A program made the position numbers and the translations under genes. Shown one piece after another: positions 1 through 64,000 of a DNA stretch of 64,000 bases. A model generated the notes under the pieces. It did no database searches. It had not been told where the DNA came from and saw only the letters and a program-made list of their open reading frames with translations. The stretch covers positions 4,480,001 to 4,544,000 of the forward strand of contig OY761159.2 in the NCBI GenBank assembly GCA_963664395.2, read 5' to 3'. Origin of the DNA: Candidatus Binatia bacterium (lineage in GTDB: Bacteria > Desulfobacterota > Binatia > Bin18). Each line of letters opens with the position of its first letter. The stretch's first letter is position 1.

Positions 1-2379
1 GTGGACGATGGTCAATTGAAAGAAAGCGTAGAACTGAAGACTCTTCGTCAGACCATGGCCCGTATATATTCCCTCAGCGTCCTGACTCCAGAGGAAACGC
101 TAGCCCTGTCTATCAACCTGCACCGTGTGTGCAAAGCCAGTATCGACCGCGTGTGGGAAGACGAATCTTTGACTATCCAACAGGTAACAATGCAATCTGA
201 CTGGGTATGGCGTCATCTGATGAACGTAGATATTGGGAGTCACCAGCATATCGCACGGGATCGTTATACGGATCGGATGCGAGACCTGCTATCTCTGCGT
301 TTAGGAAACCTACTTTTACCCACGACTATCAGATCGCAAGATCGCCGTGCTCATTATACGCGTTGGCTCGAACGCTTCATCCTCGATCCTCTACGTCCCG
401 CCAATGCGGACTTAATCGAGAAGACACTGAAGGAGGTCTGCGATGGGATTTCAGCCCTTGAAAACGATCAAGAGATGTACGGAAGTCTTTTTTTGGAGCA
501 GTTGCCGAAGGCTGCTCGTAGGCTGGTCATCGCCCAAAATGTGGAGTTTGCGCACCGATGCGGTTTTGAAACAAACCTAGTCTTCTCGATAGGACCGGAT
601 ATCAAATTGGTCAATAGCAAACTGTTTGCGGCCGCGAGGGAAGTCTTCGCCACAAAGCAGGAGAGCGTCGTTCAAGATGTTGCCGGAAAGGATCTGTTGG
701 TCGATCTCCAGGGCGATGACCAGCATGTAGTTGTGAAATGGACTGACGACGAGGGAGTGACCCAGCAGGCCCAGGTACCAGACTGGGCTCTCCTCTCACC
801 AAACCAGGAAGTGCGGCGTGATGCGCTTGGGACGATCATCGACCGCCTTGGACCGACCGCGACAGATTTTCGCGAGCTTCTCAACACCATTGACTCGCGC
901 GAGCCCATCGACCAGGAGCTTGCCGCGATATTCGAGGAGTCTACAAACGGTGTAACGGCTGTTTACACTAGGCTGAGCCAGAAAATGGCCCAAAGGCTGC
1001 CTCTTGATGTCTCAGATCTTATCCCGCAATCCGTTTCCTATTTTAAACGATTTGTTGGTCCGAGCCCCGGCGCACGAGAACCTGAGCCTTATTTTCACGA
1101 CGTGCTCGTGCCCTACCGGAAAGCACTCTTGACCCGCGATGTTCGAGCTGGGTTCGATATCTGTTGCCTCGGTGCACTGCGCGACGACCTGACTCCTGGA
1201 CGATGGGTAACCGATCTTGACAATGATGCTGTGTGGGGCGCGCTTTCTTCATGTCATGCGACAAGTAACCCATTCTCGTTGCTCGGTGCACTCGACGTCG
1301 CACTGTATCGCCGGGAAGACGAACGTTTTCGCGAGTTCGCTGTAGAGGCCGTTGTCATGCTGTTAGACGAAGGAGTAGGGCGACAGGAGAGCCTTGATGT
1401 CTACAGCCTGCTTCAGATGCTCTCCGAATTCGTGCTCAATCGGCTCAATCTTTTGGAAAGTGGAGCTACGTATCCCGGCTACTGGAAGCGGATGGGCGCA
1501 TGGATGCAAGCAGGCATGATTGCCCGAGCTATGACGGAATCATCCTATTCGGTCAAGATCGGCGATTTTCAGCAGTGGCTCTACAGCAACATGGCCGCGG
1601 CCGGCGTGTATGCGGACTTCGTGCAGGCCAGACAGGAACCTATGCTTTTGGCGGGCCGCATCCTATTGCGGAATGAAATCCTCGGGCGGCTCCATGTCCT
1701 CAAATCACGCCATGAACGCGAAGGGCGCTACGTACCGAAGTCGCAAGACATTGACCAGATGCTTACACGGATCGATGAGCGTGGACAACCGTTTGTCTCA
1801 GGACTCCCTGGCCCGCTTGAAGGCCATATACGACCGACCGCCCCCGTTCCACAAGAAGTCACAGAGAAAATTGGAGACACATGGATAGACGGCGCTGAGC
1901 CGTCCGCTTTGCATCAACTTGTAACAATTTCTCAGTTTTTTGCTCTAGGCAAACCGGAACTGGACCGCGCACGGGAAGCCGTAAAGACGATAGGGGAGAC
2001 AAACGCCTCGACCGAGCCGCCTGAGAATCTGAGGCTTCTGGGATCAGCCAGTATCATCGCGGCGGCAAACCGCAACACGCCTTTGGCGGATGAAATCCTG
2101 GATGCGCTTGTCAGGATCGTTCCAAGATTGTCTACAGAAGAAGAAATTTCGATGATCCCGCAAATCATGCTGCAAACCGCAGCCTCGCATGAGGTGCACG
2201 ATGCGTGGTTCAAGTGGCTTGAGGAAGGATTGGCTCGTATTGCGACCGATTTGCCTCTGCCCCCGAATAAATCTCTGCAAGCATTCCTCGGCCCTCTCTG
2301 TGAGATAGAAAGAGTCTTGCCAATAGACTCCTGGTTTCATGTTCGTGCCAGAACTATTGCCCTGGTTGATGCTGCATGA
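1..2379 (+). CDS. C-terminal part of a very large hypothetical protein (5'-truncated by window edge), possibly defence/conflict-system associated
   Basis: Open frame of 792 codons from base 1; helical, no motif confidently recognised; lies next to a putative toxin pair. Confidence 0.6.
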   Translation: MDDGQLKESVELKTLRQTMARIYSLSVLTPEETLALSINLHRVCKASIDRVWEDESLTIQQVTMQSDWVWRHLMNVDIGSHQHIARDRYTDRMRDLLSLRLGNLLLPTTIRSQDRRAHYTRWLERFILDPLRPANADLIEKTLKEVCDGISALENDQEMYGSLFLEQLPKAARRLVIAQNVEFAHRCGFETNLVFSIGPDIKLVNSKLFAAAREVFATKQESVVQDVAGKDLLVDLQGDDQHVVVKWTDDEGVTQQAQVPDWALLSPNQEVRRDALGTIIDRLGPTATDFRELLNTIDSREPIDQELAAIFEESTNGVTAVYTRLSQKMAQRLPLDVSDLIPQSVSYFKRFVGPSPGAREPEPYFHDVLVPYRKALLTRDVRAGFDICCLGALRDDLTPGRWVTDLDNDAVWGALSSCHATSNPFSLLGALDVALYRREDERFREFAVEAVVMLLDEGVGRQESLDVYSLLQMLSEFVLNRLNLLESGATYPGYWKRMGAWMQAGMIARAMTESSYSVKIGDFQQWLYSNMAAAGVYADFVQARQEPMLLAGRILLRNEILGRLHVLKSRHEREGRYVPKSQDIDQMLTRIDERGQPFVSGLPGPLEGHIRPTAPVPQEVTEKIGDTWIDGAEPSALHQLVTISQFFALGKPELDRAREAVKTIGETNASTEPPENLRLLGSASIIAAANRNTPLADEILDALVRIVPRLSTEEEISMIPQIMLQTAASHEVHDAWFKWLEEGLARIATDLPLPPNKSLQAFLGPLCEIERVLPIDSWFHVRARTIALVDAA

Positions 2380-2426
2380 TTCACCACACGAAACAGGCGG
2401 TTCTCAAGGTGCCCACGGGCCTGCCT

Positions 2427-2870
2427 TTAGTCAGTCCTTCCGGGGTAAAGATGGGAGATGAGATCCTCGGCGATCAAGTCGCCGACAAGCATCGCCTCAT
2501 CACTATCCCCAGGCGGAAGACCAGTGATCTTAGCATGAGAGGGGTCGGCTTCATATTCGGCCGTGGGGGCCAAGGGCGCTTCAATAATACCAAGTTCTTC
2601 GACGGTTTCTGAGACGTGTCGCTTCGTCTCCCCCACATTGAGTTTTGCAAACCGCCCGTTCTTTGCCAGTTTGAGTCTGCTCAGCCGTCGGACTTCACTG
2701 AGCTGGCGAGCCTCGTCATCATATCCGAATGCTTCCAACCAGTTTACGGAGAGTCCGTTTTCATCTGGTCTCAGAAGAAACGCGCTTCCATCGACGGCTT
2801 CATCCTCAACAAGTGACGGCTTCACGTATCGAACGATATGGTAGTCGTCGGGGAGATTATCTCCAGTCAT
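2427..2870 (-). CDS. Hypothetical protein, possible ADP-ribosyltransferase/RES-like fold toxin
   Basis: 147 aa with HIVRY, AFxxRxxExGLSVNW and DPSHAxI motifs reminiscent of R-S-E ART-like small proteins; start overlaps upstream stop (ATGA). Confidence 0.5.
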   Translation of the reverse strand: MTGDNLPDDYHIVRYVKPSLVEDEAVDGSAFLLRPDENGLSVNWLEAFGYDDEARQLSEVRRLSRLKLAKNGRFAKLNVGETKRHVSETVEELGIIEAPLAPTAEYEADPSHAKITGLPPGDSDEAMLVGDLIAEDLISHLYPGRTD

Positions 2871-3466
2871 ATGTACAGGACGCTATTCAGATCGAACGCC
2901 TCAATCTGCCTCTTTAGGCCATCCAGTGTATCGCGTCCGCTTACTCTCGAAACAGGAGACTGAGGCTCTCGGCGTGTGAAAATGACATACTGGATTGACT
3001 GGTTGTTTATGAACTGAAGTCCGATGTGAGCCTCATTCTCACCTTTCCAAACTACGCGAAGATTGCCGTTTTCCATAAGGACAAGGCGGCCGCGTCTTAT
3101 CCACGGATTTTTTTTGAGGAACTCAAAAAAGGCATCTCTGGACGCGCGGGTGAGCGAATATCCATCAAGCTCTGCCTGCTCTTTCAGGACTTCGATGCGA
3201 CTCGCATAGGCGGAGTCTGTATCACGGATGTGTTGCGCTTTGGACTTGATCTCATGGTCATATGCTTCGGCGGGATCGAGCAGTAGAATCGATACCCCTT
3301 CCGGCTCGGAAGATTCTACCCCCTCGTCAGCTTGGAATATAAAGGCGGCTTCGTCTATCTGTCCTGCTGCTGGGGCAAGGTCAAACGGTACCGGGAATCT
3401 TTCAGGCTGCGGTATCTCCTGAAGAAAGGAACTCAGATCAATTGCGTCCGTATGAAATGCTGCCAT
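2867..3466 (-). CDS. Hypothetical protein, putative partner/antitoxin of the downstream gene
   Basis: 199 aa, acidic N-terminus, C-terminal LVLMENGNLRVVW...IGLQF domain; 4-bp overlap with 2427..2870. Confidence 0.55.
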   Translation of the reverse strand: MAAFHTDAIDLSSFLQEIPQPERFPVPFDLAPAAGQIDEAAFIFQADEGVESSEPEGVSILLLDPAEAYDHEIKSKAQHIRDTDSAYASRIEVLKEQAELDGYSLTRASRDAFFEFLKKNPWIRRGRLVLMENGNLRVVWKGENEAHIGLQFINNQSIQYVIFTRREPQSPVSRVSGRDTLDGLKRQIEAFDLNSVLYI

Positions 3467-3587
3467 GTCGTGCGCCCCCGTTCCTTTCTGCTAGCACATG
3501 AGCGAATGCCTCTTCTGTCCGTCGTTCATCGCCAAATGTATGGATCGAATTTGTCTATATCAAGAAAATCGACTCCCACATAATGCC

Positions 3588-4751
3588 CTACAGGTCTCGG
3601 TCCAACCCGCGCTTCACAATAATTTCTTTCATAATCTCTGCTGTCCCTCCGGCGATCGTGCTCTGACGGATGTCTCGGTAGAACCGTTCAATCGCAAACT
3701 CTTTCATATAGCCATAGCCGCCATGCAGTTGGACGCATTCATACGCGATCTTGTTGGCCACGTTACAGCTATACAGCTTTGCCATAGAGACTTCGGTACT
3801 ACAGTCACGCCCACTCGCCAGCACATCAGCCGCATAATACGTCAACTGGCGAGCGGCTTCCAGTTCAGTCGCCATATCAGCCAAGCGATGAGACACCACT
3901 TGATGGTCAAACACCCGTTTGCCAAACGTCTCCCGCTCACGCGTATATTTGAGCGTATCTTCCAGGGCTTGCTGGGTTGCACTCACGGCCATACTGGCCG
4001 CAATCAGGCGTTCGTCCTGAAAATTCTGCATAATATAATAAAAACCCTTGCCCTCTTCTCCCAGGAGATTGTGACGCGGGACGCGCATATCTTCAAAGAC
4101 CAACTCGCCGGTATCCGAACTATGACAGCCCATTTTGTCCAGCTTCTTAGCCAGACTGAATCCGGGGGTATCCCGCTCAACAAGAAACAGGGACACCCCA
4201 CGCGATTGGGCATCCTTGTCGGTTTTGGCGGCAAGGCAAAAGACATCGGCGTGGACAGAGTTGGTAATAAAAATCTTGGAGCCGTTGATGACGTAAGAGT
4301 CGCCATCTTTCACTGCCGTGGTCCGCAGGCTGGCAACGTCTGACCCGCCCGAGGGCTCAGTCACGCCTATGGCACAGACCGCCTCGCCCGTAATCATGGG
4401 TCGTAAGTATTTTTCTTTCTGATCCGGCGTGCCGTTGCGTGCGATATGGGTCGAAGACATATCGGTATGGACCAAAACACTCGTCGGTAAGCCCAAGGCG
4501 CGGCAGCGACACAACTCCTCACAAAAGACGAGCGTCATCCAGATATCTCCGGCACTGCCCCCATATTCTACGGGGTGGCGGATACCCAGAAACCCGAGTT
4601 CACCCATGCGTCGGTAGAGCGACTTGGGGAAAAGGGCCTCTTCTTCCCATTGGTCAATATAGGGACGGACTTCCTTGACTACAAAGTTACGAACCTGTTC
4701 GCGGAATATCTCATGATCTTCATTAAAAAAGCGTGACGGCGCAGTAAGCAT
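3588..4751 (-). CDS. Acyl-CoA dehydrogenase
   Basis: AIGVTEPSGGSDV, INGSKIFITN, QLHGGYGY and TIAGGTAEIMK motifs. Confidence 0.95.
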   Translation of the reverse strand: MLTAPSRFFNEDHEIFREQVRNFVVKEVRPYIDQWEEEALFPKSLYRRMGELGFLGIRHPVEYGGSAGDIWMTLVFCEELCRCRALGLPTSVLVHTDMSSTHIARNGTPDQKEKYLRPMITGEAVCAIGVTEPSGGSDVASLRTTAVKDGDSYVINGSKIFITNSVHADVFCLAAKTDKDAQSRGVSLFLVERDTPGFSLAKKLDKMGCHSSDTGELVFEDMRVPRHNLLGEEGKGFYYIMQNFQDERLIAASMAVSATQQALEDTLKYTRERETFGKRVFDHQVVSHRLADMATELEAARQLTYYAADVLASGRDCSTEVSMAKLYSCNVANKIAYECVQLHGGYGYMKEFAIERFYRDIRQSTIAGGTAEIMKEIIVKRGLDRDL

Positions 4752-4840
4752 TGGTATTCCTCGCCTCCTGTCATTCCATTTATTCCATGACAGCCCGAGC
4801 CTAAACGCTGAGTTTCAGGTGGTCAAGCCAAAGCGACGAA

Positions 4841-4881
4841 CGGCAAGAGCGGCAAGAGCGGCAAGAGCGGCAAGGGCGGCA
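4841..4881. repeat. Intergenic 9-bp tandem repeat (CGGCAAGAG)x~4.5
   Basis: CGGCAAGAG at 4841, 4850, 4859, variant CGGCAAGGG at 4868, partial at 4877. Confidence 0.9.
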
Positions 4882-4896
4882 CCGAGGAGGCAGATG

Positions 4897-4986
4897 AGAA
4901 AAGGCCCGTAGGGGTAAAGGAGGGGAAACCCTACGGGCCATAACGCTGTCCAGCCGGGGAGGGTTGGACAGCGAGTTGTTAACTGA
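4897..4986 (-). ncRNA. Candidate small RNA with two hairpins bearing C-rich (anti-Shine-Dalgarno-like) loops and a U-tail
   Basis: Stems 4903-4913/4929-4939 and 4944-4952/4965-4973; minus-strand loops UUUCCCCUCCUUUAC and ACCCUCCCCGGC; UUUU after the distal stem; extended -10 TGTTATAGT at 5000-4992. Confidence 0.45.
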
Positions 4987-5155
4987 CTCCTACTATAACA
5001 GAATCAGACCACATCGAAAGATAAGCTATCCTGAATTATTTGTAATTTATTTATTAGGACAACTAATTGTAGATTAAAACGCTCGGGTTTTACCGGATCG
5101 TGCTGGGAAAGCATGAGAGAGGAGAAAACACACCGCGGGCAGCTCTTAGAAGGCA

Positions 5156-6091
5156 TTACACGCCGACTTTGCTCCAGACCTTGAACTGGAGTCGGGCATA
5201 CCCGCGCTCTGTGGCCTCAAGATGTTGTGCGACTTCCTGGTGCAGGGCGGGCAGCCCATACCACGGGACCGCCGGCCAGGCATGGTGCTCGGCATGAAAG
5301 TTCATATTCCACAGCCACCAGCTGAAAAACGGCGCGGTCTGCATCGTGCGCGTTCGGGCCAGAATAGAGCCTTCGTTCGGCAATCCCGTATGCTCGGTGG
5401 TCACCCATATGGCTTGAAACATATGGCTGAGAAGACCCGCAAAAAATACCCAGCCCATACCCGCGGGACCGATACAGGCAGCAATAATCAGCCCGACCCA
5501 AAAGAGGGCGATCAGGCCCGATTGCCAGGCCAGTGTGGGACGTTGGTCAAGCGGTGCCCAAGGCGCGAAAGGCTCCCATTTCTCATAGGCCAGAAGAGGA
5601 AATCGCACCAAAGGGCCTATTTTGAAGAGCAGAATGCCCCAGCCGCTAATCATGAGCAGCCAATTTTTCCATTGGGTCGGCCAGGACACCGGTTGCCCAC
5701 CCAAAAACAACAGCTCAGGGTCCTTGTCGACATCTTGGGTGTAGCGATGATGATCAAAGTGGAACGCCCGGTACACAGCCGGGGCCATCCCAAAGGGAAA
5801 GCCGCTGAGCCACGCGCCCAGAGAGTTCAGCCAGGCGGACTTAAAGGCGGTTTGATGCGTACACTCATGAAAGGGAGCGAACAACGAAGCCCACATCCCA
5901 CTCAGAACAATCGAGAGCAGCCCTGCCGCCAAGTGAGAATACGGCGTGACGAGCAGCACGCCATACGCACACAGCAGGAAAGCGGACAGATGCAGGCTCA
6001 GCCGGATAATAGACGGCCAGTCCTGGCGCTGCTGAAGGGTGCGCAGCAGGGTGCGGTCAAGTAACGAACGGTGTTCAAAGGCTTCGTTCAC
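5156..6091 (-). CDS. Membrane fatty acid desaturase family protein
   Basis: Three His boxes HECTH, HFDHH, HAEHH plus hydrophobic segments. Confidence 0.9.
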   Translation of the reverse strand: MNEAFEHRSLLDRTLLRTLQQRQDWPSIIRLSLHLSAFLLCAYGVLLVTPYSHLAAGLLSIVLSGMWASLFAPFHECTHQTAFKSAWLNSLGAWLSGFPFGMAPAVYRAFHFDHHRYTQDVDKDPELLFLGGQPVSWPTQWKNWLLMISGWGILLFKIGPLVRFPLLAYEKWEPFAPWAPLDQRPTLAWQSGLIALFWVGLIIAACIGPAGMGWVFFAGLLSHMFQAIWVTTEHTGLPNEGSILARTRTMQTAPFFSWWLWNMNFHAEHHAWPAVPWYGLPALHQEVAQHLEATERGYARLQFKVWSKVGV

Positions 6092-6137
6092 ACCGCCACG
6101 CTACAACCAGCATCCGTAAACGTCAAGGAAAAATACC

Positions 6138-6893
6138 TCACACCAGATAGCCGCCGTTCGGGCTCAGCACCTGCCCGGTCACATAGGCGGCATCGTCTGA
6201 GGCCAGATACAAATGGGCCGCGGCGATGTCTCCGGGTTTGCCCATCTGGCGCATGGGAATACGACGGATAAAGAAATCAACAACTTTCTCGGAGGCAGGT
6301 CCCGTGCCTTGTTTGACCATGGGTGTTTCAATCAATCCAGGGGCAACCGCGTTCACCGTAATGCCTGACCGCGCATACTCCAGGGCTAACGAGCGCGTAA
6401 AACCAATAATGGCTGCCTTTGCCGCAGCGTAGTGCGCGTTTTGCGGACCGCCGGTCATGCCGGCAACAGAGGCGGTGTTAATCACCCTCCCCCACTTTGC
6501 TTCTATCATATCCCCGATCACGGCCCGCGTGCACAGAAAGGTGCCCTTCATGTGGACATCGATCATGCGCTGCCACTCTTCAGGCATGATATCGAGCAGA
6601 TCCTTGATCTGGGCAATCCCGGCGTTGTTCACAAGAATATGGATTGGTCCATATTCGCTCCTGGCCTGATCAACCAGAGCGTTGACGGCCTGGCGCTGGG
6701 TCACATCGGCCTGAAGACCTATGGCCGGAGAAGCGTTGGTTTGATTGATCTCGGCAGCGACTGCCGCTGCGCGACGCTGGCTGATGTCAGCCACAACGAC
6801 GTGCGCGCCCTCCTGAGCAAAGAGCTGAGCGGTTGCCTGGCCCAGGCCCGACCCGGCACCGGTTATCAGCGCGGTTTTTCCTGACAGTCGCAT
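6138..6893 (-). CDS. SDR family oxidoreductase (FabG-like)
   Basis: TGAGSGLG, NNAG, YAAAK motifs. Confidence 0.95.
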   Translation of the reverse strand: MRLSGKTALITGAGSGLGQATAQLFAQEGAHVVVADISQRRAAAVAAEINQTNASPAIGLQADVTQRQAVNALVDQARSEYGPIHILVNNAGIAQIKDLLDIMPEEWQRMIDVHMKGTFLCTRAVIGDMIEAKWGRVINTASVAGMTGGPQNAHYAAAKAAIIGFTRSLALEYARSGITVNAVAPGLIETPMVKQGTGPASEKVVDFFIRRIPMRQMGKPGDIAAAHLYLASDDAAYVTGQVLSPNGGYLV

Positions 6894-6894
6894 A

Positions 6895-7659
6895 TTAACA
6901 CCACTTCATATATGAGCCGCCGTTCGGACTGAGAATCTGACCCGTCATGAATCCGGCTTCCTCCGAGGCCAAATAGGCGACGGCATGGGCGATGTCCTCG
7001 GGTTGTCCCAGTTTGCGCATCGGAATGGTCTTGGTCATATTCTTGACCCAGCGCTCAGGACTCTGACGGACCATCGGGGTATCGATCACACCGGGGGCAA
7101 CCGCGTTGACCGTAATGCCCGTTCGCGCCAGCTCACTTGCCATGGCAACCGTGAGCCCGGCAATGCCGGCCTTGGCCGCACAGTAATGAGCCAGACGGAC
7201 CCCTCCGGTAAAGGCACCCATAGAGGACGTACTGATCAACCGTCCCCAACCGGCGGTTTTCATCCCAGGTAAGACCGCGCGAAAGCAGTGATACGTCCCA
7301 TTGAGATGAACGTCGAACATATGGTCCCAGTCCTCCTCTGTCATGTCCACAAACGCGACCTGGGTTCCAATACCGGCGTTGCTGAACAGAATATCAATCG
7401 CGCCCAACTCCTGGCCTGCCTGCATCGCCGCCGTTTCAACCGCATGCAGGTCTGCCACATCGACCCGAAGCGCGAGCGCCCTGCGGCCGCATTCTGTGAC
7501 GGCTTGGGCCGTTTCCTCAGCCCCGGCCAGGTTGATATCAGTCACCACGATATCGGCGCCGCCTTTGGCTAAGACCTGCGCAGTCGCGCGCCCGATACCC
7601 GACCCGGCACCGGTTATCAACGCGACCCTTCCTACCACACCTGCCACGTCAGGCCTCAC
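6895..7659 (-). CDS. SDR family oxidoreductase (FabG-like)
   Basis: TGAGSGIG, SNAG, YCAAK motifs. Confidence 0.95.
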   Translation of the reverse strand: MRPDVAGVVGRVALITGAGSGIGRATAQVLAKGGADIVVTDINLAGAEETAQAVTECGRRALALRVDVADLHAVETAAMQAGQELGAIDILFSNAGIGTQVAFVDMTEEDWDHMFDVHLNGTYHCFRAVLPGMKTAGWGRLISTSSMGAFTGGVRLAHYCAAKAGIAGLTVAMASELARTGITVNAVAPGVIDTPMVRQSPERWVKNMTKTIPMRKLGQPEDIAHAVAYLASEEAGFMTGQILSPNGGSYMKWC

Positions 7660-8134
7660 TTCCTACGGTTTCAACCTGGCGGACAGGTGTTTCTTCTGCC
7701 ATAAGCTCGCCCAAGCGTTTGCGAATCTCGGCCGCCTCTATCTCCTTGAAGGCAATGCCTAAATTGCCTTGGTCGTCAACCGAAAATCGGGCGTTTTTAT
7801 CCAGTTCCAGCGCCAGGCGGGAGATAATCGCATTGCGAGTAAGATGGTCCAAGGCAGCCCGCTCAAGCTCGCTCGCGCAGACCCCGAGCAGCTTGTCCAC
7901 CACGCCCTTGTGCTTTTCGATATAGAACATGGAGTGCCCGATGACACACTGGCCGTACTGGAGCGTGGTATACGTCCGGTCGGCCCGGTCTTCTTCAAAA
8001 ATTCGCTTTGGCGGGGTAGGAAATGCTTCGATATGAGAGCGGACCCACACATCCTCGGGATCAGGCTCTGCTTCACAGAACATGAGATTGATGTGCTGCA
8101 TGCCGTCGGGTTTGGGATAGATTTCGATCAGCAT
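7649..8134 (-). CDS. Hypothetical protein
   Basis: 161-aa ORF with GGAGAGG RBS, embedded in a same-strand operon. Confidence 0.7.
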   Translation of the reverse strand: MLIEIYPKPDGMQHINLMFCEAEPDPEDVWVRSHIEAFPTPPKRIFEEDRADRTYTTLQYGQCVIGHSMFYIEKHKGVVDKLLGVCASELERAALDHLTRNAIISRLALELDKNARFSVDDQGNLGIAFKEIEAAEIRKRLGELMAEETPVRQVETVGSEA

Positions 8135-8184
8135 CAGACCTCTCCTCTGAGCATGCCTCGATACGAAGAGGCGGCGTGGCTGCG

Positions 8185-8562
8185 TTAGGCTTCCGTCCTC
8201 AACTCGACGACATTGCCATCCGGGTCGCGGACAAAAACCACCGGGGCCAAACCAAGATTCGGCGGCGGAGCAAATTCCTGGAACTTCACCCGTCTCTTCT
8301 TGAGGACGCGCTTGGCCTCTTCAAGGTCTTCGACCTGGACTGCGATGTGCGTGCCGATGCCCGGCATATCATTGGCCATCGCGTTGCGCTGGCCAATGAT
8401 ATGCACTTGGGTTCCGTCCACTTCATACCAAATCCCGGGAATACCCTTGATGTTGGGCCGCTCAATCTCGTCAAAGCCTAGAATGTCTCCATAAAATCTC
8501 CGTGCCTTTCTCACATCTGAGACCGGGACTCCGGTATGGCGGATCGATTTCGCCTTAATCAT
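8185..8562 (-). CDS. VOC/glyoxalase family protein
   Basis: HTGVPVSD..ARRFYGDILG, HIAVQVED, FVRDPDGNVVEL. Confidence 0.93.
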   Translation of the reverse strand: MIKAKSIRHTGVPVSDVRKARRFYGDILGFDEIERPNIKGIPGIWYEVDGTQVHIIGQRNAMANDMPGIGTHIAVQVEDLEEAKRVLKKRRVKFQEFAPPPNLGLAPVVFVRDPDGNVVELRTEA

Positions 8563-8579
8563 TGTCCCCTCCTTTCGGG

Positions 8580-9362
8580 TTACTCCAACAAAAAATTCGA
8601 CACGGCTTCGACAAAAGCGTCCTGTTCCTCCAGCATAATCATATGGCCCGAACTCTCAAAGTGGACCAAACGCGAGCCGGGAATAGCGAGCTGAAACGCT
8701 TCTCCGTAGACCGGTGGAATGAGCTTATCGGAGTTACCCCACAGCAACAGGGTTGGCAGGTGCAGGCGATGGATACGTTTCTTGAGCCCTTTGTCAGGAA
8801 TCGGCCACAGGAATTTCCCGGTTGAGGCCAGGCATTTGTACATCTCAAGCTGGGCTTCAGGGTCTTGCAACTGTTCGGTGAACATCCGGCTCATGGGACC
8901 GCTGGGATCATGAAACACATGTTCAACCATCTGCTGCGGGTTGAAAAGAAAGAAATCCGGAATGGGATTGTCCTCAAGCCAGAGTCCTGCCGGGCATACC
9001 AGTACGAGTCGATTAATCCGGTACGGTGCGAGCGCGGCCATCTCTGCGGCCAACATGCCGCCCAGCGAGTGGCCCATGATATGCGGGCTCTCGATCTGCA
9101 ACTCGTCGAGAAAATCGTGGTAGTACAGGGCGAAGTCAATCACGTCGTCAATGTGCTCAATACCTGTTCCAGCTCCAAAGCCGGGATGGGCCGGAGCGTA
9201 GACGGTAAAATTTTGGGCGAGTGCCTCAAGAAACGGGGCACCAACCATAGGCCCACCAGCGCCGTGCAGGAACAGCAGCGGCTCACCGCTGCCCCCCCAC
9301 TGCATTGAGGTGGTGAATTTTCCATTCCGAATAGCAACCTTTACTTCTTGCATTCCAAACAA
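8580..9362 (-). CDS. Alpha/beta fold hydrolase
   Basis: FLHGAGG, GHSLGG nucleophile elbow, C-terminal SGH. Confidence 0.93.
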   Translation of the reverse strand: MFGMQEVKVAIRNGKFTTSMQWGGSGEPLLFLHGAGGPMVGAPFLEALAQNFTVYAPAHPGFGAGTGIEHIDDVIDFALYYHDFLDELQIESPHIMGHSLGGMLAAEMAALAPYRINRLVLVCPAGLWLEDNPIPDFFLFNPQQMVEHVFHDPSGPMSRMFTEQLQDPEAQLEMYKCLASTGKFLWPIPDKGLKKRIHRLHLPTLLLWGNSDKLIPPVYGEAFQLAIPGSRLVHFESSGHMIMLEEQDAFVEAVSNFLLE

Positions 9363-9384
9363 TCTCCCTTCAAGTGTCAGCCCC

Positions 9385-10602
9385 CTAGAGGGCTGCGACC
9401 GGCATGCGGTCTTCTTCCTTCAGCGGGTGTGGTGCCCAGCGGTCTTCCCACTCGTTCCACAACTGCTCGCGCAGAAAAGGCAGAACTTCTTTAGCATACA
9501 GTTCCGTATTCTTGCGGGTTTGCTCGCGGCCCAAATTGCCAAAGTGCAGGAGGGAGAAAAGCTGCCCCACATTCATTTCCTTAATGACTTCCACCAGCCG
9601 CTCGCGCACGGTTGCCGGAGAGCCGGCAATGACATAGCCCTGGTCAACAAAATCTTTCCATTTGAGGTCGGCCAACTGCTCAAAACTGAAGGGCGACTTG
9701 AGCGACTTGATCGTCTTGAGCGTCAGATAGCCCGGTGCGGCGGCCCAATAATCGGGAACGTGCAGGCAACGGTGGTAAAAATACGAAGCCGCCTCGGCAT
9801 AGTCTTTTTCCGCTTCTGCGTCTGTCTCAGACACCCCAATGAGTTGCAGATAGCCGGCGCGGTAGGGGTTGCGGTCTCGGCCGGCTCGGTCCACCGCTTC
9901 CCAATAACCCTGCATAATCTGCGTGGCCGGCTCATAGCCGAAATAACTCAGGAAGGCATACATATAGTCATGCTCGGCCACCCAGTCCCAGGTCTCGACG
10001 CTGCCGCCGCCCGGAATCCACACCGGCGGATGCGGCTTTTGAATCGGGCGGGGCCAGATGTTCACATACCGGAGTTGGTTGTACTTGCCGTTAAACACAA
10101 ACGGCTCCGGCTCGGTCCAGGCCTTGATAATCAGATCATGGGCTTCCCGATATTTCTCGCGTAGCGTCATGGGCGTCTGGCCGTACGCAAAATTGGTGTC
10201 CATCGACGTACCGACCGGAAAGCCGCCCACAAAGCGACCGCCGGAAATGCAGTCCAGCATGGCCATTTCTTCGGCAACCCGAATAGGCGGGTTGTACAGC
10301 GCAATCGAATTGCCCAACACAATGAGTGAAGACTTCGATGTCCGGCGCGCTAAAGAGGCAAGAATGAGATTGGGGGAAGGCATCATGCCGTAGGCATTGG
10401 AATGGTGTTCGTTCACACAGATACCATCAAACCCCAGGCTGTCGGCAAATTCCAGTTGGTCCAGATACTCATTATAATATTTATGCCCAAGGGCAGGGTT
10501 GTACAATTTACTGGAAACATCCACCCAGACACTCGGATGTTTTTCCTTAAAGTCTTCGGGCAGGTCTTGATACGGCATGAGATGGAACCAATGGCTTTTC
10601 AC
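9385..10602 (-). CDS. LLM class (luciferase-like) flavin-dependent monooxygenase
   Basis: NEHH, PIRVAEEMAMLD, WPRPIQKPHPPVW; GTG start at 10602 after GAGGAGG RBS. Confidence 0.93.
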   Translation of the reverse strand: MKSHWFHLMPYQDLPEDFKEKHPSVWVDVSSKLYNPALGHKYYNEYLDQLEFADSLGFDGICVNEHHSNAYGMMPSPNLILASLARRTSKSSLIVLGNSIALYNPPIRVAEEMAMLDCISGGRFVGGFPVGTSMDTNFAYGQTPMTLREKYREAHDLIIKAWTEPEPFVFNGKYNQLRYVNIWPRPIQKPHPPVWIPGGGSVETWDWVAEHDYMYAFLSYFGYEPATQIMQGYWEAVDRAGRDRNPYRAGYLQLIGVSETDAEAEKDYAEAASYFYHRCLHVPDYWAAAPGYLTLKTIKSLKSPFSFEQLADLKWKDFVDQGYVIAGSPATVRERLVEVIKEMNVGQLFSLLHFGNLGREQTRKNTELYAKEVLPFLREQLWNEWEDRWAPHPLKEEDRMPVAAL

Positions 10603-10677
10603 GGTAGGGCCTCCTCGTTGGGTGCAACAGACAATATACCTGGCAACATGCCTGGGCGGATATTGCAAAAAGTTGTA

Positions 10678-12030
10678 TCAGCCTGGGATTTTAGCGACAA
10701 GAGGAAGGGGTAAGGGGACGAGGACTGTCCTCGTCCGCAACACCAGCATCAGCACGGCAGAACAGAGGAGGCCGATACCAACGCCGCTAAACCCGAGTTG
10801 ATAGCTTCCGGTCGTGTCGTAGATATAGCCCATCAAGGTTGGACCAACGAAGCCGCTCAAACAGATAATAGTCTGATAGAAGCCGTAAATCACGCCGTGG
10901 GCTTTCAGCCCGAACATGCGCCCGGTCACGAGGGCAGTCAGCGGGGTCGTGCCACCAAAGAAGAGGCCAAAGCACACAACAAAGCCGAGCACGGAAACAC
11001 CGGGGGTAGCCCACAAGAGCAGTGCCATGCCCATTCCACCCAGGGCATAGCAGGCCGCAGCCAGTCGAATCGGATCATAGCGATCACTCGCCCAGCCGAA
11101 ACTCAGCCCGCTGATAACCGCCGAGCCGAGCAGAGTACTCACTAAAAGTGCAGCCTGCTGAGTGGAAAATCCTTGATCCGTAAAGTAGGGATACTGATGA
11201 ATCATGACGGAAAAGAGACAGGTGTAGGCAAGAAAATAGATGCCAACGAGAGCCCAGAAACGGCCAGTCCGTAAAGTCTCGCGGGCGGATATTCCCTGTC
11301 CTATTCCGGCAACGACCGTCGTGGCGCCTGAGGTGTGTCTCGTGTCGCCATCCGGCAGGAGACCCAGGTCCGCGGGTTTATCTCGTATCAGCAAAAACAA
11401 CGCAGGAACCAGAATAACCCACAGCATCCCGCCAAGGAGAAGGAGGGTTGGACGCCAGCCCACACACTCGACAAAAGAGGACGCTAAGGGCGTCATAATC
11501 AGTCCGCCAACAGGCGCACCAATCATGGCTGCGCCCATGGCACGCCCTCGCTTACGAATAAACCAGTGCGAAATGGTGATATTGACCGGCACATGGGCCA
11601 GGGCCGTAAACCCAACTCCCACCCCAAGACGCAGCAGATAGAGTTGCCACAACGCAGTCATATATGACAGCAGCATCAGGCACAGGCCAACCAATACTGC
11701 CGCCGGAATCATGACCGCCCGCGGCCCATACAGACTCACCGCTCGTCCGGCGAATGGAGCAGTGAGAGCAACAGCCAACATAAAGGCCGAAATTCCGCCT
11801 GATACCTGCGCCCGGCTCCAGCCGAACTCTGCGGTCAACGGCTTGAGAAAGACGGGGAAGGAAAGATTGCCAATACCCCCGGCCATCGACATGCTGACAA
11901 AGCATGCCACCACAACCCACCAGCCGTAGAAAAACGCGGACGACCCCTCGCTCGATCCGCCGTCCCTGCCTGCCATGCTGCCACGATAGAGGCCCGGCCG
12001 CCTATCCGTCCAGGGCGGTCGTCTCCTCAA
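10678..12030 (-). CDS. MFS transporter
   Basis: About 12 hydrophobic helices, FFYGWWVV, WFxRKRGRAMG, GWASDRY; true start may be ATG at 11976. Confidence 0.9.
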   Translation of the reverse strand: MRRRPPWTDRRPGLYRGSMAGRDGGSSEGSSAFFYGWWVVVACFVSMSMAGGIGNLSFPVFLKPLTAEFGWSRAQVSGGISAFMLAVALTAPFAGRAVSLYGPRAVMIPAAVLVGLCLMLLSYMTALWQLYLLRLGVGVGFTALAHVPVNITISHWFIRKRGRAMGAAMIGAPVGGLIMTPLASSFVECVGWRPTLLLLGGMLWVILVPALFLLIRDKPADLGLLPDGDTRHTSGATTVVAGIGQGISARETLRTGRFWALVGIYFLAYTCLFSVMIHQYPYFTDQGFSTQQAALLVSTLLGSAVISGLSFGWASDRYDPIRLAAACYALGGMGMALLLWATPGVSVLGFVVCFGLFFGGTTPLTALVTGRMFGLKAHGVIYGFYQTIICLSGFVGPTLMGYIYDTTGSYQLGFSGVGIGLLCSAVLMLVLRTRTVLVPLPLPLVAKIPG

Positions 12031-13184
12031 ATGGCACGAATCTTGGGCAATACCTCTTGAGCAAAGAGTCGCAGGCTCTGCGTCGCGAGTTCATCCGGCA
12101 GCGAGCCAAACTGAAACATAGCAAGCAAGGTTCCGCGTTTGCCCTCTTCGCGTTGACGCCTAATTTGGGCGATCACACTTTCCGGACCGCCCAGAATGAC
12201 CGTCCCATTCTCAATCCCTTCGTCCACGCTATAGCCCATGGCCTTGCCCGTCTCTTTACTGGTGACATTCTTCAGCCAATCGCGCAGGCCGTTTACACTC
12301 ATATGTCCGGGGATAAGCGAGACAGTGCCGATATCAAACGACGCCAGCGCGCGGAAGAAGTGGTACTCTAAATGCGATTCAGCCTCTTGGCGTGCCTTTT
12401 TATCGCTCTCGCCAACGTATAAGGCGCAGATCGAGGCAAACATATCATCAAAATCCTCGGGGACAGTGACGCTTTGCTCTTGAGCCAGCCGATAATACGT
12501 CTCGTGCACAGAGCGCGTACGCTCAATACTGACCCACGGCGTGGCAATATAGGTGCGATTCTTGACCGCAAAATCGAGCGAGTCCAAGCTGTTGGCCGCC
12601 ATCCAGATTTTCGGATAGGGCTGCTGCAAGGGTTTAGGCCAGATATTGTAGTCCCGAACGCGGTAAAACTCGCCATCAAAATCAAACGGCCCCTCACTCG
12701 AAAGCGCTTTCAGGACTAAGGAAAAACCTTCCCGAAACCGAGCCTGAGATTCCGCCGGGTTGACATTGTAGGACAGGTATTCGGTCGGAAAACCACGCAG
12801 CGCCCCCCAAATAAAACGACCATTGCTCAGGTGATCCAGCATTGCGACCTCTTCCGCAATGGCAAGCGGGTGGTGTAACGGAATGCACGTGCCGGTGACA
12901 GCCACCTGAAGATGCTTCGTGCGTTGTGAGACGGCTGCGGCCATGAGGTGAGTCGAGGGCACCATGGCACAAAATCCGCCCCCGCCATGATGCTCCTGAC
13001 AGGTGAAGCCATCCAACCCAAGCTCATCACTGAGTGTGATCCGGTTCAACTCCTGCTCAAGTAAGGCGTTTCCCTGAACAGGATCAAAATACTTATTCGA
13101 AAGGGGATACGATCCAGGCGCACCAACGGGAGCATCGTCAGGCAGGTGCGGCCAGCCAAACAGCACCATATTAAAGACTCTCAT
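12027..13184 (-). CDS. LLM class flavin-dependent monooxygenase
   Basis: QEHH, PLAIAEEVAMLDHLSNGR, WPKPLQQPYP. Confidence 0.93.
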   Translation of the reverse strand: MRVFNMVLFGWPHLPDDAPVGAPGSYPLSNKYFDPVQGNALLEQELNRITLSDELGLDGFTCQEHHGGGGFCAMVPSTHLMAAAVSQRTKHLQVAVTGTCIPLHHPLAIAEEVAMLDHLSNGRFIWGALRGFPTEYLSYNVNPAESQARFREGFSLVLKALSSEGPFDFDGEFYRVRDYNIWPKPLQQPYPKIWMAANSLDSLDFAVKNRTYIATPWVSIERTRSVHETYYRLAQEQSVTVPEDFDDMFASICALYVGESDKKARQEAESHLEYHFFRALASFDIGTVSLIPGHMSVNGLRDWLKNVTSKETGKAMGYSVDEGIENGTVILGGPESVIAQIRRQREEGKRGTLLAMFQFGSLPDELATQSLRLFAQEVLPKIRAI

Positions 13185-13999
13185 GCTCCTCCCCCCTCCT
13201 GTGGCGGAACGAAGGTGTTAATCGCCTGGATAACGGCCTCGCAATCCTCCACATACGGCAGATGTCCGGCCCCCGGAATTGTCACGCTGTAAGCGCGCGG
13301 TAGGGATGAAGTCCACAGAGCGGCGTGTGATGGATCCAGGAGGGGGTCCTGCTCTCCCCAGACGACCAGCGTCGGTGTGGTTAAAAGATGCAGGTAATAG
13401 CGCAGGCTGCGACTGTGGAGGTAGGGGTCAAACACCAGTCGGATGCTCGCGTTGCGGTTGTTGATGAATGCGTCGGTCCAGTTACTCAGGTCGGGAACAT
13501 ACAGTGAGGCCCGCTCCGGAGCTGCACCCGTAAAAAAATACCCCTGCAAGCGCGCCGGGTCTGTATAAAAGAGATTTGGGACCTTGGTCCAATCCTGCAC
13601 TAAGCCGAGCGGGCTAATCAAAACCAGCTTGGCAATCCGCTCCGGTCTGAGCAGAGCGAGCTCAGCCCCTACCCATCCACCCAGGCATGAGCCGACGACA
13701 ATCGGCCGTTCGAGCGACAGCGCATCAAAGAATTGCAGCAGCAACACCGCCAAGTCATGCGGTGTCTTCGCCCACTCTGGCAATGAGGATTGTCCATAGC
13801 CCGGCAGGTCGGGAACAAACACCTGGAAACGTTCGGCTAAGCGCTGGTGGTAGTCCATCCAGCCCGGCTCGCCCCACAACCAGTGGAGCCATACCAGTGG
13901 AGGCCCTTGGCCAGCCTGTTGGTAGCAAAACTGGATGGTGGCCCGCGCCGCGTCATCTCCACGCAACTCAAGCGTTTCCTGTTGCGGAGTAATGTCCAC
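13181..13999 (-). CDS. Alpha/beta fold hydrolase (Cys at nucleophile elbow)
   Basis: PDLPGYGQS, GSCLGG in place of GxSxG, PTLVVWGEQD, GAGH. Confidence 0.88.
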   Translation of the reverse strand: MDITPQQETLELRGDDAARATIQFCYQQAGQGPPLVWLHWLWGEPGWMDYHQRLAERFQVFVPDLPGYGQSSLPEWAKTPHDLAVLLLQFFDALSLERPIVVGSCLGGWVGAELALLRPERIAKLVLISPLGLVQDWTKVPNLFYTDPARLQGYFFTGAAPERASLYVPDLSNWTDAFINNRNASIRLVFDPYLHSRSLRYYLHLLTTPTLVVWGEQDPLLDPSHAALWTSSLPRAYSVTIPGAGHLPYVEDCEAVIQAINTFVPPQEGGGA

Positions 14000-14060
14000 A
14001 GATTCCCTCTTTTGCTATTAGGGTTAGCACAAGCTAGGCAATTCTACAGCCTGTAATGAT

Positions 14061-14121
14061 AGCAGACATCCTTTCTTCGAGAGCACACGGCTGGCGATCT
14101 CCCGATTAATGGCCGACACCT
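14061..14121 (-). repeat. Degenerate third copy of the NUDIX 3' coding region
   Basis: 52/61 identical by manual alignment to 17881-17941; reads VSAINREIASRVLSKKGCLL versus VPAINREIASRVLSQEKCLL in the NUDIX gene. Confidence 0.85.
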
Positions 14122-14143
14122 ATCAGTTCTCCCTACCCCGTGG

Positions 14144-17100
14144 TTACGGTCCCGCGCCATCAGGATCATGCGAGACAATGACAAAGTTCTGGCTGTTCTG
14201 CTGCCACTCCAGCGTCACCGTCTCGCCTGTCGTGGGGAAGTCCGGCACCATACATTCTCCCACGGCCCCCCGTAGAAACTCCGTCCCCAGGGTCGTCACC
14301 GTCACGGTTGCGCGGCCTAACTCTTCGTCGTCAACGTAGGCCACGACTTCGTGCACCCCGTCGTCCAGCCGGTTCCAGTTGAACAACAACCCAAACCCGT
14401 TGTTCGTGTCCCCACAAGCATCTTGGGTATCCAGCCGCTCCGTCCCATACGCCGCCACGTAGCGCGCGACCTCTCCGCCCTCGGTCGTGATCTCGATCTC
14501 CACCTCGTCCCCCTCGCACACCCAGCCCGACAGCACCCCAATCCCGCTCTGGAATGAGTCCGCCCCCGGGTTCTCCAGATAGCCCCGGGGCGCCGCAGAC
14601 GGCGTGCTGCTCCCGCCGCGCCTAGGGGGCGGGCTCCTCCGCGCCGCCCGCGTCACCCTGACGTTATCGTCCCGGCACAAGTCCAGGGGGTTGGTGATGA
14701 ACCTGTCGTAGAGGACCGGCGGCAGGGTGAGCTCGGTGAGGGGGTTATTGCACAGATCCAGGAACGTCAGCGCGGTGAGTGGGTCGAAAATACCCGCCGG
14801 CAGGCTGCTCAGGGCGTTCCTCTCCAGTATCAAAGCGTTCAGCTTGGTGAGCCCGGCGAAGTCGCCCGGCTTGAGGCTGCTGATGTTCTGTGAAGTCAAA
14901 TCCCACGTCGATCTATCGAGGCTCGTCAGATGCGCCGGCGTCACGTCGGCGCACGTGGTGACGGAGGCATCCGCCTCCATGACCTCCTCCACGATGGCGT
15001 CGCGCACTTGTGCCGTGCGGGCGCATATGCCCCCCGACAACGTCGTGGCCTGGTCGGTATCCGAGGGGTCGCCGGGGCCGAGTACGTTGCGTGCCGAGAC
15101 GCGGTAGTGGCGGGTGTCGCCGGGGTCGAGGCCGGTGTGTGCGTAGGTGGTGTCCGTGTTGCCGGTGTTGGCCTCGAGGTCGGTCCAGCTGCCGTTGCTC
15201 CCGTCAGTGGACACCTCGATGCGATAGCCGGTGATGGGATTGTTGCCGGTGTTGGCCGGAGCGGTCCAATCGAGGTTGATCTGGTTCGGTCCGTTGGCCG
15301 TCGCGGTGAGGCCGGTCGGCGCGCCGGGGACGGTGACGGTTGGTGCCTCCCGGGTCACCGTGACGGTATAGGTCTTCACCGCGCCGCCGGTCTCGGCCGT
15401 GACCTTCACCTTGATGGTGTTCGGGCCGACGACGAGCGTCATGTCGAGCGGGTTCGTGTCCGTGTTCGTGTCCGTGTCGAATTCCGGGTCCAGGATGCCG
15501 GCGCTCACCGTGAGATCTCTCAGCGTCGCGAGGGTCCGGGGGTCGATGACCGACACCGTGACGGTGTCGGTGCCGGTCGCTCCAAGGGCCGCCCCGTGAC
15601 CGTCAGCGTGAACGCCAGGTCGCCTGCGGTCGAGGGGGCGGTGAAACTCGGGCGCGCGGTGTCGGCGCCGGTGAGCGTGACCGTCGCGCCGCTCGCCTGC
15701 CTCCACGCATAGATCACGTTCGTGCCCCACGGGCTGCTGCTGCTGCCGGCGAGCGCCACCGCGGCACCCGTCGCCACCCTTTGGGTCTCGCCCGCCTCCG
15801 CCGTTGGCGCGAAGGGCTCGGGGTTGGAGTTCTTCTGCAGGGTCAACGTCGTCAGCGTCGTGAGATCCTGGAAGACGTTCGCCCGCAGGCTGCTCAGGGC
15901 GTTGTTATTCAGGCACAACGTGTCCAGCGTGGTGAGCCCGTCAAAAATTCCCGCCGGCAGGCTGCTCAGGGCGTTGTATGACAGATTCAGGTCGTCCAGC
16001 GCGGTGAGCCCGGTGAACAGGCCCGCCGGCAGGCCTCTCAGGGTCAGGGCGTTGTTTTGCAGAGTCAGGCGCTCCAGCTCGGTGAGCCCGGCGAAGATAT
16101 TCGCCGGCAGGCTGCTCAGGGCGTTGTATGACAGATTCAGGTCGTCCAGCGCGGTGAGCCCGGTGAACAGGCCCGCCGGCAGGCCTCTCAGGGCGTTGTT
16201 TCGCAGAGTCAGCTGGTTCAGCGCAGTGAGCCCGGCGAAGTCGCCCGACTGGAGGCGGCTGATGCTCTGGTTACGCAAATTCAGGATCTCGAGGTCCGCC
16301 AGATGCGTCGCCGTCACGTTAGCGCACGTGGTGGCCGCCGTGGCTGCCACGATGGCGTCGCGCACTTGTTCCGTGCGGGCGCATATGCCGCCCGTCCGCG
16401 CCGGGTACAGCTTGCTCGTCCGCGCCTCGTCGAAGCCCGTATTGTCCTGGAACGCGACCCTGACCTTGAAATGCTTGCCCACGTCGGCGGCGACCAGGGT
16501 GTGGGTGCTGCTCGTCGCTCCGCTGATCTCGGTCTCGACCGCCATGTCGTCGACCCGTATCCACTGGTAGCTGTAGCTGACGCCGGCGAGCCCGTCGGCA
16601 TCGGAGATCCCCGTCGTCACGGCGGTCAGCGTATCCCCGACCATAGTGGCCGTGCCGGTGATGGTGGGCAGGCCCGTGGCCGGGATGTTCTTCGGGGTCG
16701 CGTTGACCGCGATTCGATACATGGAGCCAGTGCTTTGCCATGAGCGTTGAGAGGGTATGGGTGCGTACCGGTACGAGTACGAGTCGTCGTGAATCTCCCA
16801 CCCGGCCGCCGCGCCGGTGTCTTCGTCTGTCTCAGTGGTGGTGCCGATATTTACGCCTCTCCTATTAACGCCAATAATCGACCGACTCTTTATATCGATG
16901 GTCACGAAATACGCCGTGTTCGGCGTAAGATCGATCATCGTGCCGGTCGGAAGGGTGAAGGTCGCGGTTCCGGCGTGGGTTCTAGTGAAGAGCGGGTTGA
17001 CGAATGTCACCCAGTCGGTGCTGCTTGGGCGGTCCACGCTGCCCGTTTCCCTCGTCCGCAGACTGACCCTCAGGTCGGTGATGGTGGTGGGATCTCCGAA

Positions 17101-17403
17101 GCTGTCCATGTGGAGCTGCACGCTGGTCAGACTGTAGCCCGCCCGCTGCGGGCCGATTTGAAACCCTTGGGCACTGGCGAACGAACCTCTCTGTCGGAGC
17201 GTCGTCGTCCCCTGCCCCAGGTTGCTCACCAGGGTGGCAGCCTGCGCCGGGGCGGGCAGCGCCACGAGCAGCAGACCGAGCAGTATCCAGCCCGCCCGCA
17301 CCCCCCACAGGTGCTGACGGATGGGCGGCAATGTGCGGGAAAGTTGCGGTTCCCTAGCCCCGTGCCGTCCCGGCCACGAGCCGCCGGTCCAGAGATATAC
17401 CAT
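14144..17403 (-). pseudogene. Large exported LRR / cadherin-like / fibronectin type III protein with C-terminal GYLENPG module; split by one frameshift near 15592
   Basis: ORF 15520..17403 (signal peptide ending PAQA, LVSNLGQ domain resembling choice-of-anchor R, 24-aa LRRs, PKD-like) continues in ORF 14144..15730 (cadherin-like, FN3 PGAPTGLTATA, LRRs, GYLENPG module); adding one G to the G4 run at 15592-15595 joins them as LTVTGAALGATGTDT. Confidence 0.8.
15952..16193. repeat. Near-perfect ~92-bp internal duplication (150-bp period) within the LRR array
   Basis: CGCCGGCAGGCTGCTCAGGGCGTTGTATGACAGATTCAGG...GGCCTCTCAGGG repeated at ~15952-16043 and ~16102-16193. Confidence 0.9.
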
Positions 17404-17822
17404 TCATTCTCCTCCGCTCTTTTTCTTGTACATGCTGTCTGTTTCCCTGCGGGCTTCCATTGCCATACAACATTCCGCCGCCCTTGTCCCTACCAAAATT
17501 AAGGGAGTGACAGAAAAAATACGGAAAAAATGCGGGCGGACCGAACATACCTGGCCGGCCCCTCCTGGCTACGGGGAGAGGCCCCCTCGGCGGGCGGCGG
17601 AGCGGTGTGTTGTTTGCTCTATGCGGCAGGCGACCCGACACAGCGGCAGCCCGGGCAGAGCCTTTACAGGCAGACAGGGGGGGAGAAAGCAAAGGGCCGG
17701 GGTCGTTTGGGAGCGGACAACTCACAATGCCATGTAGCGGAATGGTCCCGTCCATTCCGGCGCAAGAACGTCACCCCTGTGAAAACGTGATCCGGCATGA
17801 CTACGGCTTATCGGGAAACGCT

Positions 17823-17947
17823 CTAACCGACAAAGAGCGTATAGGGTTTACCGTTCAGGTGGATGAGCTCTTGCGGCTCCAGCAGACGTTTTTCCTGAGA
17901 GAGCACCCGGCTGGCGATCTCCCGGTTAATGGCCGGCACCTGCTCCA
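17823..17947 (-). repeat. Displaced second copy of the NUDIX 3' end (last ~41 codons plus stop)
   Basis: 111/125 identical by manual alignment to 21072-21196; encodes LEQVPAINREIASRVLSQEKRLLEPQELIHLNGKPYTLFVG*. Confidence 0.95.
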
Positions 17948-17985
17948 GGAGTACGCTCCTCCTGCCCGCCCAAGCCCTACGGCGG

Positions 17986-20900
17986 TTACGGCCCCATCTC
18001 CTCCGGGCCATGCGAGACAATGACAAAATTCTGACTGTTCTGCTGCCACTCCAGCGTCACCGTCTCCCCAGGCATCGGAAAATCGTCTACCACACATTTC
18101 CCCTCGGCCCCCCGCAGAAACTCCTCCTCTTCCCCCTCCCCCACGGTCGTCACCCGTACCGTCGCCCGGCCCAATTCCATATCGTCTACATAGGCCACCA
18201 CCGTATGCTCCCCATCGCCCAAGCGGTTCCAGTTGAACAGCAATCCAAAGCCGTTGTCCGTGTCGCCACACACCGCTTGGGTGTCCAAGCGCTCCGTCCC
18301 ATACGCCGCCACCTGCCGCTCAACCTCTCCCCTCTCGGTCTCGATCTCTATCTCCACCTCCTCGGCTGCACACACCCAGCCCGAGAGCACCCCAATCCCA
18401 CTCTGAAACGAATTCGGCCCCGGGTTCTCCAGATACCCTATGTCGGCTGCCCCGGTCCGGTTGTTGCCGGTCCGGTTGTTGCCGGTCGGCGCAGCTCCGT
18501 CCGTGAGCACGAAGTTCTGACGCGGCTGTTGCCACCTCAGCGTCACCTGCTCCCCAGACATCGGGAAGTCTTCAACCACGCATTCCCCCGCCACATCCCG
18601 CAGAAACGCCTCGCCCAGCGTCGTCACCGTTACCGTGGCCCGGCCCACCTCCACGCCATCCACCACGGCCACCACAGTATGCGTCCCATCGCCCAGCAGA
18701 TTCCAGTTGAACAACAGCCCAAAGCCGTTGTCCGTGTCCCCACAGATATTTTCCGTATCCCCCCGCTCCGTCCTGTAGGCCGCCGGCTGCGAACTGCCGT
18801 TGATCGCTATCTCCACCTCCTCCGCCTCGCACACCCAGCCCGACAGCACCCCAATGCCGCTCTGGAAAGAGTCCGGCCCCGGATTCTCCAGATACCCGAC
18901 CACCAGGGCCGTCGCTAAGGTATACGCTCCGGTCCGGCTCCCATTGCCTTCGACGGCGACCAGGACCGGCCCCGCGGCTACGCGCACGCTCAGCCAAAAG
19001 TTCCGCCGCTCCCCGCCACTGGCCGCCCTCGCCACCTCCTCGCCGTCTTGCCAGACTGTACCTACGGTATCGGTCGATCCGCTCGTCTCCACCACCAATA
19101 CCCCGGCCTGGGGCAGGGTAATCTCGAAGTAATCGATATCGTCCGCCGTGTTGATCTGCCCAGCCGTGGACGACGCCCAGGGGGCAGACTCGCCGAGCAG
19201 GACCGTCGTCGCTTGCGCGGGCGTGTCGCCATGCCGGTCGCGACTGCCGCCGCCGCCCCCTCCTCCACCGGACGGTGGCGGCGGGGGCGGCGGTGGCGGC
19301 GGGGGCGGTGGCGGTGGGGGCGGTGGGCGAACGGGAACGATCTTGAGTATCTTGTCCTGGCCATTACCGTTCGAGGTGGAGACATACAGCGCACCGGCAG
19401 GGCCGAGCATGGGCGTCCGCAGCCGACCGTGCGTATTGTCGAGTTCAGGCACGACCACTTGACTCACGAAGGTGCCATCATCAGTGAACTCGAAGACACG
19501 CAGCGACTTATTCTCGAGCGTGGCCACTGCCAGTCGTCCCTCCCACTCGCCCCAGCCGTTCCCCTCCAGAAAGATGCCGCCACCGGTGGCCAGGGTCGGG
19601 TCCCCCGACGACCACTTGGCCGCAATGGCGTTGGGGAACTTCACGAGGTCGGTCATGGGGACGCTTTCGTTGTATCCGGGCACGGGGTCCCAGCCATAGT
19701 TGCTACCGGCGACCAGCAGGTTGATCTCGTCATCAATTGTCGGGCCGTGCTCTACCGACCACATCTGGCGCGTGCCGGGTCGCAGCGCCAAACCCTGTAC
19801 GTTCCGGTGGCCATAGGTGTAAATCAGCGGTGAAGAAGCGAACGGGTTCCCCGGCGCCCCGGCACCCGTCGATGCGTCCACCCGCAGAACCTTTCCGCCG
19901 AGCGAATTCAGATTCTGCGGGGTCGTCCCGACTGCTGCGTCACCGGTTGCGATCCACAGATAGCCGTCTGGGCCGAAACGCAATCGGCAGCCGCCGTGCC
20001 GGCCAGAAGTAGCAGAGGCGGGGATGCCGCCAACGAGAGGATCGACGCTTCGGGTGGCCGCAGTGTATGCGGCGTTAAGGGTCCAGGCAATCACCTGCAC
20101 TTCCGGCCCGGTGTGGGCCTGACAGGTGTAGAAGCGTCGGTTAGAGGCGAAATCCGGATCGACGATAATCGCCATCAACCCAGATTCTCCCAAGACGAAC
20201 AGGTCACTGAAGTCGGCGGTGACGGTCTGGACCGTGCCGTCGGTGAGTCGGCCACTCAACTTGCCTCCCCGCTCGGTGAACAGCATCGTCCCGTCGGGCG
20301 TAAAGGCGAGATCCCAGGGAATGTTGAGGCCGGAGACGAGCGTCGTGACCGTGATCTCCGGCGCTACCGCCTGGAGCGTGAAGGTCAGCGTCGCGACCGG
20401 CTCGTTCGAGAACTTTCCTATCCCCTTGATGCTGGTGATCGTACCTTGCGGCGAGGTGGCGGTGTTGTTCAGCGAGAACTCCGTGCCCTCCTCCGTCCCC
20501 GCGTCGTACGGAAACAGCTCTACCGTCTTTGATGCCAGCCAGTCTCCCTGCGCGTCGAGCAGGGACAGTCCGGAGACGCCGGCAAACCAGTCCGGGCTCG
20601 GGGCAATCATCGTAACCAGGGTCACTCGGGGATAAGTGGCAGTGACCGTAAAGTCGACCGTGGCAGCCACAGTCCCCCCGGATGGGATGGATTGCTCAAT
20701 GACGGCGCCCGCATTGGAACCAGCGGCGGTGATCTCGGCCTTGAGGGCACTCGTGCCCCCCACTTCTGCCATGCTCTCGATCCCGGCACTGGCCGTGCCG
20801 CCACTACTCCAGAAGATGACCTGGTCGTTGTGGACGGCACCGACCAACGGCGAGAAATGCGCCCCGGAGGGCACCCCGTAGGGGGTCGCAGTGGTGGTCC

Positions 20901-21009
20901 ATTTGCCCTCAAAGGTCACCTGATAGGTGGCCGATTGCGCGTGGGCAATGGCGGCCTGCCCCACAATCAGCAGGAGAGCAAAAGTCACGAGCAGCATGTT
21001 TTTGTTCAT
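17986..21009 (-). CDS. Exported multidomain protein: spondin_N + PQQ-dependent sugar dehydrogenase (GSDH) beta-propeller + poly-Pro + PPC-like + two GYLENPG modules
   Basis: Signal peptide from ATG 21009 (ending AHA); HFSPLVGAVH, MIAPSPDWF, YDAGTE (spondin_N); PWDLAF, HGGCRLRFGPDG, YGHRNVQGL, EHGP..DDEIN (GSDH). Confidence 0.88.
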   Translation of the reverse strand: MNKNMLLVTFALLLIVGQAAIAHAQSATYQVTFEGKWTTTATPYGVPSGAHFSPLVGAVHNDQVIFWSSGGTASAGIESMAEVGGTSALKAEITAAGSNAGAVIEQSIPSGGTVAATVDFTVTATYPRVTLVTMIAPSPDWFAGVSGLSLLDAQGDWLASKTVELFPYDAGTEEGTEFSLNNTATSPQGTITSIKGIGKFSNEPVATLTFTLQAVAPEITVTTLVSGLNIPWDLAFTPDGTMLFTERGGKLSGRLTDGTVQTVTADFSDLFVLGESGLMAIIVDPDFASNRRFYTCQAHTGPEVQVIAWTLNAAYTAATRSVDPLVGGIPASATSGRHGGCRLRFGPDGYLWIATGDAAVGTTPQNLNSLGGKVLRVDASTGAGAPGNPFASSPLIYTYGHRNVQGLALRPGTRQMWSVEHGPTIDDEINLLVAGSNYGWDPVPGYNESVPMTDLVKFPNAIAAKWSSGDPTLATGGGIFLEGNGWGEWEGRLAVATLENKSLRVFEFTDDGTFVSQVVVPELDNTHGRLRTPMLGPAGALYVSTSNGNGQDKILKIVPVRPPPPPPPPPPPPPPPPPPSGGGGGGGGSRDRHGDTPAQATTVLLGESAPWASSTAGQINTADDIDYFEITLPQAGVLVVETSGSTDTVGTVWQDGEEVARAASGGERRNFWLSVRVAAGPVLVAVEGNGSRTGAYTLATALVVGYLENPGPDSFQSGIGVLSGWVCEAEEVEIAINGSSQPAAYRTERGDTENICGDTDNGFGLLFNWNLLGDGTHTVVAVVDGVEVGRATVTVTTLGEAFLRDVAGECVVEDFPMSGEQVTLRWQQPRQNFVLTDGAAPTGNNRTGNNRTGAADIGYLENPGPNSFQSGIGVLSGWVCAAEEVEIEIETERGEVERQVAAYGTERLDTQAVCGDTDNGFGLLFNWNRLGDGEHTVVAYVDDMELGRATVRVTTVGEGEEEEFLRGAEGKCVVDDFPMPGETVTLEWQQNSQNFVIVSHGPEEMGP

Positions 21010-21071
21010 GGGTGTATTGAGAGAACCGACTATTCTCCAACAGAATCGGAGCACTATCGAAGGCATAGCCA

Positions 21072-21560
21072 TCAGCCAACAAAGAGCGTGTAGGGTTTGC
21101 CGTTCAGATGGATAAGCTCTTGCGGCAGCAGCAGGCATTTTTCCTGAGAGAGCACCCGGCTGGCGATTTCCCGGTTAATGGCCGGTACCTGCTCCAACCG
21201 TTCAATCTGTTCCAGGGTCAGATACTCGGCGCGGTCAACCTCTTCCATATCGGGTGTGGGCTCACCGCTCAGCGGCGTCATCAGCAGGACGATATACAGA
21301 CTGTTGCCAATGTCGGGATCACACCGATTGCGCAGGCCAATGACGCCTTGCACCTCCCCGGTCACGCCGGCTTCCTCCCGGACCTCACGCACAACGGCCT
21401 GCTCAATGGTTTCGTCCGGCTCGACAAAGCCGCCCGGCACCTGCCAGTTCCCCCTGCCCCGCCGTGAGGCCCGACGCACGAGCAGGAGACGCTTGTCACG
21501 CACGACCGCACCACCAACGCCAAGGTTGTAACCGCGGTTATACCGTTCGGGGATGGGCAT
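21072..21560 (-). CDS. NUDIX hydrolase
   Basis: Nudix box GGFVEPDETIEQAVVREVREEAG. Confidence 0.95.
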   Translation of the reverse strand: MPIPERYNRGYNLGVGGAVVRDKRLLLVRRASRRGRGNWQVPGGFVEPDETIEQAVVREVREEAGVTGEVQGVIGLRNRCDPDIGNSLYIVLLMTPLSGEPTPDMEEVDRAEYLTLEQIERLEQVPAINREIASRVLSQEKCLLLPQELIHLNGKPYTLFVG

Positions 21561-21598
21561 AAAAATGAAGCGGGAGACGTAGGCTTCTCCCGGTAGAA

Positions 21599-22381
21599 TT
21601 ACGAAAGCACCATGGGCAGCCCGAGGTACTCGTTATACATAAAGTCCCGATGTTCGATCAGAGCTGGGTCGAGCGCTTTTTCAATCGCCGGATTCGGGAA
21701 CTCGAAGGCGGCGCGTAACACCTCAAGAATATTACAATGTTCGGGCGGAAGGGGTTTCATGAGGGCGCAAAACGTTGCCCAATAGAAGTCCAGGGCCGTG
21801 ACGTGTTCACCCATGAGGAAGCGATTGCCTTGTGCCTGCTCAGCTTTGAGGCGAGCGGACAGGAGAGTCAGAATATCCGTGGCCCGCTTGGTTGCCTCCG
21901 GTCCGACGCCGGGTCGATAGCCGTATTTTGCGCCCAGGTAGTGACCCATCTCGGCGGGAATGGGATAGTCCACAGCCGGGTCTATGGCGGCATCGCACAT
22001 CATGAGGCGAAGTACCCAGCCCAGGCCCATTTCCCCGCAGATTTCATGCGAAAGCCCGAACATCAGCGCACGTTGCTCCGGGTCAGCCGGGATGAGACTC
22101 GGTTCGGGTTGGAGACGTTCGAGCAAGAGCAGGATTTCCGCCCAGCCGGACCGCGGCGCTTCGTCTTCATACATGGCGGACGGCGCACTGTCCTCGCCCG
22201 TCCACTCGACCAGGGCTTTATTGGCCGGATCACCAGAATTGTAGAGTGTTGCGGTAAAGGGAATATTTTTGACCTTCAACATGCCTTTGACCGCTTCGCC
22301 CCACGGGCTCGGCGCATTGGCCACAAACGTCAGGCGCAGACCCGATGCCTGCTTCGCTTCTTCCAGACTCACAAACTGCAT
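21599..22381 (-). CDS. Glutathione S-transferase-like protein
   Basis: PSPWGEAVK N-terminal motif, SAP...SGWAEIL, FLMGEHVTALDFYWA; ATG at 22381 after GGAGGA. Confidence 0.75.
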   Translation of the reverse strand: MQFVSLEEAKQASGLRLTFVANAPSPWGEAVKGMLKVKNIPFTATLYNSGDPANKALVEWTGEDSAPSAMYEDEAPRSGWAEILLLLERLQPEPSLIPADPEQRALMFGLSHEICGEMGLGWVLRLMMCDAAIDPAVDYPIPAEMGHYLGAKYGYRPGVGPEATKRATDILTLLSARLKAEQAQGNRFLMGEHVTALDFYWATFCALMKPLPPEHCNILEVLRAAFEFPNPAIEKALDPALIEHRDFMYNEYLGLPMVLS

Positions 22382-22491
22382 ACTATCCTCCTTCGCTTCA
22401 TTCGGATGACGCGGCATTCTACCGGAATGGCGCGTCACGCGCGACACGTGGAGGCTTGATCTCCATCTCTCCCGCCGTTAGCTTCGAGCCC

Positions 22492-23025
22492 ATGCCAACA
22501 CCGGCCATTACGCGCAACCCGTTGTCCTGGTTTTTGCTTCTCGGCTTGATCCTCAGCGGATTTTTGACCTGGCTGATTTACTATAAGCCGGCGGCCACGG
22601 CAGAGGGAGAGTGGGTGACGTATCTCCCGGCGGCCAACTCCTGCTTCAATGCCCTGTGTGCTTGCTGTTTGACTGCGGGGTTTGTCAATATCAAACGCGG
22701 TAACCGGGAACGACACATGCGCTGCATGCTGGCCGCGCTTGTGTTCTCAGTCCTCTTTCTGGCGAGTTATATCGTCTATCACCATTTTCATGGCGATACC
22801 GCTTTTCCCGGCCAGGGGCCGATTCGTCTGCTGTATTTTTTCATCTTGATCAGCCACATCGTCCTCTCCGTTGTCGCCCTGCCCCTGGTCTTTACGACCT
22901 TATACTATGCGGCCCGCGGCCAGTTTGAGTCACACAAAAAGATAGCCCGCTATACCTTCCCGATCTGGCTCTATGTCTCGGTCACCGGCGTGCTCGTTTT
23001 CTTTTTTCTCAGAGCCTATACGTGA
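22492..23025 (+). CDS. DUF420 family membrane protein
   Basis: LPAANSCFN, H..CML.A..FS.LFL.SY.VYH, YFFILISHI, HKKIARYTFPIWLYVSVTG. Confidence 0.9.
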   Translation: MPTPAITRNPLSWFLLLGLILSGFLTWLIYYKPAATAEGEWVTYLPAANSCFNALCACCLTAGFVNIKRGNRERHMRCMLAALVFSVLFLASYIVYHHFHGDTAFPGQGPIRLLYFFILISHIVLSVVALPLVFTTLYYAARGQFESHKKIARYTFPIWLYVSVTGVLVFFFLRAYT

Positions 23026-23027
23026 GT

Positions 23028-23222
23028 AGGGGCAACCCACCCCGGCCCTTCGGGCCACCCTCTCCCACAGGGGGCGAGGGTAAAAAAAGCCCTTCTCCCG
23101 CTGGGAGAGGGGTTGGAGTGAAGGCAAAGCCGCCTGCCAGCCGTCGGGCAATCTAATTTGCATCACCCCTCCTTGGAGGCCTGTCCTGAGCCCAGTCGAA
23201 GGGGCGGGGTGGGTTGTCCCCT
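23028..23222. repeat. Composite REP/REPIN-like palindromic element
   Basis: AGGGGCAACCCACCCC at the left pairs with GGGGTGGGTTGTCCCCT at the right; internal CCCTCTCCC..GAGGG hairpins and a CCTGTCCTGAGCCCAGTCGAAGG motif. Confidence 0.75.
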
Positions 23223-23250
23223 GCCCGCATGCACGGTCGCCGCGCTCCTC

Positions 23251-25758
<2,508 letters not shown>

Positions 25759-25859
25759 GGCGTCACTTTAACCCCATCCTGCCACGTATGCCCCCCTAAA
25801 ATGGGAGGAATCGCCGCACTGGCGGGACCGTATCTGGCCGAGGCGGGCTTCTCCGGGGC

Positions 25860-26076
25860 GTGGTGGCGGCAGGTGGGCGAGACCATCAACGGCCATCTCA
25901 TCCGCACCTTTGGCTTACACTTTCCGGGGGCACGCACGAAACGCGGCCTCCTCACCCACATCGCGGCCAAGCTGCTCGCTGTTAATGTCGGGCTCTGGCT
26001 CAATCTCCTCATCTTCGGCCGGCCCCCTTGGGCCTTTGCCACCCTCTTCCCCTGCTAATAATTCACATCACACGTC
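25860..26076 (+). mobile_element. IS982-like transposase 3' remnant with probable right end
   Basis: RQVGETINGHLIRTFGLHFPGARTKRGLLTHIAAKLLAVNVGLWLN..FGRP..AFATLF resembles the C-terminus of IS982-family transposases; followed by TAATTCACATCACACGT; no N-terminal part. Confidence 0.6.
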
Positions 26077-26098
26077 CACGGAGGGGAGCGGAACATAT

Positions 26099-26151
26099 CC
26101 CCTCTTGAGAGGCCTGTCCTGAGCCCAGTCGAAGCGGCGGGGTAGGTTGTC
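26099..26151. repeat. REP-like element, direct repeat of 23166-23218
   Basis: 26-bp identical core GAGGCCTGTCCTGAGCCCAGTCGAAG at 23176-23201 and 26109-26134 with similar flanks. Confidence 0.88.
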
Positions 26152-26179
26152 GGGTCCCACCGGCTTGCAACGCAGGCGG

Positions 26180-28447
26180 TTATGAGTGCAGCGTGATCGG
26201 CTCAAGCGCATCACTCTGAGCAGTGACCTCGCCTATAATAGCCGCGTCCTGATAGCCCAGAGCCCGAAGCTCCTGCAGACACGTCGGCGCGCGGTCAGCC
26301 GGGATACTGGCCAGGAGTCCACCGGCGGTCTGCGGATCAAACAGGAGCGCATAGTGCGGATGCTGCGCCGCACGTTCAACCTCACGAATAGCCCGCCGCA
26401 GCCGAATGTTCTGCGGTTGCAGGGACGAAAAAATTCCCTGCTGAACGACCTCCAGCGCGCCGGGCAGGATCGGGAGCTGTTCCATATTGAGGGCAACGTC
26501 AACAGCCGAGGCGCGGACCATTTCCATCAAATGGCCGAGTAAGCCGAATCCGGTCACGTCGGTCATGGCGGTTGCGCCGTGCTGACGCAGGCAGTCTGCT
26601 CCGGCCCGATTTGACTGCCGCATGGAGGCCAGCGCGGCTTCGATCCAGCGGCCTTTAGCTTTTTGCCGCATGTCCGCGGCAAACAACACGCCGGTGCCCA
26701 ACGCCTTGGTCAGGATCAGAGCCTGTCCCGGCTGCATGCCACTTTTTTTCAGCACGGATTCCTGACTTACCAGGCCGTTGATTGCAAATCCAAGTGCCAG
26801 TTCGCTGCCTTCGCTGGTATGCCCTCCGACAAGGGCCGTCTGTTCCTGGTTAAGAACCTCCAAGGCCCCGGCCATGAGCTGCGTGAGCTGGTCCTGTACC
26901 TTGTCTTCCAACCCATACGGAATGGTGACCATGGCCAGAGCGGTCTGCGGCTCGGCACCCATAGCAAAGATGTCACCCAGGGCATGGGTGGCCGCGATTT
27001 GGCCAAAGACAAACGGGTCTTCAATAAAAGCCCGAAAAAAATCAACGGTCTGCACCACCGCTTTTCCGGGTGGAACCGTAACCACGGCCGCATCGTCCGG
27101 TGCGTGCAAGCCAACGATAACGTCGGAACGGTCAACCGGCTCAAGACGCGCCAGGGCCCGATTCAGGACGGTGCTGCCGACCTTGGAGCCGCAGCCACCA
27201 CAGCGCATGGCGAAAGCGGAAATCTCTTTGAGGACGTGCGCGTCGGCCAGTCCCTGCTCTACCCGAGCCGGCTCAGCTTCGGGCATGTCCGGCAGCTCGT
27301 TGTATTTGCGGATAAAGCGCCGGTCGATCCAGTCCTTCCACCCCCAGACCCACTTGCCTTCACCCGCCCAGCGCGACCGTGAGGCCACCGCATATTGGTC
27401 TCCGGTAGAGATCAGGCTCAGAAACTGCTTTTGCGGCACAAAGGCTTTGACCGCTTGGCCACGCAGGAAGCGGCGCAGATTCTTGGCCAGCGGCGGGCCT
27501 TGCCGCACGGCGAACACGCCCGATTTTGGGCGGGTATAGTTGACCACCGCGGCGATATCCCCGGCGGCAAAGACCTCGGGATGGGAAACGGACTGGAGCG
27601 TATCCTGCACGGAGATAAAACCCTGCTCGTCCGTCGCCAGCCCGGACTCCCCCGGCCAGTCGGCGGCGCCGGCCGTGGTGACCCACAGAATCTCATCCAG
27701 AGCGAGTTGGGTATCATCAGCAAAACGAATGCATCCCTCGGTAGCGCCGGTGACGAGACAATCCGTTCGGACCTCAACTCCACGCTGCGTGAGAATGCGC
27801 CGAAACGCGGCGCGGACGCGCGGGTTGTGGGTCGGCAGAATCTCGGACGCCGCGCTAATGAGGGAAAAAACAAGATGGTCGGCCGACCGCTTTTGCTGGG
27901 CGAGCAGGTGTTCGAGACGATATTGGACGGCCAGCAAGAGTTCCACACTCCCGGCTCCGCCGCCGATGACACCGATAGTCGTGCGTTCGGTGCGAGCCAG
28001 ACAGCGCTCTCGCAGCTTTTCCCACTGCCGCCAAAAACCGTCTATAGGCTTGACGGCCACACCGGTGTGCGTAGCACCGGGGATATGCGCAATGGCAGGC
28101 GTCGCCCCGATATTAATGGACAGCACATCATAGGCTACGGGCGGGCGGTTGCGACACACAACCTGCTTGTTCGCCAGGTCCAGACCGGTTACCTCATCAT
28201 GAAAAAATCGTGCCTCAGCAAACCGGGACAGCGGCCCAAGATCGATATGGGCCTGATCGAAGCTATAATGTCCGGCAATATAGCCGGGTAACATGCCGGA
28301 ATATGGCGCGTGGCTATCCCGGCAAATCAGCGTCACGCGCACGCCCGGCAGCGGCTTCATCCCAAATTGTTTCAGCACCGTGACATGACTGTGACCGCCG
28401 CCAATGAGGACCAAGTCTTTGACTACCGGAGTGTGTGTCGTCCTCAC
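26180..28447 (-). CDS. selD: FAD-dependent oxidoreductase - selenide,water dikinase (SelD) fusion
   Basis: N-terminal [33 protein letters not shown]; C-terminal [57 protein letters not shown]. Confidence 0.93.
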
Positions 28448-28470
28448 AAAAGATATCCTTCAGTGCGGCA

Positions 28471-28577
28471 GGAACCCACCCCACCGCTACGCGGCACCCC
28501 TCCGGGGAGGGGATAATCAGGACCACCCCTCCTCGGAGGGGCGGTCCTGAGCTTGTCGAAGGGCCGGGGTGGGTTCC
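28471..28577. repeat. REPIN-like inverted doublet
   Basis: GGAACCCACCCC...CCCCTCCGGGGAGGGG / CCCCTCCTCGGAGGGG...GTCCTGAGCTTGTCGAAGG...GGGGTGGGTTCC; related to the 23166 and 26099 elements. Confidence 0.8.
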
Positions 28578-28604
28578 CGGCCTGAAGTAAAACACGCGGT
28601 GATG

Positions 28605-30677
28605 CTATTCTCGCCGCAAGAGAAGATTGCCGCTCACGTCATGCCGGACTGTCCAGTCGGGCGGAACAACCACCGTAGTATCCGGTTCTTCCACAATAAG
28701 GGGGCCACTTTGGACCTGTTTAATATCAGTGCGCTGATATATCGCGGCCTCGCACTCGCCCGCCTGCGGGCCGAAATACGCCGTGCGTGAAGCAGTGCCC
28801 GAAGATGGAGAAGCAGCATCACTCCCGCTCCCGTGACCATCCGCGCCAGTGAGATCAGTAAAACGCAGGTGTCCGGAGGAGGCCAAGGCTCGCAGACGGA
28901 CGCTGACCAGCTCAATCGTATCGGCTCGATCATAGCCGAATGCCTGCCTGTGGGCTTCAGTGAATAGGTGTGCCAATCGGTCCTGCATGGCGTCCTCAGT
29001 CACTTCAGGAAACGGCAGAGTCAGCTCCGCCACTTGATAGCCATACTTGAGATCGACCTGGCGCTCAAAGCGAACCTGATCTGCGGCAATACCTTCTTGG
29101 ACTAACTCGGCCCGGGCCTGCGTCTCAAGCTCCTCGTATTGGCGCAGTACGGTCCGCGGAGCGACCTGATCCAAAGCCAGGGCCACGCTGCGAATATAGT
29201 CGTGGCGATAATCCGCCAGTAATAACCCGAGGGCACTGAATAAGCCCGGATAGAGCGGAATCTGAACCCGCGTCATGCTCAGACTGTCTGCCAGCGCGGC
29301 GGCATGCATCGGCCCGGCCCCGCCAAACGCAACCAAGGTAAAGGCACGCGGGTCTCGGCCGCGTTCGGTCGAGACGGCCCGCAGGGCGCGCATCATGGTC
29401 GCGTTTGCCACCTGCGTGATGCCATAGGCCGCGGCCTGGACTTCCATATTGAGCGGTCGGGCGATTTTTTGCGCAATCGCGGTCCAGGCGGCCTGGCGGT
29501 CGATGGTCAGAGTTGCCCCAGCGATAGCGTCGGGATTCATATAGCCGAGCACCACATTGGCATCAGTCACGGTCGGCTCGGTTCCGCCCCGACCATAACA
29601 GGCCGGACCAGGGTCCGCGCTCGCACTCTGGGGGCCGACCCGTAATGCGCCGCCTTCATCTATCCAGGCAATACTGCCCCCGCCGGCTCCAACTTCCACG
29701 ATATCAAGCGAGGGGACGCGCAGGGCATGCCCGCCCCCGCCGAACAAGCGCGTGGTCGTGGTTGCGCCGCCACCGATCTCACCGCCGGGCTTTTCGAGTG
29801 GCACGCCGTTTTCAATCAGGCAGGCTTTCGCGGTCGTCCCACCCATGTCAAACGATAACACTTGATCCTGCTGCGTCTCTTGGGCAAAGCGCGCCGCGGC
29901 CAGCACGCCGGCAGCCGGACCCGATTCAATCATATACGCGGGCCGGCGCCGGGCGGCTTGGGCGCTCATGATGCCGCCGTTGGACTGCATAATCAGGACG
30001 CGCTCGCTATAGGTCGAAAGGTGCTGTTCCAGTCGGGTGAGATAGCGATCAACAACCGGAATCAGTGACGCATTAATGACGGTCGTGCTGGTGCGTTCAT
30101 ACTCGCGAATCTCGGGATGGATATCGCACGACAGACACACCACCGTATCCGGCGCCGCTTCGGCGATGAGCTGTCCAAGCTGCCGTTCGTGGGTCGGATT
30201 GAGATACGAGTTCACCAGGCAAACGGCGATCGCTTCGACACCAGCGGCCAGAAGCTGTTGGATCATGGCCCTGGCTTGCACAGGATCAAGCGAACGCTCG
30301 ACACTACCATTGCCTAAAATTCGCTCCTGAACTTCCAAACGCAGCGAACGGGGCACGAGCGGGGGCAGACGGTCCCAGTCCGCATCGTAGATATTGGGCC
30401 GGCGCTGCCCGCGCATTTCGAGTTCGTCCCGAAAGCCCTGGGTGGTAATCAGTCCGGTCCGCGCGGTGGTGTCTTCGATTACGGCGTTCGAGGCAATGGT
30501 TGTGCCGTGGACGAAGCCCTCGACCTGGGCCTGCGCATCGACCTCGCGCACACATTGGACGATGTCTTCGCCAACCCGGTCGAGCAGCGAGAGCACTTTT
30601 GTGGTAGACAGGCGTCCATCGTCGCCAACCACAATGACATCCGTAAATGTTCCACCGATATCAAAGCCTATACGCAT
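28605..30677 (-). CDS. Hydantoinase/oxoprolinase subunit A family
   Basis: DIGGTFTD, HGTTIASNA, IESGPAAG, FDMGGTT, VGAGGGSIA, PTVTDAN, AFGGAGPMH; start ATG 30677. Confidence 0.95.
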   Translation of the reverse strand: MRIGFDIGGTFTDVIVVGDDGRLSTTKVLSLLDRVGEDIVQCVREVDAQAQVEGFVHGTTIASNAVIEDTTARTGLITTQGFRDELEMRGQRRPNIYDADWDRLPPLVPRSLRLEVQERILGNGSVERSLDPVQARAMIQQLLAAGVEAIAVCLVNSYLNPTHERQLGQLIAEAAPDTVVCLSCDIHPEIREYERTSTTVINASLIPVVDRYLTRLEQHLSTYSERVLIMQSNGGIMSAQAARRRPAYMIESGPAAGVLAAARFAQETQQDQVLSFDMGGTTAKACLIENGVPLEKPGGEIGGGATTTTRLFGGGGHALRVPSLDIVEVGAGGGSIAWIDEGGALRVGPQSASADPGPACYGRGGTEPTVTDANVVLGYMNPDAIAGATLTIDRQAAWTAIAQKIARPLNMEVQAAAYGITQVANATMMRALRAVSTERGRDPRAFTLVAFGGAGPMHAAALADSLSMTRVQIPLYPGLFSALGLLLADYRHDYIRSVALALDQVAPRTVLRQYEELETQARAELVQEGIAADQVRFERQVDLKYGYQVAELTLPFPEVTEDAMQDRLAHLFTEAHRQAFGYDRADTIELVSVRLRALASSGHLRFTDLTGADGHGSGSDAASPSSGTASRTAYFGPQAGECEAAIYQRTDIKQVQSGPLIVEEPDTTVVVPPDWTVRHDVSGNLLLRRE

Positions 30678-30742
30678 GGAGAGGCTATACCATATCGAAT
30701 CGTCTATCCAAACGGTGTATGCTTTATTGAAGGCAGCGAGAA

Positions 30743-30947
30743 ATGAGAATTCTCCACAACGAGAAGCAGAAAGATAATGTAGCGAAATTCTTTTGGGATG
30801 CTGCCAAGATTGCTCTGGCAGCACTCGTTCTTGGACCCATCGCCAAGCCAGAAGTTCTCCAACCCTGGTATTGGCCTTGGGGTACTTGCGACCTTCGCAT
30901 TTGCGCTTCTCGGTTACTTATTTGATGGAATGGAGGTTTCTTCATGA
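30743..30947 (+). pseudogene. Small two-helix membrane protein (DUF6722-like), frameshifted near 30866
   Basis: KQKDNVAKFFWDAAKIALAALVLGP, then the shifted frame gives GIGLGVLATFAFALLGYLFDGMEVSS* ending in an ATGA overlap with the next ORF. Confidence 0.55.
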
Positions 30948-31054
30948 ACCCATTAGGCATCGTCTTTCTCGTGATGCTAGGCATTGCCGCTGTAGGATTT
31001 CTCATTTTCTTTCTGGATAGCGGATTACGCCGGAAGGAACGACAATCCGAGTAG
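30944..31054 (+). CDS. 36-aa single-pass membrane peptide
   Basis: MNPLGIVFLVMLGIAAVGFLIFFLDSGLRRKERQSE; GGAGG RBS; translationally coupled to the upstream small gene; below the ORF-track cutoff. Confidence 0.6.
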   Translation: MNPLGIVFLVMLGIAAVGFLIFFLDSGLRRKERQSE

Positions 31055-31092
31055 GGGGAGCGTATCCGGGCTAAAACCGAGCTTTGCACGTT

Positions 31093-31129
31093 CCCTCACC
31101 CCGGCCCTCTCCCCTGAGGGGAGAGGGAG
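31093..31129. repeat. REP-like palindrome, family CCCTCACCCCxGCCCTCTCCC..GGGAGAGGG
   Basis: Same family at 37351-37387, 38525-38561 and 51017-51053. Confidence 0.85.
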
Positions 31130-31151
31130 ATGGGAAACGCCCGACCCTCGA

Positions 31152-32894
31152 TTAGTCTGCTGCCGCAGCCGGTTGCAAGCGGGTGGCCCGCAATGCCTCG
31201 GTTTCCGGCATCTTGACCTCGGCCGTGGCCACATCAATCACCACACCATACTGCTCGCGCGCATTCGAGAGAGACAGCTTCTCATCCTGCACGTCGGACA
31301 GAACGCGCGCGGGGTCGCGTTCCAAGGGGTTGCCGTGCCCGCCCGAGCCGGACACGATGTGGTGAATGCAATCGCCTGATTTCACATCCATATGCATATG
31401 GGCTTTGCGCGGTAGCTCCCGGTTCTCTGTTTCTGGATTCAGAATATTCCTGGACAGCGAGCCGGGCGCGCCGCCGGCCATCCCCTCAGACGCCCGAATG
31501 AGACGATTCGTGCGGACCATGACTTTTCCGGGACTCAGGAAGCGCCACTGTTTATAGATGGACACCGAGCCACGATACTTCCCGGCCCCGCCCGTATCCG
31601 GCACATAGCCAAAGCCGTCAACGACCAGCGGAAATTCACGTTCGAGCATTTCGGCTGGAATCGTTCCGTACGACCCAAAGGCCATGGGGGCCACGCCATC
31701 AATTCCGTCCTTATGCGGCCGTCCACCCCAGCCACCAAAGAAAATATCCATCACCGCAAACGGCGTCCCGTCTTCTTTTTCGCCAGTGAAGTGCAACACG
31801 TCCCCGCCCTCTCCAGGGATAGGCACCCGGTCGGGCAGCGCCTTTGCCAGGGCCCGAAACAGCATATCGAAAACGCGAAAGAATAAAGGGGCACGCCCAC
31901 CAACCGCGGCAGGAAAGCGCGGATTCACCAAGCTGCCAGCGGGCGCAATGACGTGTATGGGTCGAATAAATCCCACATTGGTTAAGACATCCGGACTGAC
32001 AATACTCTTGACCGCGCCATACACCGTCGCCTCAGTCATACTCAGCGGCAGGTTAATAGCACCGCGCGCCTGCGGTCCGGTCCCGGTAAAATCAACGCTC
32101 AGGGTTTCGCCTGCTGCGCGCAAAGTCACTTTGAGCGGCAGAGCCACACCGTCGGAGCCAAAGCCGTCATCCTCAAAGGCGTCTTCATGCACATACTCGC
32201 CGACAGGAATCTCTTTGATGGCAGCCCGCGTAGCCTTTTCCGCATAGGCAATCAAATAGTCACAGCATGAGTTGAAGGTGTCCAAGCCATATTTTTCGAG
32301 CATGGTTTTCAGCTCTTGCTCACCGCGCCAGCAGCCCGCGATTTTTGCCTCTACATCTCCCAGCCATTCGTCGGACACCCGGACGTTGGCCAGAATCGTC
32401 TCCAGGAGGGCGTCGTTGCGTTCACCAGCGTTATACAGCTTGAGGAGCGGCAGACGGAGACCCTCTTCAAAGGTCTCCGTACACTGGCTGCTGAATCCAC
32501 CGGGGAAGCGTCCGCCAATGTCGGTGTGGTGCGAGTAGGCCAAGGTAAAAGCGACATGCTGCCCCTTCCAGAACGTGGGCGCAATAATCATCACATCCGG
32601 CATGTGGGTGACACCGGCATACGGATCATTCACCACAATGACATCACCGGGCTTGAACGTTCCAGCGTACTTTTTGAGGACGTACGACATGACGGCGATA
32701 AAGAACGCCAGTTGAAACGGGGCGGCATAGCCCTGACCGATGACCCGTCCTTGGCCATCACACAGAGCGGTGGCAAAGTCTCCCGTTTTGACCATGGCCG
32801 AGCGGCCGGTTTTCCAGACCGCAATCGCCATTTCTTCGGTAATGGCGGCCAGCTCGTTTTTCACGACTTCAACCAGAATAGGATCAAATGCCAT
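31152..32894 (-). CDS. Hydantoinase B/oxoprolinase family
   Basis: FDPILVEV, NDPYAGVTHMPD, HHTDIGG, EEGLRLP, DTGGAGKYRG, GGHGNPLERDP. Confidence 0.95.
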   Translation of the reverse strand: MAFDPILVEVVKNELAAITEEMAIAVWKTGRSAMVKTGDFATALCDGQGRVIGQGYAAPFQLAFFIAVMSYVLKKYAGTFKPGDVIVVNDPYAGVTHMPDVMIIAPTFWKGQHVAFTLAYSHHTDIGGRFPGGFSSQCTETFEEGLRLPLLKLYNAGERNDALLETILANVRVSDEWLGDVEAKIAGCWRGEQELKTMLEKYGLDTFNSCCDYLIAYAEKATRAAIKEIPVGEYVHEDAFEDDGFGSDGVALPLKVTLRAAGETLSVDFTGTGPQARGAINLPLSMTEATVYGAVKSIVSPDVLTNVGFIRPIHVIAPAGSLVNPRFPAAVGGRAPLFFRVFDMLFRALAKALPDRVPIPGEGGDVLHFTGEKEDGTPFAVMDIFFGGWGGRPHKDGIDGVAPMAFGSYGTIPAEMLEREFPLVVDGFGYVPDTGGAGKYRGSVSIYKQWRFLSPGKVMVRTNRLIRASEGMAGGAPGSLSRNILNPETENRELPRKAHMHMDVKSGDCIHHIVSGSGGHGNPLERDPARVLSDVQDEKLSLSNAREQYGVVIDVATAEVKMPETEALRATRLQPAAAAD

Positions 32895-32954
32895 AGCTCT
32901 CCTCCCGGTCCACGCGCCGGCAACGGACAGGACGCGGGCCCTCGCATTCAGCCG

Positions 32955-34700
32955 TCATCCTCCCAGGTCAGACTGCAATGTCGCGCGAAGTTGCGCCGTC
33001 CGGTTCCAGTCAACCTGCTCCGTGCGCTCGTCAATAGCGACCCCGTATTCCCGCTCGGCGTATGCGGGCGAGATTTTCTCGTCCAACACGTCGTCCAGGA
33101 CGCGCTGGGGGTCACGCGCGAGCGGGTCGCCATAGCCGCCTGCACCCGGTTGGATATGCAGCAGGGTTTCTCCGGACCGCACTTCAGTGTCGATGAGCAT
33201 TTCTCGTGGAAGCTGGGTTTCTTCTTCGCCGGAACGCAGCCTGGCATCAAACGGGGTGCCGTCTTTTCCGCCGGCAAGTCCATAGGGAACGGATTTCACT
33301 CGACAGGTTCGGAGCATCACCCGGCCTTCGCCCAGAAAGCGCCATTTACGATACACGGACAGGGCGCCGCGATATTGTCCCGCACCACCGGTGTCCGGCA
33401 AAAAGCCGAAGCCCTCCAGCATGACCGGACATTCCCGCTCAATCATTTCGGCTGGAATGCTGCGCATGGCACCGCCGGCAGCCATAGGGGTGACGCCTTC
33501 CACACCATCGCTATCGGGCCGCGCGCCCCAGCCCGAGGTGTAAATATCCAGCAGCATGGACGGTACGCCCTCGTCAACCTTGGGCGTATACACCAGCAGG
33601 TTCGCCCCGCCCTCGCCGGCGGCGTAGACTTTGTCAGGAATGGCCTGGGCCAGGGCGGCAAACACCATGTCGATAATACGCCACATCAGCATACCGCGCG
33701 CACCGACTGCGCCGGGAAATTTGGGATTGACCACACAGCCCTCGGGAGCAGTCACCTGAATGGGTGCCATGAGCCCCGAGTTTGCCGGCGCATCCGTCTC
33801 AAGAATAGATCGAAAGGCCACGTACACACAGGCGCGGGTGAGATTAAAGGGGACGTTAATCGCGCTACGGACCTGCGCGCCGGTTCCGTCGAAGTCAACC
33901 CGGACGGACTCACCGGCGACAGTCACCACGAGGCGCAAGTTGACCCCTTCCCCGCCCAGACCGTCATCTTCAAACAGATCAGTATACGCATACGACCCAT
34001 CCGGGATGGCAGCGATGCACGCTCGCATGGCCCGTTCACTGTATTGGTGTAACTGTTTGTTACAGGCTTCAAACTGTTCCAGCCCATGTCGCTCAAGCAG
34101 GTCGCGTACCCCCTGGGCACCGCGTCGACAGGCCGCGGCCTGGGCATCCAGGTCGCCGCGCACATCCTCAGGCGCGCGGACATTGGCGGCAATCATATCA
34201 ACCAAATCCTGATTCAGCTCGCCTTGACTGAAGAGCTTGACCCCCGGAATACACACCCCTTCTTCATAGACTTCGGCACAGGCGATCCCCATGCCGCCGG
34301 GGAAGCGCCCGCCGATATCGGTATGGTGTTCCACGATGGCAGCAAAGCCGACCAGTTGTTCCTGCCAGAAAATGGGCATGACCAGAACGATGTCCGGGAA
34401 GTGGGACACCCCGCCGTAGGGATCATTTGAGACAATCACATCGCCAGGGTGGAGGTCGTCGCCAAATTTCTTCAGCACCCACGGCATGACACCCATGATA
34501 TAGCCCAGATGGACGCCGATGGTCAGACCCTGGGCGATCAACATGCCCTGGGCATCGACCAACGCGGTGGAAAAATCAGAGCCTTCCTTGGCCCCCAGCG
34601 AGCGCGCCGTCCGCTTCATGGTAATGCCCATTTCTTCGGCAACCGCGATCAGCTCGTTTTTCATGACTTCGATGAGGATAGGGTCAAATTCGCCGGCCAT
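32955..34700 (-). CDS. Hydantoinase B/oxoprolinase family
   Basis: NDPYGGVSHFPD, HHTDIGG, DTGGAGQYRG, GGYGDPLARDP; start ATG 34700. Confidence 0.95.
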   Translation of the reverse strand: MAGEFDPILIEVMKNELIAVAEEMGITMKRTARSLGAKEGSDFSTALVDAQGMLIAQGLTIGVHLGYIMGVMPWVLKKFGDDLHPGDVIVSNDPYGGVSHFPDIVLVMPIFWQEQLVGFAAIVEHHTDIGGRFPGGMGIACAEVYEEGVCIPGVKLFSQGELNQDLVDMIAANVRAPEDVRGDLDAQAAACRRGAQGVRDLLERHGLEQFEACNKQLHQYSERAMRACIAAIPDGSYAYTDLFEDDGLGGEGVNLRLVVTVAGESVRVDFDGTGAQVRSAINVPFNLTRACVYVAFRSILETDAPANSGLMAPIQVTAPEGCVVNPKFPGAVGARGMLMWRIIDMVFAALAQAIPDKVYAAGEGGANLLVYTPKVDEGVPSMLLDIYTSGWGARPDSDGVEGVTPMAAGGAMRSIPAEMIERECPVMLEGFGFLPDTGGAGQYRGALSVYRKWRFLGEGRVMLRTCRVKSVPYGLAGGKDGTPFDARLRSGEEETQLPREMLIDTEVRSGETLLHIQPGAGGYGDPLARDPQRVLDDVLDEKISPAYAEREYGVAIDERTEQVDWNRTAQLRATLQSDLGG

Positions 34701-34714
34701 GCGCTTTTCCTCGT

Positions 34715-36829
34715 TTAGGCGTTTTTCGCTAAAACAATATTCCCATACTCGTCGACACTCGCCTGCCACTGCGGAGGAACAACAATCGTGGTGTCAAACT
34801 CTTCGACAATCAGAGGACCGACGACGGCATGTTCGACCAAGTCACCGCGGCTCAGAATCCGGGTATCGAGCTCACCTTGTTGCGGACCGAAATAGGCGCG
34901 TCGGGAGTCTGGCTGCGCGGTCTTTTCTGCCGATTGGCTGAAAGACACGCCCAATTCGCTGAAGGACAGGCTTTGTGTCCGGACGGTTGCTTTCAGGCGG
35001 ACGCTGACGATGGCAATAGTATCGTCTTCGCGTCGATATCCATACGTTTGTTCATGCGCAGCATGAAAGCTTTCGGCCAAAACCTGCCGGATGTCGGCTG
35101 CCTCAACACGAGCCGGGACCGGCAGGGTCAGTTCGGATGACTGGCGCTTATAGCGCAAGTCGATCAGGCGTTCATAGGTGATACTCCCCTGACCATCCTG
35201 TTCATCCTGAGAATCCTGATTATCCTGAGAATCCTGATTCGCGTGCGACACCAGGGCCTCAAATTCCTTGAGTAAGGCCGCAGGATTAATGGCATCCAAT
35301 TCCTGTGGAACGCTTTGCACATAGTCATAGCGTATGTCTGCCAACAATAGGCCCAGCGCGCTGAACAGTCCGGGAAAGAGCGGAATATACACCCGCGGCA
35401 TACCCAGATTGTCGGCCAGCGTGGTGGCATGTAGCGGTCCTGACCCCCCAAATGCAATGAGCGTAAACTCGCGTGGATCACGCCCCCGCTCTGTCGTGAC
35501 GGCGCGTATGGCTCGCGTCATGGTCGCGTCGGCCACCTGATGAATCCCGAAGGCCACGTCTTGGACCGACAAATGGAGGCGTGCGCACAGCCGCGTCTCT
35601 ATTGCGGTACGCGCCGCGGCGGCATCAATGGGGACGGTCCCCCCGGCAATTTTGCCCGGGTTCATATACCCCAGAGCCACGTTGGCATCGGTAATGGTCG
35701 GCTCGGTTCCGCCCCGGCCATAGCAGGCAGGTCCGGGGACCGCACTCGCACTCCGAGGACCGACGCGCAACGCGCCCCCGTCGTCTACCCAGGCCAGGCT
35801 TCCCCCGCCCGCGCCGACCTCGACAATATCGTACGCGGGAACGCGCAGCGCATAGCCAGCGCCCTGACTCAGTCGCCCGGCTCGATTGATTCCTGCCCCA
35901 ACCTCACCTTCGGCGGTTTCAACAGCTTGCCCATCTTCTATGAGACACGCTTTGACCGTTGTTCCGCCCATATCAAACGCAACGGCCTGAGAAAGACCGA
36001 TTTCCCGAGCTAAGCCTGCGGCGGCCAATGCGCCGGCCGCAGGACCGGATTCAATCATATGCACGGGGCGGCGGCGGGCATGCGCTGCGGTCATGACCCC
36101 ACCGTTGGATTGCATGATTTGCAGCGTTGGGGGGTATGCCTGTAGTTGCGTTTCCACTTGGTCCAGATAACGATTGACCACGGGCATGAGGTAGGCGTTC
36201 AACGCCGTGGTGGAGGTTCGTTCGTACTCTCGGACTTCGGGGAGGACTTCGGCTGAGGAGCAGACCATGACTTCCGGGAACACCTCACGGATGAGAGCCA
36301 CGGCCCGTTGTTCATGGCTGGGATTGACGTAAGAGTGCAGAAACGCCACGGCAATGGCTTCAACGCCCTGGCGTTTGAGGGTGTGAATAGCCTGGCGTAC
36401 CTCTTCTTCATTGAGCGGAGTTTCCACCTCGCCCTGAACGGTCATGCGTTCGGTGACTTCAATCCGGCGACGGCGCGGTATCAAGGGCGGCGTGCGCTGC
36501 CAAAAAACGTTGTATACGCCGGGTCGCCCAAGGCGTCGAATTTCCAGTTCATCTCGAAAGCCTTTGGTTGTAATCAGCCCGGTCTCCGCCCCTTGTTCTT
36601 CCAAGACCGCGTTGGAGGCTATGGTTGTGCCGTGGACGAGGCTCGTAATAGCGCTCTCCGGGTGCCGGCTTTCGGCATCGGCAATACAGCGCCCAACGTC
36701 TGCTCCAACAGAATCGGGCAGGGTCAAAATTTTATAGGTCAGGAGCTGGCCGTCAGCTCCGGCTATGACAACATCGGTGAAGGTTCCGCCAATGTCAAAG
36801 GCAACACGAAGACTGGCAGGAGTAGGCAT
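34715..36829 (-). CDS. Hydantoinase/oxoprolinase subunit A family
   Basis: DIGGTFTD, HGTTIASNA, ESGPAAG, FDMGGTT, PTITDAN. Confidence 0.95.
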   Translation of the reverse strand: MPTPASLRVAFDIGGTFTDVVIAGADGQLLTYKILTLPDSVGADVGRCIADAESRHPESAITSLVHGTTIASNAVLEEQGAETGLITTKGFRDELEIRRLGRPGVYNVFWQRTPPLIPRRRRIEVTERMTVQGEVETPLNEEEVRQAIHTLKRQGVEAIAVAFLHSYVNPSHEQRAVALIREVFPEVMVCSSAEVLPEVREYERTSTTALNAYLMPVVNRYLDQVETQLQAYPPTLQIMQSNGGVMTAAHARRRPVHMIESGPAAGALAAAGLAREIGLSQAVAFDMGGTTVKACLIEDGQAVETAEGEVGAGINRAGRLSQGAGYALRVPAYDIVEVGAGGGSLAWVDDGGALRVGPRSASAVPGPACYGRGGTEPTITDANVALGYMNPGKIAGGTVPIDAAAARTAIETRLCARLHLSVQDVAFGIHQVADATMTRAIRAVTTERGRDPREFTLIAFGGSGPLHATTLADNLGMPRVYIPLFPGLFSALGLLLADIRYDYVQSVPQELDAINPAALLKEFEALVSHANQDSQDNQDSQDEQDGQGSITYERLIDLRYKRQSSELTLPVPARVEAADIRQVLAESFHAAHEQTYGYRREDDTIAIVSVRLKATVRTQSLSFSELGVSFSQSAEKTAQPDSRRAYFGPQQGELDTRILSRGDLVEHAVVGPLIVEEFDTTIVVPPQWQASVDEYGNIVLAKNA
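35195..35240. repeat. In-frame 9-bp periodic repeat (ATCCTGnnn)x5 encoding QDSQDNQDSQDEQD
   Basis: ATCCTG at 35195, 35204, 35213, 35222, 35231. Confidence 0.9.
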
Positions 36830-36882
36830 ATGTGCAAGGCTGAGAGTAAAAAGCGAAATCGGTTCCCTTTTACCGTATTGCC

Positions 36883-37284
36883 TTACGCCTCGACCATGGC
36901 GATAGCCTCAATCTCAATGAGCAGGTCCTCAAACGCCAACGCCTGGACGCCGATAAGCGTGCTGGCCGGCGCCTTTTCTTGAGGCAGATACTGGCTACGG
37001 ACCTCGCGGATCACACCGATCACGTCCGGTGTGTAATCCACAATATACGTATTGCTCTTCAGCACGTCATCAAACGTGGCCCCGACCGCGGCCAGCGCTT
37101 GTTTGAGGTTTTCAAACGTTTGGACGGCCTGGGCTCGCAAATCGCCCTTGCCCACCAACTCATTATCGGCATTAAAGGAAACTTGGCCTGAGATAAAAAC
37201 AATTTTCCCCTCGGTCGCGGTCACAACCTGAGAGAAGCCCGGCAAAACGGGCATACCCGCTGGATTCAGAAATTCCTTTTCCAT
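36883..37284 (-). CDS. RidA/YjgF family protein
   Basis: FISGQV, QAVQTFENLKQAL, PASTLIGVQAL, LIEIEAIA. Confidence 0.93.
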   Translation of the reverse strand: MEKEFLNPAGMPVLPGFSQVVTATEGKIVFISGQVSFNADNELVGKGDLRAQAVQTFENLKQALAAVGATFDDVLKSNTYIVDYTPDVIGVIREVRSQYLPQEKAPASTLIGVQALAFEDLLIEIEAIAMVEA

Positions 37285-37318
37285 ACTTTTCTCCTATTCC
37301 TCTCTTTCCCTGCGAACC

Positions 37319-37387
37319 GGGCAACCACAGGGGGTTGCCCCTACATTTTGCTCCCTCTCCCCTTGAGGGAGAGGGCTGGGGTGAGGG
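37319..37387. repeat. Adjacent GTAG-family REP and CCCTCACCC-family REP
   Basis: GGGCAACCACAGGGGGTTGCCCCTAC followed by CTCCCTCTCCCCTTGAGGGAGAGGGCTGGGGTGAGGG. Confidence 0.8.
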
Positions 37388-37413
37388 TCTTTTCCTCATA
37401 GGGTCTTTCTGCG

Positions 37414-38499
37414 TCAGGGCCGTACTTCATAATAGGCGTTGAACGGATTGTCAAAGTCGTGACGGGTAAAGCGGGTGAACCCGGCGTCACGCGTCATGCT
37501 CTGCGCGACCTGTTCATTAAAGCCCAAGGTGCCAAGGCCGGCGCCGCCCGGCTCGGATAAGGCCGAGGACATACAACCCATAACCGAGAAGGCATACATC
37601 AGACCAGTCATGGGCCTCTTCAGATTCTCTTCAAACGTCGGGGCGCTCTTGATATCGGCGATCAGCCAGGTTCCGTCCGGCCTGAGCGCCGACCGAATGG
37701 CCCGAATGGCTTCTGCCGGATGGGTCATATCGTGAATGCAGTCAAAGGTGGTGATGAAGTCAAAACTCGCATCAGCCGGCAACCCATCCTGGGCCGCATG
37801 GTGAAACCGGAGGTTGGTCAGTCCGGCCTCAGCTTTGTTCGCGTTGGCGCGAGCCAGCGCGTGCGCCGAGATGTCATAGCCGTGAAAGTCTGCCTGCGGG
37901 AAGGCCGCGGCCATTTGAATCAGCGCAATCCCGGCGCCGCAGCCCACGTCCGCCACCTTTGCACCGGCTTGCAGCCTGGACTCGACACCGTCCAATGCAG
38001 GCAGGACGAGGGGAATCAGCGCATGCCGGTACCAGGGCGCAAACACGCGCTCGATGCCGCGGGCGCCCTCCGGCCCACGCGCGTCGTAGGGCAAGCCCAG
38101 GCCGGTGCGAAAGGCTTCGGGCAGTTTTTCCAATATGGCCATGCGTTGCGGCAAATCGCTGAAAATACCCGCCGCAAACTTAGGGCTGTCTTCATCCGCA
38201 AGAATCATGGCCATTTCCGGCGAGAGTGCAAAACGTTCCTCACCCACATACTCAAGCAACTGTGCCGCGGCCTGACCTCGCAGCCACTCCCGCACCCAGC
38301 GTTCGCTCAAGCCCGTTTTGTTGGCAAGCTCAGCACTTGTTACAGGCCCGGCACCGGTCAGCGCCCGGTACAGCCCGAGCCGATCTCCCAAGTGTATCAT
38401 CGCCGAGAGCAACGCGCCGCTCAGCAGGCCAAAGACCTTTTGACCACTGGCCTTGAGTTTTTCCGGGTCTATGGACGTATCAGACTGCTGTGTTGACAT
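37414..38499 (-). CDS. Class I SAM-dependent methyltransferase with N-terminal winged HTH (Rv2258c-like)
   Basis: HLGDRLGLY, ERWVREWL, VADVGCGAG, FDCIHDMTHP. Confidence 0.9.
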   Translation of the reverse strand: MSTQQSDTSIDPEKLKASGQKVFGLLSGALLSAMIHLGDRLGLYRALTGAGPVTSAELANKTGLSERWVREWLRGQAAAQLLEYVGEERFALSPEMAMILADEDSPKFAAGIFSDLPQRMAILEKLPEAFRTGLGLPYDARGPEGARGIERVFAPWYRHALIPLVLPALDGVESRLQAGAKVADVGCGAGIALIQMAAAFPQADFHGYDISAHALARANANKAEAGLTNLRFHHAAQDGLPADASFDFITTFDCIHDMTHPAEAIRAIRSALRPDGTWLIADIKSAPTFEENLKRPMTGLMYAFSVMGCMSSALSEPGGAGLGTLGFNEQVAQSMTRDAGFTRFTRHDFDNPFNAYYEVRP

Positions 38500-38524
38500 A
38501 TCCTCAGATTCTCCAGCTTGATAC

Positions 38525-38561
38525 CTCCCTCTCCCTTTGAGGGAGAGGGTCAGGGTGAGGG
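38525..38561. repeat. REP-like palindrome (CCCTCACCC family)
   Basis: CTCCCTCTCCCTTTGAGGGAGAGGGTCAGGGTGAGGG. Confidence 0.85.
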
Positions 38562-38573
38562 GCGCTCAAATAC

Positions 38574-39020
38574 CTACATTCCACTAATCAGTTCGAGAAT
38601 GGTTCCGTCCGGGTCTTTGAAGCAGACGACGCCTATCTCTGCGCCGCCCGGTCCTTTAATTTTTTTGAGCGGAGCCACAAACTGAACCTCCATCTTTTGA
38701 AGGTCAGCATAGGTCTGGTCGATATCGTCCACAGTGAAGGCGATACGGCAAATACCGATATTATTGAGAGACGGGTATGGCTGGCCTTGTGGGGGCGGAT
38801 CAATAAACTGGACCAGGTCAAGCACCGGAGCGTTCTCATCGTCTCCCAAACGCATAAATACGCCGCGCAGCTTCCGCGCGTCGAGTCCAAGCGCTTCGCC
38901 GACCGTCGGGTCCTCAAGTGTAAAATCGTTTACCTTGTTAAAGCCGATCTTTTCGTAAAACCCGATGGAGCGTTCCATATCGCGGACGCAGACATTAACG
39001 TGAAAAAGCTTTTCTAACAT
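38574..39020 (-). CDS. VOC/glyoxalase family protein
   Basis: HVNVCVRDMERSIGFY, RIAFTVDDID, FKDPDGTILEL. Confidence 0.93.
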   Translation of the reverse strand: MLEKLFHVNVCVRDMERSIGFYEKIGFNKVNDFTLEDPTVGEALGLDARKLRGVFMRLGDDENAPVLDLVQFIDPPPQGQPYPSLNNIGICRIAFTVDDIDQTYADLQKMEVQFVAPLKKIKGPGGAEIGVVCFKDPDGTILELISGM

Positions 39021-39044
39021 TGGGGCTCCCTCCTGTGCAAAAAG

Positions 39045-39072
39045 GTAGGGGCAGTTGGTGAACCGCCCCTAC
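39045..39072. repeat. GTAG-family REP palindrome
   Basis: GTAGGGGCAGTTGGTGAACCGCCCCTAC; relatives at 37319, 42190 and 53990. Confidence 0.75.
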
Positions 39073-39128
39073 TGTTATCACGCAGTTATCATGAAATATC
39101 CGTTTTCTATTCCATCACTCGCGTACTG

Positions 39129-40811
39129 CTACGCTTGACCCGAACGTAACACCTGACCCGGCATGGCACCCGTATGTTTCCCATCGTCGAACAGCACTTC
39201 TCCATTCACGATTGTGTACTGGACGCCTCGGGCCGGCATGACTAAGCGCCGACCGCCCCCAGGCAAGTCGTTTCGCATTTCACCGCGGCGGGCAGAGCCA
39301 ACTGTGTTGTAGTCAAAAATCGCAAAGTCAGCCGCCATTCCTTTTTCGATCTTGCCCCGTGTGGTCATACCATAGAACGCGGCCGGCTCTGAGGTAATCC
39401 GCCTCACCGCATGCTCAAGCGTCAGGGCTTGCCTCTCCCGCACCCAGGTGCCAAGCAGATAGGTGCAGTAGCCGGCGTCACACAGCATGTCCACGTGGGC
39501 TCCACCGTCTGACAAGCCGACCATGACCTGATCGTGCGTAATCAGCTCGGGAATGCGATCTTCATCGGCGTTGAACAGCTCATAGGTGTACTCGAGTTGC
39601 AAGTCATCTTCGATGCACAGGTCCAAAAAGGTATCGAGCCCGTCTTTGCCGCGCTCTTTGGCAATCTCGGCCACGCTCTTGCCCATCAGGGATTGCATGG
39701 CGGGATTACCGACCTCATGGACGATGGCGCGTTCCCATTTGCCCGAGAATACCTTGGGCGACTCCATCTCTTTGCGGAATGCCGCCCGAAAGGATTCATC
39801 CCTGTAGAATTCCTTCTGCTTCTCAATCGGCTGGTCAAAGGCCGGCTTCCAACAGGGCAGATTGGCAAAGATGAAGGGTTTGCGCAGGTCGATCTGAATA
39901 ATCAGCGGACGGCAGGTCACCTGTGGAACCGCGCCCTTCTCGAACAGTGGCTCAATCGTGCGCAGGGTATTCATGGCCGCCTCCGGTTGATCGTCCCGAT
40001 TCAGCAACGCCAGCCACGTGACCTGACGGCCGCTTTCGGTCAGGAGCAGATCCAATAACGCATGCTCTGCCTCGTCAACAATAGAGACACTATTGGTCAG
40101 GGCGAGTTCGATACTGCCCTTGCCGAGTTCTTTAAGCGCGTTGCAGTAGGCCTTGAGTTCGTCCCGACTGGCGTTGCGGCAAGCAATCGGACGGCCCTTA
40201 TAGCCGATGTGCTGGGCGACATTCGTGGTCGAAAAGCCAAAGGCGCCGGCAGCCACCGCCTCTTTAATAAGGGCCTTGATCTGCACGATTTCCGCTTGTG
40301 TTGCGCCCCGCTCCATCGACTCCTCACCCATCACAAAATGGCGAAATGGGGTCAACGCAGCCATGAAACCGATATTGATTCCGCTCCCACGTCTTTCCGC
40401 AGCATCCATATATTCCGGGAAGGTTTCCCAATCCCAGGTCACGCCCTTGCCAAGTACCTCAATCGGGATAGCTTCAACGTTGACCAAATCCCAGGCAGCA
40501 ATTTCATGCACGTCGGGTTTGCACGGCGCCAACCCGACACCGCAATTGCCCATCACCAGACTCGTGACGCCATGCCAGGAAGAGGACGTAATAAGCGGGT
40601 CCCAACAAATCTGGGCGTCATAGTGCGTATGCGGGTCAACAAAGCCAGGCGCAACAATCAGGTCCGAGGCATCCACGACCTGCTTGGCTCCATCAGAGAC
40701 TTTACCAATTTCGGCAATTTTTCCGTTGGCTACCGCAATGTCGGCCCGGTAGCGTTCTGCGCCGGTCCCATCCACAACGGTTCCGTTTTTGATAACCAGA
40801 TCGTATGACAT
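39129..40811 (-). CDS. Amidohydrolase, N-acyl-D-amino-acid deacylase family
   Basis: PGFVDPHTHYDAQ, MGNCGVG, SDGGAHV. Confidence 0.92.
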   Translation of the reverse strand: MSYDLVIKNGTVVDGTGAERYRADIAVANGKIAEIGKVSDGAKQVVDASDLIVAPGFVDPHTHYDAQICWDPLITSSSWHGVTSLVMGNCGVGLAPCKPDVHEIAAWDLVNVEAIPIEVLGKGVTWDWETFPEYMDAAERRGSGINIGFMAALTPFRHFVMGEESMERGATQAEIVQIKALIKEAVAAGAFGFSTTNVAQHIGYKGRPIACRNASRDELKAYCNALKELGKGSIELALTNSVSIVDEAEHALLDLLLTESGRQVTWLALLNRDDQPEAAMNTLRTIEPLFEKGAVPQVTCRPLIIQIDLRKPFIFANLPCWKPAFDQPIEKQKEFYRDESFRAAFRKEMESPKVFSGKWERAIVHEVGNPAMQSLMGKSVAEIAKERGKDGLDTFLDLCIEDDLQLEYTYELFNADEDRIPELITHDQVMVGLSDGGAHVDMLCDAGYCTYLLGTWVRERQALTLEHAVRRITSEPAAFYGMTTRGKIEKGMAADFAIFDYNTVGSARRGEMRNDLPGGGRRLVMPARGVQYTIVNGEVLFDDGKHTGAMPGQVLRSGQA

Positions 40812-40863
40812 GACACCCTCCTCTAGTTCTGGGGGTTAGGTTTTAATCCCCAATCCCTCATTA

Positions 40864-42180
40864 TTAAATAATTCCCTTTTCCTGAAACGCGTCCATTTCT
40901 GCTTGGCTCAGACCGAGCAATTCTTTGTACACATAATCGTTATCTTCAGCATAGCACGGAGCAGCCCGTTCGGTTGGACCGCCCTGACTCACTCTCCCGT
41001 TGGTAAAATGAAACGGAATATCCTTGATCGGCCAGGTTCCAATCTCGGTGTGATTCAGTGGAATAAGCCAGTTCAAGTGCTTGAGCTGCGGGTCACGTTC
41101 AATACGATCTTGCGCGGTCTGACACACGCCGGCAGGAACGCCAGCGGCCTGTAAACGCTCTTGCAGGCCAAAGGGCTCCTGCTCCTTTGTCCATGCGCTC
41201 ACCAGACGGTCCAATTCGTCCTGATGTTTCACCCGTTCGGCCAGCGAGGCAAACTGCGTCTGTCCTGCCCAGTCGGGATTGCCCATTTCCTGTACCAATG
41301 CTCGCCACTCTTCTTCTGAGGTCGCGGCTATGGCAATCCAACGGTCATTCTCGGCGTCTTGCTCAGCGCTGGCGCAGGGATAGGCTCCGTGCGGAGCTGC
41401 GGGTTTATAGGGCGAACGATTGCCCGTGCGTTGATAGCGGCGGCCATTGACCGCATGATCCAGAACCGCGGTTCCGGTCATGCCAATGCCGGGCTCCACC
41501 TGCGAGCAATCAAGATACTGGCCCCGACCCGTCCGTTTTTTGTAGTACAGGGCCATAAGAATGGTCATGGCACAATAGTACGCGCCACTCCAATCCATAT
41601 ACGAAAAGCCCCAGCCGGCAGGGGGATGCGGCGGCGGTAAACCGGACTGTTCAGTCAACCCACTCACAGCTTGGGCAATCGGTCCATAGGAGGCGTATTT
41701 CACGTAGGGACCTGTGTAGCCCCAACCGGGTTGCTGCATATAAATAATATCCGGCTTGATGGCTTTGAGGGTGTCATAGCCGAGCCCCCATTTTTGCATG
41801 GTCTCGGCCGTAAAGGCCTCAACCACCACGTCACTGACCGCAACCAGCTTTTTGAACAGCTCGCGGCCTTGGGGCGCTTTCATATTCAGACTGACCCCAT
41901 ATTTGCCGGCATTGATATCATTGAAGTAGCCACCGCGATTGACGCTTTTGACTTTACCTGTATCCAAGCCGGTTAAGTCCATGGCGACGGCCTTTTCCGC
42001 CTGTTCTTCTTTCTGTGTGGCAAACGGCGGCATATAGCGCAGAAAATCCAGCCGGTCGCGCCATTCAATACGAATGACTTCAGCCCCAAGACTGGCTAAC
42101 AACCGCGGTCCGCCAGCCCCGGCCAGCAGCCAGGTCAGGTCTGCAATCCGAACGCCTTCAAGTGGTCTCACTTTTTTCAT
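40864..42180 (-). CDS. CoA-transferase family III (CaiB/BaiF)
   Basis: PLEGVRIADL, LASLGAEVIRIE, NAGKYGVSLN, GRGQYLD. Confidence 0.92.
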   Translation of the reverse strand: MKKVRPLEGVRIADLTWLLAGAGGPRLLASLGAEVIRIEWRDRLDFLRYMPPFATQKEEQAEKAVAMDLTGLDTGKVKSVNRGGYFNDINAGKYGVSLNMKAPQGRELFKKLVAVSDVVVEAFTAETMQKWGLGYDTLKAIKPDIIYMQQPGWGYTGPYVKYASYGPIAQAVSGLTEQSGLPPPHPPAGWGFSYMDWSGAYYCAMTILMALYYKKRTGRGQYLDCSQVEPGIGMTGTAVLDHAVNGRRYQRTGNRSPYKPAAPHGAYPCASAEQDAENDRWIAIAATSEEEWRALVQEMGNPDWAGQTQFASLAERVKHQDELDRLVSAWTKEQEPFGLQERLQAAGVPAGVCQTAQDRIERDPQLKHLNWLIPLNHTEIGTWPIKDIPFHFTNGRVSQGGPTERAAPCYAEDNDYVYKELLGLSQAEMDAFQEKGII

Positions 42181-42219
42181 GGTGATTGCGTAGGGGCGTA
42201 GCCTGCTGCGCCCTTGTGT

Positions 42220-43467
42220 TTAGACAATGCCCTTTTCTTTGAGGGCCGTCAGTTCTTCCTGGCTCAGCCCGAGCTGCTCACAAAACACCGCCTGATTGTG
42301 CTCGCCAATGAGCGGTGCCCGCGGCCCTTGCCGCCAGTCGCATTCGTTCGGCAGCATGGGTGCGCCCGTATACGTATAGGACTCGCCCAGCTCAGGATGC
42401 TCAACCTGAGAAAATGTGGCGCGGCTTTGCCACTGTACGTCGTCAGGATTTTCTTCCGGCAGCCGAATGGGAGACCAGGGAATACCCAGTTCCTGAGCGT
42501 CATGCCAGATTTCTTCCATGTCAAAGTCGGCCACGCACTCGGCTTGGATAGCGGCAAAATGCTCGGCAAAGACCCGCCCGGTGCGATTCTTGGGTGCTTT
42601 GTATTTTTCTTCGTTCAGGTCGCCGGCTTTGCCTTTGCTCTCCAGAAATCCGACCAGGGCTTCATACCCACCCGGAAACGGATTGGGCAAAATAATGGCA
42701 TAGCGCCCGTCTTTGGTTGGGAACTGCACCTCGGGTCCAATAGCCGGTTGGGCGTGCCGTCCGGTCTGGCGGTAGCACGGCGTCCGGCCATAAATCCAAT
42801 GTGGTACGTCAATCTCAGTGCAGACGCTTACCGCCTGGTGGATGGGTACTTCAATCATCTCTCCGACTTCAGTCATCTCTCGACCAATCAGCGCGCCCAT
42901 AATGGCAATAAAGGCTTGGTTGCCGCTGATGTGATAGGCGTGCCACATCTGTGGCGCGATAGGTGGTGTGTCATAGCTGCCATCTGCTTTGGGACTGTAG
43001 CCACAACACATCATTTGCCCGCCCAGCGCCAGATGGACCAAATCGTTGGCTTTATAGTCACGCCACGGACCACTGCTCCCGAACGGGGGCAGAACAACAT
43101 AAATCAGACGCGGGTTGATTTCCTGAAGGGCCTTCCAGCTCAGCCCAAGTTTTTCAAGCGTCCCCAGCGGCTGGGCGTCAATCAGGACATCCACATCGGC
43201 GATGAGCTGCTTGAGCAGGTCCGTACCCGGAGACGCTTCAATGTCAAGCGTGATGCCACGCTTGCCGAAATTATAATGCCAAAAATACAGACTGCGTTCG
43301 GGCTGGGCCTGGTCGTGATAAAAGGGACCGATCGCCCGCGTAGCCTGCCCGCCCGGCGGCTCGATTTTGAGCACATCAGCGCCAGCCCCGGCCAACAGCT
43401 TGCCACAGAACTCTCCCTTTTCATCCGCGAGTTCCAGGACTTTTACATCAAAGAGAAATCCATCCAT
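42220..43467 (-). CDS. CoA-transferase family III (CaiB/BaiF), partner subunit
   Basis: GADVLKIEPPGG, NFGKRGITLD, PFGSSGPW, APLIGEHN; start could be 43467 or 43512. Confidence 0.9.
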   Translation of the reverse strand: MDGFLFDVKVLELADEKGEFCGKLLAGAGADVLKIEPPGGQATRAIGPFYHDQAQPERSLYFWHYNFGKRGITLDIEASPGTDLLKQLIADVDVLIDAQPLGTLEKLGLSWKALQEINPRLIYVVLPPFGSSGPWRDYKANDLVHLALGGQMMCCGYSPKADGSYDTPPIAPQMWHAYHISGNQAFIAIMGALIGREMTEVGEMIEVPIHQAVSVCTEIDVPHWIYGRTPCYRQTGRHAQPAIGPEVQFPTKDGRYAIILPNPFPGGYEALVGFLESKGKAGDLNEEKYKAPKNRTGRVFAEHFAAIQAECVADFDMEEIWHDAQELGIPWSPIRLPEENPDDVQWQSRATFSQVEHPELGESYTYTGAPMLPNECDWRQGPRAPLIGEHNQAVFCEQLGLSQEELTALKEKGIV

Positions 43468-43637
43468 AGCGCTGCCCCAGGAAGGAGGGCCAGTGGCCCC
43501 CCCCTCCTTCACTCCCAGGGTTCCCCGAAGTCTCTTGGCAACTCGCTACGAGCTGCCAAGAGGGTGTCAGGAAGACGTGTGTCGTGACACTGGAGTCCTT
43601 TTCCTTTGCACCTCGTTTGATCTCAGTTCGTCAGCCC

Positions 43638-44396
43638 TCATGAGAGGACGAGTTCCTTGTCTTTATGCGAAGCGACCGGAGCAGATGCATGAGCAGGTGC
43701 ATGAGCAGGTGCATGAGCAGGTGCATCGAGAAGCGGTGCTCCGTCACTCTCAAGAATACCCAAGGCAATCGACTTTAACGGTTCCAAATACTCATCGAGC
43801 TTGGCAAAGCTGCTTAAGGCCCAATGCCGCACGGCCCAGGACTGTGCCAGCACTAATAAACAGTGGGCTTTGAGGCGGATATTACCGGCTGGAAATGCGC
43901 CCTGGGCTACACCATAGGCAATGATATCCTCGAAAAAGTGCTGAATCCGTTCTTCGCCCTCAAGGAAGCGCTTCCGTTCCGCAAGCGTCAGCGACTTTGT
44001 TTCCTGATAGGCCAGAACAGTATTACGCCGGAGTTCGTCAGTCAGCACCGCGTACTGCTCGTAGGCACGCAGAAACAGCTCGCGCGGGCTGGCGCCGTCC
44101 TGTTTGAGCCGCTCAAATTCGGCGCGCTGGTTTTGAAACCCGGTCTCAGCCCGGGACTGGCCAAAAGAGAGCAGAAAGAAGAGGACCTCTTCTTTGCTGG
44201 TAAAATAGTTGAAGACCGAGCCGACACTGAGCCCGGCCTTGTGGGCAATCTCGCGGACGCTGGTGTTGTGATAGCCGTTCTGGAGAAAGAGACCGAGGGC
44301 GGCGGCGGCAATGCGCTCCTGCCCTTCTTGCAGCCGCTTTTCGTCGGTCACCTGAGACGGGGATTTGCGTTTTTTTCGTAAGACCTGAGATTTCAC
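43638..44396 (-). CDS. TetR/AcrR family transcriptional regulator
   Basis: LFLQNGYHNTSVREIAHKAGLSVGSVFNYFTSKEEVL HTH; 12-bp tandem repeat (HAPA)x3 at 43686-43726 in the tail. Confidence 0.93.
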   Translation of the reverse strand: MKSQVLRKKRKSPSQVTDEKRLQEGQERIAAAALGLFLQNGYHNTSVREIAHKAGLSVGSVFNYFTSKEEVLFFLLSFGQSRAETGFQNQRAEFERLKQDGASPRELFLRAYEQYAVLTDELRRNTVLAYQETKSLTLAERKRFLEGEERIQHFFEDIIAYGVAQGAFPAGNIRLKAHCLLVLAQSWAVRHWALSSFAKLDEYLEPLKSIALGILESDGAPLLDAPAHAPAHAPAHASAPVASHKDKELVLS

Positions 44397-44442
44397 TCGC
44401 GAGGACCTTTCTCCGGCGTCCGACGTACAGGATAAACTGAGT

Positions 44443-44488
44443 GAATGTTCATTCCAAACTCATACGATACGCTCCAGTCTTTTGTCAA
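44443..44488 (-). promoter_or_regulatory. Putative tetR promoter and operator palindrome
   Basis: Minus-strand TTGACA (44488-44483), 18-nt spacer, TATGAG; inverted repeat GAATG-TT-CATTC at 44443-44454 just downstream. Confidence 0.5.
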
Positions 44489-44528
44489 GGCGAAAGAAAC
44501 TCGCTAGAGTAGCCTCCAGGAGCTACAC

Positions 44529-46607
44529 ATGAGACTCATTGGAGTTGACGTAGGCGGGACGTTCACAGACGCCGTCTGTGCAGACACCGAGACTGATCGT
44601 CTGGCAATCCATAAAGTGCCAACCTCCTCGGACGATCCTTCCGTTGGGGTCATGCGCGCGATTACCGAGCTGTGCCAACACCAGACCATTCCGCTCGATA
44701 GCATTGCCCTCATCTACCACGGCACCACGATCGCGACCAATGCCTTGCTGGAATATAAGGGCGCGACTGCCGGCATGATTACCACCCAGGGCTACCGCGA
44801 CATTCTCCACATCGGTCGCCACCAACGGCCGCATCACTACTCCATCCAGCAGGAGATTCCCTGGCAAGATCGTCCCCTGGTACGCCGCCGCTATCGCAAG
44901 GGCGTGCCGGAGCGACTCATTCCGCCGCATGGCGAGGTCCTGATTCCGCTCGATGAAGCCGCGGTCCGTCAGGCGGCGCGTGAGCTGAAAGACGCCAAGG
45001 TCGAATCCATCGCGGTCTGTTTTTTATTTTCGTACTTGAACGCCCGGCATGAAAATCGCGCCCGCGAGATAATTCTCGAAGAATACCCGGGGGTCTTTGT
45101 CACCACCTCAGCTTCACTCTCGCCCCAGTTCCGGGAGTTTGAACGTTTTACGACGACGGCCATTAACGCCTTTATCGGACCCAACGTCCAAGGCTATATT
45201 TCTCAATTGGAACAGCGCTTACGCACCACAGGGATTAGGGCAGAGCTGCGTATTATTCGCTCCAACGGCGGACTCGCCACGCCACGGGTGATCGCGCAAA
45301 AACCCGCCCTGACCCTGCTGTCCGGCCCGGCCGCAGGCGTACTCGGAGGAGCCTGGACAGGAGAGCGTTCGCAGCGCAGCCGACTCATTACCTTTGATGT
45401 GGGCGGCACCAGCGCTGATATTGGCGTGGTGACGGACGGGCAGTTCAGCGAAGCCACTGCCCGCGATACCTGGATAGCCGGCTATCCGGTTTTGGTCCCG
45501 ATGATCGACATCCATACCATCGGCGCCGGCGGCGGGAGTATCGCCCATATTGATCCGGGCGGAGGCTTTCGGGTCGGACCGCACAGTGCCGGCTCCCAGC
45601 CGGGCCCGGCTGCGTATGGCCGTGGGGGGACTCAGCCGACTGTCACAGACGCCAACATTCTCCTTGGTCGGCTGGACACGCAGAATTTTCTCGGCGGTGC
45701 CATGGCGCTTGATGAGGAGTCCGCCAGACGGGCCATTCATACCCTGGCAGAGCAGCTTACGCTTTCCGACCTGGAAGCGGCGGAAGGGATTGTCACCATT
45801 CTGAACAGCAATATGGCCAACGCCATACGCTCCCGCACCGTGCAAAAAGGCATTGACCCACGAGAGTACGCGCTGGTTGCCTTTGGTGGAGCAGGACCAC
45901 TTCATGGCGCAGAGGTTGCACGCCTGCTGGGAATTCCCGAGTGCATTATTCCACCCTACCCCGGCATCACCTCGGCCGTCGGGCTGCTCACCACTGATGT
46001 GAAGTACGACGCGATTCGGACCGCCTTTCAGGTCTCGACTGATTTTGATGTGCCCCGGCTCAATGCGGCCTTTACGGACATGCAGGACGAATTGCAGCGA
46101 CAGTTTACTGCTGATGGCACAGCACTGTCTCGGGTCAGCTTTGAGCGTTTTGCTGATGTCCGCTACGTCGGCCAGGGGTATGAGCTGCGGGTCGCTGTTC
46201 CCCAGGGTCAACTCGATATACCCGCACTTGACAGCGTCATCGACCGCTTTCATCGTCAGCACGAGTTGGAGTATGGTCATTTCTTTGTGGACAGCCCGAT
46301 TGAAATCGTGACCATACGCGTAGTCGGAATCGGTCAGGCGCAGAAAATCCGCGCCGCGTCTGCATCCAACTCCGGCTCGCTTCAGGCCGCGCTGGTCAAA
46401 ACCCAGCCGTCTGTGTTTCGGGTTCACACCGAGCTGCGCAGTCTGGACACGGCCTTCTACCGGCGTGAACGGCTCCCAGTGGATGAGGTGGTTGCCGGCC
46501 CGGCGGTCATCTTACAGATAGACTCAACAACCGTTATTCCGCCGGATTGTACCTTTCAGCTTGACACCCACGGAAATCTACTCATTCAGATAGGAGGGGC
46601 AGCATGA
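44529..46607 (+). CDS. Hydantoinase/oxoprolinase subunit A family
   Basis: DVGGTFTD, HGTTIATNA, LSGPAAG, FDVGGTS, PTVTDAN. Confidence 0.95.
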   Translation: MRLIGVDVGGTFTDAVCADTETDRLAIHKVPTSSDDPSVGVMRAITELCQHQTIPLDSIALIYHGTTIATNALLEYKGATAGMITTQGYRDILHIGRHQRPHHYSIQQEIPWQDRPLVRRRYRKGVPERLIPPHGEVLIPLDEAAVRQAARELKDAKVESIAVCFLFSYLNARHENRAREIILEEYPGVFVTTSASLSPQFREFERFTTTAINAFIGPNVQGYISQLEQRLRTTGIRAELRIIRSNGGLATPRVIAQKPALTLLSGPAAGVLGGAWTGERSQRSRLITFDVGGTSADIGVVTDGQFSEATARDTWIAGYPVLVPMIDIHTIGAGGGSIAHIDPGGGFRVGPHSAGSQPGPAAYGRGGTQPTVTDANILLGRLDTQNFLGGAMALDEESARRAIHTLAEQLTLSDLEAAEGIVTILNSNMANAIRSRTVQKGIDPREYALVAFGGAGPLHGAEVARLLGIPECIIPPYPGITSAVGLLTTDVKYDAIRTAFQVSTDFDVPRLNAAFTDMQDELQRQFTADGTALSRVSFERFADVRYVGQGYELRVAVPQGQLDIPALDSVIDRFHRQHELEYGHFFVDSPIEIVTIRVVGIGQAQKIRAASASNSGSLQAALVKTQPSVFRVHTELRSLDTAFYRRERLPVDEVVAGPAVILQIDSTTVIPPDCTFQLDTHGNLLIQIGGAA

Positions 46608-48406
46608 GGACCCCGGTAGACAAGGCGCCCGAGGGCCACGGTGTTGATCCGATTACGGCCAGTGTCATCCTGGGAGCGCTGGAGAATATTGCGGTTGAGA
46701 TGGGCTATAAGCTCATGCGCATGTCGTATTCGAGTATTATTCGTGAGTCTGAGGATTTCGGCACCGCCTTGGTCAACGCGCGCGGCGAACAACTATGTGA
46801 ATCCAAACAGAGCACGCCCCTTCAGTCCGGTCCTATTCCCGGCTATGTGCGGGGGATGCTCGACGCGCTCGCCAAGCGGGGAGAGTCCATACTACCCGGC
46901 GACGTCATCATGCATAACGACCCGTATGGCGGCGCCAGCCATGGCCCGGATGTCGGGTTTGGGGTGCCGGTTTTCTACCAGGATGAGTTCGTCGGTTTCT
47001 CCGTCACTACGGCCCACCATCTCGATATTGGCTGTCAGACACCGGGCAGCACCGGCATTGTTGAGGCGTTTGATGCCTATGCCGAGGGTCTGCAATTCAA
47101 GGCGATCAAGGTGTTTGAGCAGGGAAAGCGGAATGCCGCGGTGTGGCAGTTGTTGCGCGACAATATCCGCATCTCCGATCTTGTAGTTGGCGATATGGAG
47201 GCCCAGATAGCAGCCTGTCGCATTGGTGCGCAGCGTTATATCGAACTCATCGAGCGCTACGGGCTCCAAACGGTCGAAGCCGCCTGTGCCTCCTTGTTTG
47301 ATTACTCTGAGCGCCTGATGCGGCAGGCTATCGAACAGATTCCGGACGGCAGCTATGCCGCCACCGGCCATATGGATGGCTATATCGATGATCCCAGTCC
47401 GAGTCGTCGCAACCTGCCCATCTGTGTGACGCTGACGATCAGCGGCTCGGAGCTGCGCGTAGACTTGACCGGCACCGCGCCGCAGGTGTCGGACCGGCCC
47501 ATCAACATGCCGCGGGTTGGCACGGTTGATGTTGCCATTTGGCTGGTGCTGCGCTCGGTCCTGCTCGACACTGAGGTCTACGGCGATCTGCCGCAAAATG
47601 CCGGCCTCTACCGGCCGATTAAGATCATTGCGCCCCGCGGCACACTGGCGAATCCTATTTTTCCCGCACCGACCATCGCCCGCTTTGTTACCGGCAATGT
47701 CTTAAGCGATACCGTCATGAAAGCCCTGGCCCAAGCCGTCCCACGCCAAGTCAGTGCCGGCATAGGGAATCTCAAGGCCATTGCCTCAAGCGGGATGCGG
47801 AACAACAACACTCCCTGGGTGCATTTGGAAATTTTTGAAGGCAGCTATGGAGGTCGGTACGGGCACGACGGTATGGACACCGTGGATACGCTGTATGCCA
47901 ACACCCGGAATAATCCGATTGAAGACGTTGAGTCACATGTGCCGCTGCGGGTCGAACGCTACGAGTTACGCGAGGATGCGTGTGCTGCCGGGCAATGGCG
48001 GGGCGGTATGGGATCAATTAAGGAGTTGCACTATCTGACTGACGGTGGCACTTCCGTTGAAGCCGATGGTTTTGTCTATGGTGCCTGGGGTTTTGACGGC
48101 GGCGGCACGGGCATCCCCGGCACCTTGACTTTGAAGACCCTGAATGACGAAGAAATCGCCCTGCCCTCAAAGGTTCCCTATCGCAGCGTCAAAGCCGGAG
48201 AGCGCTTAATTACCATTGGTGCCACCGGCGGTGGCTACGGCGATCCCCTGCTGCGCGACCCGCAGCAGGTCCTGGAGGATGTGTTGGACGAGTACTACAC
48301 CCGAGACACCGCCCGGCGCGGATATGGCGTCGTGATTACTGAGGATATGCGGTTGGACCGTGAGGGGACGGAGCAGCTTCGGCGCGAGCGGAAGACAGGC
48401 TCATGA
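46604..48406 (+). CDS. Hydantoinase B/oxoprolinase family
   Basis: SSIIRESEDF, HNDPYGGASHGPD, HHLDIG, GGGYGDPLLRDP; ATGA overlap with the A subunit. Confidence 0.95.
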   Translation: MRTPVDKAPEGHGVDPITASVILGALENIAVEMGYKLMRMSYSSIIRESEDFGTALVNARGEQLCESKQSTPLQSGPIPGYVRGMLDALAKRGESILPGDVIMHNDPYGGASHGPDVGFGVPVFYQDEFVGFSVTTAHHLDIGCQTPGSTGIVEAFDAYAEGLQFKAIKVFEQGKRNAAVWQLLRDNIRISDLVVGDMEAQIAACRIGAQRYIELIERYGLQTVEAACASLFDYSERLMRQAIEQIPDGSYAATGHMDGYIDDPSPSRRNLPICVTLTISGSELRVDLTGTAPQVSDRPINMPRVGTVDVAIWLVLRSVLLDTEVYGDLPQNAGLYRPIKIIAPRGTLANPIFPAPTIARFVTGNVLSDTVMKALAQAVPRQVSAGIGNLKAIASSGMRNNNTPWVHLEIFEGSYGGRYGHDGMDTVDTLYANTRNNPIEDVESHVPLRVERYELREDACAAGQWRGGMGSIKELHYLTDGGTSVEADGFVYGAWGFDGGGTGIPGTLTLKTLNDEEIALPSKVPYRSVKAGERLITIGATGGGYGDPLLRDPQQVLEDVLDEYYTRDTARRGYGVVITEDMRLDREGTEQLRRERKTGS

Positions 48407-48589
48407 GGGTACGGGGATGCCGAGTTGCTTACAAATCCGCGCAGCCGTGAATTCGGGAATCTCACGATGGCGCGGAACCGAAGTCCGGCGATTGGTTGCC
48501 GGATTCTCCCAGATCGAATGTTCTCCCCCTTCCCGCACGAACCGACATCCGTGTTGACTCAAATGTCTCAGCAGATCGCGCCGTTTCAT
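48401..48589 (-). CDS. hicA: HicA family toxin (mRNA interferase)
   Basis: MKRRDLLRHL..HGC..VREGGEHSIW.NP....TSVPRHREI....ARICKQLGI. Confidence 0.92.
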   Translation of the reverse strand: MKRRDLLRHLSQHGCRFVREGGEHSIWENPATNRRTSVPRHREIPEFTAARICKQLGIPVPS

Positions 48590-48870
48590 GGTGCAGGCGA
48601 CTGAGGAACGATTCTGACATGAGACGCCGCAGTCAACAGCAGATGAATAGGCTCTTCTATGTCAGCCTCCGGATCAGTCAATGAGGGGTCGGGCTGGGGT
48701 AAAGGCTCACCCCGCAGCAGATTCGTCTCGGCCATGTCCGCCAGTGCGCTTGCCAGTAAGCGTCGGGCTTCCTCCAGGGTGGCACCACAAGTGATCGTAC
48801 CCGGAAAATCCAACACTTCGGCATGGACCCCTTGATCGAGGAATTTATACAGGGCTTTATACGTCAGCAT
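48586..48870 (-). CDS. hicB: HicB family antitoxin (short, no DNA-binding domain)
   Basis: AEVLDFPGTITCGATLEEARRLL..AL......GEPLPQP; ATGA overlap with hicA; extended -10 TGATATAGT at 48915-48907. Confidence 0.9.
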   Translation of the reverse strand: MLTYKALYKFLDQGVHAEVLDFPGTITCGATLEEARRLLASALADMAETNLLRGEPLPQPDPSLTDPEADIEEPIHLLLTAASHVRIVPQSPAP

Positions 48871-49024
48871 ATTTTATTCGCTATAGAGGGTGAGATTGAT
48901 TGATGTACTATATCAAAAACGTACTCTCAAGATATTCCGGTAACAAGGAACTCGTTGACTTTGTGCTTCTCTATGGACTTTCACACATTTCCGTGAGATA
49001 GCCTTTTCCCATAAGGATACGCCC

Positions 49025-50251
49025 ATGCAACTCAATCACGCCCGCCTGCTGAACAGCCTCACACAACTCGCCCAATTCGGAAAAGTCGGTACCGGGGTGA
49101 ATCGGCTTTCCTTTACGCCTGAAGACCGAGCCGCGCGGCAGTGGTTGTTAGAACAGATGCGCGAGGCCGGACTTGATGCTGAGATCGACGGGATTGGGAA
49201 TGTGTACGGGCGGGCACGCGGTGTGGACACAGCCGTGCTGATTGGCTCGCATACCGACTCGGTTCCGAAAGGCGGCTGGCTGGATGGTGCGATGGGAGTG
49301 CTGTACGGCCTGGAGGTCGCCCGGGCGCGAAATGAATCGAATGCCCTGCCCGGCCTCGGCGTTGACGTGATCTCCTTTGCCGATGAAGAAGGCAGCTACC
49401 GGGCGCTGGCCGGCAGCCTTTCTTTTTGCGGCGAGTTGTCGGACGCGGATATTGAAAGCGCGAAAAATACGCACGGCGTCTCACTCAAACACGCACTGAC
49501 TGAAGCCGGGTACGCCGGACAACCACGAGCCCGGATCGATCCGAGTCGGCATATGGCCTATTTTGAAGGCCATATTGAACAAGGTCCGCGTCTTGAGGTG
49601 GAAGCGCAAAAAATCGGCATCGTCACCACCATAGTCGGCATTCGCCGCAGCCGCATCACTTGTACCGGGCAGGCAGATCATGCCGGGACAACGCCCATGC
49701 ACTTGCGCAAAGACGCCGGTGCCGTCCTGATTCGGATTTGTGCCGAGCTGCTCGATCGGTTTGTGCGTGCCGGCAGCGAGCTGAGCGTGTGGAACCTGGG
49801 CCATATTATTTTTGAACCGGGTGCCGGCAATGTCGTGCCAAGTTCGGCCCAGGTCCTGGTCGAGTTCCGCGACCCTCAACCGGAAGTGCTTGATCGTCTG
49901 GAATCTGAAATCAATGCTGCGGTCGCTGCGTTTCATGGACACCAGGGCGTTACCGCTGAGGTGGCCCATCTGCTGAGCATAGCCCCGGCGGATATGGATG
50001 CCGTCCTCGTCGATAGCATTGAAAACGCGACCCGGCAGCGAGCCGTTCCGGCCCTGCGTATGCCCAGCGGAGCCGGACATGATGCCATGGTCCTGAGTCG
50101 GCATGTCGCAACCGCCATGCTCTTCATCCCCAGCATCGGCGGTCGTAGTCATGATGTAGCGGAGAACACCAGTGAAGAAGATATCTGTCTGGGCGCAGAT
50201 ATTCTGGCTGACACGGTTGAGATATTGGCCCGGCAGAAAGGACTGGCATGA
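49025..50251 (+). CDS. Zn-dependent M20 amidase (N-carbamoyl-L-amino-acid / allantoate amidohydrolase family)
   Basis: GSHTDSVPKGGWLDG, DEEG, HIEQGP, GQADHAGTTPM, SGAGHDA, GGRSH. Confidence 0.93.
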   Translation: MQLNHARLLNSLTQLAQFGKVGTGVNRLSFTPEDRAARQWLLEQMREAGLDAEIDGIGNVYGRARGVDTAVLIGSHTDSVPKGGWLDGAMGVLYGLEVARARNESNALPGLGVDVISFADEEGSYRALAGSLSFCGELSDADIESAKNTHGVSLKHALTEAGYAGQPRARIDPSRHMAYFEGHIEQGPRLEVEAQKIGIVTTIVGIRRSRITCTGQADHAGTTPMHLRKDAGAVLIRICAELLDRFVRAGSELSVWNLGHIIFEPGAGNVVPSSAQVLVEFRDPQPEVLDRLESEINAAVAAFHGHQGVTAEVAHLLSIAPADMDAVLVDSIENATRQRAVPALRMPSGAGHDAMVLSRHVATAMLFIPSIGGRSHDVAENTSEEDICLGADILADTVEILARQKGLA

Positions 50252-50982
50252 AGATCAAGGTTATCAACCCCAACACGTCCATGGAAATGACACATGCCAT
50301 TCATGCCGCAGCCCAATCCGTGGCAAGGCCGGGAACGGACATTGTTTCCGTCAGCCCTGCCTTTGGCCCTGCTTCTATTGAGTCCTATTACGACGACTAC
50401 CTGAGCATTCCCGGTCTGCTCGAAGAGATTCGGACCGGCGACACGGACGGGTACGACGCCTACATCATCGCCTGTTATGGCGACCCGGGTTTACACGCGG
50501 CGCGCGAATTAACCACCAAGCCGGTTGTCGGCATAGCCGAAGCCTCATTGTATATGGCGTCTATGCTGGCGGCGCGATTCTCTATTGTGACCGTGATTCC
50601 GCGTACACGGACCATGCTCGAAGAAATGGTCGCCGGCTACGGCTTTCGTGAGAAAGTTGTGAGTATCCGCACCTCTCCACTGTATGTGCTTGATGTGGAA
50701 AAAGACCCGGCCGGGGCGCTCGAAAAGCTGCGTATCGAAGCACGCCGGGCGCGGGACGAAGACGATGCCGAGGCCATTTTACTCGGCTGCGCCGGGTTTA
50801 CGCAGTTTGCGGATAATCTGGAGCAAGAACTCGAAATACCAGTCCTTGACGGTGTGGTATGCGCCGTCAAGATGGCCGAGTCTCTGGTCGAATTAGGCAA
50901 AACCACCAGCAAGTATAAAACCTACCGCCCACCGGAACGCAAAGCCTACAGCGGTATCTTCGAGCATTTTGGCCGGGCATAG
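50248..50982 (+). CDS. Hydantoin/allantoin racemase (Asp/Glu racemase family)
   Basis: VINPNTS, GPASIE, IACYGDPG, PVVGIAEA, LGCAG, PVLDGV. Confidence 0.93.
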   Translation: MKIKVINPNTSMEMTHAIHAAAQSVARPGTDIVSVSPAFGPASIESYYDDYLSIPGLLEEIRTGDTDGYDAYIIACYGDPGLHAARELTTKPVVGIAEASLYMASMLAARFSIVTVIPRTRTMLEEMVAGYGFREKVVSIRTSPLYVLDVEKDPAGALEKLRIEARRARDEDDAEAILLGCAGFTQFADNLEQELEIPVLDGVVCAVKMAESLVELGKTTSKYKTYRPPERKAYSGIFEHFGRA

Positions 50983-51016
50983 AGCCCATTCGGTAATACC
51001 TCCGTTTGTATTTCTC

Positions 51017-51128
51017 CCCTCACCCCAGCCCTCTCCCTCCAGGGGAGAGGGAGCAGGTATTTCCTGGCAGAGCGAGGGTAGTTTATTCGACGAGCCCCGC
51101 AGGTCGGATTAGCGGAGCGTAATCCGAC
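51017..51128. repeat. Two REP-like palindromes between convergent genes
   Basis: CCCTCACCCCAGCCCTCTCCCTCCAGGGGAGAGGGAG and GCAGGTCGGATTAGCGGAGCGTAATCCGAC. Confidence 0.8.
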
Positions 51129-51135
51129 AGCCCCA

Positions 51136-52821
51136 TCAGACCGGCCGGAGCATCGAGCCGGGCAGCCCGCCCTGGTGGATATTATCCGAAAAAACGATAT
51201 TTCCGCCGACAATAGTGTGCTGTACTCCGGTTGCATATTCGATCAGGCGCGGCTTTTCGCCCGGCAGATCGTTGACCCATTGGGGCGGCTGAGGACCAAT
51301 AGTATCCGGGTCAAAAACTACCAGATCGGCATCACAACCCGAGGCGATGCGGCCTTTCCTGGGCTGATTGAGAAACGTTGCCGGCTCAGAGGTCAGTCGC
51401 CGCACGCCTTCTTCAAGCGTCATGGCCTGTCGTTTCCGCACCCACTCTCCGAGCAGGTAGGTGGGCACACCGGCGTCGCAATGCTGGTCCACGTGCGCCC
51501 CGGCATCGGACAGTCCGATGAGACAGTCAGGATGGGTAATCAACTCACGCACTTCATCAGGATTGGTGTTGATGACCGAAAGCGTAATGCCCATCTCCAG
51601 GTTTTCATCAATGGCCAAATCCAGAATCGTATCAATAGGATCACTCCGTGTTTCCGCCGCAATGTCGGCAATGCTTTTATTCAGATGCCTTTTGTTGTGG
51701 TCTTTCTGCACCTTGACAACATGCACCTGATTCCACTGGTTGGTAAAAATAGCCCCGCCAATTTGCAGGTCCTTGCGAAAGGCCGCTCGGAATTCCGGCT
51801 TTTGGTATAAGGCGATTTGTTCACCAACGGATCGATTAAAAGCCTCTTTCCACGACGGCAGGCTGGCAAAGATAAAGGGCACTTTGAGGGTATAGTACTG
51901 CTGGATGGGACGCGGTGTGACTTGAGGTGGAATCCGCATCCCCTTGAGGAAGAGGGGTTTCAGGCGGTCCAGGGCCGACCGGTAGACACCGGGTTTATCG
52001 GACCGTCCGAGGAGCGCCAGCCAGGTGACCGGGCGTTGGCTGGCCTCGGCAATGGCAACCAGCAGCGCTAATTCTTCGTCGGTCAACACACTCACGCTCC
52101 GGGTCAGCGCGATTTCGATGACACCCTTGCCCAGCTCGTTCATCACCTGACCAAGCGTGCAGAGTTCCTTCCGGGTCGCCATCCGACTCGCCAGCGGTTT
52201 GCCCTGGTAGCCGATATGCTGGTCGAGCAGGCTCAGCGAATAGCCATACGCTCCGGCCTGCATGGCTTCCCGAAAAAGTACGGTCATGCGAGCGAGTTCT
52301 GCGTCATTCGCCTCTCGCTCGCATGCGTCGGCACCCATGACAAAATAGCGAAAGCTGGACAGCGGAACCAAAAATCCCACGTTGAGAGCCGTGCCGCGCC
52401 GCACAATGGCCTGCATATACTGTGGAAAACTCTCCCACTCATCCCAGGCCACGCCATTCAGCAAGACGTCATGCGGCATAGCCTCCACATTGACCAGATC
52501 CCACGAGACAATGTCCTTCTCTTGCGGACGACACGGCGCAACGCCGACCCCGCAGTTGCCCATGAGCACACTGGTCACACCGTGCCAGCCTGAACAGGTC
52601 AGCAGCGGGTCCCACGACACCTGCGCATCGTAATGCGTATGGATATCAATAAAGCCCGGTGCGACCACACAGCCGTCGGCGTTAATCGTCCGCGTTGCCG
52701 TTCCGGACACCGAGCCAACATCGGTGATGACTCCGTCCTTGACGCCGACAGCGCCATGAGAGAGCGCCGCGCCGGTGCCGTCACAAATCCGAGCGTCTGT
52801 AATGAGCAGGTCGTAAGCCAT
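51136..52821 (-). CDS. Amidohydrolase, N-acyl-D-amino-acid deacylase family (paralogue of 39129..40811)
   Basis: PGFIDIHTHYDAQ, MGNCGVG, SDAGAHV. Confidence 0.92.
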   Translation of the reverse strand: MAYDLLITDARICDGTGAALSHGAVGVKDGVITDVGSVSGTATRTINADGCVVAPGFIDIHTHYDAQVSWDPLLTCSGWHGVTSVLMGNCGVGVAPCRPQEKDIVSWDLVNVEAMPHDVLLNGVAWDEWESFPQYMQAIVRRGTALNVGFLVPLSSFRYFVMGADACEREANDAELARMTVLFREAMQAGAYGYSLSLLDQHIGYQGKPLASRMATRKELCTLGQVMNELGKGVIEIALTRSVSVLTDEELALLVAIAEASQRPVTWLALLGRSDKPGVYRSALDRLKPLFLKGMRIPPQVTPRPIQQYYTLKVPFIFASLPSWKEAFNRSVGEQIALYQKPEFRAAFRKDLQIGGAIFTNQWNQVHVVKVQKDHNKRHLNKSIADIAAETRSDPIDTILDLAIDENLEMGITLSVINTNPDEVRELITHPDCLIGLSDAGAHVDQHCDAGVPTYLLGEWVRKRQAMTLEEGVRRLTSEPATFLNQPRKGRIASGCDADLVVFDPDTIGPQPPQWVNDLPGEKPRLIEYATGVQHTIVGGNIVFSDNIHQGGLPGSMLRPV

Positions 52822-52868
52822 GCTTCCCCCCTTTGTTCATCTCCAATAGGTCAATCAGCCCCCTACGC

Positions 52869-53933
52869 TTATCCGGTCGGCTGGGACTCCGCCGTCTTCG
52901 CCTCTGTATTCGTCTCCTGGGGTTCGTCGCCCCCAAGCTCGGCCTGTTCTTTGACATAGCGCGCAATCTGTTCGTGGGTGGCAAACCAGACGCCGGGTTT
53001 GCTTTTCATGTATGCTATGAGTCTATCAAGCATTTTCATGCGGTAGCGATGGCCGATGACTTGGGGATGCATGGTGAGAATATACATCGTCCCTTCCTCA
53101 TAGGCACCGTCAAATTCGTCTTTCCAGATCGAGTACACGTCGTCAGCATTACGAATACTGACGTGCCGACTCGGCCAACTCAGTTGAAATAACGGCCAAT
53201 CGTCGAGTATCCATTCGACCGGTAGTTCAACCAGGCCGGTTTCTTCACCATTGGAAACCAGGCTGTAGGGGCGGTCATCCGCCATCATGCTGCTTTCATA
53301 CAGAAAGCCCATTTCTTTGACGATCCGAATAGTCGCCGGGGTCAGGTCCCAGGCCGCGGACCGAAAGCCGGTCGGCCGTTTCCCCACCCTTTCGACAAAG
53401 ATTTTCATGGCCTTCTCGTACACCGCCCGCTCTTCTGCTTCGCTCAGCGTCAGAGGGTTTTCATGCACATAGGAGTGAAAGCCGATCTCATAGTCGGGAT
53501 GTTTCTTGAGTTCTTCGATCACCTGGGGATGCAGGATCATTGAGATCGCAGGAATAAAAAAGGAGGCCGGGATGTCGTGCTTTTCCAATAAGGCAAAGAT
53601 GCGCGGCATGCCGGCGCGCGCGCCATACTCACCCCGCGACATATACGAGGGGCTTTGCTGGCCCTGAAATCCCATCCAGACCGGCTCGGTGTCAAAGTCA
53701 AACGAAAAACTCACCGCAACTCGGGCACCATCCGGCCATGACTTGGGCGTCAGGTCTTTGCCGCTGCGGACAATGGCCACATGCTGTTGAAACTGCTCCG
53801 GCTCCCACTGCCAGAGTGGGACTTCATCCTCCCCGCCTCCGTGGCCCCAAGCAACCGAGGCCGACCCCGCCAGCACTCCAAGGCTCACTATGACAACAAG
53901 GCTTTTCATCCAGTCCGACCACAGTTGCTTCAT
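52869..53933 (-). CDS. Polysaccharide deacetylase (CE4, PgdA/PuuE-like) with signal peptide
   Basis: WPDGARVAVSFSFDFD, SRGEYGAR, HSYVHE, GFRS, LTMHPQVIG; ATG 53933 after AGGAG. Confidence 0.88.
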   Translation of the reverse strand: MKQLWSDWMKSLVVIVSLGVLAGSASVAWGHGGGEDEVPLWQWEPEQFQQHVAIVRSGKDLTPKSWPDGARVAVSFSFDFDTEPVWMGFQGQQSPSYMSRGEYGARAGMPRIFALLEKHDIPASFFIPAISMILHPQVIEELKKHPDYEIGFHSYVHENPLTLSEAEERAVYEKAMKIFVERVGKRPTGFRSAAWDLTPATIRIVKEMGFLYESSMMADDRPYSLVSNGEETGLVELPVEWILDDWPLFQLSWPSRHVSIRNADDVYSIWKDEFDGAYEEGTMYILTMHPQVIGHRYRMKMLDRLIAYMKSKPGVWFATHEQIARYVKEQAELGGDEPQETNTEAKTAESQPTG

Positions 53934-54101
53934 GACATCTTCTCCTGAAAAGAGGGATTTGTGTTCCATACCAGATTTGAACGGCTTTGGTAGGGGCGCA
54001 AAATTGTACACCCCTGCCCGTCAAGCGATATCCTGCAAGCGATATCCTGTCAGAGAGAGGTGTGATATTTCCCCAAATCGGTTCGTCAACATAGGGGAAA
54101 A

Positions 54102-55403
54102 ATGGATATGACATTGCGATTCTTTGGAGCAATTTTCGAGAACAGCGTTTCTACCTGCTTCGCCTTCATAATTGGCTTAGTTTTCGTTTTGGCAATTCTG
54201 GCTCAGTTCACAGAACGGTTCAGACGTTTTGAGGGATTATACCATTCTGGCCCCACCCTCCTCCCCACCTTGGGCGTGCTCGGTACCTTCGTTGGTATTG
54301 CCCTGGGGCTACTCGACTTTGACGTAAGCAATATCGACAAAAGCGTCCCCCCATTGTTGGAAGGGCTTAAAGTCGCCTTCATGACCAGCATTATCGGTCT
54401 TGGTGCGGCAATCCTCCTCAGAGTGGTGCAAATCGCCACATCAAGGCCAGAGACGGAAGAAACAGAAGTGACGCCTGCGGTTATTCATTCCAGTCTAACG
54501 GCCATTAAAGAAGGAATCGACAAAGCAGCCTCACAAGAACGTGAGTCGCTTGAAGATTTACGCAAATCGATTTCCGCTGACGGCGATAGCAGCCTTCTCA
54601 CACAGGTTCAGAAGTTGAGAACAGACTTCAAAGACGGCCAACAGGAGCTAACAAAAGAATTTCGTCAATTTGCGGAAACCATGGCTGAGAATAACTCGAA
54701 GGCTCTTATTGAAGCTCTTGAACAAGTCATTCGCGACTTCAACACGCAACTGAATGAACAATTCGGTGATAATTTCAAGCAGCTTAACGAAGCGGTAAGT
54801 GCGCTCCTGACCTGGCAGGAAAACTATCGTGAGCACGTCGAGGCGTTAGAGCACAGACTTGAAATAGCAGTCCGGGCAGCCGAGGCTTCTGAACAGGCAC
54901 TCAGCAAAATTGTACGCCATACGAAACAGATTCCCGTGACCCTACAGAGCCTGCGGGACATTCTGAAGGGACTCGATGAACATCTGGAAACCGTTGCGGA
55001 ATTGAAAGACAAAGCCGTCAAAGCGTTCCCCGTAATAGACGACAATCTCGCCAAGCTAACGAACAAGCTCGGAGAATCCGTCCAGCAAGCCATCCAGCGT
55101 TCCGACAAGGCTCTCCAGCTTCAGCAAGACGCCCACACCAAGCTTCACCATGGATTCGATCAACTCTTGGAGAACGCTCAGCAAACACAGAAGCAGTTCG
55201 GGGATACCTTGAAAGAGACCTTGTCAAGGATCGAAAAAGAGCTTGAAGAACTGAATCCGCGAATGGAGCAGACACTGCATCAGAGCATTGAGATCATGGG
55301 AGGACACTTGGCGTCGCTGTCTGACAAATTCGTGGAAGACTACACCCCCCTGACCGACCGCCTCCGTGAGGTGGTTCAAATAGCGTCAAGGAGTAGAAAC
55401 TAA
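54102..55403 (+). CDS. zorA: Zorya protein ZorA (MotA-like with coiled-coil tail)
   Basis: PTLGVLGTFVGIALGL.DFD..NI..S.P.LLEGLK.AF.TSI.G; ALIEALEQVIRDFN..L.EQFGDNFKQLNEAV..L..WQ; C-terminal LASLS.KFVEDY.PL. Confidence 0.9.
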   Translation: MDMTLRFFGAIFENSVSTCFAFIIGLVFVLAILAQFTERFRRFEGLYHSGPTLLPTLGVLGTFVGIALGLLDFDVSNIDKSVPPLLEGLKVAFMTSIIGLGAAILLRVVQIATSRPETEETEVTPAVIHSSLTAIKEGIDKAASQERESLEDLRKSISADGDSSLLTQVQKLRTDFKDGQQELTKEFRQFAETMAENNSKALIEALEQVIRDFNTQLNEQFGDNFKQLNEAVSALLTWQENYREHVEALEHRLEIAVRAAEASEQALSKIVRHTKQIPVTLQSLRDILKGLDEHLETVAELKDKAVKAFPVIDDNLAKLTNKLGESVQQAIQRSDKALQLQQDAHTKLHHGFDQLLENAQQTQKQFGDTLKETLSRIEKELEELNPRMEQTLHQSIEIMGGHLASLSDKFVEDYTPLTDRLREVVQIASRSRN

Positions 55404-56110
55404 TGGCAGTGGAAAAACTGTTTGGCCGTAGCGCCTTATCCGAAGACGAGCACTGGCTGTCGGTTTCGGATCTGATGGCCGGCCTCATGGTCATTTTTCT
55501 GTTTATTGCGATTACATACATCCGGCCTATTGCCGAAATCCAGTCCAAGATTCGGAACATCGTCGTAGCCTGGAAAGATTCCGAAGTAGAAATCTACAAG
55601 GCACTTGAGAAAGAATTCAAAGACGACCTGCCCAGGTGGCGTGCGGAACTGGATCGGACAACCCTATCGCTCCGCTTCAAAGCTCCTGACGTTTTGTTTG
55701 ATTCTGCAACAGCAGTGCTGAAACCCGAGTTCAGACGTATCCTGGACGACTTCTTTCCCCGCTACCTCAACGCACTGCACCAGTTCAAGGATGCAATTGC
55801 GGAGGTTCGCCTTGAAGGGCATACCTCGTCCGAATGGGAAGGAGCCACGACAGAAGATGTTGCCTACTTCAGGAACATGGAACTTTCGCAAGCCAGAACA
55901 CGAGCGGTTTTAGAATATTCTCTTGGACTTCCGTTGGTTGACCCGTACCAGGAATGGGCGCGCAAGCTGATTACGGCTAACGGTCTTTCTTCCAGCCGTC
56001 TGATTCTCCAAGATGCCAAAGAAGATAAGACCGGGTCTCGACGTGTTGAATTCAGGGTTCGCACCAACACCAAGGAACAGATCGTCAGGGTTCTAGAAAC
56101 AATAGAATAA
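55403..56110 (+). CDS. zorB: Zorya protein ZorB (MotB/OmpA-like)
   Basis: WLSVSDLMAGLMVIFLFIAI TM helix with conserved Asp; EGHTSSEW, NMELSQARTRAVL, SRRVEFRV. Confidence 0.93.
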   Translation: MAVEKLFGRSALSEDEHWLSVSDLMAGLMVIFLFIAITYIRPIAEIQSKIRNIVVAWKDSEVEIYKALEKEFKDDLPRWRAELDRTTLSLRFKAPDVLFDSATAVLKPEFRRILDDFFPRYLNALHQFKDAIAEVRLEGHTSSEWEGATTEDVAYFRNMELSQARTRAVLEYSLGLPLVDPYQEWARKLITANGLSSSRLILQDAKEDKTGSRRVEFRVRTNTKEQIVRVLETIE

Positions 56111-56934
56111 TGGATTTTCCGAAACTTCAAGCGCTGGTGAATCGCATGGGGGCAAGTCCTTCGTCTTGGCGGCTGCGTCCGTATGAAACGAGAAAGATAG
56201 AAAGAGAAAGGGAGAAACTGGGACAGGAGCTTCAACAGGGGAAGGAGATACATAATCTTGACGAAGTTGAACCGCGCGGAGAGTTACTTACACATAAAGG
56301 CGAACAAATCGTCCTATACATCAAGGACACTCGTCAGGGTAAATATACACTCTTACACTATCCCGAAGAAGCCAGGAGGTTCCACGTCGCCGAATGCCAA
56401 ACCATAAGGGAGATGCGCTGGAAGGGGCGCTTCGAGCGGTATGTCGTAACGACCAGACAGGACGGAAAGTTTCTTGTGGAAGCCGCAGATTCGGACAAGG
56501 AATTTGAAGCTCCGCTGCGTGTATGCAAGAACTGTCTCACACACTTGGACTGGAAAGGGTACGCGCAGTCGAAAAGCGTCAAATTGTGGGAGGAGTTCTC
56601 ACTTCAAGACTTCTTCGCGGAATTTACAACCTTCTTTTCTTCAAGACCTCGGTATACGGACCGGACAGCCCCGCCCGGAGGTTATGCTAAAGACTGGCAC
56701 CGTCTAGCAACCAAAATCAAACGGACACGTGGATGGCGTTGCAACGAATGTGACGTAAATCTTTCTCGACATCGCCCCTTACTTCACGGGCATCACAAGA
56801 ACGGAGTTACCTCGGATAATAGACCAGAAAATATTGCGGTTCTTTGTCTCCTGTGTCATTCGGAACAGCCTTATCATGGACGTGTAAAACCATCTGATGC
56901 ACAACGTGAACTCATTGAATCCTTGAAAAAGTAG
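56110..56934 (+). CDS. zorE: Zorya type II effector ZorE (HNH endonuclease)
   Basis: FHVAEC.TI..MR..GRFERYVVT, VCKNCL, C..C...HGHHKNG..DN..EN..VLC..CH..QP.H; coupled to zorB. Confidence 0.85.
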   Translation: MDFPKLQALVNRMGASPSSWRLRPYETRKIEREREKLGQELQQGKEIHNLDEVEPRGELLTHKGEQIVLYIKDTRQGKYTLLHYPEEARRFHVAECQTIREMRWKGRFERYVVTTRQDGKFLVEAADSDKEFEAPLRVCKNCLTHLDWKGYAQSKSVKLWEEFSLQDFFAEFTTFFSSRPRYTDRTAPPGGYAKDWHRLATKIKRTRGWRCNECDVNLSRHRPLLHGHHKNGVTSDNRPENIAVLCLLCHSEQPYHGRVKPSDAQRELIESLKK

Positions 56935-57182
56935 AGGCGTAGATTTTTACGCTCCCAGATGCATCAATCGTACTCGCCCGTCGTGCTTCACGCCCCGTGA
57001 CGGAAAAATCAAGGGGGCAAGTGGCCTCTACCCGTTCCGGTCCCGCAACAGTTCCCGAATCCCTACTCCAATATCGGCCAAGACTGCGCCCTGTTGCTGC
57101 AAGGCTATCATAGTTTCCTGGTGCTGAGCCTGCATCGTCTGCACAGATTCCCCTTTATTGCTCAATTAAGAGGAGCCCCTCC

Positions 57183-57536
57183 CTACGAGCGGGCGAAGAT
57201 CTGCACGATATTGCCAGCCGGGTCCACCGCGGTGAAGTATTTGCCGTGTCCGCCCATGTCCACGGTGGCGTTGACCGTGACGCCGTTTTGGGCCAGCTTC
57301 TCGCGCATTTCTCCGAGGTCCTCGACCTCAAGGACGACGGTTGCCCCGCCCCCCGGAGGGACCGAGCCTTCACTCGGGTCAGCCAGCGCCACCCCGACAC
57401 CATTCACGTCAAACTGTGTCCAGCGGTCGCCATCGCGAAATTTGACCTCAAGGCCCAGGATATCTTGGTAAAAATTCACCGCCTAGTCCATATTGTTGAC
57501 CACGTAGTAAGCACTTGAAAATTTTTTGACTGCCAT
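57183..57536 (-). pseudogene. VOC/glyoxalase family protein with in-frame TAG at codon 18
   Basis: GAGGAGG RBS, then MAVKKFSSAYYVVNNMD*AVNFYQDILGL...DPAGNIVQI; stop at 57485-57483. Confidence 0.8.
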
Positions 57537-57607
57537 ATCTCAGTGTCCTCCTCTTTCTTGGCGTTCAGCTATCAATTTTTCAGTGGGGAGGCTATAGGCT
57601 GTAGGCT

Positions 57608-58459
57608 ATGCCCGAACTACCGGAAGTTGAGACGATTGTCCGTAAGCTCACACGTGGTGAACCCGCGGAAGCCGGACTGCCGACCTACCCTTCTCTCATA
57701 GGGTCTGTGATAACACACGCCTGGGGAAATTGGCACAATTCCATACGACCATCCATTAAAGCCGTCACGCACACATTGCCCGGCCACCGTATCGAATCAC
57801 TCGGACGGCGCGGCAAATACATCGTCTTGACATTACAGTCTCGTTCGGATGCCGCCGTCCGTTACCTCGTCATCCACCTCAAAATGAGCGGGCGGATTGA
57901 AGTCCGCGAAACCGGCTATCCACGTCATAAGCACGTGCATTTCACCTGTCGTTTCGACACCGGCTACACCCTGCATTTTAATGACGCCCGCAAGTTTGGG
58001 CGGGTCTATTGCGTGGACGATCTCGAAGCGGTGACCGGCCATCTCGGCCCGGAACCGTTAGAGCCGACTTTTACGCTGCGTCGCTTTCGGCCATTAATTG
58101 CGAAAAAGACCGGCGGGCTCAAAGCGCTGCTCCTGAATCAGTCTTTTATTGCCGGTGTGGGTAATATTTATGCCGATGAAGCGCTCTGGCGAGCCAAGCT
58201 CCATCCCTTTTCCCGAGCCGCTGACCTTGATGACACCCAAGTCGCAGCGCTGCATAAAGCGATCCGAGCGGCCCTGAACGAGGGCATTAAACACAACGGC
58301 GCGGCCATTGATTGGGTCTATCCTGAAGGCAACTACCAGAACTTCTTTCGCGTGTACGGCAGGACAGACAAGCCCTGCGCTCGCTGCCATACTCCGATTG
58401 AACGTACCCTGGTAGGCCAACGCAGCACACATTTTTGTCCGCAGTGTCAGCAGCTTTGA
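57608..58459 (+). CDS. mutM: Formamidopyrimidine-DNA glycosylase (Fpg/MutM)
   Basis: MPELPEVET, RRGKY, HLKMSG, DARKFG, GVGNIYADE, C-terminal zinc finger CARC...FCPQCQ. Confidence 0.95.
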   Translation: MPELPEVETIVRKLTRGEPAEAGLPTYPSLIGSVITHAWGNWHNSIRPSIKAVTHTLPGHRIESLGRRGKYIVLTLQSRSDAAVRYLVIHLKMSGRIEVRETGYPRHKHVHFTCRFDTGYTLHFNDARKFGRVYCVDDLEAVTGHLGPEPLEPTFTLRRFRPLIAKKTGGLKALLLNQSFIAGVGNIYADEALWRAKLHPFSRAADLDDTQVAALHKAIRAALNEGIKHNGAAIDWVYPEGNYQNFFRVYGRTDKPCARCHTPIERTLVGQRSTHFCPQCQQL

Positions 58460-58507
58460 GTGGCGAGCCCTCCCCACGCTGATTTACCGAGCAGACAGGA
58501 GGGCTCC

Positions 58508-59740
58508 TTAGACAGGTACTTTTCCTATATACTGCGCCCTTGGTCGAATTAAGCGGTCAGCTTTATACTGCTCTATGGCATGGCCAATCCAGCCTATTGT
58601 TCGTCCTAATGCGAAAATCGTCAAAGCTGAACCAGACGCTAATTGCAGTGCGTTCGCTAGCGCTACGAGAGCAAAATCAATGGTCGGATGTTCGCCGGTC
58701 ATCTTGTGAGCCTGGGAGACAACGCCCGTAGCGAGGGCGAGCGCTGGAGAGCCAGCGTATCTCTTTCCGAGTTGTTTCAGCAGGAGCCTGGCGCGGGGAT
58801 CACCCTCTGGATACAACCTATGGCCAAAGCCAGGAATCGCCTCGCCTCGTCGCAACCGGTCTGCGAGAACCGTCCTCGCCCGCTTCGGCGTTTGCACCTC
58901 CCGGAGGAACGCTTCCACCTGGCCAGTTTGTCCGCCATGTCTAACGCCGAGCAAAGCAGACAAACCCGCCAGCACAGCCGAATAGAGTGTTGCCTGAGCT
59001 GAGGCCACACAGCGCGCGGTAAAGGAAGACACATTCAATTCATGGTCTGCGCACAGAATCAAGGCCAGAGTGAAAAGTGCTACAGCCCGAGAATCGTTAG
59101 GGGCCCAGCCCTGCTGTAGCGTCTGGGCCAGAGACGCCTGAGTACGTTCCTGTTCAGTTGCAACAAGGGTGAGATACTGAAGCAGACGCGCCCCGGCTCG
59201 GGCGACAGCCTGAGGCCGTATATCGTAAGCTCTCAAGTCCTCTTGAGCGATAAAAGGCAAAACAGCCTGAAACCTTTCCAGCGGAGGAAGCGCCTGTGCT
59301 GTTCGAGCAACAGCGCGTATGGTTTTCGAGAGGGATAGAGGTGAAGCTGAGAACAAACCGTTTCGTCCAGCCTCAACATTCTCAAGCCATATGAGACCGA
59401 TAACAGCCTCAACATCGTACGCCTTCACGAGATCGGCAACATTATACCCTCGATAAAACAAGTTCCCAGCGTCAATGAGCGTAATCGCTGAATCTAAGAG
59501 CGGCGTTCCCCAGTGCAGAGCCTCAGCCGTTAGCTTCGTTAATGTCGCTGGATCGCGTCTCAGTTCTTTACGCTCTTTGAGGCGCTGGACATCTTCCTTC
59601 GCATAGCGCCGGGCTCGGGTCTTCCCCCCAGCGGACTCAGATCGAATAAGCCCTCGACTGACATAGGCATATAGCGTGGGCGCGGTTATTCCCAACTCGA
59701 CACAGACTTCCTGAGTCGTGAGATAGTGCGTACTTGGCAT
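58508..59740 (-). CDS. HTH (excisionase/MerR-like) - citrate synthase family fusion, probable regulator
   Basis: YLTTQEVCVELGITAPTLYAYVSRGLI; ADHELN.SSFTARCVAS, G.RHGG, IPGFGH.LYP.GDPR, FALGRTIGWIGH. Confidence 0.9.
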   Translation of the reverse strand: MPSTHYLTTQEVCVELGITAPTLYAYVSRGLIRSESAGGKTRARRYAKEDVQRLKERKELRRDPATLTKLTAEALHWGTPLLDSAITLIDAGNLFYRGYNVADLVKAYDVEAVIGLIWLENVEAGRNGLFSASPLSLSKTIRAVARTAQALPPLERFQAVLPFIAQEDLRAYDIRPQAVARAGARLLQYLTLVATEQERTQASLAQTLQQGWAPNDSRAVALFTLALILCADHELNVSSFTARCVASAQATLYSAVLAGLSALLGVRHGGQTGQVEAFLREVQTPKRARTVLADRLRRGEAIPGFGHRLYPEGDPRARLLLKQLGKRYAGSPALALATGVVSQAHKMTGEHPTIDFALVALANALQLASGSALTIFALGRTIGWIGHAIEQYKADRLIRPRAQYIGKVPV

Positions 59741-59766
59741 GATTCCGCTCTTTTGGTTTTTATAGT

Positions 59767-59790
59767 AACATTGATTTATAAATCAATGTT
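59767..59790. promoter_or_regulatory. Perfect 24-bp palindrome, candidate operator in a divergent promoter
   Basis: AACATTGATTTATAAATCAATGTT is its own reverse complement; overlaps TTGACA at 59789-59794. Confidence 0.75.
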
Positions 59791-59853
59791 GACAATATAG
59801 AAGAGCTATCTAAAGTCAAATCATTCTATACCCCATTCAGAGGAGGAAATTTG

Positions 59854-60327
59854 ATGAGTTCCCCGAGACCAATACCTGCGGCAGAGGTTCCGGCACCTTC
59901 AAAGAAATCGAATTATCCCGAGCCCTACGCCTCACTGATGAATGGCCGAATCAAGCGAAAACTTGGTGACTTTTTTCAGTTGAAAAATTTTGGAGTCAAC
60001 CTGACCACTCTCTCTCCAGGATCGATGTCCGCCTTGAAACATCGGCATTCCCAACAAGACGAATTCATCTATGTATTGAGTGGAACGCCAACACTGGTCT
60101 ACGGAAGCTACGAATATGTCTTGGGACCTGGAGAATGCATAGGATTTCAGGCGGGCGAGGGAAGCGCTCACCATCTTGTGAATCGTTCAGAAAATACGGT
60201 GACGTATCTTGAGATAGGTGATCGAACGTCGGGAGATGACGTGGTCTATCCTGACGATGATATCTGCGCAAAATCTGAAGCCGATGGCACCTGGGCGTTT
60301 ACGCACAAAGATGGCAGGCCCTACTAA
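59854..60327 (+). CDS. Cupin domain protein
   Basis: SNYPEPY, LKNFGVNL, H.HSQQDEFIYVLSG, AHHLVNRS, YLEIGDR, YPDDD. Confidence 0.92.
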   Translation: MSSPRPIPAAEVPAPSKKSNYPEPYASLMNGRIKRKLGDFFQLKNFGVNLTTLSPGSMSALKHRHSQQDEFIYVLSGTPTLVYGSYEYVLGPGECIGFQAGEGSAHHLVNRSENTVTYLEIGDRTSGDDVVYPDDDICAKSEADGTWAFTHKDGRPY

Positions 60328-60349
60328 AGCGGCCGGCCCGCAACAGTTT

Positions 60350-61051
60350 CTACCATTCTTCGCCAAACGGCCGGACTTCCACATTGAACGACCAGCCGGA
60401 GCGGTCTTGATGGGCCACTTGGTAGGCAGTATCGGCGATGGCGGACGGCTGAATGAAAAAATCGTTCGGCTTGTCGGGCAGCATCTTGCGCGTCCAGGCC
60501 AGATCGATCACCGCATCGATGACGATATAGGCGACATGAATGCCCTGGGGCCCCAGGGTGCGGGCCATGGACTCCGACAGGATACGCTGGGCCGCTTTGG
60601 TCGGGGCAAAACCGGCGAAACGCGGCTTCCCGCGTAAGGCCGAGGTATTCCCGGAGGATAGGATCACACCCTTGCCGGCCTCGATCATATCCGGGGCGAC
60701 GGCTCTGGCCAGATACAGCAGCCCCATCGTATTGACTTGAAAATTGTCGGACAGCGTTTTTGGTTCGATTTCGAGAAAGGTTCCGAACGCACCGCCCACC
60801 GCATTATGGATCAGGATTTCAGGCGCGCCCATTTCTTCTTTTACGCGGGCGACAGTCGCATTGACGGTGGCTTCGTCAGACACATCGCACACATAGCCGC
60901 GCGAGCCTGCGATTTCTTTTTCCAGTTGCGACAAACGCGCCTGAGTGCGGGCCAGCATGGCCACGCGATAACCGCCCTGGGCAAAGCGGCGGCTGAGCGA
61001 CGCGCCGGTTCCGGGGCCCACACCAGTAATCAAACACACAGGTCCAGCCAT
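60350..61051 (-). CDS. SDR family oxidoreductase (atypical FxxxK catalytic motif)
   Basis: TGVGPGTG, HNAVGG, FAPTKAAQR, GIHVAY.VIDAVID. Confidence 0.9.
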   Translation of the reverse strand: MAGPVCLITGVGPGTGASLSRRFAQGGYRVAMLARTQARLSQLEKEIAGSRGYVCDVSDEATVNATVARVKEEMGAPEILIHNAVGGAFGTFLEIEPKTLSDNFQVNTMGLLYLARAVAPDMIEAGKGVILSSGNTSALRGKPRFAGFAPTKAAQRILSESMARTLGPQGIHVAYIVIDAVIDLAWTRKMLPDKPNDFFIQPSAIADTAYQVAHQDRSGWSFNVEVRPFGEEW

Positions 61052-61266
61052 ACCCTCTCCCTTCTCACCGTTCGTGCAGACTCAGCAGATAATCCCACCA
61101 AAAGAGAGCAATAGGAATCCAGCCATTTTTATCAGCAGAGCCATATCGGCCTCCATGCAACGTAGTGGGGAATTTCTACCGAGAAGCGCCGCACCCCGCA
61201 AGCTGCTTGTTTACGGCAGCCGGATCGAACCAGCCGCGGCTCCAGTATGGGTTGACATGAGAAGGC

Positions 61267-62679
61267 TTAGAAAATTGTGAGCCACAGCGAGTACAGCGCA
61301 AAGCTGCCGTACACCACGGACGCGATGGACATCATGATGATGGATATCGGCCCCGGTCGGGCCGAGGGCGGCAGATTGCGCAGATTCATATACAGCATCA
61401 ACGGCACGTATAGCGCCATGGTCAGGCCGCTGAGCAGGGCGGCGTTAAACAGAAAGCCCAGCCCGGTGACGGCAAAGCGCTCAAAAAACCAGGTGCTGGC
61501 CGTACCGGCGACCATAAAGAGGACGGCAAAAGGAACGTAGAGTTTGGCCTGGTCGATCTTTGCCCCAAACGGGAACGACGTACGGATAATATAGGACCAG
61601 ACGCGGGCGTTGCCGTCGACGCTTACCAACTGGGTGCTGAAGAGCGTCGCCATGCCGATCGCCAGAAAGAGATAATGCCCTGTCGCGCCCATTGAGCTCT
61701 CCAAAATGAGCGACATGTCCCAGATAATCCGCCCCTCGGCCGGGACGACGCCGCTGGGGCGTAAGACGCACAGCACCCCGAACATAAACAGGAACATGGT
61801 GAGGCTGTTCAGCCCCCAAAAGAATACGGTCTGGTCCAGGCGTATCCAGCGCAACCAACCTTTGAACGCGCGTTGGTTGGCTTCCGTTTCCGGGTAGAGA
61901 TAGCCGGTTGCTTCTTCCTCGTTCGACCCACCCCGCAGCGGGTTTTGCAGGCTCGGCATACGCGCCCCCATACCGATATTCTTGTCGCGCAAGTAAAAAG
62001 CGTACCACAGGTTACCGGCCCCGCCGGCTCCTGCGAACACCACCGCCCCGAAGAATCGACTAAAGGGGAAATCGTCCGTCAATTCGATATGACCGAAGTT
62101 CACCAGCCCGCGGGCCAGCTCGGATACGTGCTCCCAGGTTCCGACCTGAAAGGCCACAAAAATAAGCCCGAGTGTAATGAACACCACCAGGCCGATGACG
62201 ATCCGCTCCATGGCCTGATACATAACTTTGGGGCCAAAGAGCATGGCGGCAATCAACAGGAAGGTCAGGCCGGTCCACATCCAGTCCGCTCCGGGGCCGT
62301 CCGGTCCGAAAATCAGGCCCTTGAGGGCCGCGCCGGAAACCCGCGCCCAGCCGGGCAGAAGCAGGCCCGCGAAGGTCAGGAACAACAGGATATAAATGAA
62401 ACCCATCCAGGCTCGGGCAAAACCGGTATACGGCGCTTCGCCGGTGACAATGGCCCAGCGGCCAATCTCAAGATTGATCCAGAGTTGCAGAAAGACCCCA
62501 AGCGCCGCAGCCCAGGCCATGCCTGCCCCGAACTTGGCCGTAATCCACGGCCACATCACCAGTTCGCCGGCACCTATGGAAAGACCGACCAAGACAGCTC
62601 CCGGCCCGGCCAATTGCCAGAACGAGCGTGTCCGCGGTGGCAGGTCCGCAGTTTTGAGTGGAGCAATACGTGAGCCCAA
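61267..62679 (-). CDS. Nramp-family (MntH-related) membrane transporter
   Basis: GPGAVLVGLSIGAGEL, EIGRW..TGE, FAGAGG, many TM helices; TTG start after AAGGAGG. Confidence 0.8.
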   Translation of the reverse strand: MGSRIAPLKTADLPPRTRSFWQLAGPGAVLVGLSIGAGELVMWPWITAKFGAGMAWAAALGVFLQLWINLEIGRWAIVTGEAPYTGFARAWMGFIYILLFLTFAGLLLPGWARVSGAALKGLIFGPDGPGADWMWTGLTFLLIAAMLFGPKVMYQAMERIVIGLVVFITLGLIFVAFQVGTWEHVSELARGLVNFGHIELTDDFPFSRFFGAVVFAGAGGAGNLWYAFYLRDKNIGMGARMPSLQNPLRGGSNEEEATGYLYPETEANQRAFKGWLRWIRLDQTVFFWGLNSLTMFLFMFGVLCVLRPSGVVPAEGRIIWDMSLILESSMGATGHYLFLAIGMATLFSTQLVSVDGNARVWSYIIRTSFPFGAKIDQAKLYVPFAVLFMVAGTASTWFFERFAVTGLGFLFNAALLSGLTMALYVPLMLYMNLRNLPPSARPGPISIIMMSIASVVYGSFALYSLWLTIF

Positions 62680-62884
62680 GCCGCCCTCCTTGCGGTCAGG
62701 GATTGTAGGGGGGATAGTTCAGAAGGACAACTAGCCACGCCATTTTTGTGGGCGGTCGTCAGTAAGAACCGAAGGGTATATATTTCGTAAAATCCGCCCC
62801 CTCCTTATAAGTAAAAGAGGAGGTTCGGCTCGACCATTAGGTGAAACCGTACGCTAGGAAGCACGAGGGGAAAGGGAGGCCAGC

Positions 62885-64000
62885 ATGGACCTCATTCTCA
62901 GAAAAGGACGCATTGCCGGACAGGATGAGCAAACGACCGTTGATATTGGTGTCCAGAATGGCCGCATCGCAGCCATAGAATCCAATCTGTCAGCCGAAGG
63001 GCGTGAGCTTGACCTGCAGGGTCGTTTAGTCGCACCCGGTTTCATTGAAACCCATATCCATTTGGACAAGTCCTGCATCCTCGATCGCTGCCAGTCGGCC
63101 GAAGGGAATCTGGAGGAAGTCCTGGCCCAAGTCACGGCAGCCAAACAGGCGTTCACTGCGGAAGACGTACATCAGCGGGCAGCCCGCACCCTGGAAAAAT
63201 GTATACTGCACGGTACCACCCATATACGCACCCACCTTGAGGTTGACCCAGGTATCGGGCTGCGTGGCCTCGACGGCGTGCTGCCCCTTATCCAGGAATA
63301 TAAATGGGCGCTGGACCTTGAGGTGTGTGTCTTTCCGCAAGAAGGACTGCTCAACAATCCAGGGACCGATGACCTCTTGGTTGCCGCACTCAATCAGGGT
63401 GCACATGTTATTGGTGCCGCGCCCTATACGGACACCGATCCACACGGTCAGATAGATCGCATCTTTGAACTGGCGCGTGAGTTCAACGTTGCTATCGATA
63501 TGCATTTGGACTTCGGCCACACTTCGGACGAGATGGATATTGAGTATGTGTGCGATCTCACCGAAAAGTTCGGCTATGGGGGCCGGGTCACGGTCGGCCA
63601 TGTGACCAAACTGTCAACAATTGCTCCGGAGCGGTTTTCCGCCATCGCTCAACGCTTGGCAAATGTTGGCGTAGCGGTCACTGTGCTGCCATCAACCGAT
63701 CTGTATCTGATGGGTCGTCACCAGGATCACAATATCATTCGTGGCGTTACCCCGGTGCATAAACTCATACAGCAGGGCGTGACCTGTTCACTCTCGACCA
63801 ATAATGTTCTCAATCCCTTCACGCCGTTTGGCGACTGTTCGTTGATTCGCATGGCCAACCTGTATGCCAATATCTGCCAGGTGGATAATCAGGAGGAAGT
63901 TCGAGCCTGCTTTGATATGGTCACTCAATGTTCAGCCCAAATACTGGGACTCGCAGACTATGGCGTGGAGGTAGGAAAAGCAGCCGATCTGGTTGTCCTG
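62885..64000 (+). CDS. Amidohydrolase, cytosine/creatinine deaminase family (3'-truncated by window edge)
   Basis: Translated by hand: MDLILRKGRI...PGFIETHIHLDKS...HGTTHIRTHLEVDP...FPQEG...DMHLDF...GHVTKL...STNNVLNPFTPFG; open to the window end. Confidence 0.88.
   Translation, partial: MDLILRKGRIAGQDEQTTVDIGVQNGRIAAIESNLSAEGRELDLQGRLVAPGFIETHIHLDKSCILDRCQSAEGNLEEVLAQVTAAKQAFTAEDVHQRAARTLEKCILHGTTHIRTHLEVDPGIGLRGLDGVLPLIQEYKWALDLEVCVFPQEGLLNNPGTDDLLVAALNQGAHVIGAAPYTDTDPHGQIDRIFELAREFNVAIDMHLDFGHTSDEMDIEYVCDLTEKFGYGGRVTVGHVTKLSTIAPERFSAIAQRLANVGVAVTVLPSTDLYLMGRHQDHNIIRGVTPVHKLIQQGVTCSLSTNNVLNPFTPFGDCSLIRMANLYANICQVDNQEEVRACFDMVTQCSAQILGLADYGVEVGKAADLVVL

Follow-up and report, generated by a model that had tools for sequence, protein, structure and literature searches.

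The NUDIX array and its displaced gene ends

The DNA studied here is a window of 64,000 nt (contig OY761159.2, positions 4,480,001 to 4,544,000, assembly GCA_963664395.2) from Candidatus Binatia bacterium, referred to as G000. The host is a sponge-associated bacterium with a genome of 5.04 Mb. All features described below lie on the minus strand of the window. The anchor of the locus is an intact gene for a NUDIX hydrolase of 162 amino acids (21072 to 21560; Pfam NUDIX, E = 3.7e-24), whose orthologues in 16 genomes of the same genus are 92 to 96% identical at the amino acid level. Its working last 125 nt, from the residues LEQV to the TGA stop codon (21072 to 21196), are referred to as copy 1. 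Behind them, a remnant of the native intergenic region between NUDIX and the alpha/beta hydrolase gene, namely its first part (21010 to 21071), now serves as the 5' leader of cargo 1 (17986 to 21009), which encodes an exported protein with a Spondin_N domain (Spond_N, 1.8e-40) and a glucose/sorbosone dehydrogenase domain (GSDH, 1.1e-70) and ends in two copies of a C-terminal domain (CTD) of ∼140 amino acids. A 38-nt spacer (17948 to 17985), which belongs to the Spondin cassette according to a comparison with G001, separates this gene from copy 2, a displaced full NUDIX 3' end of 125 nt with a TAG stop codon (17823 to 17947). Next come a noncoding stretch with short pieces of a repeated element (17404 to 17822) and cargo 2 (14144 to 17403), followed by a 22-nt spacer (14122 to 14143) and copy 3, a displaced 61-nt piece of the NUDIX 3' end (14061 to 14121; VSAINREIASRVLSKKGCLL). 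The second part of the native intergenic region (14000 to 14060), aligned with that of insert-free genomes, leads to the alpha/beta hydrolase (13181 to 13999; Pfam), the first gene of a downstream operon whose synteny is conserved in 17 relatives.

This layout of an intact NUDIX gene, two cargo genes and two displaced 3' ends had been proposed from the letters of the window, and both the repeat search and the Pfam annotation bear it out. One correction concerns cargo 2, which had been described as an LRR/FN3 gene: the gene is present, but its two open reading frames (15520 to 17403 and 14144 to 15730), carrying LRR_8, PKD-like and fn3 domains, are parts of a single gene with a frameshift near position 15,590, as supported by a 1,424-amino-acid homologue that is colinear with it in two frames. 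Its product is also exported and ends in one CTD. Both cargo proteins of the array are exported and animal-like.

The repeat search of the window detected a 121-nt repeat with 91% identity between copy 2 and the gene (17827 to 17947 versus 21076 to 21196), while copy 3 matched copy 2 at 85% (17881 to 17941) and the gene at 82% (21130 to 21190). Over the full 125 nt, copy 2 and the gene are identical at 111 positions, and our recount reproduced the 14 differences claimed earlier, with eight synonymous changes, two altered codons and a stop codon swap. Within the first 121 nt, differences at codon positions 1, 2 and 3 number 2, 1 and 8, respectively, corresponding to seven synonymous and two nonsynonymous codons; the last 4 nt (GGC-TGA in copy 1 versus GGT-TAG in copy 2) add one further synonymous change and the stop swap. 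A search of the whole genome with the fragment returned only these three copies in 5.04 Mb, the next match being 33 nt long (E = 0.0125). Copy 2 begins 38 nt and copy 3 begins 22 nt past the stop codon of its cargo gene, in agreement with the proposed 20 to 40 bp. Within NUDIX their starting points are close together, ∼125 and ∼119 nt ahead of the stop codon, so that the two breakpoints (−125 and −119) lie ∼6 nt apart. The 24 nt behind the stop codon of copy 2 match sequence downstream of the intact NUDIX gene in G025, and copy 3 has lost its remainder to a deletion that also took the first part of the intergenic region.

The codon pattern and the comparison with other alleles agree with the earlier claim that the copies diverged as working 3' ends, since they look like alleles that were once functional, and would fit an origin of the pieces in different lineages instead of local duplication, but the same signals could also come from a later replacement of the working copy by homologous recombination. 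The proposed age gradient, with copy 3 as the more decayed one, is doubtful: its distance from copy 1 (50/61 identical positions) falls within the range of other species' alleles (35 to 54/61). Its nearest allele is that of G021 (54/61), the sister genome of G000 in a tree of five flanking genes, as expected if copy 3 is the native end. The GST gene and NUDIX are nearest to G006, and the downstream monooxygenases are nearest to G021.

The same site in related genomes

We compared the site across 17 genomes of the same genus that have both NUDIX and the alpha/beta hydrolase. The gap between the two genes is only 72 to 159 nt long and free of gene-sized inserts in 10 of them, including the sister genome G021, while the remaining 7 carry differing cargo of 794 to 3,281 nt, composed of a 289-amino-acid open reading frame (single, double or broken), a Spondin-like gene or a small repeat element. 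Given these insert-free sites and the variety of the cargo, the cargo genes are insertions. Filled and insert-free states are intermixed on the tree of flanking genes, and the site is a recombination hotspot. The displaced old ends next to an intact NUDIX gene also bear out the proposed restoration of the target gene.

Insert-free sites and variable cargo had both been anticipated by the sequence-only reading, but the shared breakpoint that it also expected was not seen in these relatives. In relatives, the duplications flanking the cargo, which differs from that of G000, begin at about −57, −33 or ∼0 or within the intergenic region; such scatter had been named beforehand as an outcome that would refute the proposal.

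The Spondin cassette shows how one cargo can share its left junction and differ in its right one. Positions 1 to 1190 of the G000 locus align with 1 to 1208 of G004 at 82% identity, unbroken from NUDIX into the Spondin cargo, and the left junction (NUDIX, intergenic leader, gene) is common to G000, G004 and G001. The right junction, on the other hand, lies at NUDIX −125 in G000, at the NUDIX stop codon or start of the intergenic region in G004, and in the 3' flank of the 289-amino-acid open reading frame in G001, where the Spondin orthologue has the same tail and 38-nt spacer followed by a different sequence.

Displaced gene ends and recombinases across the genome

A scan of G000 for local direct repeats, with repeat lengths of up to 600 nt allowed, retrieved 16 loci, NUDIX included, at which an intact gene 3' end is followed by 365 to 8,732 nt of unique cargo and then by a fragment of the same end in intergenic DNA. 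The fragment was on the wrong, upstream side at just 4 loci (16 versus 4; binomial P = 0.012). The 16 anchors are all different, ordinary genes. Their cargo includes toxin-antitoxin pairs, restriction-modification systems, Cas9 and exported proteins according to Pfam, and comparison of the 16 cargoes yielded no common sequence except the CTD, which was found at two loci. Given that the same architecture recurs behind 15 other unrelated genes, NUDIX is not special. The idea that it acts as the one attachment site, with a single breakpoint, is not supported. This count of 16 comes from one genome and may or may not be unusual.

The displaced coding ends are 54 to 150 nt long, and at 13 of the 16 loci the repeat stops close to the end of the stop codon, from 6 nt ahead of it to 9 nt past it. 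No repeats longer than 155 nt were found although the scan reached 600 nt, which we attribute to the probable instability of long repeats. Differences between fragments and genes at codon positions 1, 2 and 3 amount to 43, 23 and 97, a third-position excess (P = 2e-5) over the 43% share that we estimated for decay in place, with four indels and one premature stop codon in 1,485 nt. The fragments therefore look like formerly working alleles, as far as their sequences tell. Two further loci have counterparts in relatives: G027 has the cargo of the Cas9 locus at the same left junction, without a fragment, and the first 580 nt of the cargo at a hydrolase locus (C1:1.149 Mb) are common to five relatives.

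To find possible drivers of these insertions, we searched G000 with the tyrosine recombinase profile PF00589. This yielded five hits, of which the nearest lies ∼1.1 Mb from the NUDIX locus and none within 1 Mb of the array, in line with the earlier remark that no integrase is in or near it. A Pfam scan of the 16 cargoes revealed no integrase or remnant of one, and PF00589 did not appear among the matches listed for 37 hotspot loci fetched from relatives; one resolvase fragment was found. Most close relatives have three to eight PF00589 hits, including three apparently conserved orthologues. A co-occurrence of recombinases with occupied sites, as had been suggested, is not seen in their counts: the occupied genomes G002, G004 and G025 have three hits each, the lowest number seen in the genus. 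The third tyrosine recombinase (258 to 274 amino acids) appears to be conserved in most genomes of the genus and is a candidate only; because it is present in filled and insert-free genomes alike, it cannot be correlated with occupancy.

Sequence comparison of the CTD loci and the 16 cargoes did not detect an attC-like conserved inverted repeat after the cassettes, and by eye the 16 right boundaries share no motif beyond the stop codon. The inverted motif CCGG-TTAATGG-CCGG had been noticed earlier near the breakpoint. Its general form, CCGG-N7-CCGG, is indeed present in the intact gene and in copy 2, but it is absent from copy 3; among 18 alleles of NUDIX just 3 carry it, and the 7 other occupied genomes all lack it. 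The uptake genes ComEC and DprA are present in G000; since they were also detected in 10 and 11 of 14 control genomes, respectively, their presence is poor evidence of competence. No Ku was detected in G000.

Origin of the array and comparison with known systems

We consider it about as probable as all other explanations together (a probability of roughly 0.5) that the array is the scar of two successive displacements at a hotspot, anchored by homology and independent of an integrase. How the DNA came in, how it was joined illegitimately and which event was first are inferred, as follows. Donor DNA from a related lineage, carrying NUDIX with a cargo gene behind it, would enter the cell and undergo homologous recombination at its left end, either in NUDIX or upstream of the gene, while its nonhomologous right end would be joined illegitimately to the recipient chromosome. 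With this joint slightly upstream of the recipient stop codon, the recipient 3' end would be left as a fragment behind the cargo, and the donor would supply the new 3' end of NUDIX. A second such event would shift the first unit further downstream, and the flanking repeats could then move, stack or delete cassettes via homologous recombination (by unequal crossing-over or through a looped-out circle). Such displacement leaves an intact anchor with older 3' pieces each behind a newer cargo, which is what is seen at NUDIX, and a shared left junction with variable right ones, which is what is seen for Spondin in G000, G004 and G001 and for Cas9 in G000 versus G027.

Because fifteen other ordinary genes are followed by a scar of this type, it appears to be a side product of general recombination and not the work of a dedicated integron-like machine. 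Inserted cargo and displaced ends, which the sequence-only reading had taken as signs of such a machine, are real, but a fixed site, the motif and a recombinase found no support; the evidence favors something close to its fallback, recombination at short homologies. Besides the lack of repeats beyond 155 nt and the ambiguity of the codon-position signal, two observations run counter to this displacement reading. Random illegitimate joints would not predict the near-coincidence of −125 and −119, which may reflect a shared, though not proven, ancestry of the unit made of CTD tail, spacer and fragment; this account rests on one 558-nt blastn alignment and on a tail that just these 2 of the 76 CTD loci in G000 have. 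Repeats that end at the stop codon are also the att-site signature of integrases that target gene 3' ends, and we attribute them to homology between lineages that would cease where coding constraint ends.

That second signature belongs to an alternative that is possible although unlikely, namely that decayed integrative elements accreted at the site. A tyrosine integrase with its attB in the gene 3' end would have inserted tandem entries, each supplying a replacement 3' end and the oldest furthest away, and the recombination module would since have been lost, leaving cargo between attL and attR (as in CIMEs). The elements e14 and phage 21, which integrate into the 3' end of icd and restore the gene, are a parallel. 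An intact gene, cargo and a displaced end of 54 to 150 nt halting at the stop codon fit this class, as do the nearly equal starting positions of the G000 units and the addictive toxin-antitoxin and restriction-modification cargo, which decay should spare; parts of PMC7563491 describe CIMEs as keeping att sites without recombination genes, with the most decayed furthest from the target. However, 16 target genes demand many integrase specificities, whereas PF00589 hits are few, no integrase trace was seen in the cargoes or among the matches listed for relatives' loci, NUDIX breakpoints vary between relatives, and the Spondin cassette has three right junctions.

A more doubtful extension of the displacement reading is that the displaced ends act as portable homology arms, with cassettes looping out as circles and, in other cells, reentering the gene that they came from. 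In this integrase-poor genus of sponge symbionts, such a process would amount to a functional counterpart of integrons, recombinase free or driven by a host recombinase, in which the 3' end of any core gene across the chromosome could capture accessory cassettes with defence, toxin-antitoxin or host-interaction genes; we rate this reading as rather improbable.

Still less likely is a tandem duplication in place of an ancestral NUDIX 3' end with one CTD gene, followed by swapping of N-terminal parts among paralogues. The two units do align as one block of CTD, spacer and NUDIX fragment (558 nt, 75%), their common tail is absent from all other CTD loci among the 76 in G000, and G005 and G025 have the 289-amino-acid open reading frame twice in tandem at this site. 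Yet the CTD bodies are not each other's closest paralogues (81% identity, versus 83 and 86% for their best matches elsewhere), and the cargoes have nothing in common over their N-terminal 2 to 3 kb. In addition, each of the three NUDIX copies is more like an allele of a different lineage, the site is free of an insert in the sister genome, and the 15 other loci with unique cargo are left unexplained.

We regard as very improbable a dedicated system in which single-gene cassettes are moved by a trans-acting recombinase recognizing a site in gene 3' ends or directly behind them. Stacked cassettes that lack their own recombinase and are co-oriented with the anchor, two almost coinciding breakpoints, a defined Spondin right end reused in G000 and G001, and the small recombinase of most genus genomes would suit it; against it stand the lack, by eye, of a motif beyond the stop codon at the 16 right boundaries, cargo ends without similarity, no common element in the 90 nt past the stop codons of the 76 CTD loci, the rarity of CCGG-N7-CCGG, and a candidate recombinase that is present regardless of occupancy. 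Finally, an assembly artefact that joined Spondin and LRR haplotypes via the NUDIX repeat is scarcely credible: contamination of the assembly amounts to 5.37%, and it includes 13 small contigs, at least 4 of which (C2, C4, C9 and C13) match the chromosome beside CTD genes at 93 to 97.5%, pointing to strain variation in the sample, but the window lies within a 4.8-Mb contig, the repeats are just 61 to 125 nt long, 82 to 91% identical, 3 to 4 kb apart and easily spanned, the junction sequences are unique, the architecture repeats at 15 loci, and similar junctions occur in the independently assembled G004 and G001.

Gene-gain hotspots without any mobile-element gene are common in bacteria. The displaced 3' ends are traces that mark an insertion, show its direction, retain part of the previous allele and are countable. 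Should the pattern extend to the whole genus, it would provide a simple sequence signature for recently gained cassettes, which here include Cas9, restriction systems, toxin-antitoxin pairs and exported proteins of a very large family that carries animal-like domains. It would also offer a way to study the renewal of genes for defence and host interaction in an uncultured symbiont that is poor in integrases. In the NUDIX case, the idea of a new integron with a gene as its attachment site gives way to a more ordinary, testable mechanism.

Among known systems, integrons and integrase-less attC clusters (CALINs) hold single-gene, co-oriented cassettes, often toxin-antitoxin pairs, with the newest next to the fixed end. 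The array shares the single-gene, co-oriented cassettes but appears to have no intI, attI or attC-like repeat, and its repeats duplicate the host gene's own sequence. With integrative elements in gene 3' ends (e14 and phage 21 in icd, as well as ICEs, IMEs and CIMEs), it has in common the intact gene, the element and the displaced 3' fragment whose changes are mostly silent, and parts of PMC7563491 also describe tandem stacking with the most decayed copy furthest from the gene. It differs from them in the absence of an integrase (in the cargo, in the neighborhood and, among the matches listed, in relatives' loci), in its varying breakpoints and in cargo as short as 365 nt. Variable islets between core genes likewise carry defence and toxin-antitoxin cargo without mobility genes, as parts of PMC5635113 and PMC13617665 describe. 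Double homologous recombination leaves no duplication, so displaced 3' ends imply one-sided events; the parts consulted of these two papers do not mention such scars, and PMC13617665 does not contain the term "direct repeat".

The closest likeness is to arrays formed by sequential displacement. In Rhs tips, orphan cdiA-CT/cdiI modules and T6SS arrays, the conserved upstream part likewise stays intact, each incoming 3' module brings along some of that part, and older 3' pieces are pushed downstream, all without an integrase. Parts of PMC5361080 propose homology-facilitated illegitimate recombination for T6SS effector-immunity arrays of V. cholerae, and parts of PMC2935791 propose homologous recombination through a circle for Rhs tips. 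Here, by contrast, a housekeeping gene with an unaltered product serves as the anchor, the pattern is spread over 16 unrelated genes instead of one toxin family, and the cargo is a whole separate gene (Spond_N/GSDH, LRR/fn3, toxin-antitoxin, restriction-modification or Cas9) instead of a toxin tip with its immunity gene.

Displaced 3′ ends of the NUDIX gene

In minus-strand order, the array runs from a glutathione-transferase-like gene through the intact NUDIX gene (21560-21072), whose 3′ end is referred to here as copy 1, to a 1007-aa Spondin_N and glucose/sorbosone-dehydrogenase gene (21009-17986), a 125-nt repeat of the NUDIX 3′ end (copy 2, 17947-17823), an LRR/PKD-like/FN3 gene (17403-14144), a 61-nt repeat from the same NUDIX stretch (copy 3, 14121-14061) and, last, a conserved operon for an alpha/beta hydrolase, a luciferase-like monooxygenase, an MFS transporter and a second monooxygenase. 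A repeat search recovered the repeats described in the sequence-only reading of this DNA, with identities of 91% over 121 nt and 82-85% over 61 nt. Its comparison of copy 2 with the NUDIX gene was likewise reproduced, with 111 of 125 nt identical, 8 synonymous differences, 2 altered codons and a swapped stop codon. The whole 5.04-Mb source genome (G000) holds these three NUDIX 3′-end copies and no further one. The proposed age gradient is doubtful: copy 3 (50/61 nt identical to copy 1) is not simply “older,” the alleles of other species being equally distant. It comes closest (54/61) to the allele of G021, which a tree built from five flanking genes places as sister to G000. One frameshift, near 15,590 (minus strand), interrupts the LRR/FN3 cargo, which is a single gene; either the gene is a pseudogene or the shift is a sequencing error. 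Third-position G+C was 0.76-0.84 in the cargo genes (14144-21138) versus 0.61-0.71 in the surrounding core genes.

Both cargo proteins end in a C-terminal domain of ∼140 amino acids (CTD). The breakpoints of the two units lie ∼6 nt apart in NUDIX, and both units align as one 558-nt block of CTD, spacer and NUDIX fragment. The two cargo genes also have in common the tail QNFVIVSH.P...GP*, absent from all others of the 76 CTD loci in G000. The shared block and tail suggest a single origin of the junction, later inherited by both units. The Spondin-like gene of the relative G001 has an identical tail and spacer but a different sequence behind them, indicating that tail and spacer are part of the cassette. 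A single inherited junction accounts only partly for the near-coincident breakpoints in G000.

To compare this site among relatives, we fetched 20 loci around NUDIX orthologues, 17 of which contain both NUDIX and the hydrolase; in G009, G015 and G037 the hydrolase was absent from the fetched stretch, placing them outside the 17-genome comparison. The gap between the two genes measures 72-159 nt, without a gene-sized insert, in 10 of the 17 (G021, G027, G007, G012, G023, G008, G016, G011, G024 and G006) and is occupied (794-3281 nt) in the other 7. An opposite-strand 289-aa ORF is present singly in G018 and G002, as two tandem copies of 82-85% mutual identity in G005 (locus L044) and G025 (L049), and in broken form in G001 and G026, while a Spondin-like gene without the dehydrogenase part is found in G004 and G001. 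Empty and filled states are interspersed on the five-flanking-gene tree, the sister genome G021 being without an insert. These differing contents uphold the claim that cargo was inserted; the claim that old gene ends were displaced is supported as well. Other gaps of the conserved operon (LLM1-MFS, MFS-LLM2, GST-NUDIX and selD-DUF420) also vary, by 0.2-5 kb between genomes (loci L039-L058), and in G011 the monooxygenase and MFS genes are separated by a CTD gene.

The same scar at other genes

On the large contig of G000 (C1), a 2402-aa CTD-family gene (C1:1905003-1912211) lies behind a luciferase-like monooxygenase gene and is itself followed by a 30-nt spacer and then a 97-nt copy of the monooxygenase end. 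Given this scar, we scanned the large contig of this one genome for local direct repeats (50-600 nt long, at least 300 nt apart, within 40 kb), using a crude, ORF-based gene set of 3618 ORFs. The scan was also prompted by flank repeats at 13 of 76 CTD genes versus 12 of 300 random positions, a count that we kept out of the evidence because tandem paralogues and repeat elements make up much of the 13. Among the 258 repeat pairs, those joining a gene 3′ end to an intergenic copy had the fragment downstream at 16 loci versus upstream at 4 (P = 0.012), omitting rows whose second copy lies wholly or partly in an ORF (12 of 32 3′-end rows, mostly CTD paralogues).

The 16 anchors, i.e., the intact genes upstream, are differing ordinary genes, including those for a Na+/H+ antiporter, a methyltransferase, a formyltransferase, an aminotransferase, a UvrD-type helicase, an Nramp protein, a Rieske oxygenase and NUDIX. 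The cargo (365-8732 nt) is mostly single-copy, and cargoes of different loci have no sequence in common except the CTD in two, the exported-protein loci. Among the cargoes are VapBC, Phd/PIN, DUF2283/DUF4258, an addiction-module antidote and TumE; further ones are a PaiB-like protein, cupin plus glyoxalase, DUF463/DUF697, a methylase plus GHKL ATPase, an AbiEii-like ATPase, a methylase/PIN/helicase set, an MmeI-like enzyme, and a Cas9 gene with a repeat array of 66-nt period. The repeats contain 54-150 coding nt, and at 13 of the 16 loci their end lies in the range from 6 nt upstream to 9 nt downstream of the last stop-codon position. Codon positions 1, 2 and 3 account for 43, 23 and 97 of the differences between gene and fragment, and the 1485 nt compared include four indels and one premature stop. 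At three of the 16 loci, the site is empty or otherwise filled in relatives, and cargo shared there has an identical left junction and a different right junction. The Cas9 cargo (locus L229, C1:2954079-2957992), which lies behind the Nramp-like gene and encodes a 1046-aa protein with HNH_4, RuvC_III and Cas9_a domains plus a 193-aa ORF, is present in G027, while the site is empty in five other relatives.

An arrangement of reversed order relative to the usual scar was observed at C1:936835-937013 versus 940254-940438, where a 186-nt copy of the internal/3′ part of a luciferase-like gene lies behind a 2191-aa CTD gene, with the intact luciferase-like gene 3.5 kb further downstream, past two ORFs that resemble short-chain dehydrogenases in sequence. 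Separately, an element of ∼120 nt that contains inverted repeats (about 33 matches in G000, 13 near full length) sits directly behind the NUDIX stop codon in G001 (locus L051, 490-612) and G025. We rejected it as the cause of the duplications, since the 13 near-full-length G000 copies are without long flanking duplications.

The CTD family and related DNA

The CTD (consensus GYLENPG..SFQSG.G.LSGWVC ..., with a conserved Cys) occurs in the window at 14147-14596, 17989-18939 and 23254-24120, all on the minus strand, and gave 138 tblastn matches at the 76 loci in G000. It closes the members of a very large family of exported proteins and is present in at least 1049 database proteins, whose N-terminal domains include cadherin, SRCR, LRR, fn3, Calx-beta and others, and is matched by no Pfam or NCBIfam family. 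An AlphaFold2 model from a 7-row alignment (mean pLDDT of 49) was too poor for a fold search; if this poor model is followed, the domain would be all-beta. In the protein Atlas, Big_7 was assigned to 12-66% of members, a weak lead at a recognition of 1670, under the 2300 mark. The CTD may serve to sort or anchor “eukaryote-like” symbiont proteins. A family-wide downstream element of CTD genes was not found, flanks being common to subgroups only. The third CTD-family gene in the window (835 aa, 23251-25758, minus strand) separates selD from a DUF420 gene, two neighbours that lie about 12 nt apart in relatives; no flanking duplication was seen around it. A paralogue at C1:49318-53233 is near-identical at the N terminus over the first ∼50 residues shown and apparently frameshifted.

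Eleven sequencing runs from 5 studies, several labelled sponge metagenome, contain part (0.21-0.89) of the window's sampled words; we kept these shares out of the evidence on presence, habitat, circles and assembly. The relatives with near-identical loci are labelled uncultured “Candidatus Binatia,” many having closed chromosomes. Metagenome contigs matched the NUDIX protein at no more than 82% identity, none being of this genus; they are mostly short, with names pointing to soil or sediment. Four small G000 contigs (C2, C4, C9 and C13) match chromosome segments adjoining CTD genes at 93-97.5% identity and are probably alternative strain haplotypes, which would make the sample polymorphic at these loci.

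Breakpoints, recombinases and mechanism

The sequence-only reading had proposed an integron-like system with NUDIX as the attachment site, which was not borne out, breakpoints being scattered and integrases scarce. Instead of one breakpoint, relatives show several, an outcome named beforehand as refuting: G005, G025, G002 and G026 carry a second, decayed version of roughly the final 57 nt of NUDIX together with the intergenic region; in G001, the ∼120-nt repeat element is flanked by two 33-nt NUDIX-end copies; in G004, the first 64 nt of the intergenic region, from the stop codon on, are present on both sides of the Spondin-like gene; and the distal copy of G018 and of G001 begins within the intergenic region. 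The CCGG-N7-CCGG motif next to the breakpoint is coding sequence (P-A-I-N-R), present in 3 of 18 NUDIX alleles and in 0 of the other occupied genomes. G000 has five Phage_integrase matches, all at least ∼1.1 Mb from the array, plus one resolvase fragment; most close relatives have 3-8, and three of the relatives' proteins look like conserved orthologues, judging by length and score, one of them a tyrosine recombinase of 258-274 aa. The number of matches does not follow site occupancy: the occupied genomes G002, G004 and G025 have just 3 each, the genus minimum. Ku (NHEJ) was not found in G000 (95.9% complete). One of two nonconserved tyrosine recombinases, in a 406-aa frame (C1:2793875-2794288), is separated by ∼3 kb from six clustered CTD genes (C1:2797388-2816241), several of which have downstream flanks in common.

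We favor, at a probability of about 0.5, homology-anchored, integrase-independent displacement. One side of the incoming DNA would be anchored by homology and the other closed illegitimately; if the right joint fell before the stop codon of the recipient gene, that gene's original 3′ end would remain behind the cargo. The Spondin cassette has one left junction across three genomes and three right junctions, the pattern expected of such one-sided recombination. The near-coincident G000 breakpoints, the sharp stop-codon boundary and the ∼155-nt upper limit need extra assumptions under this anchored model. Decayed integrase-borne elements, for which e14 in icd is reportedly a parallel, are an unlikely source. 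They would leave these three features (PMC7563491), but integrases are scarce in the clade, the sixteen targets differ and the right junctions vary. Duplication in place is more doubtful still, and a dedicated trans-acting cassette system, which the mere ∼6 nt between the two G000 breakpoints would favor, is quite improbable. An assembly artefact we regard as barely credible.

The same model as homology-anchored displacement has been put forward for T6SS effector-immunity arrays (PMC5361080), and a homologous-recombination/circle form for Rhs tips (PMC2935791). The model likewise agrees with the broader view of hotspots that lack mobile-element genes (PMC5635113) and with that of toxin-antitoxin islets (PMC13617665). 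The array belongs with the known sequential displacement/accretion arrays, as a variant with new traits: its anchors are housekeeping genes, its cargo extends to defence and host-interaction genes, and one genome bears the scar at 16 places.
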